In this document: piece by piece, positions 1 through 40,077 of the stretch | Numbering within the stretch: the stretch's first letter is position 1 | Layout of the letters: each line of letters starts with the position of its first letter | Virus record (IMG/VR): IMGVR_UViG_3300020045_006575 | Location: 1 to 40,077 of that record | Strand: one strand, 5' to 3' | Length of the DNA: 40,077 bases | Origin: a virus | Lineage: Duplodnaviria; Caudoviricetes | The notes under the pieces: generated by a model | Told to the model about the DNA's origin: nothing | Databases searched by the model: none | The model's input: the letters and a program-made list of their open reading frames with translations, nothing else | Program-made: the position numbers and the translations under genes

Positions 1-381
1 GGTAAATATAGAGTTCTTGTTGACTTTCTCCATTGTGAAAAAATCTTGTTAAGTGAGGGAGACAGAGTAGTTGCTGGAGAAAGTATTGCTATAGGTGATA
101 ATACGGGATTTACGACAGGACCACATCTTCATACCCAATGGCGCAGAACTGAAGGATGGAATGGAAAATACGGTAAAGACTTACGATGGTTTGAAGTAGA
201 CAAAAATGATGCTAACAATTCTTTTGATCCGACTCCCTATTTCACAGGAAAATACGCGCAAGATGTGACTTTTGAAATTACTGAACCAGAGAAATTAGAA
301 AACATCGAGCGGCAGATTCCCTTAATTGAACTCGCGGTAAATAAACTAATCGAATTATTTAAACTTCTTTTCAAGAGATAA
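1..381 (+). CDS. M23-family peptidase (endolysin-like), 5' partial
   Basis: Frame open from base 1; ...FLHCEKILLSEGDRVVAGESIAIGDNTGFTTGPHLH... matches the M23 GxTGxxTGPHLH motif; downstream DP motif and amphipathic C-terminal tail. Confidence 0.85.
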   Translation, partial: GKYRVLVDFLHCEKILLSEGDRVVAGESIAIGDNTGFTTGPHLHTQWRRTEGWNGKYGKDLRWFEVDKNDANNSFDPTPYFTGKYAQDVTFEITEPEKLENIERQIPLIELAVNKLIELFKLLFKR

Positions 382-427
382 ACAAAAGTGGGGCGTAGCT
401 TGCGCTCGTTTCCCACAGTCTCCTCGC

Positions 428-811
428 CTAGATATCCAAGCCATCTTTTGGTTTTTCCATGAGGATGAAGAGGACTTCCTTCGTTGCGACGACCACCACT
501 TCATAGATGGCGATGTTCATGGTGATGCCACGAGAACTGCGGAGATCAAAGAACACGCCGACTTGACGCATGACCATGATCTCGCCCTCGAACAATCCAC
601 AGTGAGGTGGCGTGCTTTTTTCAAGAGCGACAAAAGCGTCACGCCCTGCATTGAATCCGCCAATGCGGTGGACTTTGAGGATGTTCACCCACTGTTCGGG
701 ACGATCACAGACCTCGACCTTCCCAGTGAGAACTTCCTGCGCCGTGGCTTGCCACGACCACACGCCGATGGCGAGTAACAGAAAGCAGAACAACGCTACC
801 TTTCTATCCAC
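428..811 (-). CDS. Secreted hypothetical protein (signal peptide, two Cys in mature part)
   Basis: MDRKVALFCFLLLAIGVWSWQATA|QE with AxA cleavage site; SD GAGGAGG upstream of GTG start. Confidence 0.75.
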   Translation of the reverse strand: MDRKVALFCFLLLAIGVWSWQATAQEVLTGKVEVCDRPEQWVNILKVHRIGGFNAGRDAFVALEKSTPPHCGLFEGEIMVMRQVGVFFDLRSSRGITMNIAIYEVVVVATKEVLFILMEKPKDGLDI

Positions 812-957
812 GGACGTACCTCCTCGATTTGATGGATGATGCGTACCTTTTTCTCAAGGCACGCCTGATGGTAGATTGACCCCGCACAGCGCACTCGCTG
901 AAGCAGTGGCACGGGATCACCACACCACTTACAGACGGTGACAGAATTAAACGGCAT
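796..957 (-). CDS. Small zinc-finger protein (CxxC...HxxC, LIM/treble-clef-like), 53 aa
   Basis: MPFNSVTVCKWCGDP...IYHQACLEKK; SD GGAGG before ATG 957; overlaps both neighbours. Confidence 0.65.
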   Translation of the reverse strand: MPFNSVTVCKWCGDPVPLLQRVRCAGSIYHQACLEKKVRIIHQIEEVRPWIER

Positions 958-1195
958 AGCCAGCCTCCATGATCCGATACTTCCCCCGACAGGATGGTGA
1001 ACAATACCACTGATTATCGGCAAAGAGCCGAGTACCTTCGCGGACTTGCTCGCCACATCCCCCGCACCACACGAGCTGATTCTGCCGCTTGAACGCGCTG
1101 AGGCATTCTTCTGAACAGAAGATCGTGCCGTCCTCGAAGATCGGCTTCAGGACAAAGCACATGACTCGGTTACATTGTTGACACCACTCGCGCAT
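947..1195 (-). CDS. Tandem TRASH/MYM-like zinc-finger protein
   Basis: Two CxxC...(F/Y)CSxxC units; SD GGAGG upstream. Confidence 0.75.
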   Translation of the reverse strand: MREWCQQCNRVMCFVLKPIFEDGTIFCSEECLSAFKRQNQLVWCGGCGEQVREGTRLFADNQWYCSPSCRGKYRIMEAGYAV

Positions 1196-1361
1196 GATTC
1201 TCCTCCTGCTTTGGGTTGTTGACCCACGATTTCAAGTGCTCGTAGGAGCAAAAGCCGTGAGCGCGCCCGTTTGGTTCGGCAAGAATGTAAAACTGCGTGG
1301 TATTCATCAATGTCGCGTAGCACGACGCACAGCGGGGCGTTCGATCGATCGCTGAATCCAT
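1170..1361 (-). CDS. TRASH-like zinc-finger protein
   Basis: RCASC...FCSYEH; SD AGAGGA about 8 nt upstream; first gene after the leftward -10. Confidence 0.65.
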   Translation of the reverse strand: MDSAIDRTPRCASCYATLMNTTQFYILAEPNGRAHGFCSYEHLKSWVNNPKQEENHARVVSTM

Positions 1362-1398
1362 CCATTTGTTCCTCTCATGTGAACGTACTAACCGTAGT

Positions 1399-1441
1399 AA
1401 TTATACCAATTGTACAGTGAAATGTGGTGTAGTTATAAACA
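1399..1441 (-). promoter_or_regulatory. Leftward extended -10 promoter for the Zn-finger cassette, with DnaA-box-like TTATAAACA
   Basis: Minus strand TTGGTATAAT at about 1399-1409; ttataaaca 1433-1441. Confidence 0.6.
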
Positions 1442-1444
1442 CAA

Positions 1445-1468
1445 AATCCCTGTCACAAGCAGGGATTT
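1445..1468. other. Inverted repeat AAATCCCTG/CAGGGATTT between divergent promoters
   Basis: 9-bp perfect arms with a short loop; operator or hairpin. Confidence 0.5.
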
Positions 1469-1520
1469 CATGCGTAACCTATCCAATACATTCTAAAATA
1501 TGTCATCCCGCTTTTCAACT

Positions 1521-1553
1521 CTGTGGACAACTTTCTCGTTAATATTGGTATAA
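1521..1553 (+). promoter_or_regulatory. Rightward extended -10 promoter for holin/endolysin, with DnaA-box-like site
   Basis: ctgtggacaact 1521-1532 then TTGGTATAAT ending at 1553. Confidence 0.6.
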
Positions 1554-1580
1554 TTACCACGTTATTAGTAAGACTAAAAT

Positions 1581-1766
1581 ATGAATTTTGCACCAACATA
1601 CGCGTCGGCCATTGTCGGTATCTTATCAGTCGTATTGCCGTTGCTTAAAATCAATATAGCACCGGAGGCTCTGATGACTACAGTGACGACACTCTCGTTG
1701 CTCTTTATTGCCATTCGGCAAGTCCTCACTGGACGCTCGACTGTTCTTGGCTCTCGCCCGCAGTAA
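1581..1766 (+). CDS. Putative holin (2 TM)
   Basis: 61 aa with two hydrophobic segments and a basic tail, directly before a muralytic enzyme. Confidence 0.7.
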   Translation: MNFAPTYASAIVGILSVVLPLLKINIAPEALMTTVTTLSLLFIAIRQVLTGRSTVLGSRPQ

Positions 1767-1790
1767 GCTCATACCAGCTAACTTACCTAT

Positions 1791-2417
1791 TTGTTTGAAC
1801 TCTTAATCAGTGCTATCACTGAACCAGTTATCTATACACGGACAGCCTTCGCCGAGGTACGCGAGATAGAACTAGAGGACATAGACCCCGTTGAAATGCT
1901 CAAAGAACGGGCATATTGGATTGCAGTCAATTCAGACTTTTCATGGACAACCCTGTCAAACGTCATAGACGCAGAGACGGGGGGAACGTGGGATTGCTCT
2001 AAGGTAGGAAAGGCAGGAGAGCTAGGATGTCTCCAGATCATTCCGAAATTCCACCCAACCGTAGATCCTCTCAACTTCGACGAGGCAGTGAAATATTTCA
2101 TTAGTGAATATAAGGCAGGACGGGGCTGGCAGTGGACATCACTTTCGTGTGTGAAGTACGTCCGAGCGATGGGAGTAACCATCCCGACAGGCATGGACGC
2201 TGATATGTTTCATCCTAATTCACGCCCCACCGCCGGTTCCGTTGCTATATTCAAGTACAAAAACAGCTCGCACGTTGGCTATGTCTCGCGCTTCACGGCA
2301 AACGGATTTATTATGCGGGAGAGTAACTTTGAAAGTGAGGGCAAAATATCCACACGGGAAGTCTCATTTAGCGACCCGTTCTTACTTGGTTTTTGGAATC
2401 CAGTCATAGATGTCTAA
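1791..2417 (+). CDS. Lytic transglycosylase (SLT-like) + CHAP-domain cell-wall hydrolase
   Basis: IDAETGG...GELGCLQI (catalytic Glu, GxxQ); SCVKYVR, SHVGYV and ESNF CHAP motifs. Confidence 0.8.
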   Translation: MFELLISAITEPVIYTRTAFAEVREIELEDIDPVEMLKERAYWIAVNSDFSWTTLSNVIDAETGGTWDCSKVGKAGELGCLQIIPKFHPTVDPLNFDEAVKYFISEYKAGRGWQWTSLSCVKYVRAMGVTIPTGMDADMFHPNSRPTAGSVAIFKYKNSSHVGYVSRFTANGFIMRESNFESEGKISTREVSFSDPFLLGFWNPVIDV

Positions 2418-2468
2418 GGCTGGAAACATTACTAGCGTTGACATTAAACAAACGCTAAGTTAAAGAGC

Positions 2469-2515
2469 AAAACGGCCCTGTCCCACTAATAAAAAATGGG
2501 GCGGGGTCGGTTTGT
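2469..2515. terminator. Hairpin between convergent lysis and early-left operons
   Basis: CGGCCCTGTCCCA / TGGGGCGGGGTCG stem with G-U pairs on the + strand. Confidence 0.65.
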
Positions 2516-2713
2516 TAGAGGAGATTCGCTTGCGTGGGTTCCTTTCGTTTAAGTCTGTAGTGATAGATTGTCTTGTTCACTTCGTCGTTCTTACCTTCTA
2601 TGTCGTGGCCGTCGGTTTTGAGGTCGTAACAGCGTGCGCCAATTCGCGACAAACCTAAATGTGCCGCGCCGTATACTTTTTCAAGTATCTCTGGCGTACT
2701 GTGCCATTGATAG

Positions 2714-3589
<876 letters not shown>

Positions 3590-3610
3590 TTGTTTTTTAA
3601 TTATTATTTA

Positions 3611-4111
3611 TTACGCTTCTAGTGAGGTACTAGAAAACTCATCCCAACGTTTTAAGAAGTGATCCTGTGTGTCTTCGACCATTTTAATGTGATCCTCTAA
3701 GGTAGCAGGTTTTTCTAAACCAGCATTTACCCGCGCATTTACTATTGCACTCGCGACATTCATAGCGTTTGAATAGCTCATGCCTACTTCCTTACGGTCT
3801 TGGAACTCGTTGATGTTCTTCTTCTTTACCTCCATAGCGGCCGCTATGCCTGTAGGGGCTGTATTTCGCATGAAATTAGGCTTCTGTAGCACTTTCATTG
3901 GCTTTATGGATGGAAGGTACTTAGGGTCACTAGCAGGCCATAATTGGCCTTCTATCATGTGTCCGGCCATTAAGTTTTCATAGTCTGGGAAATCACCCCA
4001 CAAGGTAGCTTTAAACGTCTGCCCAGCTTCATCTTTAACGAGTACCTCTGCTTTAGCCTTACCGTCTTTGGTAGGCTTCGACTCGAAAAACTCTATCTTA
4101 AAGGATGACAT
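3611..4111 (-). CDS. Putative OB-fold ssDNA-binding/recombination protein
   Basis: Beta-rich N-terminus (KAEVLVKDEAGQTFKATLWG); early-operon position. Confidence 0.45.
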   Translation of the reverse strand: MSSFKIEFFESKPTKDGKAKAEVLVKDEAGQTFKATLWGDFPDYENLMAGHMIEGQLWPASDPKYLPSIKPMKVLQKPNFMRNTAPTGIAAAMEVKKKNINEFQDRKEVGMSYSNAMNVASAIVNARVNAGLEKPATLEDHIKMVEDTQDHFLKRWDEFSSTSLEA

Positions 4112-4350
4112 TATTTTATTAGTTTACCGAGATCGTCTATTAATGGACTGAATCTATTTAGCACTTCTTCTTTTGCTTCGATGGTTGCTTTTTCTATTGC
4201 TTCCTCTGCGTACTCAATGATGTCGTTTACATCCTTATTTTCTAGCCATGCGTCGAACATATCTTCCGCATTGTCTTTTATAATCGGCACACCGTCCACT
4301 TCTCGCAAAGCGATAAACTTATCCTGCAAAAAACTCTCAAATGTTTTCAT
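4111..4350 (-). CDS. Hypothetical acidic protein
   Basis: Coupled to neighbours by overlapping start/stop codons. Confidence 0.7.
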   Translation of the reverse strand: MKTFESFLQDKFIALREVDGVPIIKDNAEDMFDAWLENKDVNDIIEYAEEAIEKATIEAKEEVLNRFSPLIDDLGKLIK

Positions 4351-4586
4351 AATTTCATTGAATAATGCTCGGTTATCTCCTCACTTGCATTGTCAGCCGG
4401 ACTCCAGTCTGCGTCTAAACCTAATCTGTACGTTGCTTGGTACTTGGTCATGTCTGATATGAAGCCAAGCAATTTTATGTCTCTATTCGCCCATTGATTG
4501 ATCTTAGCTTTGATTGCTTTTTCCTTTTGTTCTGCTAGTACCGCCGCCCGGCGTGCCATTTTCTTTTGTAAATTTGTCGTATACAC
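4347..4586 (-). CDS. Hypothetical protein
   Basis: ATGA overlap with the next gene; start uncertain. Confidence 0.55.
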   Translation of the reverse strand: MYTTNLQKKMARRAAVLAEQKEKAIKAKINQWANRDIKLLGFISDMTKYQATYRLGLDADWSPADNASEEITEHYSMKL

Positions 4587-4740
4587 GTTGTTTTAATTCT
4601 TCTTTTTCTCGTAATCTTCCCTCCTCGACTTGGTTGATCACTTCAAGCATTTGATCCTGCGCGGTTTGCGGCCGCCATATTGGTACACCGTCCCATGTTC
4701 CCGTTACAATTATTTTTTTGCCAGTAAACTTCTCTCTCAT
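4504..4740 (-). CDS. Hypothetical protein
   Basis: ATGA overlap with upstream small membrane gene. Confidence 0.6.
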   Translation of the reverse strand: MREKFTGKKIIVTGTWDGVPIWRPQTAQDQMLEVINQVEEGRLREKEELKQRVYDKFTKENGTPGGGTSRTKGKSNQS

Positions 4741-4892
4741 AAAACATTCAAACTAGAACCCACATACCAGATACCTGCTAACGTACCAACCGCGAACACG
4801 ATACCTAGAAACAAGAGCGCGACTACTATGTCCAGCGTTTTCATCTTTGACTCTATCTGTTCGTCATTAAAGTGGCTTTTATATTCCTGCAT
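4737..4892 (-). CDS. Small single-TM protein (51 aa, not in ORF track)
   Basis: MQEYKSHFNDEQIESKMKTLDIVVALLFLGIVFAVGTLAGIWYVGSSLNVL*; first gene of the leftward operon. Confidence 0.65.
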   Translation of the reverse strand: MQEYKSHFNDEQIESKMKTLDIVVALLFLGIVFAVGTLAGIWYVGSSLNVL

Positions 4893-4917
4893 ATACTTAT
4901 ATTATTTTTATAAATGT

Positions 4918-5045
4918 GTGAGACGAGGGATGGACGCACGCTCTTTCAATTTCATCGATGGCCCCAGCGTATCGGTCAGTTTCCCTACCCGATAGCCAGA
5001 ACGTCGTTTACTCTCGTGCAATCATACGCCCATCGCTTGTCTCAC
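4918..5045 (-). ncRNA. Candidate structured RNA: 128-nt rod with central bubble (6S-like geometry) at the 5' end of the leftward transcript
   Basis: 23-position closing stem (21 paired, 3 G-U on minus strand), A-rich internal loop, apical stem UAUCGG/CCGAUA; directly downstream of the promoter. Confidence 0.6.
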
Positions 5046-5060
5046 TTCTTGTACTTTCTA

Positions 5061-5103
5061 AGTATAGGCCGCCCACAAAAAGGAAGCAAGGCCGTTATCC
5101 ACA
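5061..5103 (-). promoter_or_regulatory. Leftward sigma70 promoter TTGCTT-N17-TATACT with perfect DnaA box
   Basis: -35 at 5084-5089, -10 at 5061-5066; TTATCCACA 5095-5103. Confidence 0.75.
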
Positions 5104-5143
5104 AGTGCTTAAATACAACACAGAAATATAGATAATCAAATAG

Positions 5144-5192
5144 TTTTCCACAAGCCGCCGCCATTTACTTTACAAAGGCCGCCTAGTAATAT
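5144..5192 (+). promoter_or_regulatory. Rightward promoter TTTACT-N17-TAATAT, likely leaderless transcript
   Basis: -35 at 5164-5169, -10 at 5187-5192, ATG at 5199; DnaA-like TTTTCCACA 5144-5152. Confidence 0.6.
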
Positions 5193-5198
5193 ACTACC

Positions 5199-5321
5199 AT
5201 GAATAAGGACATCGCCAAAGAAGCTAGCAAGGGTGGCAAGGCCATTTTAGAAAAGTACGGACGGGACTATTTCAGTAAGCTCGGAAAGAAAGGTCGAAAG
5301 AAACAAAGCAAAAAAAAATGA
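5199..5321 (+). CDS. KGG-motif small basic protein (40 aa, not in ORF track)
   Basis: MNKDIAKEASKGGKAILEKYGRDYFSKLGKKGRKKQSKKK*; ATGA overlap with 5318. Confidence 0.75.
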   Translation: MNKDIAKEASKGGKAILEKYGRDYFSKLGKKGRKKQSKKK

Positions 5322-5506
5322 GCAAAAGACTTCATGACCCCGAATCCTGCTCCGTCTGCGGTATCATCACTAACAACTTTAGATCATTTGAAAAGAAATA
5401 CTATTGCATTAAAGACTACCTCGCTATGAAGCCCCGACCCTACCGAGGAAACAAGACACGGGGAGAATTAGAAGCAAGTAGGAAGAACAAGAATGGCTCG
5501 GTATAA
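5318..5506 (+). CDS. Small Zn-finger-like protein
   Basis: CSVC...YYCIKD. Confidence 0.6.
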   Translation: MSKRLHDPESCSVCGIITNNFRSFEKKYYCIKDYLAMKPRPYRGNKTRGELEASRKNKNGSV

Positions 5507-5906
5507 AGGTATCAAGGGGAAATTCTGGACGATCTTTAGCCAATACATTAGAAAACGAGACTACAAAAAATATGGAACGTGTATCACCTGCGGACAGAAA
5601 AAAGACTACAGTGAACTCCAAGCGGGTCACTACGCCCCAGCAGGAAATTGCGGTTTTGCTCTCCTCTTTTCAGAGAATAATGTCCACGGTGAATGTGCGT
5701 ATGACAACGGTTTTAATTCAGGGCATCTCATCCAATACCGGCGAGGACTGGTGTTACGATACGGACAGAAATTCGTGGTACGTCTTGAAGATCAATACAA
5801 TGACTCCCGCTATAAAGGCAAAACAACGAAAGAATGGTCGAAGAAAGAATACCAAGACAAGATTGAGGAATACAAAATAAAATTACATGCGCTGTCCCAA
5901 CTGTAA
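5493..5906 (+). CDS. ninG: NinG/Rap-like recombination endonuclease
   Basis: FSQYIRKRD...CITCG...LQAGHY...ENNVHGEC..DN motifs. Confidence 0.85.
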   Translation: MARYKGIKGKFWTIFSQYIRKRDYKKYGTCITCGQKKDYSELQAGHYAPAGNCGFALLFSENNVHGECAYDNGFNSGHLIQYRRGLVLRYGQKFVVRLEDQYNDSRYKGKTTKEWSKKEYQDKIEEYKIKLHALSQL

Positions 5907-6237
5907 CGTCATAGTCCACGATGTCCCGAAGCGTAGCTCACAACAAAATAGATTTCTCTGGTTTTATCTCGGCCTCATTTCAGACGACACTGGACACACT
6001 GCTGTTGAGCTGAACGAAATCTACAAACGTATGTTCTTACCCCCTAGATTCATTAAATACAAGGGCAAGGAGATCAAGATGGCCGCCACTACAACCACCC
6101 TTACCAAAAGTGAATTTTCAGATTACCTTGATCGTATTTGTATGGAAAGTGGTATAAAAATACCTAACCCAGAACAGTCGAACTTTATAAGTAATAATGA
6201 ACCACAGAATGTCGTATCACCATGGCGTCGTAAGTAG
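5887..6237 (+). CDS. NinB/Orf-like recombination protein
   Basis: KRSSQQNRFLW...TTTLTKSEFSDYLDRI motifs. Confidence 0.7.
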   Translation: MRCPNCNVIVHDVPKRSSQQNRFLWFYLGLISDDTGHTAVELNEIYKRMFLPPRFIKYKGKEIKMAATTTTLTKSEFSDYLDRICMESGIKIPNPEQSNFISNNEPQNVVSPWRRK

Positions 6238-6242
6238 CCCTT

Positions 6243-6362
6243 CGGTAGATGTATTGAGTAGTTCTTATATCGGAGGTGGAAAACTGGAGACGTGAACCCA
6301 AGTAGAGGGGTGGTGAACAAAAATAATAAATGTCTACCGTCTCCAGTTCTCCCTCCCCGATA
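6243..6362. other. Intergenic long imperfect hairpin with an alternative/crossing helix
   Basis: 6268-6292 pairs 6338-6362 (22 of 25 positions on + strand); 6243-6252 pairs 6330-6339. Confidence 0.6.
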
Positions 6363-6372
6363 GTAGAGAAAG

Positions 6373-6624
6373 ATGGATATGAAAAAGAAAATCAGCACAA
6401 CAAAAATTAGTGAAGCGTGGGCTAATTCTATGGCCGAAAAATGGGCAGAAACTTGTGAGAACTTTTTTGTGCCCTCAATGGTTAATTTGACTCCCCCAAC
6501 TAAGAAACTAGAGTTGGCTTGGGAGAAAAGATTGCAGGAAGAAAAACGCCGAGCTAAGAAGATAACGATGACAGTAGGAGAATTAGAAGATATGTTAGAA
6601 GAAGCAGGAAATGATTACGATTAG
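6373..6624 (+). CDS. Hypothetical protein
   Basis: ORF in operon direction. Confidence 0.6.
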   Translation: MDMKKKISTTKISEAWANSMAEKWAETCENFFVPSMVNLTPPTKKLELAWEKRLQEEKRRAKKITMTVGELEDMLEEAGNDYD

Positions 6625-6660
6625 TCGCCCCCCACAATACTAAATAAGCAGACCCAAAAA

Positions 6661-7140
6661 ATGAAAACAATCAAATTAACACAAAACCAAGTCACAATCG
6701 TAGATAACGATGACTTTGAGTATTTGAACCAGTTTAAGTGGTGTGCGAAGTGGCACCAATATACACTGTCATTTTATGCTGTTCGTTGTAGCTATAATCA
6801 GGAGACTAAAAAACAAAAACTAATCCCAATGCACCGTGAGATTATGCAACCCTCTGCAGGTATGGTCGTAGACCATATAAACCATGACACGCTTGACAAT
6901 ACGAGAAAAAACTTACGGGTTTGCACGCAGTCTAAGAATCGGATGAATTCTGGGAAACAAAAAAACAATACCAGCGGGGTAAAAGGTGTCTGCTGGCACA
7001 AAAGAGATAAAAAGTGGCGTGCAGATATTAGCATCAACGGAAAACGAAAGCATCTTGGGAATTTCTCAACAAAAGAATTTGCATACGAATCCTATATCAA
7101 AGCCTGCAAAAAATATCATAAAGAGTTTGCAAATTATTAG
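6661..7140 (+). CDS. HNH endonuclease with C-terminal AP2 domain
   Basis: VVDHINHDTLDNTRKNLR; NNTSGVKGVCWHKRDKKWRADI...HLGNF. Confidence 0.92.
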   Translation: MKTIKLTQNQVTIVDNDDFEYLNQFKWCAKWHQYTLSFYAVRCSYNQETKKQKLIPMHREIMQPSAGMVVDHINHDTLDNTRKNLRVCTQSKNRMNSGKQKNNTSGVKGVCWHKRDKKWRADISINGKRKHLGNFSTKEFAYESYIKACKKYHKEFANY

Positions 7141-7177
7141 TAATAGTTAAAAAGAAAGGTAAAACATAAATAATATA

Positions 7178-7462
7178 ATGGAAACAAAAGATACTATGGA
7201 AACAAACAATGACATCACAATAAAAAACTTTAGGTGTAGTAAACACGGAAGAGTAAAGCCTATACCAAAGTGTCCAGAGTGCCTCCAAGAACAGCACAAC
7301 TCCCTCCTAGATGAACTACTCTCGGAGGTGAAGAAAAAGAAATATAAGATACCACCACGAAATCCCTCGTTAGCCAGAAATTTAGAAAATATGAGGCAGA
7401 GTGGTTACAACCAAGCCCTAGAAGATGTCACAGCCATTATTAATCATAAGAAACTCAATTGA
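7178..7462 (+). CDS. Hypothetical protein (CxxH/CxxC; GYNQALED motif)
   Basis: ORF track. Confidence 0.6.
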   Translation: METKDTMETNNDITIKNFRCSKHGRVKPIPKCPECLQEQHNSLLDELLSEVKKKKYKIPPRNPSLARNLENMRQSGYNQALEDVTAIINHKKLN

Positions 7463-7551
7463 AACACCCCATCAAAACATTCGGATTGTCGCTCTACGTT
7501 TGGGTAGGATGTTACATTTTCCTGTGGTGTTTACTACTGTTTGTTTCTTAA
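7459..7551 (+). CDS. 30-aa hydrophobic peptide (not in ORF track)
   Basis: TTG start overlapping the upstream TGA; MKHPIKTFGLSLYVWVGCYIFLWCLLLFVS*. Confidence 0.4.
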   Translation: MKHPIKTFGLSLYVWVGCYIFLWCLLLFVS

Positions 7552-7552
7552 A

Positions 7553-7601
7553 AGTTGTCCACAGATATCCCCTTTGTAAGACGTATGGGTGGTGATATAA
7601 T
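7553..7601 (+). promoter_or_regulatory. Replication-operon promoter (TTGTAA-N16-TATAAT, extended TG) with DnaA-box-like site
   Basis: AGTTGTCCACAG 7553-7564; TGATATAAT 7593-7601. Confidence 0.7.
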
Positions 7602-7607
7602 TACAGT

Positions 7608-7708
7608 GCTCGAAAGAGCCAACGAACGTCCTGCTCTATAAGAGTTTTAAGAATCTCTGCACAGAGCGGGCAATCGAAAGGTTGACCGTTCGTTGCGGAG
7701 ATTTTTTT
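7608..7708 (+). ncRNA. Cis-regulatory leader RNA: terminator/antiterminator switch before the initiator gene
   Basis: Two GAAA-tetraloop hairpins; mutually exclusive folds, one a long hairpin ending in U7 that buries GGAG before ATG 7709. Confidence 0.7.
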
Positions 7709-8548
7709 ATGAGCAAAAAAAGAATGATCGACACGAGAATATGGTACGACTCATGGATTCGTACTCTTAATGCTCTTGATCGTTACCTATTTTTGTATCT
7801 ATTGACAAACGACAAGTGCACGTTTTGTGGTATTTACGAGTGCCCTCTCGACATAATGGCTGTTGACACAGGGATAGAAAAAGACGAACTCCAGAAAGTT
7901 ATGCTCCCACGCCTAAGACCGAAGGTTGAGTATTGTGATGGATGGGTTTATTTAATCAATTTCAAAAAACACCACGTAAACGAGTCGCCTAACGCAGAGA
8001 AGGGGTATTATTCTGCATTAAGTGAGGTTCCTAGCCATATTTTAAACAAATTTGGCTTAATTAACAAGCCCCTTGAAGCCCCCTCGAGCCCCTTGGAGGG
8101 TCTTGGGTACTCTTCTTCTGCTTCTGCTCTTACTTTTAAGAAGAGAACACCACTTGCTCCAAAGTCGTCGCAAGATGGTTTAATCACTAAAAAAATGAAG
8201 AAGAACAAACTAGGGAGCTACCGTGAGGATCGGGACAGTGAGGCGTATGAGGAAGTGGTTGACCTTGAGACAGGTGAGAAGAAGATCGAAGCACCGAAAA
8301 CCGATCTAAGTGAGAAATACTGGGAGATGATTCATTGGGCCGAAAACCGCCGTGGCTCCAAGTTTTTAAAAGAATCAATCAAAAAACAATTCAAAGCGTT
8401 TAAAATCGCCAGAGAGAATAATATAAGCTCAAGTATGCTCCAAGCGCGATGGGTTGATTTTGAGAAAATAAAGTGGCGACAGGAAAACGGATGGGATTTT
8501 ATGGACATTGTTCTAAACTTTAATAAAAAACATGATCGAAATATCTAA
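7709..8548 (+). CDS. Phage replication initiator / replisome organizer
   Basis: N-terminal RMIDTRIWYD...RYLFLYLLTN...GIYE HTH-type domain; internal iteron-like repeats; directly upstream of the helicase. Confidence 0.75.
   Translation: MSKKRMIDTRIWYDSWIRTLNALDRYLFLYLLTNDKCTFCGIYECPLDIMAVDTGIEKDELQKVMLPRLRPKVEYCDGWVYLINFKKHHVNESPNAEKGYYSALSEVPSHILNKFGLINKPLEAPSSPLEGLGYSSSASALTFKKRTPLAPKSSQDGLITKKMKKNKLGSYREDRDSEAYEEVVDLETGEKKIEAPKTDLSEKYWEMIHWAENRRGSKFLKESIKKQFKAFKIARENNISSSMLQARWVDFEKIKWRQENGWDFMDIVLNFNKKHDRNI
8066..8140 (+). repeat. Putative origin iterons inside the initiator gene
   Basis: AGCCCC at 8067, 8077 and 8087 (10-bp phase) followed by TCTTCT/TCTGCT repeats. Confidence 0.55.
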
Positions 8549-9440
8549 ATTCATACAAGAACTCGAGAAGGAAATAACCGAACTCGGCGCGGCTACCCTC
8601 AAAGAGGAGCAGTTGCTTCGCTTACAGGAAGCGGCGGCCAAGTACGACGGTGAAGACAAACTGATCTCCTCCTTTGAGGTCATGGAACGGATGAAAAATA
8701 GGCCCGAGGAGCAAAAGATACTTTCTGGGTACTCTGGTCTCGATGCCATACTAGGCGGATTTCGCTTAAAACAGCTCGTGGTGGTGTCTGCGGCCACTAA
8801 GTCGGGCAAGACATCGTTTTGCATCGAGATGACCTCTAGGATGTCAAATTTGAACCCTGTATGGTTTCCGTTTGAGGAGGGAGCCGAGGAACTGATACAG
8901 AAATTTATTGATCGCAACGAACAACCCCCCTTGTTTTATACCCCCGAAACAATGTCTGGCAACACGTTATTGTGGATCGAAAAAAAGATCATTGAAGCCA
9001 GAGCAAAATTTGATAGTCGCATCGTTTTCATTGACCACCTCCACTTCATCATCCCCCTCACTGAAGACCGCCAAGATTTAGCAATCGGTCAAGCAATGCG
9101 CGAATTAAAACGCATGGCGAAACAGTGGGACATCGTTGTTGTCCTTATCGCGCATCTCAAAAAAACAAAAGTTGATATACAACCAACCCTTGAAGATTTG
9201 CGCGATTCATCTTTTGTGGCACAGGAGGCCGATACTGTTCTCATGCTTTACCGAGAAAATAAACGAGAGAATGGTGAAGTAATTATCACCGACAACGTGA
9301 ATGTTTCAGTGCAGGCAAACCGTCGGACTGGTAAGACAGGTAACGTAAAAATGGTGTATACTAATGGTAAATTCGAGGAGGGAGAATGGAAGCAGGATGA
9401 AATCGCGGCACACAACGATCGGGTAAACAAAAGCTGGTAA
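8532..9440 (+). CDS. DnaB-like replicative helicase (SF4 C-terminal domain)
   Basis: Walker A AATKSGKT, FIDHLH, IAHLKK, LRDSSFVAQEADTV, NRRTGKTG. Confidence 0.92.
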   Translation: MIEISKFIQELEKEITELGAATLKEEQLLRLQEAAAKYDGEDKLISSFEVMERMKNRPEEQKILSGYSGLDAILGGFRLKQLVVVSAATKSGKTSFCIEMTSRMSNLNPVWFPFEEGAEELIQKFIDRNEQPPLFYTPETMSGNTLLWIEKKIIEARAKFDSRIVFIDHLHFIIPLTEDRQDLAIGQAMRELKRMAKQWDIVVVLIAHLKKTKVDIQPTLEDLRDSSFVAQEADTVLMLYRENKRENGEVIITDNVNVSVQANRRTGKTGNVKMVYTNGKFEEGEWKQDEIAAHNDRVNKSW

Positions 9441-9607
9441 TGATTGCTTCTGAAAACAATTTACGGATTCTGTGGTTACGGCAACAACTTTTAGAACTCA
9501 TGCAAATATCGCTACGATTATATGCACACACAAAAGAAAAACAATTCCTCGACTTTGCTAAATTATTCGGCGCGGATCACAAACAACTCAAAAATGAAAA
9601 AAGATAA
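9440..9607 (+). CDS. Hypothetical protein (55 aa, not in ORF track)
   Basis: TAATG overlap with the helicase stop; MIASENNLRILWLRQQLLE... Confidence 0.55.
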   Translation: MIASENNLRILWLRQQLLELMQISLRLYAHTKEKQFLDFAKLFGADHKQLKNEKR

Positions 9608-9716
9608 CGCAACAATACAAAAAATCATCGCTTACCTCAAAGCTCGCATCCAAGAATCAGGAATAAAAAACGGCGTGTACTCAAAGCAAATTAAAACCCT
9701 CACTACCACGAAATAA
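9594..9716 (+). CDS. Small basic hypothetical protein (40 aa)
   Basis: MKKDNATIQKIIAYLKARIQ...; overlaps the previous gene. Confidence 0.45.
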   Translation: MKKDNATIQKIIAYLKARIQESGIKNGVYSKQIKTLTTTK

Positions 9717-9729
9717 CTATCTTATCCCC

Positions 9730-9757
9730 TTGAATCCCTCCCCCACAGGTATATAAT
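9730..9757 (+). promoter_or_regulatory. Promoter TTGAAT-N16-TATAAT for the packaging operon
   Basis: -35 at 9730-9735, -10 at 9752-9757. Confidence 0.65.
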
Positions 9758-9763
9758 TCTTAC

Positions 9764-9897
9764 AGGTAATATGTGGGGTTTCTCTAAATTAAATAAACAC
9801 CTTTCAAATAAGACTTTGTTCTCACGCTCCGCCAAATCAGACTCGTACTCTGTGGCAAACCATGCTTTGTTCTTTCAAAAACCCCACATACTTACCT
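9764..9897 (+). ncRNA. Candidate leader RNA: 18-bp closing stem around a loop of about 97 nt
   Basis: AGGTAATATGTGGGGTTT 9764-9781 pairs AAACCCCACATA(C)TTACCT 9879-9897; starts at the predicted TSS. Confidence 0.6.
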
Positions 9898-9908
9898 ACT
9901 AATTTTTT

Positions 9909-10100
9909 ATGAATCAAGAATACGAAATAAACTGGTCACGGGTATCCATTTACGCAATTGTTGCTATTTTACTCGGTGTGACCGCCTACCAGCTATGGCC
10001 TAGAACGCAAGATTTGCCACCTACAAGCGATCAAACACCGATTCCCTACCATAACAACGAATGGGACGGCTACGACTGTCCTGCGTGTGATAAATTGTAA
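9909..10100 (+). CDS. Small TM protein with C-terminal CxxC
   Basis: One TM helix; YDCPACD. Confidence 0.65.
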   Translation: MNQEYEINWSRVSIYAIVAILLGVTAYQLWPRTQDLPPTSDQTPIPYHNNEWDGYDCPACDKL

Positions 10101-10105
10101 AAGAA

Positions 10106-10324
10106 ATGATCTACTTCCTCATAGGAATAGTGGCTGGTATATGTCTCAGTGTACTTACTCTTGTTGCGACAGCGCGTTTCAAGACTCCATTAGAGAGAAC
10201 TGTGAATCAATTAGTAGCAAAAACCGCTCCAAAGGGGCAGATTATTGAAGTAGAACCCACTCATGTGGAAACATGGATTAAGGAATTGAAGAAAGAAGAC
10301 CTAGATGAATTGCTCAAAGTGTAA
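10106..10324 (+). CDS. Small N-terminal TM protein
   Basis: MIYFLIGIVAGICLSVLTLVA. Confidence 0.7.
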   Translation: MIYFLIGIVAGICLSVLTLVATARFKTPLERTVNQLVAKTAPKGQIIEVEPTHVETWIKELKKEDLDELLKV

Positions 10325-10625
10325 TAACGAAACAACTAAGTGGCAACTTAAATTCTATAGCGGTATCTGTGCGCTCTGCTACATCCGTCGACCAGAAGCA
10401 ACACGGCCGGTCGTTGGTCAATGGTCCCGCTACCAAAAAGCTGAGTTACATGCACACGCGAAAGACGTATTGCAGCCACTAAAAAAAGACGGTACAATTA
10501 GCAAAGAATTTGTCCAAGCTCACGGGACGAAATCTATTTCAAAAGAGCTTGGCATAAACTCTCGCGTAATCAGACAACAAGTTGACAAACCGACGAAAAC
10601 TGTCAGTGAATTAAGATATGGCTAG
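10305..10625 (+). CDS. Zn-ribbon hypothetical protein
   Basis: CSKC...CALC; DVLQP...SKEFVQAHG motif. Confidence 0.7.
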   Translation: MNCSKCNNETTKWQLKFYSGICALCYIRRPEATRPVVGQWSRYQKAELHAHAKDVLQPLKKDGTISKEFVQAHGTKSISKELGINSRVIRQQVDKPTKTVSELRYG

Positions 10626-11076
10626 GGCACTCACTAAAAAACAAAAAGGGTTTGTAAAAGACTACTTAAAAACTGGTAACGGTCGCATTGCGGCAGAAAA
10701 GAACTATAACGTCACGAACAAAGAAAGCGCACGCGCAGTTGCTTCGGAAGTCTTAACTTCCCCTAACGTAGTGAAAGCTCTCGCCGATCGCTTATCGGAT
10801 GACCTTTTAGAGGAAAGACATTTAGAACTTTTAAACAAGAGAGAACAACTAACACGAATATCAGACGAAGGAGAACTTATTAAGTATGATCTTGGCCCCG
10901 ATGTGCAAGGAGTTTCGAAAGGACTCGACATGGCGTACAAGTTGAAGGGATCATACGCCCCTGAAAAATCACAGGCCTTAAATGTCAACGTAGAGGCTCG
11001 TTTGGAAGACAAAAGTGGTTTAGAGTCTATCAGACAGGAATATGAGGACAAGTTAAAAGCGAGACTGATTGAATGA
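10618..11076 (+). CDS. terS: Terminase small subunit
   Basis: LTKKQKGFVKDYLKTGNGRIAA...ASEVLTSPNV HTH; directly upstream of TerL. Confidence 0.88.
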   Translation: MARALTKKQKGFVKDYLKTGNGRIAAEKNYNVTNKESARAVASEVLTSPNVVKALADRLSDDLLEERHLELLNKREQLTRISDEGELIKYDLGPDVQGVSKGLDMAYKLKGSYAPEKSQALNVNVEARLEDKSGLESIRQEYEDKLKARLIE

Positions 11077-12659
11077 AACTCTCTGATATTTCGATACATG
11101 CCTGGCTACAAGAATATCAAATCAAGAATGAAGCAGGACAATTACTCGACTTCAGGGATCACTTATTCCTCTTTGACATTTACGCAGATCAATCACCGAA
11201 ATTAGTATGTTACAAAGCGGCACAGATAGGTTTCTCAACGATGGCTATTCTCAAGTCAATGTGGCTAGCCAAAACAAAAGGACTCGATATTATCTACACA
11301 ATGCCTTCGTCGAGCGATATGAAGGACTTTGTCGGAGGAAAAGTAAATCGTATTATTAACCAAAATCCTATTCTCTTAGAATATGTCAAAGACAAAGACT
11401 CGGTTGAACAGAAGCAAATTGGGGACAACATTATCTACTATCGAGGAACATGGGGAGAACGAGCAGCAATCGCCGTCTCGTCGGACCTCAACATCCACGA
11501 TGAGGAAGACCGGTCGAAGCAACAAGTCATCCAAACCTACACGTCCCGTCTCCAACACTCTAAGTTCAAATGGGAATGGCATTTCAGTAACCCTTCCGTG
11601 GAAGGGAATGGAGTTAGTAGATATTGGGGAGTTAGTGATCAAAAACATTGGTTCATTACCTGCGGAGGTTGTGAGCGCGAACAATATCTTGATTGGCCCG
11701 ATTCCATTTCCAGTAAAAAACGAGACTTTGTATGCAAGTATTGTGATAAGTCACTCACCAAAGACGATCGCAGAGTTGGCCGTTGGGTTGCAAAATACAA
11801 AAATCGAGAATACTCCGGCTACTGGGTGAGTCTTTTAATGGCTCCGTGGATAACCGCAGATGAAATAATAAAATACTATGAAACCAAATCAGCAGAGTAT
11901 TTCGCAAACTTTGTCCTCGGCCTCCCTTATGTCGGAGAAGGCAATCAAGTCACTCCAGATATTATATTCCGCAACTGCACCAATGAAACTAACAACCAAG
12001 AGAGAATTGTTATCGGGTGCGATTCAGGACTTAAAAAACATTATGTTCTTGGTAACAGAGATGGCATATTTCATGCAGGAATTGCTACCGACTGGGGAGA
12101 AATCGAAGGACTCCTTGCCAAATACGAGCGATCAATCGCCGTTATTGACGCACTCCCAGACCTTACCGAACCACGAAGGCTCCGAGAGAAGTACCCAGGG
12201 AGAGTCTTTCTCTGCCACTACGCGAGAGATAGAAAAACCTTTCAAATAATTAGATGGGGGAAGAACGAGGAAGCGGGGAACGTGGTCGTAGATAGAAACC
12301 GTGGGCTACAGATGGTCATTGACGACTTTGCAAACAAGAAGATACCCCTACAAGGAACGCAGGATGATTGGGTTGAGTTCCAGTCTCATTGGGCCACGCT
12401 CTACAAGATCACTGAACTAGATACACTGGGCGTTCCGCAGTTCTCGTGGGAGTCGTCGAGCGGATTAGATCATTGGTGCCACGCTTCATTGTATTGGCGT
12501 GTTGGGATGGATAGATTTAGAAACGACGGTGGTAAGATATTCACCGGAGAAGAGGTATCGTTTCCGATGAACCCTGTTATAATTAATGATAAGGTAACAT
12601 TCAAACCGAAGTTTATTGTTAATCAACCAGAAAAAAATGATTGGCGGGACATTAATTGA
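11073..12659 (+). CDS. terL: Terminase large subunit (lambda GpA-like ATPase with Zn ribbon)
   Basis: KAAQIGFST Walker A, HDEED Walker B, FSNP, CGGC/CKYC, IGCDSG and DHWCHA nuclease motifs. Confidence 0.92.
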   Translation: MKLSDISIHAWLQEYQIKNEAGQLLDFRDHLFLFDIYADQSPKLVCYKAAQIGFSTMAILKSMWLAKTKGLDIIYTMPSSSDMKDFVGGKVNRIINQNPILLEYVKDKDSVEQKQIGDNIIYYRGTWGERAAIAVSSDLNIHDEEDRSKQQVIQTYTSRLQHSKFKWEWHFSNPSVEGNGVSRYWGVSDQKHWFITCGGCEREQYLDWPDSISSKKRDFVCKYCDKSLTKDDRRVGRWVAKYKNREYSGYWVSLLMAPWITADEIIKYYETKSAEYFANFVLGLPYVGEGNQVTPDIIFRNCTNETNNQERIVIGCDSGLKKHYVLGNRDGIFHAGIATDWGEIEGLLAKYERSIAVIDALPDLTEPRRLREKYPGRVFLCHYARDRKTFQIIRWGKNEEAGNVVVDRNRGLQMVIDDFANKKIPLQGTQDDWVEFQSHWATLYKITELDTLGVPQFSWESSSGLDHWCHASLYWRVGMDRFRNDGGKIFTGEEVSFPMNPVIINDKVTFKPKFIVNQPEKNDWRDIN

Positions 12660-12846
12660 ACTGACGGAAAGTGACGCGGGGCTTTTTATTGAGTTCCGTA
12701 AGTATCAAGATGTTTTTGATATGCTCATGCAGACGGGAGTTTTCGATGTAAAAGGTGGGTCGGTCACCATCCACTTTAACGCGCAGGGACAGATCGCCCG
12801 CGTTGACAAGAATGAGACTGTGTTTTACAGGACAGCAAAGGACTAG
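12637..12846 (+). CDS. Hypothetical protein
   Basis: GVFDVKGGSVTIHFNAQGQI; lies between TerL and portal. Confidence 0.7.
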   Translation: MIGGTLIELTESDAGLFIEFRKYQDVFDMLMQTGVFDVKGGSVTIHFNAQGQIARVDKNETVFYRTAKD

Positions 12847-12851
12847 ACATC

Positions 12852-12944
12852 TGTTGATAAATTCTTCTCATGATTGTGGTATAATAATTGCATAGCCTAA
12901 CCGAACAACGGCGGCACTCCTCATAGGGGTGTCGCTATTTTTAT
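12852..12944 (+). promoter_or_regulatory. Late promoter (TGGTATAAT) with DnaA-like box and terminator-like leader hairpin
   Basis: TGTTGATAA 12852-12860; -10 at 12880-12885; GGCGGCACTCCT/AGGGGTGTCGCT then ATTTTT before ATG 12945. Confidence 0.65.
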
Positions 12945-14810
12945 ATGTCACTACTCGATGGCTTCTTTAGCCTCTCAAGCTCGGTAAATGCGGTAAAAGA
13001 AAAGGACCAAACAGATGGACCTATTGGTTCGTTTTTACCGGAACTCGATATAGACATGGGGGATGAAGAACTCATTGATCTTAAGCGTGGATGGGTAAAA
13101 CAGTGGGAACCGTATGCGAAAGCAATCGATAAAATACAAACTGATAATGAAAACTATTGGCTTGGACAGCAATATAACGCTTCAAATGAGGGTAGACCGC
13201 TCGTCGATAACCTCATTTTTGAGTCATTGGAGACATTCTTACCTATTGCCACACGACCAAAAGCCGACCCGACAGTTGAATCACTAAGCGGAGAAGCAGG
13301 GAATGTTATCGCAAATCGGGTGCGGCAGATGCTCATATACGTCACTGACATCATTGCCTACAATCTAAAAGTCAAACAAGTAGCCCGTTATTGGGCGTTA
13401 TACATGCTTGGTGCGATGAAAGTAGGCTGGTCAATGAAGGAAAACGATATAACATGCGTTGCCATTCGACCGCAGAAGCTCATTTTAGACCACAAAGCGA
13501 CTATCAATGAGGGTGAATATGATGGGTATTACATCGGTGAACAGCTTGAGGACATGGCTTCTGATCTTGTTTTGCGGTTCCCAAAGAAAGAGAAGTTCAT
13601 AAGTGACAAAGTAAAAGGAAAGATGGGGACGAAGGTTCAGTATGTGATGTGGACGACAGATGAATATATGTTTTGGACACTCGATGATGAGGTCCTCGCA
13701 AAGACAAAGAACCCGCACTGGAATTATGAGACTGAACAACTCGCGCCGATGGATCAATTCGGGAATGTTCCATCTAATCCCGATGGCACACCAGTGACAC
13801 AAAAAATACCAGGGAAAAACCATTTCAATCGGCCAAAGAAACCATACGTTTTCCTTTCAGTATTCAACCTCGGGAAACAACCACATGATGATACTAATGT
13901 CGTAGCACAGAATCTTCCATTACAGGATTTAATAAATAAGCGACTGTTGCAGATTGATAAAAACGCTGACAATGCAAACGGTGGACTAGCTGTCTCTGGT
14001 GATGCGTTCACTGTAGATCAGGCGAAGAAGGCTGGAGACGCAAAGCGAAAAGGTGGCGTTATATACGTTCCCACTGGGCCTGTTACGAACGCAGTTGTAG
14101 AACTTACCGGTTCGCCATTACCGGCATTTGTGTACGAATCCCTCCTCGATTACCGTAACGAGTTACGAAATATCTTCGGTACACGAGGCTCGACGCCGCA
14201 AGGAACAGTGAACGAACAGACCGTCCGAGGGAAGGTTATCATCAAAGGTCAAGACTCTGATCGTATTGGTGGTGGTATTTCAACCTATCTTGAGCAATTT
14301 TCAGACAATGTATTTAATTGGTTCGTGCAACTGATGTATGTGTACTATGACGAACCACATGTAGCTTCTGTTCTCGGTGCGGAACGGGCACAGGAGTATA
14401 TCTCTCTTACGTCTTCTGAATTAGGTAAAGCAAAACTCCTTGTCGGAGTTAAGGAAGGATCAATGATCCCCCATGACCCAGTTACCAAACGAAATGAAGC
14501 TGTCGAGCTTTGGGCCGCACAAGCTATTGACCCCATTACCTTATTCGACCGACTGGAATTTCCCAATCCACGGGAGTCTGCGAAGCAGTTGTTTCTTTGG
14601 AAAGCTAACCCGATCGCATTATTCCCCGATCTCCTGGCCGCACAGCAACAACAAATGGCTCAACAGCAGGCACAACAGCAACAGCAGATAGCGACACAGC
14701 AACAAGAGCAACAAAAGGTCGAGCAACAGAAAGCCCAAGGGGCGCAGCACGCGAAGATGCAAGGTGCGGTACTCCAGGGGCTGATTAAAAGCACACAGAT
14801 TAAGAAATAA
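12945..14810 (+). CDS. Portal protein
   Basis: 621 aa after TerL; NLIFESLETFLP, PYVFLS, LQDLINKRLLQI; Gln-rich C-terminal helix as in P22/SU10-type portals. Confidence 0.88.
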   Translation: MSLLDGFFSLSSSVNAVKEKDQTDGPIGSFLPELDIDMGDEELIDLKRGWVKQWEPYAKAIDKIQTDNENYWLGQQYNASNEGRPLVDNLIFESLETFLPIATRPKADPTVESLSGEAGNVIANRVRQMLIYVTDIIAYNLKVKQVARYWALYMLGAMKVGWSMKENDITCVAIRPQKLILDHKATINEGEYDGYYIGEQLEDMASDLVLRFPKKEKFISDKVKGKMGTKVQYVMWTTDEYMFWTLDDEVLAKTKNPHWNYETEQLAPMDQFGNVPSNPDGTPVTQKIPGKNHFNRPKKPYVFLSVFNLGKQPHDDTNVVAQNLPLQDLINKRLLQIDKNADNANGGLAVSGDAFTVDQAKKAGDAKRKGGVIYVPTGPVTNAVVELTGSPLPAFVYESLLDYRNELRNIFGTRGSTPQGTVNEQTVRGKVIIKGQDSDRIGGGISTYLEQFSDNVFNWFVQLMYVYYDEPHVASVLGAERAQEYISLTSSELGKAKLLVGVKEGSMIPHDPVTKRNEAVELWAAQAIDPITLFDRLEFPNPRESAKQLFLWKANPIALFPDLLAAQQQQMAQQQAQQQQQIATQQQEQQKVEQQKAQGAQHAKMQGAVLQGLIKSTQIKK

Positions 14811-14812
14811 GT

Positions 14813-15127
14813 ATGCCCTTCCCTTCACAATCAGCATTTTCGAATCGACAGAGACTTGACAGGGGTGTTGCACGAAGAGCACCAACAATGGGGGTACTCC
14901 CTGATCGAGCTAATCAGGCAGCAGCACTCGCGCGACAGGTAAGTAATAAGACGACGCGTGGCGATGTACCAATTACGGCAGTAGCGGACATAGCAGCAAA
15001 GCACGCAAATATAGCGGGTAAGATACAGGAGAAGATACGCGCCGTCGGGGCGAAGGCGGTGGATATTAAACCGCTCAAAGCACCGGAGGTAGTTGGAATC
15101 AAGAAGAAGGTGATGCCACATTATTAA
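14813..15127 (+). CDS. Basic hypothetical protein
   Basis: ORF between portal and scaffold. Confidence 0.6.
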   Translation: MPFPSQSAFSNRQRLDRGVARRAPTMGVLPDRANQAAALARQVSNKTTRGDVPITAVADIAAKHANIAGKIQEKIRAVGAKAVDIKPLKAPEVVGIKKKVMPHY

Positions 15128-15179
15128 ATTAGATTATGGGTTTGCTCGGAGTTCCCATTCAAAAACCCCTGCGTAAAAT

Positions 15180-15893
15180 ATGAGTGAAGAAATAAAGGCG
15201 GATATTGCAAAGGCGGATGACCCTTTTGCACTACTAGAGAAGGACACTCTACCAGAGTCGCCAACTGAAAAAGAACCAGTGAAAGAAGAGGAAATACCTT
15301 TTCATAAACACCCGCGATGGATTGAAAAACAGAGAGAGATCGAGGAACTACGGTCACGAGAGGAGGAGACTGCGAGGGAACTTGCGGAACTCAAGACTTT
15401 CAAAGCTGAAATAGAACCAAAGATCTCTAATTTACAGCCAGTAGTGTCCAAGATTCCTGATTGGTTTGTAGAACTCTACGGAGAGAATCAAAGTGCGTGG
15501 TCTAAGTATGAGATGCACGAACAAGCAAAGGAACAGGAGATGGAGAGGCGAGTTATTGAACGTCAAGCGGCAACCCAACGGCAACAATCTGAACAGATGG
15601 CCTACTGGGAGAGACGGAACAATCAAGAAATGGACAAGCTCGCGGCGAACGGTAAAGAATTCGACCGCAACGAGTTAGCCCAAACAATGATTAAGTACCA
15701 ACCGATTGATGCGAATGGACTCTTTGACTTCGAGAAAGGCTACGAAATATACGAAGCCTTCAAGAAGAAGCCTGATCCCGCTCACGCGCTTGCTCGTAAG
15801 ACTCTCGCTGATACCACCACAAAAACTACGACAGCTGGTGAGCGGAAGAAAGACTATAAAACTGCTCACGATTTGCGTGGTAAACCTTGGTAG
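15180..15893 (+). CDS. Capsid scaffolding protein
   Basis: Charged coiled coil with IPFHKHPRW motif; directly upstream of the capsid gene. Confidence 0.75.
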   Translation: MSEEIKADIAKADDPFALLEKDTLPESPTEKEPVKEEEIPFHKHPRWIEKQREIEELRSREEETARELAELKTFKAEIEPKISNLQPVVSKIPDWFVELYGENQSAWSKYEMHEQAKEQEMERRVIERQAATQRQQSEQMAYWERRNNQEMDKLAANGKEFDRNELAQTMIKYQPIDANGLFDFEKGYEIYEAFKKKPDPAHALARKTLADTTTKTTTAGERKKDYKTAHDLRGKPW

Positions 15894-15916
15894 AAATTAT
15901 AAATTAACTTACTAAC

Positions 15917-16972
15917 ATGTCTGCACTTGGAACAAGAGTTACAACAACAACGCAAGACGACATCGAACCAAAGGTAGTTGACACTATCTTAAATGGTAAT
16001 GTCTTTGCGACTCGTGTACTTTCAAAGGCGGCAAAGTGGAATGGTGAGAGAAAGAAGTACCCAATTAAGTATGCAAAGAATACGACGGGTACTTCATTCG
16101 CAGGCTTTGATACGTTTTCAACTTCAGCAACGGACAACCGTGTGAACCTTGAATTCGTACCGAAGTTCTACCAGATCACTTGTGCTTTGCCTCTCGATGA
16201 ATTGTCAGGAAACGCAACAGAAGCGAAAGTAATTGATTTGGCTAAGATTGAGATGGCTTCAACCGCTCAAGATATGGCTGATGATATCGGCACGCTTTTC
16301 TACTCAACAGGAACGGGTAATGGCTCAAAGGATTTCCTCGGACTCGAGGCTATCGTTGACGATGGCACAAACGCATCAACCTACGGTACATTGTCTCGCA
16401 CAACGTACCCGACACTGAGTTCAACAGTGACCGCTTCTTCAGGAACAATCTCACTTGCGAAGATGGCAACTCTGTATAACGCCGCATCGTCTGGTGCACA
16501 AACACCAACGCTCGGTCTTACGACGGAGGCTATTTTCAACCTGTACGAATCTCTTCTACAGCCACAGGAACAAATTGCTAAAAATGTCCCTATGATGAAA
16601 GGAGGGCAGGGACGAGGATTGAATTCAACACAAGGGATGATTGGTGGTTCTGGCTTCACTGGTCTTTACTACAAAGGCTTCCCTATCCTCGCGGATGAGA
16701 AGTGTACTTCAGGAGTTCTCTACTTTATCAATGAAGATTTCATTGAATGGGTAGCACTTCCTGTTGCTATGACTTCGCCGATCAAGTACCGCTCACAGGA
16801 CATCGAAGGAAATGATTACTCTGATGTTCAGGGTCTTGGTTTTTCTGCGACAGATTGGATGATGGCGCAAAACGCCGCTTCAGTGGTGAAGCACATCTAT
16901 CTCGGTGGCGAATTGGTCAGCGCGAATCCTAAAAGACACGCTAAACTCACTGGTATCACATCTGCTGCGTAA
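15917..16972 (+). CDS. Major capsid protein (HK97 fold)
   Basis: 351 aa; FLGLEAIVDD, GFTGLYYKGFPILADEKC, LYFINED, NPKRHAKLTGIT. Confidence 0.9.
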   Translation: MSALGTRVTTTTQDDIEPKVVDTILNGNVFATRVLSKAAKWNGERKKYPIKYAKNTTGTSFAGFDTFSTSATDNRVNLEFVPKFYQITCALPLDELSGNATEAKVIDLAKIEMASTAQDMADDIGTLFYSTGTGNGSKDFLGLEAIVDDGTNASTYGTLSRTTYPTLSSTVTASSGTISLAKMATLYNAASSGAQTPTLGLTTEAIFNLYESLLQPQEQIAKNVPMMKGGQGRGLNSTQGMIGGSGFTGLYYKGFPILADEKCTSGVLYFINEDFIEWVALPVAMTSPIKYRSQDIEGNDYSDVQGLGFSATDWMMAQNAASVVKHIYLGGELVSANPKRHAKLTGITSAA

Positions 16973-16995
16973 ACTTATTAGTCTAAAATAAAAAC

Positions 16996-17469
16996 ATGAC
17001 TGATAATTTATTCAAATATGGTGTCTTGGTGGGTATAGTTGTCATTGCTGGTGTTGCTCTTTGGGCAACATTCGGCGGTTCGGGTAGTCAAGAAGGTACG
17101 TTCCTCGGTTCGATTGGTCAGCTCAAAGCAGAGAATTACATCAACTATGTTCGGCAGAATGAAGGATATTACTCTGAAAGAGCGATCACGCTTTCTGGGG
17201 CGGATGGTGACATTACTGCTGGAGATGATCTGACAGTAACGGATGATTTGGCGGTAACGGACGACGTAATTATCTCTGGCGGCACTATAACAGTTACAAC
17301 TACGAATGCGGCCACTTCGACGGCCATTGTTGGTTGTATTCAAACATACGCAACGTCTACGGCTACGGCAGTCAGGCTGACTCTCTCCCCATTTGCTGGT
17401 ACCTCTACTACACAAGGGGGGACTTCTAGCTTCCTTGTAGCTGCCCAATATGGTTCGTGTCCTATCTAA
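16996..17469 (+). CDS. Membrane-anchored/exported protein after the capsid gene
   Basis: N-terminal TM; GDDLTVTDDL repeats; GCIQ...YGSCP Cys pair. Confidence 0.7.
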   Translation: MTDNLFKYGVLVGIVVIAGVALWATFGGSGSQEGTFLGSIGQLKAENYINYVRQNEGYYSERAITLSGADGDITAGDDLTVTDDLAVTDDVIISGGTITVTTTNAATSTAIVGCIQTYATSTATAVRLTLSPFAGTSTTQGGTSSFLVAAQYGSCPI

Positions 17470-17491
17470 CTTATTAATTAATTAAAATACA

Positions 17492-18238
17492 ATGGCTATA
17501 ACGTCATTAACGGGGGCACTCCAGATTACTGGACAAGACCTCCTTACCGATTCGTCAGTACAGCAGCATACGCTTGGTCAGTACGCACAGACTGCTGATG
17601 GTCGTGGGTATCGTTATGTCAAAAATGGTGGGACAGCGACAGTTGCTGGAAAACTGTATGTCGCACCAGACTTTGATGTAGTGAACCACACGCCTGCCGG
17701 TGGACTTGGTGTTTCCGCAGCAGTGGCAGTTGGTGGCACGGCAGTCACCATCTCTACATCTACAACGATGGTTCTTAATGAACTTGCTGGTGGATTCCTT
17801 ACAGTAGCTATCACTCCTGGTGAAGGTTACTTGTATCGTATTAAAAGCAACACAGCTACGTCAGCCGCGACGGGTTGTGTCATTACACTCGATGATCCTA
17901 TCAAGGTTGCTCTAACAACTTCCTCAAAAGTAGTTGTTGTGCAGTCACCTTATAATGGGGTTGTTGTCAGCCCTGGAGCTGCATCAACAGGTATCCCAGT
18001 GGGTGTCGCTACGAGCGTCATCACAGGTGGATATTACGGTTGGTTGCAAGTCTGGGGTCCTTCTCTTGTTCTCTCTGGTGTCGCTACGAGTATCTCCCTT
18101 CCTGGAGTACCTGTAAGCCCAGGTGCCTCGACTGCTGGAACAGTGATTGTTTCTACCGCCATTCTCCCTACAGTTGGGTGGGCGATGCAATTATTCACAG
18201 CTACCGAGTACAATTTGGTATTTCTCCGGATCGGATAA
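17492..18238 (+). CDS. Putative capsid decoration/cement protein
   Basis: HTLGQ...DGRGYRYVK and YYGWLQVWGP motifs; position. Confidence 0.65.
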   Translation: MAITSLTGALQITGQDLLTDSSVQQHTLGQYAQTADGRGYRYVKNGGTATVAGKLYVAPDFDVVNHTPAGGLGVSAAVAVGGTAVTISTSTTMVLNELAGGFLTVAITPGEGYLYRIKSNTATSAATGCVITLDDPIKVALTTSSKVVVVQSPYNGVVVSPGAASTGIPVGVATSVITGGYYGWLQVWGPSLVLSGVATSISLPGVPVSPGASTAGTVIVSTAILPTVGWAMQLFTATEYNLVFLRIG

Positions 18239-18249
18239 CGACTCAACCC

Positions 18250-18350
18250 CTTCGGGGGTTTCAGGGATTGTGACGGCGACCTCCATCCAATCCCTGAACT
18301 CCCTGCAGGGGATTACTAACTGGCGCAGGGTTTGCGTCTCCAAAAAACCA
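18250..18350 (+). other. Intergenic structured element (long hairpin plus GGGTTTGC...CAAAAAACC motif)
   Basis: TTCAGGGATTG/CAATCCCTGAA 11-bp perfect stem with extensions; alternative CCCC-TTCG-GGGG hairpin. Confidence 0.6.
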
Positions 18351-18352
18351 AT

Positions 18353-18700
18353 ATGGCAGAAATAAAAGCAATTAAATTCAAGAACTTCAGCGTTGAGGAT
18401 TTCGTCTACTCGTTTGATGGTATACCGTACACGTTCAAAGCAGGGATGGAATTCTTTATGGAAGATTACAAGGCACGGCATTTTGCGAAGCACTTAGTTG
18501 ATCGTGAGCTAAACAGACTCAATGTCGCAACGAACTACATGCCAAAACGAGATGAGCTATTGCTCAAGTGTTTTCCTACTGACGAAGTTGTTACTCCCGC
18601 AGCGGCACTCGACATAGAATCAAGAAAAAAGGTAGTAACGAAAAAGGTCGTAGAGGAAGAGTTTGCTGACCTCAAAGTCAATAAAAAGAAACATGTATAA
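18353..18700 (+). CDS. Hypothetical protein
   Basis: FKNFSVEDF...ARHFAKHLVDREL; start MAEIK. Confidence 0.75.
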   Translation: MAEIKAIKFKNFSVEDFVYSFDGIPYTFKAGMEFFMEDYKARHFAKHLVDRELNRLNVATNYMPKRDELLLKCFPTDEVVTPAAALDIESRKKVVTKKVVEEEFADLKVNKKKHV

Positions 18701-19280
18701 ATTATTCTCTGCAACAATAGTTGCTATTGCGGTCTTGTTTGCGGGGCTATTTTCGGTCCAGCAAGCGGCGGCCCTTGGTTTCGTGTTTCGTAGTGGTATT
18801 GAAGTTCCAAGTGGTGGGACATACCAGATGGTCTTCCCCGTGTCCACATCAACTGGACTCTTTATGAAGAATGGCACAGCGACGACAACGCTGACATTCC
18901 CATCAGAGACGTTTAGCTCGGTAACTGTATTTGTGCGTGCGTCTTTCCCGACGACGAACATTAACTCGTATCTGAGTATTGAAGCTCAGGCATCAGATGA
19001 TGGTATTGACTTCTTCAATTATGACAACACGCGGCAGAATCAGAGTATTAATCCGACAGTTGCGAGTACCAGTGTGACACTTGCTTCGACGACTATGCCG
19101 TTCCTGTACCGTCCGACCTTAAAGGGTTCGACCACCACAAAGGCATTTAACATCGAACTTATCCCCGCACGCTACACGCGGCTGATCTATACTCTCGTTT
19201 CTACCTCTACCGTAGTGGCACTACCAGACTCTGCAACAATTTGGTCAAACGTTGCTGGTCAAGTACGAACTGATAGATAA
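18693..19280 (+). CDS. Signal-peptide protein, jelly-roll-like beta domain
   Basis: MYKLFSATIVAIAVLFAGLFSVQQAAA; QASDDGIDFF...ARYTRL. Confidence 0.7.
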   Translation: MYKLFSATIVAIAVLFAGLFSVQQAAALGFVFRSGIEVPSGGTYQMVFPVSTSTGLFMKNGTATTTLTFPSETFSSVTVFVRASFPTTNINSYLSIEAQASDDGIDFFNYDNTRQNQSINPTVASTSVTLASTTMPFLYRPTLKGSTTTKAFNIELIPARYTRLIYTLVSTSTVVALPDSATIWSNVAGQVRTDR

Positions 19281-19679
19281 ATGAAACTACTTTCTAAAAC
19301 GGATGCTGGATCGAGGATAAAGAAGGAGAATGAAGAACTCCTTGATACCAACATCCGTTTGCGGAAGTATGAGAAAGACTTCCTCGGGAAACTGAATGTG
19401 GCAAAAAAGAATTACGACCCTGAAAAGATACAGGCACTCAAAGACTTCGAGAAGTTTGTGGCGGATATAAATACAAAGAAAGCAAAACTCTTAGAGGAAC
19501 TCGTAGGAATCGAAACAGTAATAGCGCAACGCAAGGATCTGTATTACGGGTTGATCGAGAAACAGGATGCACTTGATGAAAAACTTTACAAACTACACGA
19601 AGAGGAGAAGCGGCTCGAACTCCGAATCGCATACGTTGAAGAACTAGAACAAAAACAACGGGACTTAATTTTAGAATAA
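19281..19679 (+). CDS. Coiled-coil hypothetical protein
   Basis: Heptad-rich, charged. Confidence 0.7.
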   Translation: MKLLSKTDAGSRIKKENEELLDTNIRLRKYEKDFLGKLNVAKKNYDPEKIQALKDFEKFVADINTKKAKLLEELVGIETVIAQRKDLYYGLIEKQDALDEKLYKLHEEEKRLELRIAYVEELEQKQRDLILE

Positions 19680-19680
19680 C

Positions 19681-20592
19681 ATGCTTAGCTATACTGGTCG
19701 GCGGAACTTATTTGGAGACTTAGCAAACAATAGTGCAACAGTGACACTGACTCTCGCGGACACGCTGATGAACACTGCAGAAAAGCGTATTGTTTCTGCG
19801 AAAGACTGGCCGTTTCTCTGGAGGCAATACACACTAACGACTGCGGCGAGTACACAGGCGTACACGCTTAGTGCCTATACTCAGCACCCACAAAGCGTCT
19901 ATATCACCGTAGGAAGTTACCGCTATTCACCAAAAGAAGTGACCAACCGAGCAGAATGGGACGTATTAAACGCGACTTCTTCTACATCAGACACGCCAAC
20001 CCACTATTTTATATATGATGGACAGTTGCTTCTTTACCCGACACCGACATCAGCGAGTAATACGATTACCCTAAATGCGCGGCGAAAACTCCGTGACTTA
20101 AACGTAGCCGATTACACAACAGGGACAATTACTACGGTGGCTACTTCAGGCACGACGACTACCGTCACAGGGTCAGGAACAACATGGCATACGGGAATGA
20201 TCGGGCGGTGGATACGGATTACTGATGGAAGCGCGGCGAACACATTAAGCGGGGATCACCAGTGGTATGAGATAGCGACCGTACCAACCTCGACTACGCT
20301 CACCCTCGTACGAGCCTACGGGGGGACAGCTATGGCGGCGGCTTCTGCTACCTACACAATAGGGCAGATGACGCTAATACCGGAGCCTCATTGTGAGTTG
20401 CCGGTTTATTCGGCACTCGAAGTCTACTTTACATCTGTTGAACCAGAGGCTACAAAAGCCGCTCTCTACAAGAGACTATATGACGAGGGCTACGCACAGA
20501 TGTGGCTTGACCACACAAGTAAGATGAATGTGGTACTTGATTCAGGTGAAGAAACAGATGTTATTAATCCAAATAATTTTGTGTCTTTATGA
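19681..20592 (+). CDS. Head-tail adaptor-like protein with inserted beta domain
   Basis: DWPFL, QAYTL, LLLYPTP, IPEPHCELPVY motifs; position. Confidence 0.7.
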   Translation: MLSYTGRRNLFGDLANNSATVTLTLADTLMNTAEKRIVSAKDWPFLWRQYTLTTAASTQAYTLSAYTQHPQSVYITVGSYRYSPKEVTNRAEWDVLNATSSTSDTPTHYFIYDGQLLLYPTPTSASNTITLNARRKLRDLNVADYTTGTITTVATSGTTTTVTGSGTTWHTGMIGRWIRITDGSAANTLSGDHQWYEIATVPTSTTLTLVRAYGGTAMAAASATYTIGQMTLIPEPHCELPVYSALEVYFTSVEPEATKAALYKRLYDEGYAQMWLDHTSKMNVVLDSGEETDVINPNNFVSL

Positions 20593-20876
20593 CCGATCTC
20601 GATGTTTTTCAACAAGTGGTTTCTACTGCGGGCGGTGGTGGGTCAGTTGCGATTCTAGTTATTATGTGGCGACTTGGTTTGTTTAACGCAAAACAAAAAA
20701 ATCAGGAGATACTCGACGAGTTTCAAGCTCTGAAACAATACTTCAACCACGATACTACCAACTACCACGAGCGCACCCATGAGAAGTTAGACAAGGTAGC
20801 CGATAGTCTTTCTAGTATTTTCTACAACTTACGCGACATCAAAGAGAACGGCATCCCTTGTAAAGAGAAGAAATGA
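20589..20876 (+). CDS. Small TM + coiled-coil protein (holin-like)
   Basis: GGGGSVAILVIMWRLGLF followed by an amphipathic helix. Confidence 0.55.
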   Translation: MTDLDVFQQVVSTAGGGGSVAILVIMWRLGLFNAKQKNQEILDEFQALKQYFNHDTTNYHERTHEKLDKVADSLSSIFYNLRDIKENGIPCKEKK

Positions 20877-22669
20877 TAAAACAGATCAAAATAAACTCTA
20901 TATTTTCTGGTCAGTCGCCGTCACAGTATTTCGGTGGTGATGATACCTACAACACGTCGATTGCTATTGACCCTGACCTACCAATCATTTCAACCGATAT
21001 AAGAACTTCCGGCTTTCCAATACCTGTAGGATATGAAAAATTCTCTAGCACTAATATCACCAGTGCGCCGATTGCTTTAATCACAACCCCAAAAGATAAC
21101 TTGGTTTGGACAATACAAGCGAACGGTAAGATCGTTATTTATAAGACAGCTCTCACGTCGGCTGTCGAGACACTTATAGGAACAGTCGCGGGAAGTAACG
21201 CTGGTGGGGCCGCGTACTATAACAACTACATTTATGTGTTTGGGACGGGTTCTTCAAAGAATGACGTGTCGCGGGTTGGGCCACTCAACACGCTCCCTTA
21301 TGATGGACAGTCGGGCAACTTTACTGTAGGACTGACGGTGACTGGCGGGACATCGGGAGCTACGGGGATTGTCACAGCAGATGTTGATGCCGGCACAACC
21401 GGTACTCTCACGCTTTCAAATATCAGTGGATTGTTTGTGGACAATGAAACAATCACGGACACGGGGACGGGGAGTGCAACGGTCAACAGATCGCTGACAT
21501 CATTGATAGCTGACGGCATTTGGACTGGCGCAACCCTCGGTTCACAGACGGCTTTAACTAATACAAGCTACCCGTCGCTCCGTAGTGTTTCTATTCCTAA
21601 TCATTGGGGCCGCGCGCATTCTGACAATGCACTCTATTTCCTAGATTTCAAAGACGGACAAGGTTTGGTACACAAAATAAGCACTAAGAAGGTAACAAAT
21701 GAAGGTGACACAACGGGGACAACGATCCCGTCACTCTATAACGCACTCGATTTGCCCTTTGGGTTTTACCCAACGTGTATTGAAAGCTATGGTACGACGC
21801 TTGTTATCCTTGGTATTTTTAACGTAGATACCACAACCAACCAAGGCAAGGCGGGCATTGTTTTTTGGGACCCAACAAACACTGTTTCGTACTATCTCGG
21901 TCCCGTGTACCTCGCTGATCCAATAGCCACAGCACTACTCAACGTGAACGGGGTTGTTTATATATGGTCAGGTAACGCGCAGAATGGCGTGCGACTTTCT
22001 CATTATGTTGGAGGTGAAACAGTGCGTGACGATGTGTACCAAGAAGAAGGACTACCACCATTTGCGGGCGCAGTTGACGCAGTTGGCAATCGTATTGTGT
22101 GGGGGGGATTTGCAACTAATCCTGCTGCGGGAGCGGTGGTTTATGCACTTGGATCGAAAGACTCACGACTCCCGAACGGTTTACACAACGTAGCTAAAGC
22201 CAGTGCTGCGGGCACGACTCCCATAGTTACGGCTATAAAATATGTCCAACAAGATTCAAACGTAACTCCGAAGATGATTATTGCGTCTCGGGACGGGACT
22301 GGTAGTCAGATTGATAAGTATTCCACAACAGCTACGTTAGCTTCAAATTTGAGATGGATGTTCAATATTGGTTCCGCTGGGGAAGTCAGAAGAATACGCA
22401 TGCCACTGGCGGGAGCCGTCGCTGCCAACACGACAATCACCCCGACTCTTTACTTCGATGACCTTTCTTCGAGTGTTGCCCTCACCACGATTAACAATAC
22501 GAACTATCCTTCGAAGCGAAAGATTATTTATAAAGGGACTGAGCTAAAGAATGCAGTTTTCTCTAATAATTTTGTTTTGGAGATTGCCACAACTGGTACG
22601 AATCCATTACCTGTCGGGCTTCCTATCACGATTGACGTAGATATTTTTGACGACGAACCGACGAGATAG
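20873..22669 (+). CDS. Tail nozzle/stabilization protein (beta-propeller, P22 gp10-like position)
   Basis: 598 aa beta-rich protein following the adaptor. Confidence 0.6.
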   Translation: MIKQIKINSIFSGQSPSQYFGGDDTYNTSIAIDPDLPIISTDIRTSGFPIPVGYEKFSSTNITSAPIALITTPKDNLVWTIQANGKIVIYKTALTSAVETLIGTVAGSNAGGAAYYNNYIYVFGTGSSKNDVSRVGPLNTLPYDGQSGNFTVGLTVTGGTSGATGIVTADVDAGTTGTLTLSNISGLFVDNETITDTGTGSATVNRSLTSLIADGIWTGATLGSQTALTNTSYPSLRSVSIPNHWGRAHSDNALYFLDFKDGQGLVHKISTKKVTNEGDTTGTTIPSLYNALDLPFGFYPTCIESYGTTLVILGIFNVDTTTNQGKAGIVFWDPTNTVSYYLGPVYLADPIATALLNVNGVVYIWSGNAQNGVRLSHYVGGETVRDDVYQEEGLPPFAGAVDAVGNRIVWGGFATNPAAGAVVYALGSKDSRLPNGLHNVAKASAAGTTPIVTAIKYVQQDSNVTPKMIIASRDGTGSQIDKYSTTATLASNLRWMFNIGSAGEVRRIRMPLAGAVAANTTITPTLYFDDLSSSVALTTINNTNYPSKRKIIYKGTELKNAVFSNNFVLEIATTGTNPLPVGLPITIDVDIFDDEPTR

Positions 22670-22670
22670 T

Positions 22671-24956
22671 ATGAAAGAAGTTGACCTATACAAATTGCCC
22701 GCAGATGATGGAAAAGTCTCTGAGACTGAAGTTAGAGATATTGTAACACAGCAATTTTCCGCTGGCGGGAACATCATTCTTCCTACGGGAGCTTCATTCA
22801 AGAGTGCCGATGTCGGGCAGAGAAACATATCAGTTTATCCTGATGAACTCGACGGCATACAGAAAGCCATTGACATATTGGCGACAAAGGGCGGTGGAAT
22901 TGTGTCTGTTCGCGCAGGCACGCACTACCCGACAAAAGATATAACATTGGCGAGTCGGGTTTCCCTACATGGCGAATTTCGCGGCGGGACGATTATAAAT
23001 TTTAATAGCCAATCTTTTCAGATTAAAATGGTTGGCTCCGCTCCCTATTCCACAGGAACGGTGAGTATCACGAAAGGGGACGTAACAGTCACTGGTTCAT
23101 CGACATCCTGGCTTACAAACGCGGCTGCCGGTCAGGAGATTATGCTTGAGGGCGTATATTACCTTATCGCCGCAGTTGGGAGTAACACGTCAATTACGCT
23201 TGCGATTCCATATGCGGGGACAACTCTCGCTGGTGCGACGTATGTGCTGGCAACGACTTTGAAAGACTCCGACATTCAACAGTTAGCGGTGTATAGTTCC
23301 GCGACATATGCGATTAAAGTTCAATATGCGAACAACACGCGGATAGACAACTGCTCCATTGTCGGGAACGGCGGGGTCATTGACTATGACGATTCCTCAC
23401 AGATGGCAACAGCGGAGGGCGACTATGTAGCAAATGGTCTTGGTCTTTCTATGACCAACATACACTACTCTGCTTTCAAAGAACTCGGTGTGTTGGATAC
23501 TAGCGCAAGCCACGCTCTCACCGTTGCGTCATGTGCGAACATCACGTTCGCAGATTCGTTTTTTCTAAATTCGGCTGGGGACGGAGTAAACGTAACCTCT
23601 ACAAATAACGTCTCTTTTCATACTTGTGCATTTCGGGGGAATACCGGTCAAGGAATGGAATTTGTAAGTAGCAATAGCGATATTGCGATCACGAACTCTA
23701 CTATTAAAAGCAATGGTAGTGATGGTCTAAAATTAACTGCAACCTCTGATAATCTTTTCATACAATCGAATTCTATTGAATTGAACGGTGGCTATGGGTT
23801 GAATATCGCAGCGGCTACTTGTGATAATAACTCGATCATTGGGAACACATTTGCTTCGAATGTAACCGCTCCGTATATAAACTCGGGTACGGGGACGATC
23901 ATCTTTGGTAATCCAGGGGCAACGGACAGTCCCGCGTTTCAAACTCTTGACGCAACGCTCACCGCGCTGGCGGCGTATAACACCAACGGTCTTTTAACCC
24001 AAACTGCGGCTGACACATTTACAGGGCGAACGATTACTGGTCCTGCTGCGGGTATTTCTGTCGCAAATGGTAGTGGTGTGTCCGGTAACCCTACGTTGTC
24101 CCTTGCGAATGATCTCTCCGCAGTTGAGGGACTCGCTAGTACGGGGATAGCGGTACGTTCCGCCACTGATACATGGGTGCAGCGTTCGATTGCTGTTACC
24201 GCTTCAACAGGACTTTCCGTATCAAATGGTGATGGTGTGTCCGCTAATCCAACGTTGGCCGGTATTGACGCTTCGACTACCGTTAAGGGAGTTGTCGAAC
24301 TCGCAACTGACGCCGAAACAAATACAGGTACTGATACAGCACGAGCGATCACTCCTTCAAATCTCGAGGCATGGACTGGTTCTGCTCAAGTAACGACGTT
24401 GGGAACCATCACGACTGGCAACTGGAACGGTACGGATATACCCGTGACTGCGGGGGGAACTGGTGCGAGCGACGCTGCTACTGCGCGCACAAACCTTGGG
24501 ATTGTTAACAGCCCGCCAGGGACAATCGCCGCTTTTGGTGCGACCACTGCGCCAACTGGGTGGCTATTGTGCGACGGAGCGGCAGTATCTCGCGCGACGT
24601 ATGCTGACTTGTTTGCCGTTGTGTCTACGAATTTTGGTGTCGGCGACGGCTCGTCGACTTTCAATGTTCCCAATATGAAAGGCAAAGTTATTGTTGGGTA
24701 CAATGCTTCTGAGACTGAGTTCGATGCTCTTGGAGAAACTGGCGGTGCGAAAACCCACACACTAACGTCAACAGAAATGCCGTCGCACACGCATACCTTT
24801 GGCATACAATCAAATGCAGCGAGTAATCCGATTGACTATCCCTACGACGGCTCTGGTGGGGTTACTGGCAGTGGCACAACGGACGCCACAGGAGGTGGTG
24901 GCGCACATAATAATTTGCAGCCATATATTGCTATTCCATACATTATTAAAACATAG
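22671..24956 (+). CDS. Tail spike/fibre: right-handed beta-helix + phage tail-collar domain
   Basis: IQKAID...GGGIVSVRAGTHY; Asn/Gly beta-helix repeats; PPGTIAAFGATTAPTGWLLCDGAAVSRATYADLF...FNVPNMKG...HNNLQPY. Confidence 0.85.
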   Translation: MKEVDLYKLPADDGKVSETEVRDIVTQQFSAGGNIILPTGASFKSADVGQRNISVYPDELDGIQKAIDILATKGGGIVSVRAGTHYPTKDITLASRVSLHGEFRGGTIINFNSQSFQIKMVGSAPYSTGTVSITKGDVTVTGSSTSWLTNAAAGQEIMLEGVYYLIAAVGSNTSITLAIPYAGTTLAGATYVLATTLKDSDIQQLAVYSSATYAIKVQYANNTRIDNCSIVGNGGVIDYDDSSQMATAEGDYVANGLGLSMTNIHYSAFKELGVLDTSASHALTVASCANITFADSFFLNSAGDGVNVTSTNNVSFHTCAFRGNTGQGMEFVSSNSDIAITNSTIKSNGSDGLKLTATSDNLFIQSNSIELNGGYGLNIAAATCDNNSIIGNTFASNVTAPYINSGTGTIIFGNPGATDSPAFQTLDATLTALAAYNTNGLLTQTAADTFTGRTITGPAAGISVANGSGVSGNPTLSLANDLSAVEGLASTGIAVRSATDTWVQRSIAVTASTGLSVSNGDGVSANPTLAGIDASTTVKGVVELATDAETNTGTDTARAITPSNLEAWTGSAQVTTLGTITTGNWNGTDIPVTAGGTGASDAATARTNLGIVNSPPGTIAAFGATTAPTGWLLCDGAAVSRATYADLFAVVSTNFGVGDGSSTFNVPNMKGKVIVGYNASETEFDALGETGGAKTHTLTSTEMPSHTHTFGIQSNAASNPIDYPYDGSGGVTGSGTTDATGGGGAHNNLQPYIAIPYIIKT

Positions 24957-24957
24957 A

Positions 24958-24968
24958 CGTGGTATAAT
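24958..24968 (+). promoter_or_regulatory. Extended -10 promoter upstream of ejection genes
   Basis: GTGGTATAAT. Confidence 0.55.
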
Positions 24969-24989
24969 TTATTAATCTAATTTACTAAA

Positions 24990-26930
24990 ATGCCCCAGTA
25001 TTTTTATAACCAGTATTCGGGAGCGTATTACAAACTCGTTGATGGCGTTGTGTCCGGTGCAACACCGCAAGAGTTCGAGGCTGTCAAGGCAGCGAATCAA
25101 GGGTGGCCGCATGACTACTCAAAAGGAAACGCGGCAACTGGGAGCTACACACCGGAAAGTATCAAAGCTGAATACGGGCTATCTTCTACGCCGCAGAAAT
25201 TTGAACAACAGGACGGTCAATCATGGTATTCGATCCCGCAAGGATTTGATACGTCCGGCCTCCAAGATCAGCAGCAAATAAATATCGGTGGGAGTTTTTA
25301 TACCTACCACAAAACACAGAATCTGTTGAAACCAGCCGCGGTGAATTCTGCTACCCAAGGCGCGCAGTCAACAATGCAGAATCTCCTGCCAACCGCGCAA
25401 CCGATGTCAACGCAGACGACATCATCAATGGCTCCCCCGACCCAAACACCTCCACAGTCAGTAGCTCCAGCACCTACCGCAACTACTTCATCTGCTCCAA
25501 TCACACCACTGCCGACCAGTTCTACTGGGACAACCAGTGCGGCACCGACCACCCAGCAATTCACTCCCCCTCCTGCGCCAACACAAACCGCACTACCAAC
25601 CGCACCCAAACTTACGCCACTTCCGTCGGCGACTCCCATGAACACACCAACGCCGCAATCACCTACGGCTGCGCCATTGCCGACAGCTCCCACACCGACA
25701 GCTCTCCCCAATGCCCCACAACTTGCACCCATCCCGCCGAACACCTACACATCGCCTGATGTTTCGCCGTATTTCCAACAGTACCAAGCTCTTTTGAAGA
25801 TGAGTCCGCAAGAGGAAGAGTCCCAAACACAACTCAACCAATTGAATGCTTCTAGGAATCAATCAATGGTTGATTTAGAAGGCCAACCTATTGCCATTCC
25901 ATTTATTACTGGCCAGCAGGCAGCAGTGAATAAACAATTCGAGTTATCTAAATTACCTTTACAAAATCAACTAGCCCTTGCCCAAGGAAAACGACAAGGC
26001 GAACTCACCGCAGCCGGAGCGCAATTAGACTTTGTGAAGTACCAAGCTGATGCTGCGTTACAACAAAGAAAACAACAGCTCGATGAACTTCTCGCCAGCA
26101 ACTCGATTACCCAACAGCAGTACCAAAACGAATTGCAGAAAGCACAGTTGGAAAATGAACAGAAACAGCAAGAGTTTGAAAACCAATTCAGCACTGCACA
26201 GTATCAAAATACTGTCGGACAGCAAGGTTTTCAGAATCAGATGGAAACCGCACGATTCCAAGCCGATCAGCAATACAACAACCAAAAACTCGCACTTGAT
26301 ACTGCGTTAGCGAATAACCAGATTTCCCAGCAGACGTATCAAAATGAATTAGCAAAAGCACAATTACAAAATCAACAGGCGCAACAGCAGTATGAGAATC
26401 AGTTTGCTGAACAGCAATTCAACGCGCAACAATCTCAACGGGCTATAGACAACCAAACTGAACAGCAGAGATTGGCACAACAGCAATCACAATTCCAAGC
26501 ATCCCTTGACGTGACAAAAAATACTAACGCCACAAAATCCCCTGGCTTAACTGAAGTTTCTCCTGGGGCTACGTTATACAACACATCAACGAGTCAACCA
26601 GTGTATACCGCTCCGACAGCAGCACAACAGAGTTCATCTAACTATGTTCCTGATGCACAGGTGTTAGCCAATCAAGCAGCTGCGGCTAAACTAGGTGTGT
26701 CTATTCCTGGGCTTTCTACTACATCTTCACAACCAACTACTGCACCAAAAACTACCACAAGCGCACCAGCAACTAGCTATCCTACGTTTGAGCAGTACCT
26801 CGCCACAGCACAGCAAGCGGCGGGACAGTCATTTGCACCATCAACCGTAGAAGCACTAAGAAAACAATGGGAAGCAGGCAAACCAGTAAGCGGCACCAGC
26901 CCAGCTGGTACTACGAATTGGAACTTCTAA
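24990..26930 (+). CDS. Putative ejection (internal virion) protein, Pro/Thr-rich + Gln-rich coiled coil
   Basis: Composition; QQQ(F/Y)ENQ repeats; position. Confidence 0.65.
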   Translation: MPQYFYNQYSGAYYKLVDGVVSGATPQEFEAVKAANQGWPHDYSKGNAATGSYTPESIKAEYGLSSTPQKFEQQDGQSWYSIPQGFDTSGLQDQQQINIGGSFYTYHKTQNLLKPAAVNSATQGAQSTMQNLLPTAQPMSTQTTSSMAPPTQTPPQSVAPAPTATTSSAPITPLPTSSTGTTSAAPTTQQFTPPPAPTQTALPTAPKLTPLPSATPMNTPTPQSPTAAPLPTAPTPTALPNAPQLAPIPPNTYTSPDVSPYFQQYQALLKMSPQEEESQTQLNQLNASRNQSMVDLEGQPIAIPFITGQQAAVNKQFELSKLPLQNQLALAQGKRQGELTAAGAQLDFVKYQADAALQQRKQQLDELLASNSITQQQYQNELQKAQLENEQKQQEFENQFSTAQYQNTVGQQGFQNQMETARFQADQQYNNQKLALDTALANNQISQQTYQNELAKAQLQNQQAQQQYENQFAEQQFNAQQSQRAIDNQTEQQRLAQQQSQFQASLDVTKNTNATKSPGLTEVSPGATLYNTSTSQPVYTAPTAAQQSSSNYVPDAQVLANQAAAAKLGVSIPGLSTTSSQPTTAPKTTTSAPATSYPTFEQYLATAQQAAGQSFAPSTVEALRKQWEAGKPVSGTSPAGTTNWNF

Positions 26931-26931
26931 C

Positions 26932-29900
26932 ATGATTCCTTCACATGAAGACATACTAAAAAAACTTGGTTTCACCCCAAAGGGGCTTCTTCCGCCGTCC
27001 AAAGTTCAGACTGCCATTCCAAAACCTGTGCTTACACAGAGTATGCCTTCCCACGAAAGTATCTTACAGAAGATCGGCGGTCAGCCACCTGTATACAGTG
27101 GGAATCAAATATCTATTACTCCGCCACTTCAAATGGGGATGCAGAGTTCTACGCAACAAACTCTTATAGGGCAAAAATCACCCGCAACACAGGCGTTAAA
27201 CATTGCTAAGTCCACCATACAAAAAGGCCCAGAAACACTCTTAAATCTCGAAACAGGACTTGCCCAGGGCATTCTCCGCAGTGGCGCGGCTGTAGGAAAC
27301 GTTGGTGTAAATGTAACTAATAAAATACTCGGTACTAATATCCAACCTTTCAAACCAGAAACGCCGATACAGCAAGGTGTTTTCGGCACGCAACCGATAC
27401 CAGATATTATTGGTAGACCAGAAAAGGGATTCGTAAAGGGGATTGCGGCTCCGACAGGTGCTGCAATTCTCGCTGGGTTTGATGTCTCCCCTTTTGGTGC
27501 AGAATTCAAAGGATTTAAGGACATCACCACGAAAGTTCTTTCAAAACTCGTTGGGAGGAAAACTGTTTCAAAACAATTCATCTCTGATCTCACTAACTCT
27601 CCTGACCTCAAACAACCAGAGAGGGATTTGATACGAAACCTACTCTCAAGTGAAGGAAATACTGTCTCCGTCCCCGACTTCGCCAATAAGGTAAAGAGTG
27701 AGTTGTTGCCGTTGAAGACTGGAGACAACTCACAACTTTTGGGAGGGAGAGGGATGCCTGGGAAGTACGAAAATATAAATTTGCCGGACGAGTTGCGCGG
27801 CCCTGTGGCTGATTACAAAGAAAGGATATATGAAAGTCCAATAAAAACCTCGGCTGGCGGCGTGCATTTCAGAGATGAAACATACCCCAACTACTTCGCC
27901 CACTCCCGTGTAGAGGATTTGCCCGACACGCAGACTATTAAAAAGCTCACAAGTGCATCAAATAAACCACTCACTGATGCGGAGTTTGAAGCTCTGAAAA
28001 CTGCTGAGAAAGGTGGCTCTACCCGCCGCGTCATAGAACTCCAATCAGACCTCTTTCAGAAGGGGAGGTTGGAGGGGGAGGCAAACAGAAACGATACGGA
28101 AATACTAAGAACATTGGGACTTGAACGAGAGTATGACGACCTTGCAAGTAACGCAAGAAATCTAACCGATGCACAAAAAGCCCGATGGGATGAGATAGAC
28201 AAACAACGAGCTTCGTTCAGAACTGACCGTGAGAATGAATTGACCAAACTCGAACCCTACCGCAACACCTGGCACGAACGAGTAATCAGAGAAGAAGTAA
28301 AACAAGCCGCCAAGGACGGAAAGACCAAACTCCAATTCCCCACAGGAGAGACTGCTATGAAGATTGAGGGGTTGGTGAACCGTAGTGATAAATGGGTTAC
28401 GTTAGACAATGAACTGGTAGACGGTACAAACATTAAGAAAGGCGACCTCATTACCTATCAAACTCACGAGGGCGGTGTACACCCCGATAGAAGGTTCCTC
28501 GTCACTAAGAACAATGGTGATGGCACGTTCGAGGCAGTGGACAGTCTGACCGCAGAAAATGATTCGGAGTTTTACCAACTTATTAAAGACAGAAATCAGT
28601 TGGACGACGGGCGTATGCCTACTTTGGAAGAGTTAAGCAATGTTGGTGCACTCGACAATGAGGCGATGAGGTATCTGAATAAATACTCGGAGCAGTTGTC
28701 AGCAAAGGACACCGTAGACACCAACAACCCCATCTACAAGTTCTACGAAAAAGAAGTGGGTCGCTATCTCACGAATAAATACGGTGCTACTCAAGTTACC
28801 GATCCTCAAGGAGTGAAGTGGTACGAGTTGGACTTAAAAGGGAAAGGCTTTGAAAAAGCACCCGTTGAAGCATTCGGTGCTGGTGCGGGAATACAAAAAG
28901 ATGAAGAAGGTAACGTGAAGTTTGATCCTACTGCGGCTGCATTGGGCGTGGCAGGGTTGGGGTTATTGGGGAGGGCTAAGAGAGTCCTGCCAGCACTATC
29001 GAAAATCCCAACACAAGGACAAACACCGCAAGCCCCCCGAGGACTTCGAGAGATTCTTTCATCGGCCAAACCTAGCACACAAGGTAGGAGTTTGTCAACT
29101 GCCCGCAAGTTTGTAACAGGCGGTGAAAGAATACTCCGTGAGTCTGGCCCGTCAGGAATAAAAATGGCGCAGGCGATGGATGCTCAAAGAACGGCGCAGG
29201 ACTTATTGACAGGACGATACACTGTACGGATCAGTAAGGCACTCGCTGGTCTTTCAAAAGAAGAACGCCTTGCGGTCACTGATTCTTTAGAGGGCGCACA
29301 ACCTGTAAGTGAGAAGGTTGCTAAAGCAACAACAGAGTTAAGAACATGGCTCGACGAAGTAGCCGCGAAAGCAGAAGCAGACAAATTTGAAATGAAAACC
29401 GGCGGCGGTGGTACTGTACCGTTCAAGAAACGTGACGACTACTTCCCGCGTCAATACGATTTTGATGCTTTGGCAAAAGGAAAGAAACGCGAGGAAGCCT
29501 TGCAGTATCTTGTTGCTACAAAACAAGCACCAAACCTCGCGAAAGCGGAGGAACTGTTACAAAATATGATTAACAACGCACAACGCCGCGCGGGGAACCT
29601 AGAGAATCCCCGTATGGCTGATCTCCCAGGATATGAACGTGACCCGTCTGTGGCACTCCCTCGATACGCGCAGTCGGTTGCAAAACGCTTCACCGAAGCG
29701 GACTTCTTTGGGAAAAAAGACGAGAAGATAGCAGAACTAATTAAAAGTATTACCAATGAGAAGGGCGACTACAAGGAAGCCCAGCGTATTTTTGACTTTA
29801 CTGTTGACGGGATGCCGAAAAATAAGATTGTTTCGGCCATAACGCAATTCAATGTCGCAACGAAACTCTCGCTTTCGGCTATCGTAAACGCCACACAGAC

Positions 29901-31422
29901 GATCAACACTGCCACAAAATTCGGTATTTTGAATACCGCCAAAGGTATATGGGGGGGATTTACTAAGGAAGGTAAGGAACTCGCAGAATTAGTAAACGCC
30001 TACGATGATTTTATCATTGTGAAAGAAACTGGTGTCCAACCAGCAAGGATTGTTCGTGGTGTGATGTACATTTTTAAGAAAGTAGAAAACTTTAATCGCC
30101 GGACAGCCGCGAACACGGGCTATCTTTCACAAGCACAGCTAGTGAATACATTACGAAAGAATCCAGAGAGCGGGTACGCAATCAGACAGCTAGAATCCCT
30201 TGGTGTTAGTATTCAAAAGGCCTTGCAAGGGAAACTCACTGACGACGACATTCTTGGAGCCGCCAATAAAGCAATACAGAAGACCCAGTTTAAGGTTGAT
30301 CCGTTTGATGTGCCGCCGTCTTGGAAAACTCCACTTGGCAGACTCATCACCCAATTCAAGTCGTTTTCATTTATGCAGACGAAGTTTGTGCGAGACGAAA
30401 TAATCAAGGAGGCGCGGCATGGGAATCTCGTACCGCTCGTTACCTTTGTGACGCTTGCTGTTCCTGCCTCGCTTCTAGTAGCGGCGGTGCGGAATAAACT
30501 TACGGGGAGAGAGGAGGGAAACATAGACATACGACAATGGGACAAGTGGATGAAGGCTTTTGGAACCATACCTACAGACCTCCTGATTCAAGGCAAATTC
30601 CTCAAAGACACAATGGAAAACGACATGATGACTCCACTCCAAAAGAGTGCGCGAGTTGCAGGAACTGTAGCGGGGCCAACTGCAGACGAAGCTGGGAAGC
30701 TCATTGCTGGTGTGGAGAACATTCGTATCACTGAAGACAAGAACAAAGAATATCTACGGAGACAAGGAAAAGAAGAAGACCCATACAAACAGCTCAAGAG
30801 ACAGGCTGTGGAAAAGATACCGTTTGTTGGGCAATACCTGAAAAACACCTATCTTGGCTATCCGAAAAGCACCAAGACTTTAGAAGAGAAGGAGGCCAAC
30901 GCAGTCAAGTATGACATCATCGAGAAGGCGTTACGCAAAGACTATAATGATGAGGATACAAAAAAGGAAGTAGCAGAATACATAAAGAATCTTCCGTCGG
31001 ATGAGGCGAGGAAAGACCAACTATTTATCATGCGAGAAAACGGCGTGAATGTTGAGGGGATATCGTCGTCGAACTTTAAGACTGAACTTAATCTTGACGA
31101 AGCAGTACGGACGAAGGCGGAGAAACTCTACCAAAAAGTAGAATCCTTCAATCCATCAAAGGGTTGGACGAAGGCAGAAAAAGCGGCTAGAGATAGTTGG
31201 ATTGAAGCCAATCTCAACGAAGAAACTAAAAACAAGTTGGAAGAATACAAAGAGTGGCTTTCCGGTAAGAAAGCGAGCAACACAAAACAGGTCCGCGATC
31301 TCCTTTATCCCGACCCGAAAGAAGCGGTCACGTTTTATCGTTCCCTCCCTGACGATGAGAAACAACGCATCTTTAACCTACTTACCGAAGAAGAAAAAGC
31401 GCAACTAATTAAAGGAAAATGA
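26932..31422 (+). CDS. Large ejection / polyvalent-type virion protein
   Basis: 1496 aa helical; GRLITQFKSF and DYFPR motifs; inserted FAHSR...IELQSD domain. Confidence 0.75.
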   Translation: MIPSHEDILKKLGFTPKGLLPPSKVQTAIPKPVLTQSMPSHESILQKIGGQPPVYSGNQISITPPLQMGMQSSTQQTLIGQKSPATQALNIAKSTIQKGPETLLNLETGLAQGILRSGAAVGNVGVNVTNKILGTNIQPFKPETPIQQGVFGTQPIPDIIGRPEKGFVKGIAAPTGAAILAGFDVSPFGAEFKGFKDITTKVLSKLVGRKTVSKQFISDLTNSPDLKQPERDLIRNLLSSEGNTVSVPDFANKVKSELLPLKTGDNSQLLGGRGMPGKYENINLPDELRGPVADYKERIYESPIKTSAGGVHFRDETYPNYFAHSRVEDLPDTQTIKKLTSASNKPLTDAEFEALKTAEKGGSTRRVIELQSDLFQKGRLEGEANRNDTEILRTLGLEREYDDLASNARNLTDAQKARWDEIDKQRASFRTDRENELTKLEPYRNTWHERVIREEVKQAAKDGKTKLQFPTGETAMKIEGLVNRSDKWVTLDNELVDGTNIKKGDLITYQTHEGGVHPDRRFLVTKNNGDGTFEAVDSLTAENDSEFYQLIKDRNQLDDGRMPTLEELSNVGALDNEAMRYLNKYSEQLSAKDTVDTNNPIYKFYEKEVGRYLTNKYGATQVTDPQGVKWYELDLKGKGFEKAPVEAFGAGAGIQKDEEGNVKFDPTAAALGVAGLGLLGRAKRVLPALSKIPTQGQTPQAPRGLREILSSAKPSTQGRSLSTARKFVTGGERILRESGPSGIKMAQAMDAQRTAQDLLTGRYTVRISKALAGLSKEERLAVTDSLEGAQPVSEKVAKATTELRTWLDEVAAKAEADKFEMKTGGGGTVPFKKRDDYFPRQYDFDALAKGKKREEALQYLVATKQAPNLAKAEELLQNMINNAQRRAGNLENPRMADLPGYERDPSVALPRYAQSVAKRFTEADFFGKKDEKIAELIKSITNEKGDYKEAQRIFDFTVDGMPKNKIVSAITQFNVATKLSLSAIVNATQTINTATKFGILNTAKGIWGGFTKEGKELAELVNAYDDFIIVKETGVQPARIVRGVMYIFKKVENFNRRTAANTGYLSQAQLVNTLRKNPESGYAIRQLESLGVSIQKALQGKLTDDDILGAANKAIQKTQFKVDPFDVPPSWKTPLGRLITQFKSFSFMQTKFVRDEIIKEARHGNLVPLVTFVTLAVPASLLVAAVRNKLTGREEGNIDIRQWDKWMKAFGTIPTDLLIQGKFLKDTMENDMMTPLQKSARVAGTVAGPTADEAGKLIAGVENIRITEDKNKEYLRRQGKEEDPYKQLKRQAVEKIPFVGQYLKNTYLGYPKSTKTLEEKEANAVKYDIIEKALRKDYNDEDTKKEVAEYIKNLPSDEARKDQLFIMRENGVNVEGISSSNFKTELNLDEAVRTKAEKLYQKVESFNPSKGWTKAEKAARDSWIEANLNEETKNKLEEYKEWLSGKKASNTKQVRDLLYPDPKEAVTFYRSLPDDEKQRIFNLLTEEEKAQLIKGK

Positions 31423-31426
31423 AGTA

Positions 31427-31531
31427 TCAAAACGCCCACAACGAAAAGTGGCTTTGTAGCAACCACAATAACCCCTGTCCCACTATGAACGAGGCGAACA
31501 ACACCCCCGTAGTAACGTATGTGTTTTCCAT
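31427..31531 (-). CDS. 34-aa single-TM peptide, antisense moron (not in ORF track)
   Basis: MENTYVTTGVLFASFIVGQGLLWLLQSHFSLWAF*; TTGACT at 31562-31567 upstream. Confidence 0.55.
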   Translation of the reverse strand: MENTYVTTGVLFASFIVGQGLLWLLQSHFSLWAF

Positions 31532-31570
31532 GCAGACCCTTCTACACTACCGCGAGTTAAAAGTCAATAG

Positions 31571-31581
31571 GGTGGTATAAT
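31571..31581 (+). promoter_or_regulatory. Extended -10 promoter, probably leaderless
   Basis: GGTGGTATAAT 7 nt before ATG 31589. Confidence 0.55.
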
Positions 31582-31588
31582 TTACAAA

Positions 31589-32416
31589 ATGAAACACCGC
31601 ATCCACATGACGAGTGAGGAAATAGGAGCCGAAAACTCTGAGCAAACAAAGGAGCTTTTAAGCCAGATTCTAACCAAACTCGACAACAAAGGAGTACAGA
31701 CTGTCAAGATAGATGGTGTGGAAACTATTGCTATTAAGGGGGATAAGGGAGATCAAGGAGATATCGGCCCGCAAGGCCCCGCGGGACAAGACGGTCGTTC
31801 AATGATCGGCCCCAAAGGGCCGCGTGGAGACAAGGGTGTGAAGGGCGATCAAGGTAATCCAGGCAATGATGGGAAGTCAATCGTTGGTCCTCAAGGACTA
31901 CATGGTAAAGATGGTTCACCTGATACCCCTGAAGAAATCATCTCAAAGATAAACAGTTCTAAAAAGAAAATTGAATCTAAAAGAATCGCAGGGTTAGATG
32001 ATATAATTAATTCGGTAGATCAGATTGTAAAATGGCCACAAGGTAAAACCGGTGGAGGGTTTAAGTATAAGTTTTACGATGATGGCGTAAAATTGGCGGA
32101 CTTCATCACTGAAATAAATTTCGGTTCGGGACTCTCCACATCACTATCAAATGGACGATTGACGATTACTTCTGTAGGTGGCAGTGGTGCGAATGTAGCC
32201 ACTGAAAAGCTAACTCCAACAGTTTCTGGTGCCGACATTACTCTCGATCTTTCTAGTCTTTCTCAAACATTCGACACTATTCAGTGGGTAGCCAAGAACG
32301 GACAGATACTTGACTCGTCGGACGCTACTTTTGGGTGGAGTCGGGTAACGACCACGATCACTGTATTAAACGCCACAACAACAGATATATTCCTCGTACA
32401 CTATACATATCTATAA
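31589..32416 (+). CDS. Collagen-like (G-X-Y) fibre protein
   Basis: GDKGDQGDIGPQGPAGQDG...GSPDTPEEI; C-terminal small beta domain. Confidence 0.8.
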   Translation: MKHRIHMTSEEIGAENSEQTKELLSQILTKLDNKGVQTVKIDGVETIAIKGDKGDQGDIGPQGPAGQDGRSMIGPKGPRGDKGVKGDQGNPGNDGKSIVGPQGLHGKDGSPDTPEEIISKINSSKKKIESKRIAGLDDIINSVDQIVKWPQGKTGGGFKYKFYDDGVKLADFITEINFGSGLSTSLSNGRLTITSVGGSGANVATEKLTPTVSGADITLDLSSLSQTFDTIQWVAKNGQILDSSDATFGWSRVTTTITVLNATTTDIFLVHYTYL

Positions 32417-34254
32417 TGAAAAAATTACTCGTTCTTTTTCTCTTATCGACTCCACTTGTCTCGTACGGCCAAGTTTTTAATCAGTCACAGATCATCATTC
32501 AGCCGTATCAGGGTGTTGTATTTTCAACCACTACATCTACTGGTACAAAACTGATCGCCACGACGTCACCAACAGTTGACGCGATCACAACGACGTCACT
32601 AACAGCCACGAGTACATTTAAGAACATACACTTTGTTGGCACAGCAGTGAACTTCCTCGGTGAGTACATCACTGATTTTTCAGATTATGTGCGATCTTTA
32701 TTTCAGGGCTTGGACATCACTGACGCTCCAACATTTGCAGGGTTGACACTTAACACACCACTTTCAGTAGGTAACGGTGGTTCAGGCTCGGTTAGTTTTG
32801 GTCAAGGATGGATATATTCAACTGGGGGCACGAATGCTTTGTTATCCTCAACTTCTCCGACCGTTAATTATATTACGGCGACATCAACGGCGACTTCTAC
32901 ATTTGCGGGTGGTATAGCGGCGGCGGGTTTGGGGGCTTTCAGTTATTTGACCACTAGCTCAATTTCAGCTACATCAACACTCGCAAATGGTATTAATTTA
33001 ACAAAAGGATGTTTTTCTATCTCGGGGGCGTGTATTAGTCTTTCTTCAGGGGAGTGGTATTCAGAAACACCAACTGGAACAGTAAATGGTATCAATGATA
33101 CTTTCACGATAGCAAACACCCCTGATTCTAATTCTCTTGATCTAAAGCTAAACGGTGCTTCTCAAACCGGCGGCGGCGTAGATTACACATTATCTGCGGC
33201 TACTATCACTTTTGTCTCTGCTCCCCTAACTGGGTCGGTGCTAACCGCTCAGTACACAGTCGGCGGAGTAGGCGGCGGTGGAGGCGGTGCGGTTAGTTCA
33301 GTATCGAATTCAGACTCGACACTTACTATCTCTCCTACCACTGGAGCAGTCGTGGCGTCGCTTAATCTGACAAATCCGAACACATGGACTGGTCTACAGA
33401 AACTTTTTGCGAATGCTTCCACTACAGGAATGTCTGCAAATTACGGATACTTCGGAAGTACGGGGACAACTACAATAAACGCGGCGGGACTTCTAACGGG
33501 GGCGTACTCTTCCTCAACTGCGTACGCCACCTTCCAAGTAGCTTCGACAACAAACTTCTACGCTGGTGGACTCGTAAGTTGTGCGGGCGCGACCAGTGCG
33601 TTGACGTGGACAGCGGGTTTGTTTGGCTGTAACACAATCACAGGAGGTGGGGGTGGTGGACAAGGAACGTGGTCAACGACGACATCCCAAACTTCTGGTG
33701 TGTTTATAAACTTTCCAAACGAAACAGACGATGTTGTTGCCATAGGTTCAAATGCTTCTACTACGGCTGAATTCTTTTTTGATCCAACAACTCTCATTTC
33801 AAAACTTTCAGGACGAGTAGAAAGAGATGGAGAAGATAGACTGGACGGGACGCCAAATACGGATCACACCGCAGTTGGCCCAACGACGAATACATTCAAT
33901 GCGGGTGAGTCTATGACGGAATTGTTCTCTGTCTATATGAACACGGACGGTAAGTGGTACAAATCTGACGCGGACGTGGCGGCCTCATCCACTTCAATGC
34001 TGGGAGTTCATCTCTTCAATGGAACCACAGTAACCGCCGACCAGCCCTTACTCGTTGCTCTCTCCTGCTCATTCGTACGGGACGACACTTTTGCATGGAC
34101 TCCTGGGGCAACAATTTATCTCGGGACTAATACCGGTTCTTGGACCGCAACTGCCCCCTCAGGAACAGATGACGTAATTCGAGTTGTCGGATTTGCGGTG
34201 ACTGCTGACGTTGTGTGGTTCTGTCCAAGTGCTGATTATATAACTGCAATCTGA
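32416..34254 (+). CDS. Signal-peptide fibre/decoration protein with C-terminal cement-like domain
   Basis: MKKLLVLFLLSTPLVSYG; ATST repeats; ETPTGTVNG...DYTL domain; GKWYKSDAD...WTPGATIYL...IRVVGFA. Confidence 0.7.
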   Translation: MKKLLVLFLLSTPLVSYGQVFNQSQIIIQPYQGVVFSTTTSTGTKLIATTSPTVDAITTTSLTATSTFKNIHFVGTAVNFLGEYITDFSDYVRSLFQGLDITDAPTFAGLTLNTPLSVGNGGSGSVSFGQGWIYSTGGTNALLSSTSPTVNYITATSTATSTFAGGIAAAGLGAFSYLTTSSISATSTLANGINLTKGCFSISGACISLSSGEWYSETPTGTVNGINDTFTIANTPDSNSLDLKLNGASQTGGGVDYTLSAATITFVSAPLTGSVLTAQYTVGGVGGGGGGAVSSVSNSDSTLTISPTTGAVVASLNLTNPNTWTGLQKLFANASTTGMSANYGYFGSTGTTTINAAGLLTGAYSSSTAYATFQVASTTNFYAGGLVSCAGATSALTWTAGLFGCNTITGGGGGGQGTWSTTTSQTSGVFINFPNETDDVVAIGSNASTTAEFFFDPTTLISKLSGRVERDGEDRLDGTPNTDHTAVGPTTNTFNAGESMTELFSVYMNTDGKWYKSDADVAASSTSMLGVHLFNGTTVTADQPLLVALSCSFVRDDTFAWTPGATIYLGTNTGSWTATAPSGTDDVIRVVGFAVTADVVWFCPSADYITAI

Positions 34255-35339
34255 TGGCTATACAATCATTACCAACTAATCCTGTCGGGGTCTACTGGCC
34301 TAATTTTGGTTCGGTAGTAAGACTTAGTTCTTATCCTGACATTGTGACTGATGGAAGTAGTGGTTTTAATGTGATGATTTTGTTCAGTGCCTACCCAGAA
34401 GAAGGAGGCGGCGGAAGTACTGGTGCTGTCACCTATATCCAAGGTGGTATGTCCGCGGACGCATGGAACAATAGGGTTGCAGATATTGCAACTATCAGGG
34501 CACGGGGTCAGATAGTCCTCCTGTCCGTAGGTGGTGCGGGGAGACAAGTCTATGTGACGTCACAAGCTCGTGCGGATGCGTTGGTAGATAGTCTCATCAC
34601 GATAATAAGTTCCCTTGGGGAGATTGACGGTATCGATTGGAACAACTTTGAACTTGGCGGCTCCGATCCAGTTTATATGACTTATGCAAGTCTAAGGTTG
34701 AAGGATCACTATGGGTCTGGATTCTTAATAACAGCACCACCTGCAGCCTTCGCACTTTCTGCTCCCCCAGCACAAGGAGGGTCAGACAGGTTGATGATGG
34801 CGACTATGCACAGGGGAGGTACTTACGGAAATTATACTGGCTCAGCTTTGGACTGGGTGTGCCCGCAACATTACGACGGGATCAATCAAGTAGCGAACAT
34901 CCGCAACTCTCTTAATTTTTATGATGATACTATTACAGTAGACGCTTCCGCTTTGCTCGGTACAGCTTCTGCGTCGGTCGCTATTCCGAGTTCTAAATTG
35001 GGAGTTGGATTTGGCATGCAGACACCACAATTACTAAGCCAGTACGGACAGGCTGTGTATGACGGGTATTGGACACCGGCAAACGCGATAAGTGCGTACA
35101 CGACAATAAAAAGCGAGCGAGGAACCTTGCGCGGGGCATTTAACTGGTCAGCACACCTCGATCTCACGGATATTTTTCCAGCAAACCTCGGGCCGACAAT
35201 AAACCCAGAAGCGGGAGGTGGTGGCGGTAACACGACTCTCACTACGGTCAAAAAAATAAATGGACTGCTCGTCGTGGCTGTCAAGAAAATAAACGGGATA
35301 TTAGTAAGCGCGGTTAAATCGTGGAATGGAAAACAGTAA
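34254..35339 (+). CDS. GH18 chitinase-like glycoside hydrolase with C-terminal VKKING repeat
   Basis: VLLSVGGA, IDGIDWNNFE, ITAPP, PQHYD, KLGVGF, GAFNWS motifs. Confidence 0.8.
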   Translation: MAIQSLPTNPVGVYWPNFGSVVRLSSYPDIVTDGSSGFNVMILFSAYPEEGGGGSTGAVTYIQGGMSADAWNNRVADIATIRARGQIVLLSVGGAGRQVYVTSQARADALVDSLITIISSLGEIDGIDWNNFELGGSDPVYMTYASLRLKDHYGSGFLITAPPAAFALSAPPAQGGSDRLMMATMHRGGTYGNYTGSALDWVCPQHYDGINQVANIRNSLNFYDDTITVDASALLGTASASVAIPSSKLGVGFGMQTPQLLSQYGQAVYDGYWTPANAISAYTTIKSERGTLRGAFNWSAHLDLTDIFPANLGPTINPEAGGGGGNTTLTTVKKINGLLVVAVKKINGILVSAVKSWNGKQ

Positions 35340-35343
35340 AAGT

Positions 35344-38300
35344 ATGAAAAAATATATACTCCCAGCGATAATAGGTTTCATGTTCACCGCTACCGCGACA
35401 TACGGGGCGTCTATCTTGACTGTCCCGCAAGGAGGTACGGGGGCAGCAACACTCACGGGGTGTCTCACCGGAAATGGCACGGGAGCTATCACAGGTACTG
35501 GCTCAGCGTGTGGAAGTAGCAACACATCAAAGTGGGCTACTACCACTGATGCTACGGTCATAACGCCAAACGGCGGCTCAACCATTGGACTTATTGTCAA
35601 TGCCTCATCTACGTTTCCACAGCTTAATTTTAAGTTTGCAACTGGTACTTCAGCGACTACTTCTACTCTTACTGTTACAAATACCGCATCGACCTCAAAG
35701 TTTTTCGCCGACGGACTGATAACGTGTAATTCAGAGAATATGCTCACATGGGCGGCGGGCATCTTTGGGTGTGAATCCGATACTTCGAGTGCGGGGGGTG
35801 GCGCATTTGCGTGGACTCCGACAACCTACTCAAGTGTCAATGTAAACGCGACATCAACGGGGTTGTGGCTTAAAGGTACGTCACCGTTTTCACTGATTGC
35901 ATCCTCAAGCCTCATTACAAACGCTACTTCGTCGAGTGTTGATGTTACCGCTGCAGGGCAACTGACCGTACAGCAGTGGTCTATTTCTACAACAACAACG
36001 GTGTGTGCTTATGGGTGTGAATATTCATCCATTCAGACAGCTATCACCGCGGGTAGGAGAGACATTGTTCTCAAGGACGAAACCTATGCTGGTCCTGTTT
36101 CAATCGTCGCCGACGACACACGGATTAGAGGCGCAGGGATGTATAGCTCGCTCATTACTTGTGACGCGGCCACGAATGGTCTTTGTGTCTCCATAGCCAC
36201 CACATCGGAACTTACTCGTATTCGTCTTGAGCAGTTTGGTATTGATAATACAAACGCATCATTACTCGGTACCGGTCTTGACACCTCGCAAACGTCAAAC
36301 GTGTACACGGACAATATACGGATTACTGACTTCCTTCTTGGACACTTACACCAAGACGGCAGTGCCCAGAACGCGTTTTACAGTACGTTTAATAACATGA
36401 TCTACGCAGGGGTTGGTAATTGTTTTAAGACTGCCTCAACCACAGCGACCGTATCGGGGAACCTCGTCAACGACAACTCAATGTACAAGCCTCGATGCGC
36501 GCTCGCTGCTACAGCTTCAACAGGTATCGGTTACGACATAATCAACTCAGAGGGATGGACGTTCTATTCTCCCAACGCAGAACCGTTTGATGTTGTCGGT
36601 ACTGGCTTCCGAGTGGATGGTACGTCTATAGGAATTGCCATAATTAGCCCGTGGTTTGAATCAAACGCGACAGCAACAGAGATATTGGCCGGTGCCCTGA
36701 ATACGTCCATTACTGGTGCTGGTCGGATTACTGCCAATACCATTGGTGTATGGAACCGTGGCTCACACACAATTCTTTCTGGCCCGCTTGTGTCAGCAAA
36801 CACAGTCAACTTCGACGACAGCACATTCAATTCGATCTACATGACTACGGACAATGACTTCCCGACTGCTTTTATTGGTGTCGGCACGTCAACGCAAGCA
36901 CTCACTGATACTCGGTTAACACTCGCAGGGTCGTTCTCAACGGCTCTTGCGCCAATGATGTGGATTAACCAAAACGGCGCTTTTGCTAGTGGCTATTCAG
37001 GTATAGGGTTCGGTATGCAAGCAACGGGTTCCTCATTCCCTGACGGACTTGGGAAGATAGGCTGTATCCCTGGCACTGGTTTTGCACTTACTTCTTGCAC
37101 ATGGCACGTTGCTGACGCTGCTGGAGTTTCACAAGAGAGATTGCGTATCAATCAACTCGGGTACGTTGGTATCGGTACAACATCTCCCTACCAAAAACTA
37201 TCTATCGGTGGGGGGAATCTCCATGTGGGAGGCATCATCACAGCTACATCAACCGCTACGTCAACATTTACTGGTGGTTTGAATCTCCTCACCAATGGTC
37301 TACAGGTGGACACGATGGCGGCGGGATGTGCCCAGTGGGCGACGGGTGGCTTCCTTGGGTCAACAGGGTCTGCGTGTGGTGCGGGGGGTGGCGCGTCGCC
37401 TGACTGGATTAAAGTAGTTGGAAACTTGTTGGCGATTACTCCGTCGACTACTCCGATGGGAGTTATCGTCGGTGCATCTTCAACAATAGATCAATTATCA
37501 GCACGATTGTCGACAACAACAAGTGCCACGACAACCAATTTATTCGCCACTCTCGCTTCCACCTCAAGACTTTTCTTTAATAACGCATCGGGGACCCAAC
37601 AAACACTCACGTCTGGATTCTTCCAAAACGGTTTTACCACTGGGTGTACGGGGAATGACAGCGAGACGGTACTGTACAGTGCTGCTACTGGTCTATTCAC
37701 CTGTGGCACAGATAGCGGCTCACAAACTCCGTGGACAGCTGCTATAGACGGCGGTGGGTTTGCTCTCACTAATGCGGGGGCACTCACGTTCACCAGCTTC
37801 ACTGCTACTTCAACTTCCGCGACCTCCTCAATCAGAAACGCGCTCTATGTCGGAAGCTCTACGCCGACAAACAATCTCATGTTCGCTGTCGGTACGATGA
37901 CTCCTATTATTTCTGTTGACAAGAACTCAGGCAAGGTTGGATTCGGCACTATCAATACGAGTCCCGCGCGATACGTATTCCACTCAGGAACAAACGCCAA
38001 CGTCAATCCGAATATCAACTTCTTGGTGCAAGACCCGACCGATGCGCGTGCTGGGGTTTCTGTCGGTGATGATTTCATAGGGTTAAAGTCAACAGGCGGG
38101 CTTGTTGGATTGTTCGGCTTTGATTACGCCGCAGGCCTAGCTCTTAATATAAACATGCAAGAGTTTGGTGGGAATATCGGTGTCGCTTCAGCAACACCAT
38201 CGTTCCTTCTTTCTGTTGGTTCCGGCAACACGGGGACATTTGGTATTTCTACGTCGACAGACGGGTGTACGCAATTTACGAAAGGCTTACTCTGGATCAC

Positions 38301-38838
38301 TGGCTCAGCGTGCGGGTCTGGGGGCGGTTCTACCTCAAAGTGGGCTACTACTACAGGTACCTACTTCGGCATTGTACCGAATGGGGGTAACTCCACAGCC
38401 CTCGGTATCGGCACAGCCACTCCTGCCTTTATGCTACAAGTTGGTTCGTCCACAGGAACTCTCTCTGGCCGCTCACAGTTAGTAATCTCTGAAACAAACG
38501 GTGGCGTTAATGCGAAACACTGGGGCTTTAGGAGTGCGGGTGGTTCATTGTTTATCGGTACAACAACTGATTCATTTGCCACCTCAACGTTGTCGGCTCT
38601 CGTACTCAATGGTTCTGGTGTGCCGAGTTTGACGATAGGCACTTCCACTCCGATGATTACTTTGAAAAACGGTAGTCTATCTCTTGGTGGCGGTGGTGAC
38701 TCTCAGGGTTTTTCCGGTAGTACGACTATCTCAATGGGCAAAATCCAAATCGACGGACTTAATAATACAGGTGCTCGGTCTTGTGCGTTTGTTGTCGGCA
38801 CTACATGGACAGTAGTTGCAGGGGCTTGTAATCCGTAA
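35344..38838 (+). CDS. Large signal-peptide fibre protein with beta-helix and VGIGT repeats
   Basis: MKKYILPAIIGFMFTATATYG; YSSIQTAI beta-helix start; GYVGIGTTSP repeats; Cys-pair linkers. Confidence 0.75.
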   Translation: MKKYILPAIIGFMFTATATYGASILTVPQGGTGAATLTGCLTGNGTGAITGTGSACGSSNTSKWATTTDATVITPNGGSTIGLIVNASSTFPQLNFKFATGTSATTSTLTVTNTASTSKFFADGLITCNSENMLTWAAGIFGCESDTSSAGGGAFAWTPTTYSSVNVNATSTGLWLKGTSPFSLIASSSLITNATSSSVDVTAAGQLTVQQWSISTTTTVCAYGCEYSSIQTAITAGRRDIVLKDETYAGPVSIVADDTRIRGAGMYSSLITCDAATNGLCVSIATTSELTRIRLEQFGIDNTNASLLGTGLDTSQTSNVYTDNIRITDFLLGHLHQDGSAQNAFYSTFNNMIYAGVGNCFKTASTTATVSGNLVNDNSMYKPRCALAATASTGIGYDIINSEGWTFYSPNAEPFDVVGTGFRVDGTSIGIAIISPWFESNATATEILAGALNTSITGAGRITANTIGVWNRGSHTILSGPLVSANTVNFDDSTFNSIYMTTDNDFPTAFIGVGTSTQALTDTRLTLAGSFSTALAPMMWINQNGAFASGYSGIGFGMQATGSSFPDGLGKIGCIPGTGFALTSCTWHVADAAGVSQERLRINQLGYVGIGTTSPYQKLSIGGGNLHVGGIITATSTATSTFTGGLNLLTNGLQVDTMAAGCAQWATGGFLGSTGSACGAGGGASPDWIKVVGNLLAITPSTTPMGVIVGASSTIDQLSARLSTTTSATTTNLFATLASTSRLFFNNASGTQQTLTSGFFQNGFTTGCTGNDSETVLYSAATGLFTCGTDSGSQTPWTAAIDGGGFALTNAGALTFTSFTATSTSATSSIRNALYVGSSTPTNNLMFAVGTMTPIISVDKNSGKVGFGTINTSPARYVFHSGTNANVNPNINFLVQDPTDARAGVSVGDDFIGLKSTGGLVGLFGFDYAAGLALNINMQEFGGNIGVASATPSFLLSVGSGNTGTFGISTSTDGCTQFTKGLLWITGSACGSGGGSTSKWATTTGTYFGIVPNGGNSTALGIGTATPAFMLQVGSSTGTLSGRSQLVISETNGGVNAKHWGFRSAGGSLFIGTTTDSFATSTLSALVLNGSGVPSLTIGTSTPMITLKNGSLSLGGGGDSQGFSGSTTISMGKIQIDGLNNTGARSCAFVVGTTWTVVAGACNP

Positions 38839-38844
38839 TGAATC

Positions 38845-40077
38845 GTGAAAAAAATACGTTTACCAGTATATCCACTACTCGGCGCACTCGTTCTTACGGG
38901 GGGGATCTATTACGGTGCGTTGGTAGAATCCGTCCCTGACGAAGAAAAGTTAGTTGTTCCAAAAGAGGATATTGTCGCTTCGAGAACAATAACTGACCTT
39001 ACGGACGAGGCGGGCAAACCGCTCCCCGACATTGTTGTCTATGAGTACAAGGATGAACCACTCCCTGCGCTCAAAGACGAGATACTTTCAGAGCGTACCG
39101 TGTGGCAGATGACGTTTGACTATGGAGATCACAAAACAGTAACGATTGACGCGGGAAATGGGAGAGTGCAAGACGAAATGGGCTGGTGGACGGTCGCGCA
39201 GGCTACCACCACCAAAGAGTCATACGACAAACAAACGGTCTCCATCCTTTCATTGTTCGGCCACAAGGCGACTGCCGAAGTTATTACCACCGGAGCTGGA
39301 TCAGGTAACCAAACGTGGAACGTGCCAAGTGACTGGAACAACGCAAGCAACTCTATTGAATGCATCGGTTCCGGCGGTCAAGGTGGGGACGGCGCGATAG
39401 CCACTGGCCCAGGAGGAGGTGGTGGCGGCGGGGAGTACCGCAAAGTCTCCAACCTCTCGCTGACACCTGGTGGCACAGCGACATATTCCATCGGGGCGTA
39501 TGCCTCGACATCTAATTCGATGCTCCAAGAGACATACTTCAATAGTACGGCTTCGAGCACCGCATCTCTATCTTGTGGCTTCGGGAAGAGTGGGGGTGAC
39601 GGCACTGGGATAGCCGGAGGCGCAGGATCAGGTGGCACTGGCGCGGCCGCTAACTTCGACGGTGGTGCAGGAGGCTCGGGAGGTACAGGGGCGGCAATCA
39701 CCTCTGGCGGGGGGGGTGGTGGTTCGGCTGGCCCTTCGGGTGCAGGGCAGATTGGAGGTAATGGTGCCGCTACTGACGGAGCCGGAGGTGGTGGTGGTTC
39801 GAATGGCGGTAGCTCTACTGCTGGCTCAAACAACAGCACAGACGACGGCGGTAACGGCGGACAAGGAACAGATGGAACTGGTCAAGGCCTCGGCGCAACA
39901 AACCCTGCTAATTCAACGGCGGGGACGGTTGGTGGCGGTGGGGGCGGTGGTAGGAATGAAACTGTCACTGCAGCGCGCAGAAACGGATCGGCTGGCGGCG
40001 TTGATACCGCTTTTACAACCCACGGTGCCGGCGGTGGCGGGGGGGGGGGTGGCGGTCAAAATTCTGTGGTGAATACT
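38845..40077 (+). CDS. N-terminally anchored glycine-rich-domain protein, 3' partial (not in ORF track)
   Basis: GTG start MKKIRLPVYPLLGALVLTGGIYYG; TWNVPSDW...IECIGSGG...GGGGGGEY; appears open to the window end. Confidence 0.75.
   Translation, partial: MKKIRLPVYPLLGALVLTGGIYYGALVESVPDEEKLVVPKEDIVASRTITDLTDEAGKPLPDIVVYEYKDEPLPALKDEILSERTVWQMTFDYGDHKTVTIDAGNGRVQDEMGWWTVAQATTTKESYDKQTVSILSLFGHKATAEVITTGAGSGNQTWNVPSDWNNASNSIECIGSGGQGGDGAIATGPGGGGGGGEYRKVSNLSLTPGGTATYSIGAYASTSNSMLQETYFNSTASSTASLSCGFGKSGGDGTGIAGGAGSGGTGAAANFDGGAGGSGGTGAAITSGGGGGGSAGPSGAGQIGGNGAATDGAGGGGGSNGGSSTAGSNNSTDDGGNGGQGTDGTGQGLGATNPANSTAGTVGGGGGGGRNETVTAARRNGSAGGVDTAFTTHGAGGGGGGGGGQNSVVNT

What the first reader, a model, noticed from the sequence alone, without database searches (positions are those of the whole stretch)
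4918..5066. 6S-RNA-like rod transcribed first from the leftward early promoter
Seen (minus strand): GUGAGACAAGCGAUGGGCGUAUG pairs with CGUGCGUCCAUCCCUCGUCUCAC (21 of 23 positions, G-U pairs favour this strand). Inside are a purine-rich bubble of about 20+20 nt and an apical stem GUUCUGGC-UAUCGG...CCGAUA-C-GCUGGGGC. It begins about 15 nt after a TTGCTT-N17-TATACT promoter. Established: 6S RNA mimics an open promoter with stem-bubble-stem geometry and sequesters sigma70-RNAP, and HK022 put RNAs act from early leaders. Inference: a phage-encoded RNAP-binding RNA (6S mimic or RNA antiterminator), or an RNase III processing stem. It is shorter than typical 6S.
Basis: partly seen in the sequence, partly recalled or inferred. 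Interest (0 to 1): 0.8.

Follow-up and report, generated by a model that had tools for sequence, protein, structure and literature searches.

The report
Long-stalked RNA rod opening phage transcript
Right after a likely early promoter, this uncultured phage carries a unique 128-base sequence predicted to fold into a stable RNA rod; it matches no catalogued RNA, including 6S RNA, and is most likely one of many long-stem leader modules of this phage group that host RNase III would cut, which is untested.

Summary
The structure is real as a prediction. Window 5045-4918 (minus strand) has a closing stem with 21 of 23 positions paired and a GU-rich apical stem (z -5.5; opposite strand -2.6). It starts 15 nt after TTGCTT-17-TATACT, a promoter preceded by a DnaA-box-like motif typical of related phages. 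The 6S reading is not supported: no match to 6S or 6S-Flavo at E up to 10, 128 nt against about 200, and the 'bubble' is predicted to be partly paired (only 1.5 kcal/mol from open), with a possible bulged-G module. No homologue was found in 166 other records, so covariation is untested, and no sequencing run was listed. Relatives, probably phages of Patescibacteria, repeatedly place 15-31-bp stalks around unrelated interiors just after promoters, sometimes in arrays. In one pair of relatives the stalk is kept while the interior is replaced. The enrichment after promoters was significant in the discovery set but weak in a second set. Best reading (0.45): an RNase III-type stalk at the start of the leftward early transcript, with a variable inner RNA. 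A miniature 6S-type decoy stays possible (about 0.1). Interest 0.42.

The parts
5095..5103 (+). DnaA-box-like motif TTATCCACA, 5 nt before the -35 hexamer of the leftward promoter (label recalled)
   Evidence: box plus promoter found 21 times in 625 kb of relatives against 0-3 in five shuffles
5144..5152 (+). second DnaA-box-like motif, before the rightward promoter
5061..5089 (-). predicted leftward sigma-70-type promoter TTGCTT-17-TATACT; start site inferred near 5054
   Evidence: sequence; 8 of 12 consensus positions; no transcript data
5164..5192 (+). predicted divergent rightward promoter TTTACT-17-TAATAT, 6 nt before the ATG of the 40-aa ORF at 5199 (likely leaderless)
5023..5045 (-). 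5' arm of the closing stem (stalk)
5007..5022 (-). 5' strand of the central loop (16 nt); holds CGA 5016-5014 that can pair across, and AGUA 5012-5009 of a possible bulged-G module
4956..5006 (-). apical arm: 3 + 14 + 2 predicted pairs, four G-U, capped by a GGAAA loop
4941..4955 (-). 3' strand of the central loop (15 nt); holds GAA 4953-4951 in register with AGUA, and UUG 4949-4947
4918..4940 (-). 3' arm of the closing stem; no U-tract follows
4908..4955 (-). 15-codon ORF starting in the 3' loop strand and running through the 3' arm; significance unknown
4893..4917 (-). 25-nt AU-rich spacer without a Shine-Dalgarno motif; the rod does not cover the first start codon
4737..4892 (-). first leftward ORF (51 aa, no Pfam or PHROG match), head of a run of small leftward ORFs

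Best explanation
This is a predicted 128-nt RNA rod at the likely 5' end of the phage's leftward early transcript, whose 23-position closing stem most likely serves as a stalk that host RNase III would cut, freeing the inner RNA of about 100 nt and leaving the early mRNA with a short AU-rich leader. Shown: the complementarity, its strand bias, its place between a clade-typical promoter and the first leftward gene, and the recurrence of long stalks with unrelated interiors after promoters in relatives. Inferred: transcription, folding in the cell, RNase III cleavage, and any function of the released part. If it is not cut, the same stalk would act as a 5' stabiliser. The interior is probably a largely continuous irregular helix (possibly with a bulged-G module) that binds a protein, not an open-promoter mimic.
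For: Fold z -5.52 on the strand of the promoter and downstream genes. Stalk of 21 pairs in 23 positions; the RNase III dimer holds about 22 bp and double-cut sites lie 16-1080 nt apart, median 58 (PMC6212723, passages). In relatives, an 18-position stem score of 28 or more begins 5-50 nt after a predicted promoter in 12 of 378 cases against 1 of 370 on the upstream side (p 0.003), and after 3 of 21 box-marked promoters in a second set against 5 of 604 random positions (p 0.002). Twenty such units, this one included, have outer helices of 15-31 pairs and 1-3 hairpin loops inside; all-against-all BLAST of 79 rods gave this rod no partner. Tandem arrays of stalked units occur in L002 (3), L003 (4), L052, L054 and L035 (2 each), the last directly ahead of a tmRNA gene. 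Between L052 and L054 both flanks align (90% over 273 nt, 93% over 57 nt), the interior does not, and all 20 stalk pairs are kept through 4 one-sided and 2 two-sided changes. L052 15765-15863 and L068 14326-14470 repeat the order box, promoter, stalked unit, first gene. Phage precedents: T7 R1.1 and lambda N mRNA are RNase III targets (PMC8708148, passages).
Against: No homologue of this rod, so no covariation for it. No cleavage or expression data. Host RNase III was not checked, because no host genome could be reached. The general promoter test did not replicate in the second set (7 of 423 against 2 of 429, p 0.11; at the first set's promoter cut-off 3 of 198 against 1 of 198), and was flat in 80 DUF6948 loci (1 of 168 against 2 of 173). 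The first set suggested the idea and holds near-duplicate records; at stem score 32 its p was 0.07. The random-position control is mostly coding DNA from the first set. Only 5 of 48 box-marked promoters in relatives have a stalk. The class is mixed: several units end in U-tracts like terminators, and some fold about equally on both strands like DNA inverted repeats (L222, L058). The scan demands an 18-position stem, so stalk lengths near 22 are partly built in. The L052/L054 comparison has two sequences only (124 of 500 shuffles reach it). RNase III sequence determinants were not scored.
Confidence: 0.45

Rival explanations
1. The rod is not cut but persists as a stable RNA (alone or at the mRNA 5' end) whose continuous irregular helix binds or decoys a host protein, for instance a double-strand RNA sensor, nuclease or translation factor.
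For: Only small loops remain in the predicted fold. AGUA and GAA lie in exact register with an adjacent A-U pair, as in a bulged-G (loop E type) module (motif recalled): 2.5% of 200,000 shuffles of the two loop strands give the register and 1.0% give it with the adjacent pair. L052 15758-15871 has the same two words inside its stalk.
Against: The motif was noticed after the fact. The descriptor found 2 hits in 1.48 Mb of relatives, the window included, against 1-4 for six control word pairs. No candidate protein is known.
Confidence: 0.17
2. A miniature 6S-type RNA: the central loop opens, mimics an open promoter and binds the host sigma-70 holoenzyme, damping or re-timing transcription.
For: Stem, loop, stem geometry with a purine-rich 16+15-nt loop whose open form is only 1.5 kcal/mol above the minimum. 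A 78-nt B. subtilis 6S-1 fragment still binds (about tenfold weaker) and makes pRNA, and the terminal stem is dispensable (PMC8876501, passages). L039 5675-5760 has a similar stem-loop-stem shape after a promoter-like site.
Against: No RF00013 or 6S-Flavo match at E up to 10; the RF00013 genome search found no candidate, though it reached the cut-off in only 4 of 14 control genomes. 128 nt against about 200, apical arm about 19 pairs; in E. coli, shortening the apical stem abolished binding. No RNA polymerase or sigma factor family among 50 window proteins scanned with Pfam, so the phage appears to need the enzyme it would block. Positional counterparts mostly lack the shape.
Confidence: 0.11
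3. A cis-acting nascent-RNA element that modifies elongating RNA polymerase (put-like antiterminator) or switches between two folds during transcription.
For: First element after an early promoter; no N-like family found. Before the 3' arm is made, the 5' arm and 5' loop strand are predicted to form another hairpin (-10.6 kcal/mol at 60 nt).
Against: put is an about 65-nt double hairpin (PMC8632103, passages), not a long-range rod; no Rfam match. No terminator-like site in 2500-8000 for it to overcome (0 found, 4.8 expected).
Confidence: 0.1
4. A DNA-level inverted repeat or chance structure with no RNA function.
For: No homologue. Block-shuffled windows give 0-3 hits in my stem scan against 5 in the real window. 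DNA parameters fold both strands alike (-20.1 and -20.8). Operator-like inverted repeats exist in relatives' control regions (L222).
Against: z -5.5; two nested helices, not one; seven G-U pairs on the promoter's strand; a 54% GC island next to a 19% GC spacer.
Confidence: 0.11
5. Translational control through the 15-codon ORF that starts in the 3' loop strand: ribosomes would open the stalk or deliver reinitiation to the first gene.
For: ORF 4955-4908 begins in an A-rich, partly open strand and stops 15 nt before the first gene; the phage's genes lack Shine-Dalgarno motifs (1 of 34).
Against: Short ORFs arise by chance; no conservation could be tested; the first start codon is not covered by the rod.
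Confidence: 0.06

Closest known systems
Phage RNase III leader stems: lambda N leader hairpin and T7 early sites (R0.3, R1.1)
   Same: Long stem between an early promoter and the first gene, sized for an RNase III dimer (about 22 bp, PMC6212723 passages). T7 R1.1 and lambda N regulation seen in PMC8708148 passages; the lambda N leader and T7 early papers seen only as titles in the reference list of PMC5371410; the lambda leader's size and place are recalled.
   Different: No nut site or N family found; the start codon is not covered; host probably Patescibacteria; relatives carry unrelated, apparently exchangeable interiors and tandem arrays; cleavage not shown.
6S RNA (Rfam RF00013) and 6S-Flavo
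   Same: Unbranched rod with closing stem, central loop and apical stem; purine-rich loop.
   Different: 128 nt against about 200; no covariance-model match at E up to 10; central loop predicted partly paired; phage-borne; polymerase binding untested.
HK022 put RNAs
   Same: Structured RNA directly behind an early promoter of a phage with no recognisable N protein.
   Different: put is an about 65-nt double hairpin (PMC8632103 passages); this is one 128-nt long-range rod.
PeSL promoter/stem-loop cassettes of T4-type phages (PMC2839356, PMC4122927; search listing and abstract starts only)
   Same: A sigma-70-type promoter coupled to a stem-loop in a variable early region.
   Different: Listed there as conserved promoter-terminator motifs; here a single-copy long-range stalk enclosing 82 nt, without U-tract or sequence conservation.

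Membership tests
6S RNA (RF00013, 6S-Flavo) | Match to the family covariance model | tested here: not met
   no match at gathering score or at E up to 10; 0 candidates in the genome search, which reached the cut-off in 4 of 14 control genomes
6S RNA (RF00013, 6S-Flavo) | Unbranched rod with closing and apical arms | tested here: met
   (prediction)
6S RNA (RF00013, 6S-Flavo) | Largely unpaired central bubble | tested here: inconclusive
   3-bp helix inside at p 0.82; open form 1.5 kcal/mol higher
6S RNA (RF00013, 6S-Flavo) | Length about 200 nt with an apical arm reaching a -35-like region | tested here: not met
   128 nt, apical arm about 19 pairs; model length 187, about 200 nt in PMC8876501
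6S RNA (RF00013, 6S-Flavo) | Binds sigma-70 holoenzyme and templates pRNA | not testable with these tools
   needs gel shift and transcription assay
RNase III processing stem | Helix of about 22 bp | tested here: met
   21 of 23 positions paired; size from PMC6212723
RNase III processing stem | Proximal/distal box base-pair preferences | not tested
   the scoring table of PMC6212723 is in a figure and supplement that I did not open
RNase III processing stem | Staggered cleavage with 2-nt 3' overhang; enzyme present in the host | not testable with these tools
   no RNA run listed; no host genome reachable
HK022 put antiterminator | About 65-nt double hairpin | tested here: not met
   single 128-nt rod; put description
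HK022 put antiterminator | Read-through of terminators in cis | not testable with these tools
   needs a transcription assay
Intrinsic terminator | Short GC-rich hairpin followed by a U-tract | tested here: not met
   0 sites in 2500-8000; the rod is followed by an A-rich spacer

The most novel reading that the evidence does not exclude
These probable Patescibacteria phages use long RNase III stalks as exchangeable cassettes to release small RNA effectors from their first transcripts, and the payload here is a miniature 6S-type open-promoter mimic that binds the host holoenzyme: a phage-made RNA decoy of RNA polymerase.
Probability: 0.1. Interest if true: 0.85.

Novelty: new variant of a known kind. 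Interest (0 to 1): 0.42.

Why it matters
If the best reading holds, a large uncultured phage group (1592 capsid proteins at E up to 1e-50) opens transcripts with long stalks that enclose interchangeable RNA domains, which gives a rule for finding many new phage small RNAs that sequence search misses. If the 6S-like reading held, it would be a phage RNA that binds host RNA polymerase as a promoter mimic; searches of the held library showed no such case by title or abstract start. As it stands the element is a single, unreplicated structure prediction.

Tried and rejected
Homologue searches, all negative. blastn against 50,697 phage records: 19 short chance matches, none over 11% of the query; plasmids: none. 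Exact 20-nt pattern in viral contigs: 0. 16-nt apical pattern: 4 matches, none in a similar rod. Covariance model R1, built from this one sequence and so of low sensitivity: 0 of 48, 0 of 40, 0 of 40 and 0 of 38 records at E up to 1 (8 of the 46 handles were not held). Locus searches gave only stem-only or motif-only hits. The best-looking one, L222 18163-18283 (E 0.34), folds alike on both strands with an AT-rich interior and was rejected. nhmmer over 1.86 Mb: nothing but the pattern hit. Neighbour proteins found no close relative: NinG 45-68% in 2 viral and 11 metagenome loci, DnaB and the 166-aa ORF none, the 40-aa ORF only itself. Closest terminase relatives (75-80%) are fragments that appear to lack the control region. 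Sequencing runs: none was listed, which is no evidence on expression. Rfam: nothing at gathering score in the window or for the counterparts in L052, L039, L068, L061. Antisense role: longest complement elsewhere in the genome 12 nt, not pursued. T-box, SRP, retron and hammerhead readings were considered by eye and dropped: no Rfam hit, and no reverse transcriptase family among 50 proteins. A shared bulged-G family was not supported by the descriptor scan. Aligning 8 U-tailed units from relatives gave no usable consensus (5 pairs). One 6S survey paper asked for by DOI was not held; the search for the lambda N leader hairpin found 0 papers.

Full report
Context. The window is a whole 40,077-base virus record, estimated complete. 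It encodes NinG, NinB, an HNH/AP2 nuclease, a replication initiator, DnaB, terminase, a P22-like portal and a major head protein on the plus strand, and a run of small unknown ORFs on the minus strand from 4892 leftwards. No integrase, repressor, sigma factor, RNA polymerase or reverse transcriptase family was found among 50 proteins scanned with Pfam. The host is probably a Patescibacteria-group bacterium: one capsid protein 80% identical is named so by NCBI (P0014; the only informative name among 120 listed), and only 1 of 34 genes has a Shine-Dalgarno-like word (that such hosts use few of them is recalled). One terminase relative lies on an 8.7-kb contig of a Gallionella MAG, which points elsewhere or is a binning error.

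The observation. The arms 5045-5023 and 4940-4918 pair at 21 of 23 positions on the minus strand, and the apical arm is as described. The minus strand folds at -56.1 kcal/mol (z -5.52, 0 of 200 shuffles), the plus strand at -43.1 (z -2.62, 3 of 200). Seven of 40 modelled pairs are G-U, which fits a single-stranded molecule read in the direction of the promoter and the downstream genes. The promoter TTGCTT-17-TATACT matches only 8 of 12 consensus positions and was not listed by the stock scan, but it is preceded by a DnaA-box-like motif, and this pairing is a signature of the group: 27 and 21 cases in two sets of relatives, against 0-3 in five shuffles of the second set. The rod starts 15 nt after the -10 hexamer and ends 25 nt before the first leftward start codon; no U-tract follows, and the start codon is not covered.

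The bubble. The open 16+15 form costs 1.5 kcal/mol, so prediction cannot decide. The remaining 7x6 loop has AGUA opposite GAA in register, as in bulged-G modules (motif recalled); 2.5% of shuffles give the register and 1.0% give it with the neighbouring pair. This was noticed after the fact, and a descriptor scan of 1.48 Mb gave 2 hits (this rod and L052) against 1-4 for control words. I treat it as a hint that the rod may be a nearly continuous helix.

Family tests. Rfam gives nothing at gathering score in the window and no 6S, 6S-Flavo or other credible family at E up to 10. The RF00013 genome search found no candidate, with the caveat that it reached the cut-off in only 4 of 14 control genomes. 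6S RNAs are about 200 nt; a 78-nt fragment of B. subtilis 6S-1 still binds about tenfold more weakly and makes pRNA, whereas shortening the apical stem abolished binding in E. coli (PMC8876501, passages). So small size lowers but does not remove the 6S-like reading. That E. coli 6S is cut from a longer transcript is recalled; the missing terminator is therefore not counted against it. put RNA is an about 65-nt double hairpin (PMC8632103, passages) and does not fit.

Homologues. None was found. BLAST, two exact patterns, nhmmer and a one-sequence covariance model over 166 other records (165 virus records and one MAG) were negative or gave stem-only hits. The early region of this phage has no close relative in the collections. 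No sequencing run was listed. Covariation and expression are therefore untested, not refuted.

What relatives show. A scan for 20-position long-range stems gave 79 hits in 848 kb; the window has 5 and shuffled windows 0-3, so part are chance. Many sit just after promoters and 5-55 nt before an ATG. In the first set, 12 of 378 predicted promoters had a stem starting 5-50 nt downstream against 1 of 370 upstream (p 0.003; 10 against 1 at score 30, p 0.011; 7 against 1 at score 32, p 0.07; window left out). In a second set of 625 kb fetched afterwards the direction was the same but not significant (7 of 423 against 2 of 429, p 0.11), and in 80 DUF6948 loci, probably mostly of other phage groups, there was no effect. 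Limited to box-marked promoters, 2 of 27 and 3 of 21 had a stalk against 5 of 604 random positions (p 0.002 for the second set), a control that is mostly coding DNA. Twenty hand-picked promoter-proximal units have outer helices of 15-31 pairs and one to three hairpin loops, and 19 of 20 fold better on the promoter's strand, partly because the scan allows G-U on that strand. Units also form tandem arrays, once ahead of a tmRNA gene. In two related phages (L052, L054) the flanks align, the interior of about 120 nt does not, and all 20 stalk pairs survive six changes (two sequences, not significant alone). The class is mixed: some members end in U-tracts and some look like DNA inverted repeats.

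Mechanism. The feature shared across the group is the stalk, not the interior. Its size fits the roughly 22 bp held by an RNase III dimer, and long distances between the two cuts are usual (PMC6212723, passages). T7 and lambda give precedents for RNase III sites in early phage transcripts (PMC8708148, passages; PMC5371410, passages and reference titles), and cleavage can stabilise or destabilise the product. I therefore read the element as a stalked leader module: transcribed first (inferred), folded (predicted), cut by host RNase III (inferred, untested), leaving an AU-rich leader on the early mRNA and an inner RNA of about 100 nt that would most likely bind a protein. Confidence 0.45. Rivals: uncut protein-binding rod 0.17, 6S-type decoy 0.11, no RNA function 0.11, put-like or switching element 0.10, short-ORF control 0.06.

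Novelty. Searches of the held library for 6S RNA with phage-encoded (16 papers, 13 listed), with Patescibacteria (1), with candidate phyla radiation (0), for 6S-like with phage and structured RNA (0), and for Patescibacteria, phage, non-coding RNA and RNase III (461 with three of four terms, 15 listed) showed, by title and abstract start, no description of this element or of a phage-encoded 6S RNA. Subscription papers are largely missing, and supplements of phage RNA-motif surveys were not examined and may list related motifs. Earlier notes of this scan describe stem-closed modules after first promoters in other phages; these are unchecked leads and are not counted as support.

Verdict. A real, strand-specific predicted RNA rod in a credible leader position; not a member of 6S RNA; most likely a new variant of RNase III-type leader stems with a variable interior; unreplicated. 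Interest 0.42; most novel reading (a miniature 6S-type payload) probability 0.1, interest 0.85.

Noticed in passing
window 6260-6370: Second long-stem unit between NinB and the next gene, with two inner hairpins; z -5.6 on plus and -7.4 on minus. No promoter-like site within 90 nt.
   Followed up: partly
window 1385-1569: Inverted repeat of about 30 nt enclosing 109 nt with a second hairpin, between the lysis-side and leftward genes; may be DNA-level.
   Followed up: no
window 7574-7690 (+): Promoter-like TTGTAA-16-TATAAT followed by a folded leader (z -4.6) whose last hairpin ends in a U-tract just ahead of the first ATG of the replication initiator ORF; attenuator-like.
   Followed up: partly
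L060 18254-18347, L063 17003-17096, L065 7520-7618, L033 161-260, L044 5603-5699, L164 1686-1766, L233 909-980: Stalked units of 72-100 nt ending in U-tracts, most after strong promoters, several directly before replication-initiator-like genes; possible attenuators or small RNA genes. A plain alignment of 8 such units gave no consensus.
   Followed up: partly
L002 6612-6924, L003 2913-3578, L052 8404-8736, L054 16975-17299, L035 6860-7071: Tandem arrays of 2-4 abutting stalked RNA-like units; in L035 followed at once by a tmRNA gene (7072-7399); some interiors look tRNA-like by eye but were not called by ARAGORN or Rfam.
   Followed up: partly
L052 8569-8736 versus L054 17141-17299: Homologous 20-bp stalk kept through six changes while the interior is unrelated: possible payload exchange.
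   Followed up: yes
window 5095-5103, 5144-5152 and 48 sites in relatives: DnaA-box-like motif within 30 nt upstream of the -35 hexamer as a promoter signature of this phage group; suggests control by a host DNA-binding protein.
   Followed up: partly
window 5073-5067 and 5183-5177 (minus): GGCGGCC occurs within both divergent promoters, between the hexamers; possible operator.
   Followed up: no
window 2940-3242 (minus): 100-aa ORF made of Gly-Ser/Gly-Tyr/Gly-Asp repeats directly behind the DUF6948 gene; a similar repeat stretch lies in L052 10565-10818.
   Followed up: no
window 18247-18311: 24-bp hairpin with a 17-nt loop between two head-cluster genes.
   Followed up: no
L014, L015, L024, L055 and other relatives: ORFs that read like chaperonin (GroEL/GroES) genes near the terminase, by eye from N-terminal sequence; not scanned.
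   Followed up: no

Follow-up and report, generated by a model that had tools for sequence, protein, structure and literature searches.

A candidate two-state leader RNA upstream of the replication operon in a clade of tailed phages lacking a recognisable integrase

Introduction

How replication is limited in phages of small-celled uncultured hosts, when neither an integrase nor a repressor can be recognised, is the question raised by the locus described here. The window, i.e. the whole stretch of DNA that was analysed, comprises the 40,077 nucleotides of the tailed-phage record IMGVR_UViG_3300020045_006575. A preliminary description placed at 7593..7711 an RNA that would gate the replication initiator (rep) and the helicase in the manner of plasmid attenuators. 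Judged from its sequence and that of its relatives, the leader is real and likely regulatory, and it belongs to a so far uncatalogued family that accompanies the replication operon in a phage clade. As its mode of action we favour transcription attenuation of the rep-helicase operon, a model to which we assign a probability of about one half.

Results

Genome and replication genes

The 40-kb record has no end repeats and contains terminase, portal, capsid and tail genes together with NinB/NinG-like and HNH genes. The record may be incomplete, since its first bases lie within a peptidase gene and its last in a glycine-rich stretch. Profile searches, the controls of which worked, returned no integrase (PF00589) in the window or in five of five relatives, in agreement with the earlier remark that none was in view, and no resolvase (PF00239) in the window. 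No partition or repressor family was found among the window ORFs scanned. On the minus strand at 2940-3589 a DUF6948 gene is followed by a GS-repeat ORF that overlaps its end. Three sequencing runs share a small part of the window, mainly the HNH gene and 40 bases at the start of rep, and leave the leader uncovered. Among the sequencing runs listed, none of RNA contained this DNA.

PHROG and Pfam profiles identified the two genes behind the leader as a replication initiator and a helicase, as had been claimed. The elements of the locus are as follows.

7555..7563, plus strand: 9-mer upstream of the promoter, which we take to be DnaA-box-like; similar boxes precede other promoters of this phage and many rep promoters of the relatives
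7574..7601, plus strand: sigma-70-type promoter (-35 at 7574-79, TG at 7593-94, -10 at 7596-7601; 10/12 consensus, best in the region)
7606..7641, plus strand: possible 11-codon GTG uORF over segment A, doubtful (GTG 4 nt past the -10; no ATG there)
7608..7619, plus strand: predicted 5'-terminal GAAA hairpin (folding); its 3' strand could alternatively pair with 7633-37 in the terminator fold
7620..7637, plus strand: segment A (A1 7620-28, A2 7630-37), putative antiterminator strand (pairing and masking predictions)
7638..7648, plus strand: AU-rich linker, of which 7641-44 pairs with 7655-58 in fold 1
7649..7661, plus strand: segment B, 5' arm of the predicted terminator stem (folding, hairpin-plus-U scan)
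7663..7695, plus strand: segment A' (A2' 7663-70, A1' 7687-95), its two parts flanking the apical GAAA hairpin at 7671-84 (folding)
7694..7708, plus strand: segment B' with GGAG 7697-7700 and the U7 tract (7702-08), which together would act as an intrinsic terminator (folding)
7709..8548, plus strand: replication initiator with replisome-organizer/DnaD-like N-terminus, 279 aa (PHROG 6251, E 1e-10; PHROG 1701, E 6e-9)
8532..9440, plus strand: DnaB-like helicase, C-terminal domain (PHROG 19, E 5e-39; PF03796, E 4e-29), overlapping the rep stop

Phage matches of the initiator carry the annotations replication protein or replisome organizer, and its matches in plasmid collections are DnaD-domain or unnamed proteins with at most 37% identity. 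No iteron array was found in rep, except for one short two-copy repeat.

The leader promoter (TTGTAA-16-TATAAT with a TG extension) is strong and lies only 100 nt upstream of the hairpin. Transcription is predicted to start at G7608, because the ATG found in relatives mostly lies 6 nt past the -10. DnaA-box-like 8-9-mers occur at window positions 1522, 5095, 5144, 7555, 9722 and 12853, shortly upstream of most promoter-like sites, and many relatives likewise have such sites near promoters; genome-wide they show no excess over shuffles at 1 mismatch (25 vs 19.7).

Further promoter-like sites of the window deserve mention. On the minus strand at 1530-1420, a DnaA-box-like site and a promoter are followed by a short terminator hairpin with a U tract about 45 nt past the start, possibly a small RNA, in which 5'-to-loop complementarity is weak. 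At 12890-12947 a hairpin (-19.6 kcal/mol) and a U run abut the ATG of the portal gene behind a promoter-like site. A second promoter (TATAAT 9752-57) at 9730-9911 heads the genes toward terminase; here the 5'-most 18 nt of the leader are almost perfectly complementary to 9879-97, a U run separates this pairing from the ATG at 9909 (z -4.44), and a 43-codon uORF (9771-9902) stops 6 nt before that ATG.

The leader can adopt two folds

All helices proposed in the preliminary description were located in the sequence. In fold 1, A1 pairs with A1' (7620-28 with 7687-95) in 9/9 Watson-Crick pairs and A2 with A2' (7630-37 with 7663-70) in seven Watson-Crick pairs and one G-U pair, and a fourth helix (7641-44 with 7655-58, 5.8 kcal/mol) ties up the 5' arm of the terminator. 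Fold 2 is a long hairpin (7649-7706), in which A' forms the upper stem, and the U7 tract at 7702-7708 directly abuts the rep ATG at 7709. The apical hairpin 7671-7684 is present in both folds. The folding energy of 7593-7711 (z -4.77) and that of fold 1, 7608-7697 (z -4.47), were each reached by 0/200 shuffles. The long hairpin amounts to -32.1 kcal/mol on the plus strand versus -16.0 on the minus strand and G-U pairs occur in four helices, so it is read as a structure of the plus-strand RNA.

When folding was followed by RNA length, fold 1 (-35.8 kcal/mol) was predicted to dominate from length 7668 to 7698 and the terminator fold to take over from about 7701. At 7700-7701, with the U tract expected to be still inside the polymerase, the energies of both folds differ by less than 1 kcal/mol. 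With either A1 or A2 masked, the terminator stem was predicted to form with P=1.0 at 7700, and the refolding barrier from fold 1 to the terminator was estimated at about 17 kcal/mol along a pseudoknot-free path. At the level of prediction, folding by length and masking support a two-state leader with an antiterminator-like and a terminator-like form. The earlier claim that the folds are mutually exclusive holds for the upper stem and fails for the basal 11 bp (7649-59 with 7696-7706), which share no bases with the two main helices of fold 1 as read from the sequence. Once the fourth helix opens, the basal stem could coexist with these helices as a pseudoknot.

Pairing of the 5' part with the hairpin, taken in the window alone, is moderately significant, being matched by 5/200 dinucleotide shuffles and 6/100 base shuffles, and the weight therefore rests on the family. 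These shuffles are what could be said for regarding fold 1 as incidental and the element as merely a terminator-like hairpin. We consider this extremely unlikely, since across the family the 5' parts pair with their own hairpins in excess of swapped ones and two relatives show compensatory changes (both below), and since a strong promoter 100 nt upstream would simply be silenced.

The GGAG at 7697-7700 had been taken for a ribosome-binding site buried by the terminator. Shine-Dalgarno (SD)-like motifs precede only 4/38 window genes, against a background of 8%, and are thus not used by this phage; they precede 6/85 rep loci. The GGAG is probably coincidental and no ribosome site.

A family of leaders before rep

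The view that the leader is undescribed was borne out by Rfam, which gave no match at gathering score in the window (one chance match, E 3.1) or in 24 related loci (18 + 6). A literature search, thin on subscription journals, likewise found no description of the element.

Relatives of rep were collected from at least 114 loci (1 + 28 + 80 of 92 + 5), and removal of duplicates and of loci with short flanks left 85 including the window. A U tract together with a hairpin at least as stable as -20 kcal/mol, at most 60 nt from rep, was present in 33/85 rep loci: in 29 of the 53 with an upstream gap of at least 90 nt, leaving 24/53 that have the gap and not the pattern, and in 4 of the 32 without such a gap. 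Within the window it precedes 3/38 genes, rep being one of the three. Among other loci, 14/51 have a strong hairpin further upstream, about ten of them of A-linker-B-A'-B'-U design by eye.

Where genes are inserted before rep, the leader often stays at the start of the operon (L070/L075 vs L073; L021, L025, L048 and L068; small genes). In a second class of rep leader the long hairpin lacks a U tract, and in many cases an A-rich stretch comes next (L015, L099, L112, L023, L101, L104, L022, L007 and L062, the last with the hairpin 115 nt before rep). L119, L122 and about 15 near-identical prophage-like records carry a conserved inverted repeat with 48-nt spacing, which a pattern scan brought up and which is unrelated to the leader.

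Scanning viral contigs with a DNA pattern of the window leader gave 0 matches, and an A1...A1' pattern gave 40 matches, none leader-like on inspection; in these scans and in the leader alignments, nothing closely related to the leader of the window was seen. A helicase scan for further loci gave 0. A second rep scan returned 37 loci with 10 new records, in which a leader-like stretch was seen by eye in L183 and perhaps L186; all second-scan loci were kept out of the family counts.

For pairing analyses a set of 31 leaders was used. It consists of the 32 leaders with a called promoter, minus seven with a doubtful promoter or hairpin (L016, L019, L064, L080, L081, L097 and a false L021 match), plus six operon-start leaders added by eye; the promoter of L073 was reset by hand. 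The Reps behind these leaders share 34-88% N-terminal identity, and the leaders themselves are mostly unalignable with one another. The plus strand folds better in 30/33 leaders.

Pairing between the 5' part and the hairpin

With its own 5' part, 23/31 leaders form at least 10 A:A' pairs, as compared with 27/248 swapped combinations. In the unpruned set, 5' pairing beats 95% of shuffles in 19/33 leaders. L058 and L087, which share the split three-way junction of the window, keep 21/21 pairs, of which four are changed on both sides, and these double changes are spread over A1:A1', B:B' and the apical stem; the comparison involves two sequences only and 22/500 shuffles score as high. The call for covariation in homologs is thus answered by four compensatory changes in this pair and by none on the window's own helices, which have no close relative. 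The leader closest in layout to that of the window is L110, in which the junction likewise follows a hairpin located at +1.

For the majority of relatives, A:A' and B:B' have no bases in common; antitermination in these would then be kinetic or topological. In 4/31 leaders A:A' is never part of the lowest-energy fold. In 27 leaders A' covers 218/350 unpaired versus 236/1166 paired hairpin bases (bases that are not independent of one another) and stays clear of the basal stem, at a median distance of 13 nt. In the window A' is mostly paired, covering 4/10 unpaired bases and lying 5 nt from the stem base. Same-strand complementarity of A to A' in loop and bulge is thus seen in relatives and weak in the window.

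Among L021, L025, L054 and L105 the AU-rich linker is the best-kept part. Counted by eye, L105 and L021 share 34/34 bases of linker and B and only about half of A and A', as one would expect of a specificity code. For 19 of 20 leaders chosen from the 31, the own A:hairpin partner is the best; the window nearly ties with L051. Net binding in trans with B:B' left intact was estimated at -3 kcal/mol or better for 28/31 own and 3/31 foreign combinations. For the window it is -0.1 kcal/mol, by an estimate that cannot model two-helix binding. Own-partner preference is equally expected of purely cis pairing and hence does not discriminate trans from cis.

The latter results bear on the possibility of a built-in throttle or a 5'-end lock that involves no trans-acting RNA. 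As a throttle, A:A' would set a fixed or polymerase-speed-dependent fraction of read-through; as a lock, A:A' and B:B' would coexist as a pseudoknot shielding the 5' end, and the regulator, if any, would be a protein such as Rep. The near-equal energies of the two folds at 7700-7701, the freedom of A:A' and B:B' from competition for bases in most relatives and the weak trans binding in the window are all compatible with it. It leaves unexplained, however, why, between L105 and L021, divergence is greater in the paired A and A' than in the unpaired linker, and why A' is placed in loop and bulge. The former contrast comes from few sequences and could reflect module exchange. On the whole, we regard a throttle or lock as unlikely.

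Leaderless uORFs

An ATG lies 4-9 nt past the -10 in 18 of the 32 leaders with a called promoter, among them those of the window's three closest reps (L111, L032 and L031; 65-66%). The frames starting there are open through the hairpin in 15/18 cases, compared with 2/36 off-frames, and most of these uORFs end no more than 7 nt from the rep ATG or run into it. The peptides are unrelated between leaders, and L105 and L021 use different reading frames across their shared linker. The leaders of L110, L004 and probably the window have a hairpin at their start in place of a leaderless uORF, and L004, L006, L107 and L110 keep the hairpin without any through-going uORF. The GTG uORF of the window is doubtful because its GTG lies 2 nt before the predicted start site. 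Elsewhere in the window, at 5164-5321, a promoter is followed exactly 6 nt past its -10 by the ATG of a leaderless 40-aa basic gene at 5199, which overlaps the next ORF; its product gave no Pfam match and contains repeats that we take to be KGG-like.

A ribosome could accordingly be thought to control the leader: translation of a leaderless uORF at +1, in the window from GTG 7606, would cover A and favour termination, and in relatives the uORF would run through the hairpin and couple translation of rep. The open frames and their ends close to rep, the ATG-type leaders of the three closest reps and the leaderless small gene at 5199 point in this direction. The window, however, has no ATG, and its GTG frame precedes the predicted start and stops at 7641; four relatives retain the hairpin with no through-going uORF, and the peptide is unconserved, with differing frames in L105 and L021. 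As the general explanation this is distinctly improbable, and in relatives the uORF may well belong to the mechanism instead of competing with it. An attenuator based on a leader peptide would have a conserved peptide or control codons, which were not found among the uORFs of the leaders. The conserved ligand-binding core of a metabolite riboswitch was not found: Rfam gave no match and the leaders are mostly unalignable.

Search for an antisense promoter

The preliminary description had invoked the antisense control of rep known from pT181/inc18 plasmids. A convergent antisense promoter scored above local shuffles in 0/22 leaders (the other 10/32 had doubtful calls and were excluded; weak promoters may escape a consensus scan), and the score in the window was 2.8 (p 0.83) versus 16.7 for the sense promoter. 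A counter-transcript from such a promoter would bind A and cause termination, thus giving plasmid-like copy control. The absence of an integrase from the window and five relatives would suit it, as would the best antisense -10-like site, which in 10/22 leaders occupies nt 20-37 of the leader, within the AU-rich linker. This site lacks a consistent -35, no partition genes appear among the window ORFs scanned, and Rep resembles phage replisome organizers. Both the logic and the class of target gene are those of pIP501 RNAIII/repR as described in PMC4981023, where the leader spans 329 bp as against 101 nt here. We judge a counter-transcript to be very unlikely, and assignment to the pT181/inc18 group fails on the negative promoter scan together with the non-plasmid Rep.

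Discussion

Proposed mechanism

In the attenuator that we favour, segment A would be the first to form pairs, its partner being the upper part of the hairpin downstream, and the polymerase would read through. If A were covered, the hairpin and U7 would form and transcription would stop just before the rep ATG. The signal that covers A would be the stopped leader RNA itself, or a piece of it cut in the AU-rich linker. Like the CI RNA of P4, the stopped RNA would present A' in loop and bulge to the A of new transcripts, and the result would be a genome-specific damping of replication or superinfection exclusion. That the leader RNA recognises itself is suggested by the position of A' in the loop and 3' bulge, by the preference for the own hairpin and by the divergence of A and A' between L105 and L021. 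By analogy with P4, this identity of the signal is plausible, with the odds somewhat against it. The window is the weakest case for the trans step in our models, A' being mostly paired and binding near zero.

Taken to its full extent, the model describes a clade of phages, apparently lacking integrases, in which one RNA would serve as attenuator, terminator and trans-acting inhibitor. Antitermination would be topological, with the 5' end looped around the 5' terminator arm, and terminated copies would recognise only the 5' end of their own genome via a fast-changing loop-and-bulge code. This combined version is a tentative proposal and rather doubtful as a whole.

Comparison with known systems

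In pT181 repC the antiterminator forms by default, a terminator lies before rep, and masking of the 5' part operates the switch. According to the account in PMC4981023, pIP501 RNAIII/repR works likewise, and a convergent promoter is a defining part of its control. The window leader, in contrast, is shorter, a Cop repressor was not seen, the initiator is of the phage replisome-organizer type, and A' of the relatives targets loop and bulge, not stem arms.

The closer analogy would be P4, in which CI RNA, derived from a leader on the same strand, pairs with complementary leader sites and thereby causes premature termination before the replication genes (as described in PMC4825925). The window leader resembles the P4 immunity leader (CI RNA, seqA/seqC) and Gifsy-1 IsrK in preceding replication genes, and its A and A' lie on one strand. 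Unlike P4, the present leader has no Rfam or sequence match, its single target is the 5' end of the transcript and the complementary part lies inside the terminator hairpin; moreover, the window is a head-tail phage and P4 a satellite, and trans action and processing are here a proposal only.

In IncFII tap and IncI repY, plasmid reps coupled to a leader peptide, the RNA targets the start of a small ORF, to which the following gene is coupled. These two and C4-icd resemble the ATG-type relatives. The C4 antisense RNA of P1/P7 is encoded in the operon that it represses, icd-ant (as outlined in PMC8198154). Here, by contrast, the replication operon is the target, the uORFs are leaderless (that of the window being missing or doubtful), and Rfam gave no match.

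Phages kept as plasmids are exemplified by extrachromosomal mycobacteriophage prophages with RepA or RNA-based origins, which are described as maintained by parABS (PMC7157519). No partition genes were seen in the window, and its RNA precedes rep and does not replace it as an RNA-based origin would.

Host and implications

Two of five matches for rep in genome collections were in Patescibacteria assemblies, one of them on a phage-like 39.8-kb contig with an integrase in 0 of 42 ORFs scanned (56 in total). Host-like contigs of two Patescibacteria genomes have SD-like motifs before 5/16, 3/15 and 4/11 ORFs and the phage contig before 1/29, all small counts. The anti-SD is reported absent in about half of Parcubacteria (summarised in PMC9297842). 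Given these rep matches, the lack of SD use by the phage and the anti-SD loss in Parcubacteria, a patescibacterial host seems probable. An integrase-less patescibacterial phage has been interpreted as lytic (10.1101/2024.03.08.584096). For the plasmid-like prophage suggested earlier the evidence is divided: the window gave no integrase, but neither did its scanned ORFs give a partition or repressor family, and end repeats are absent.

With regard to how such phages limit their replication, the leader offers a 100-nt handle that is independent of the host. If the combined model is true, phages of probably patescibacterial hosts would possess an RNA-only system of copy control and incompatibility with dozens of natural orthogonal pairs. 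Should the trans step fail, the leaders would still constitute an uncatalogued family of attenuators on phage replication operons; should it hold, they would embody an RNA-only code of immunity or incompatibility, and the 19/20 orthogonal pairs would be ready natural RNA switches.
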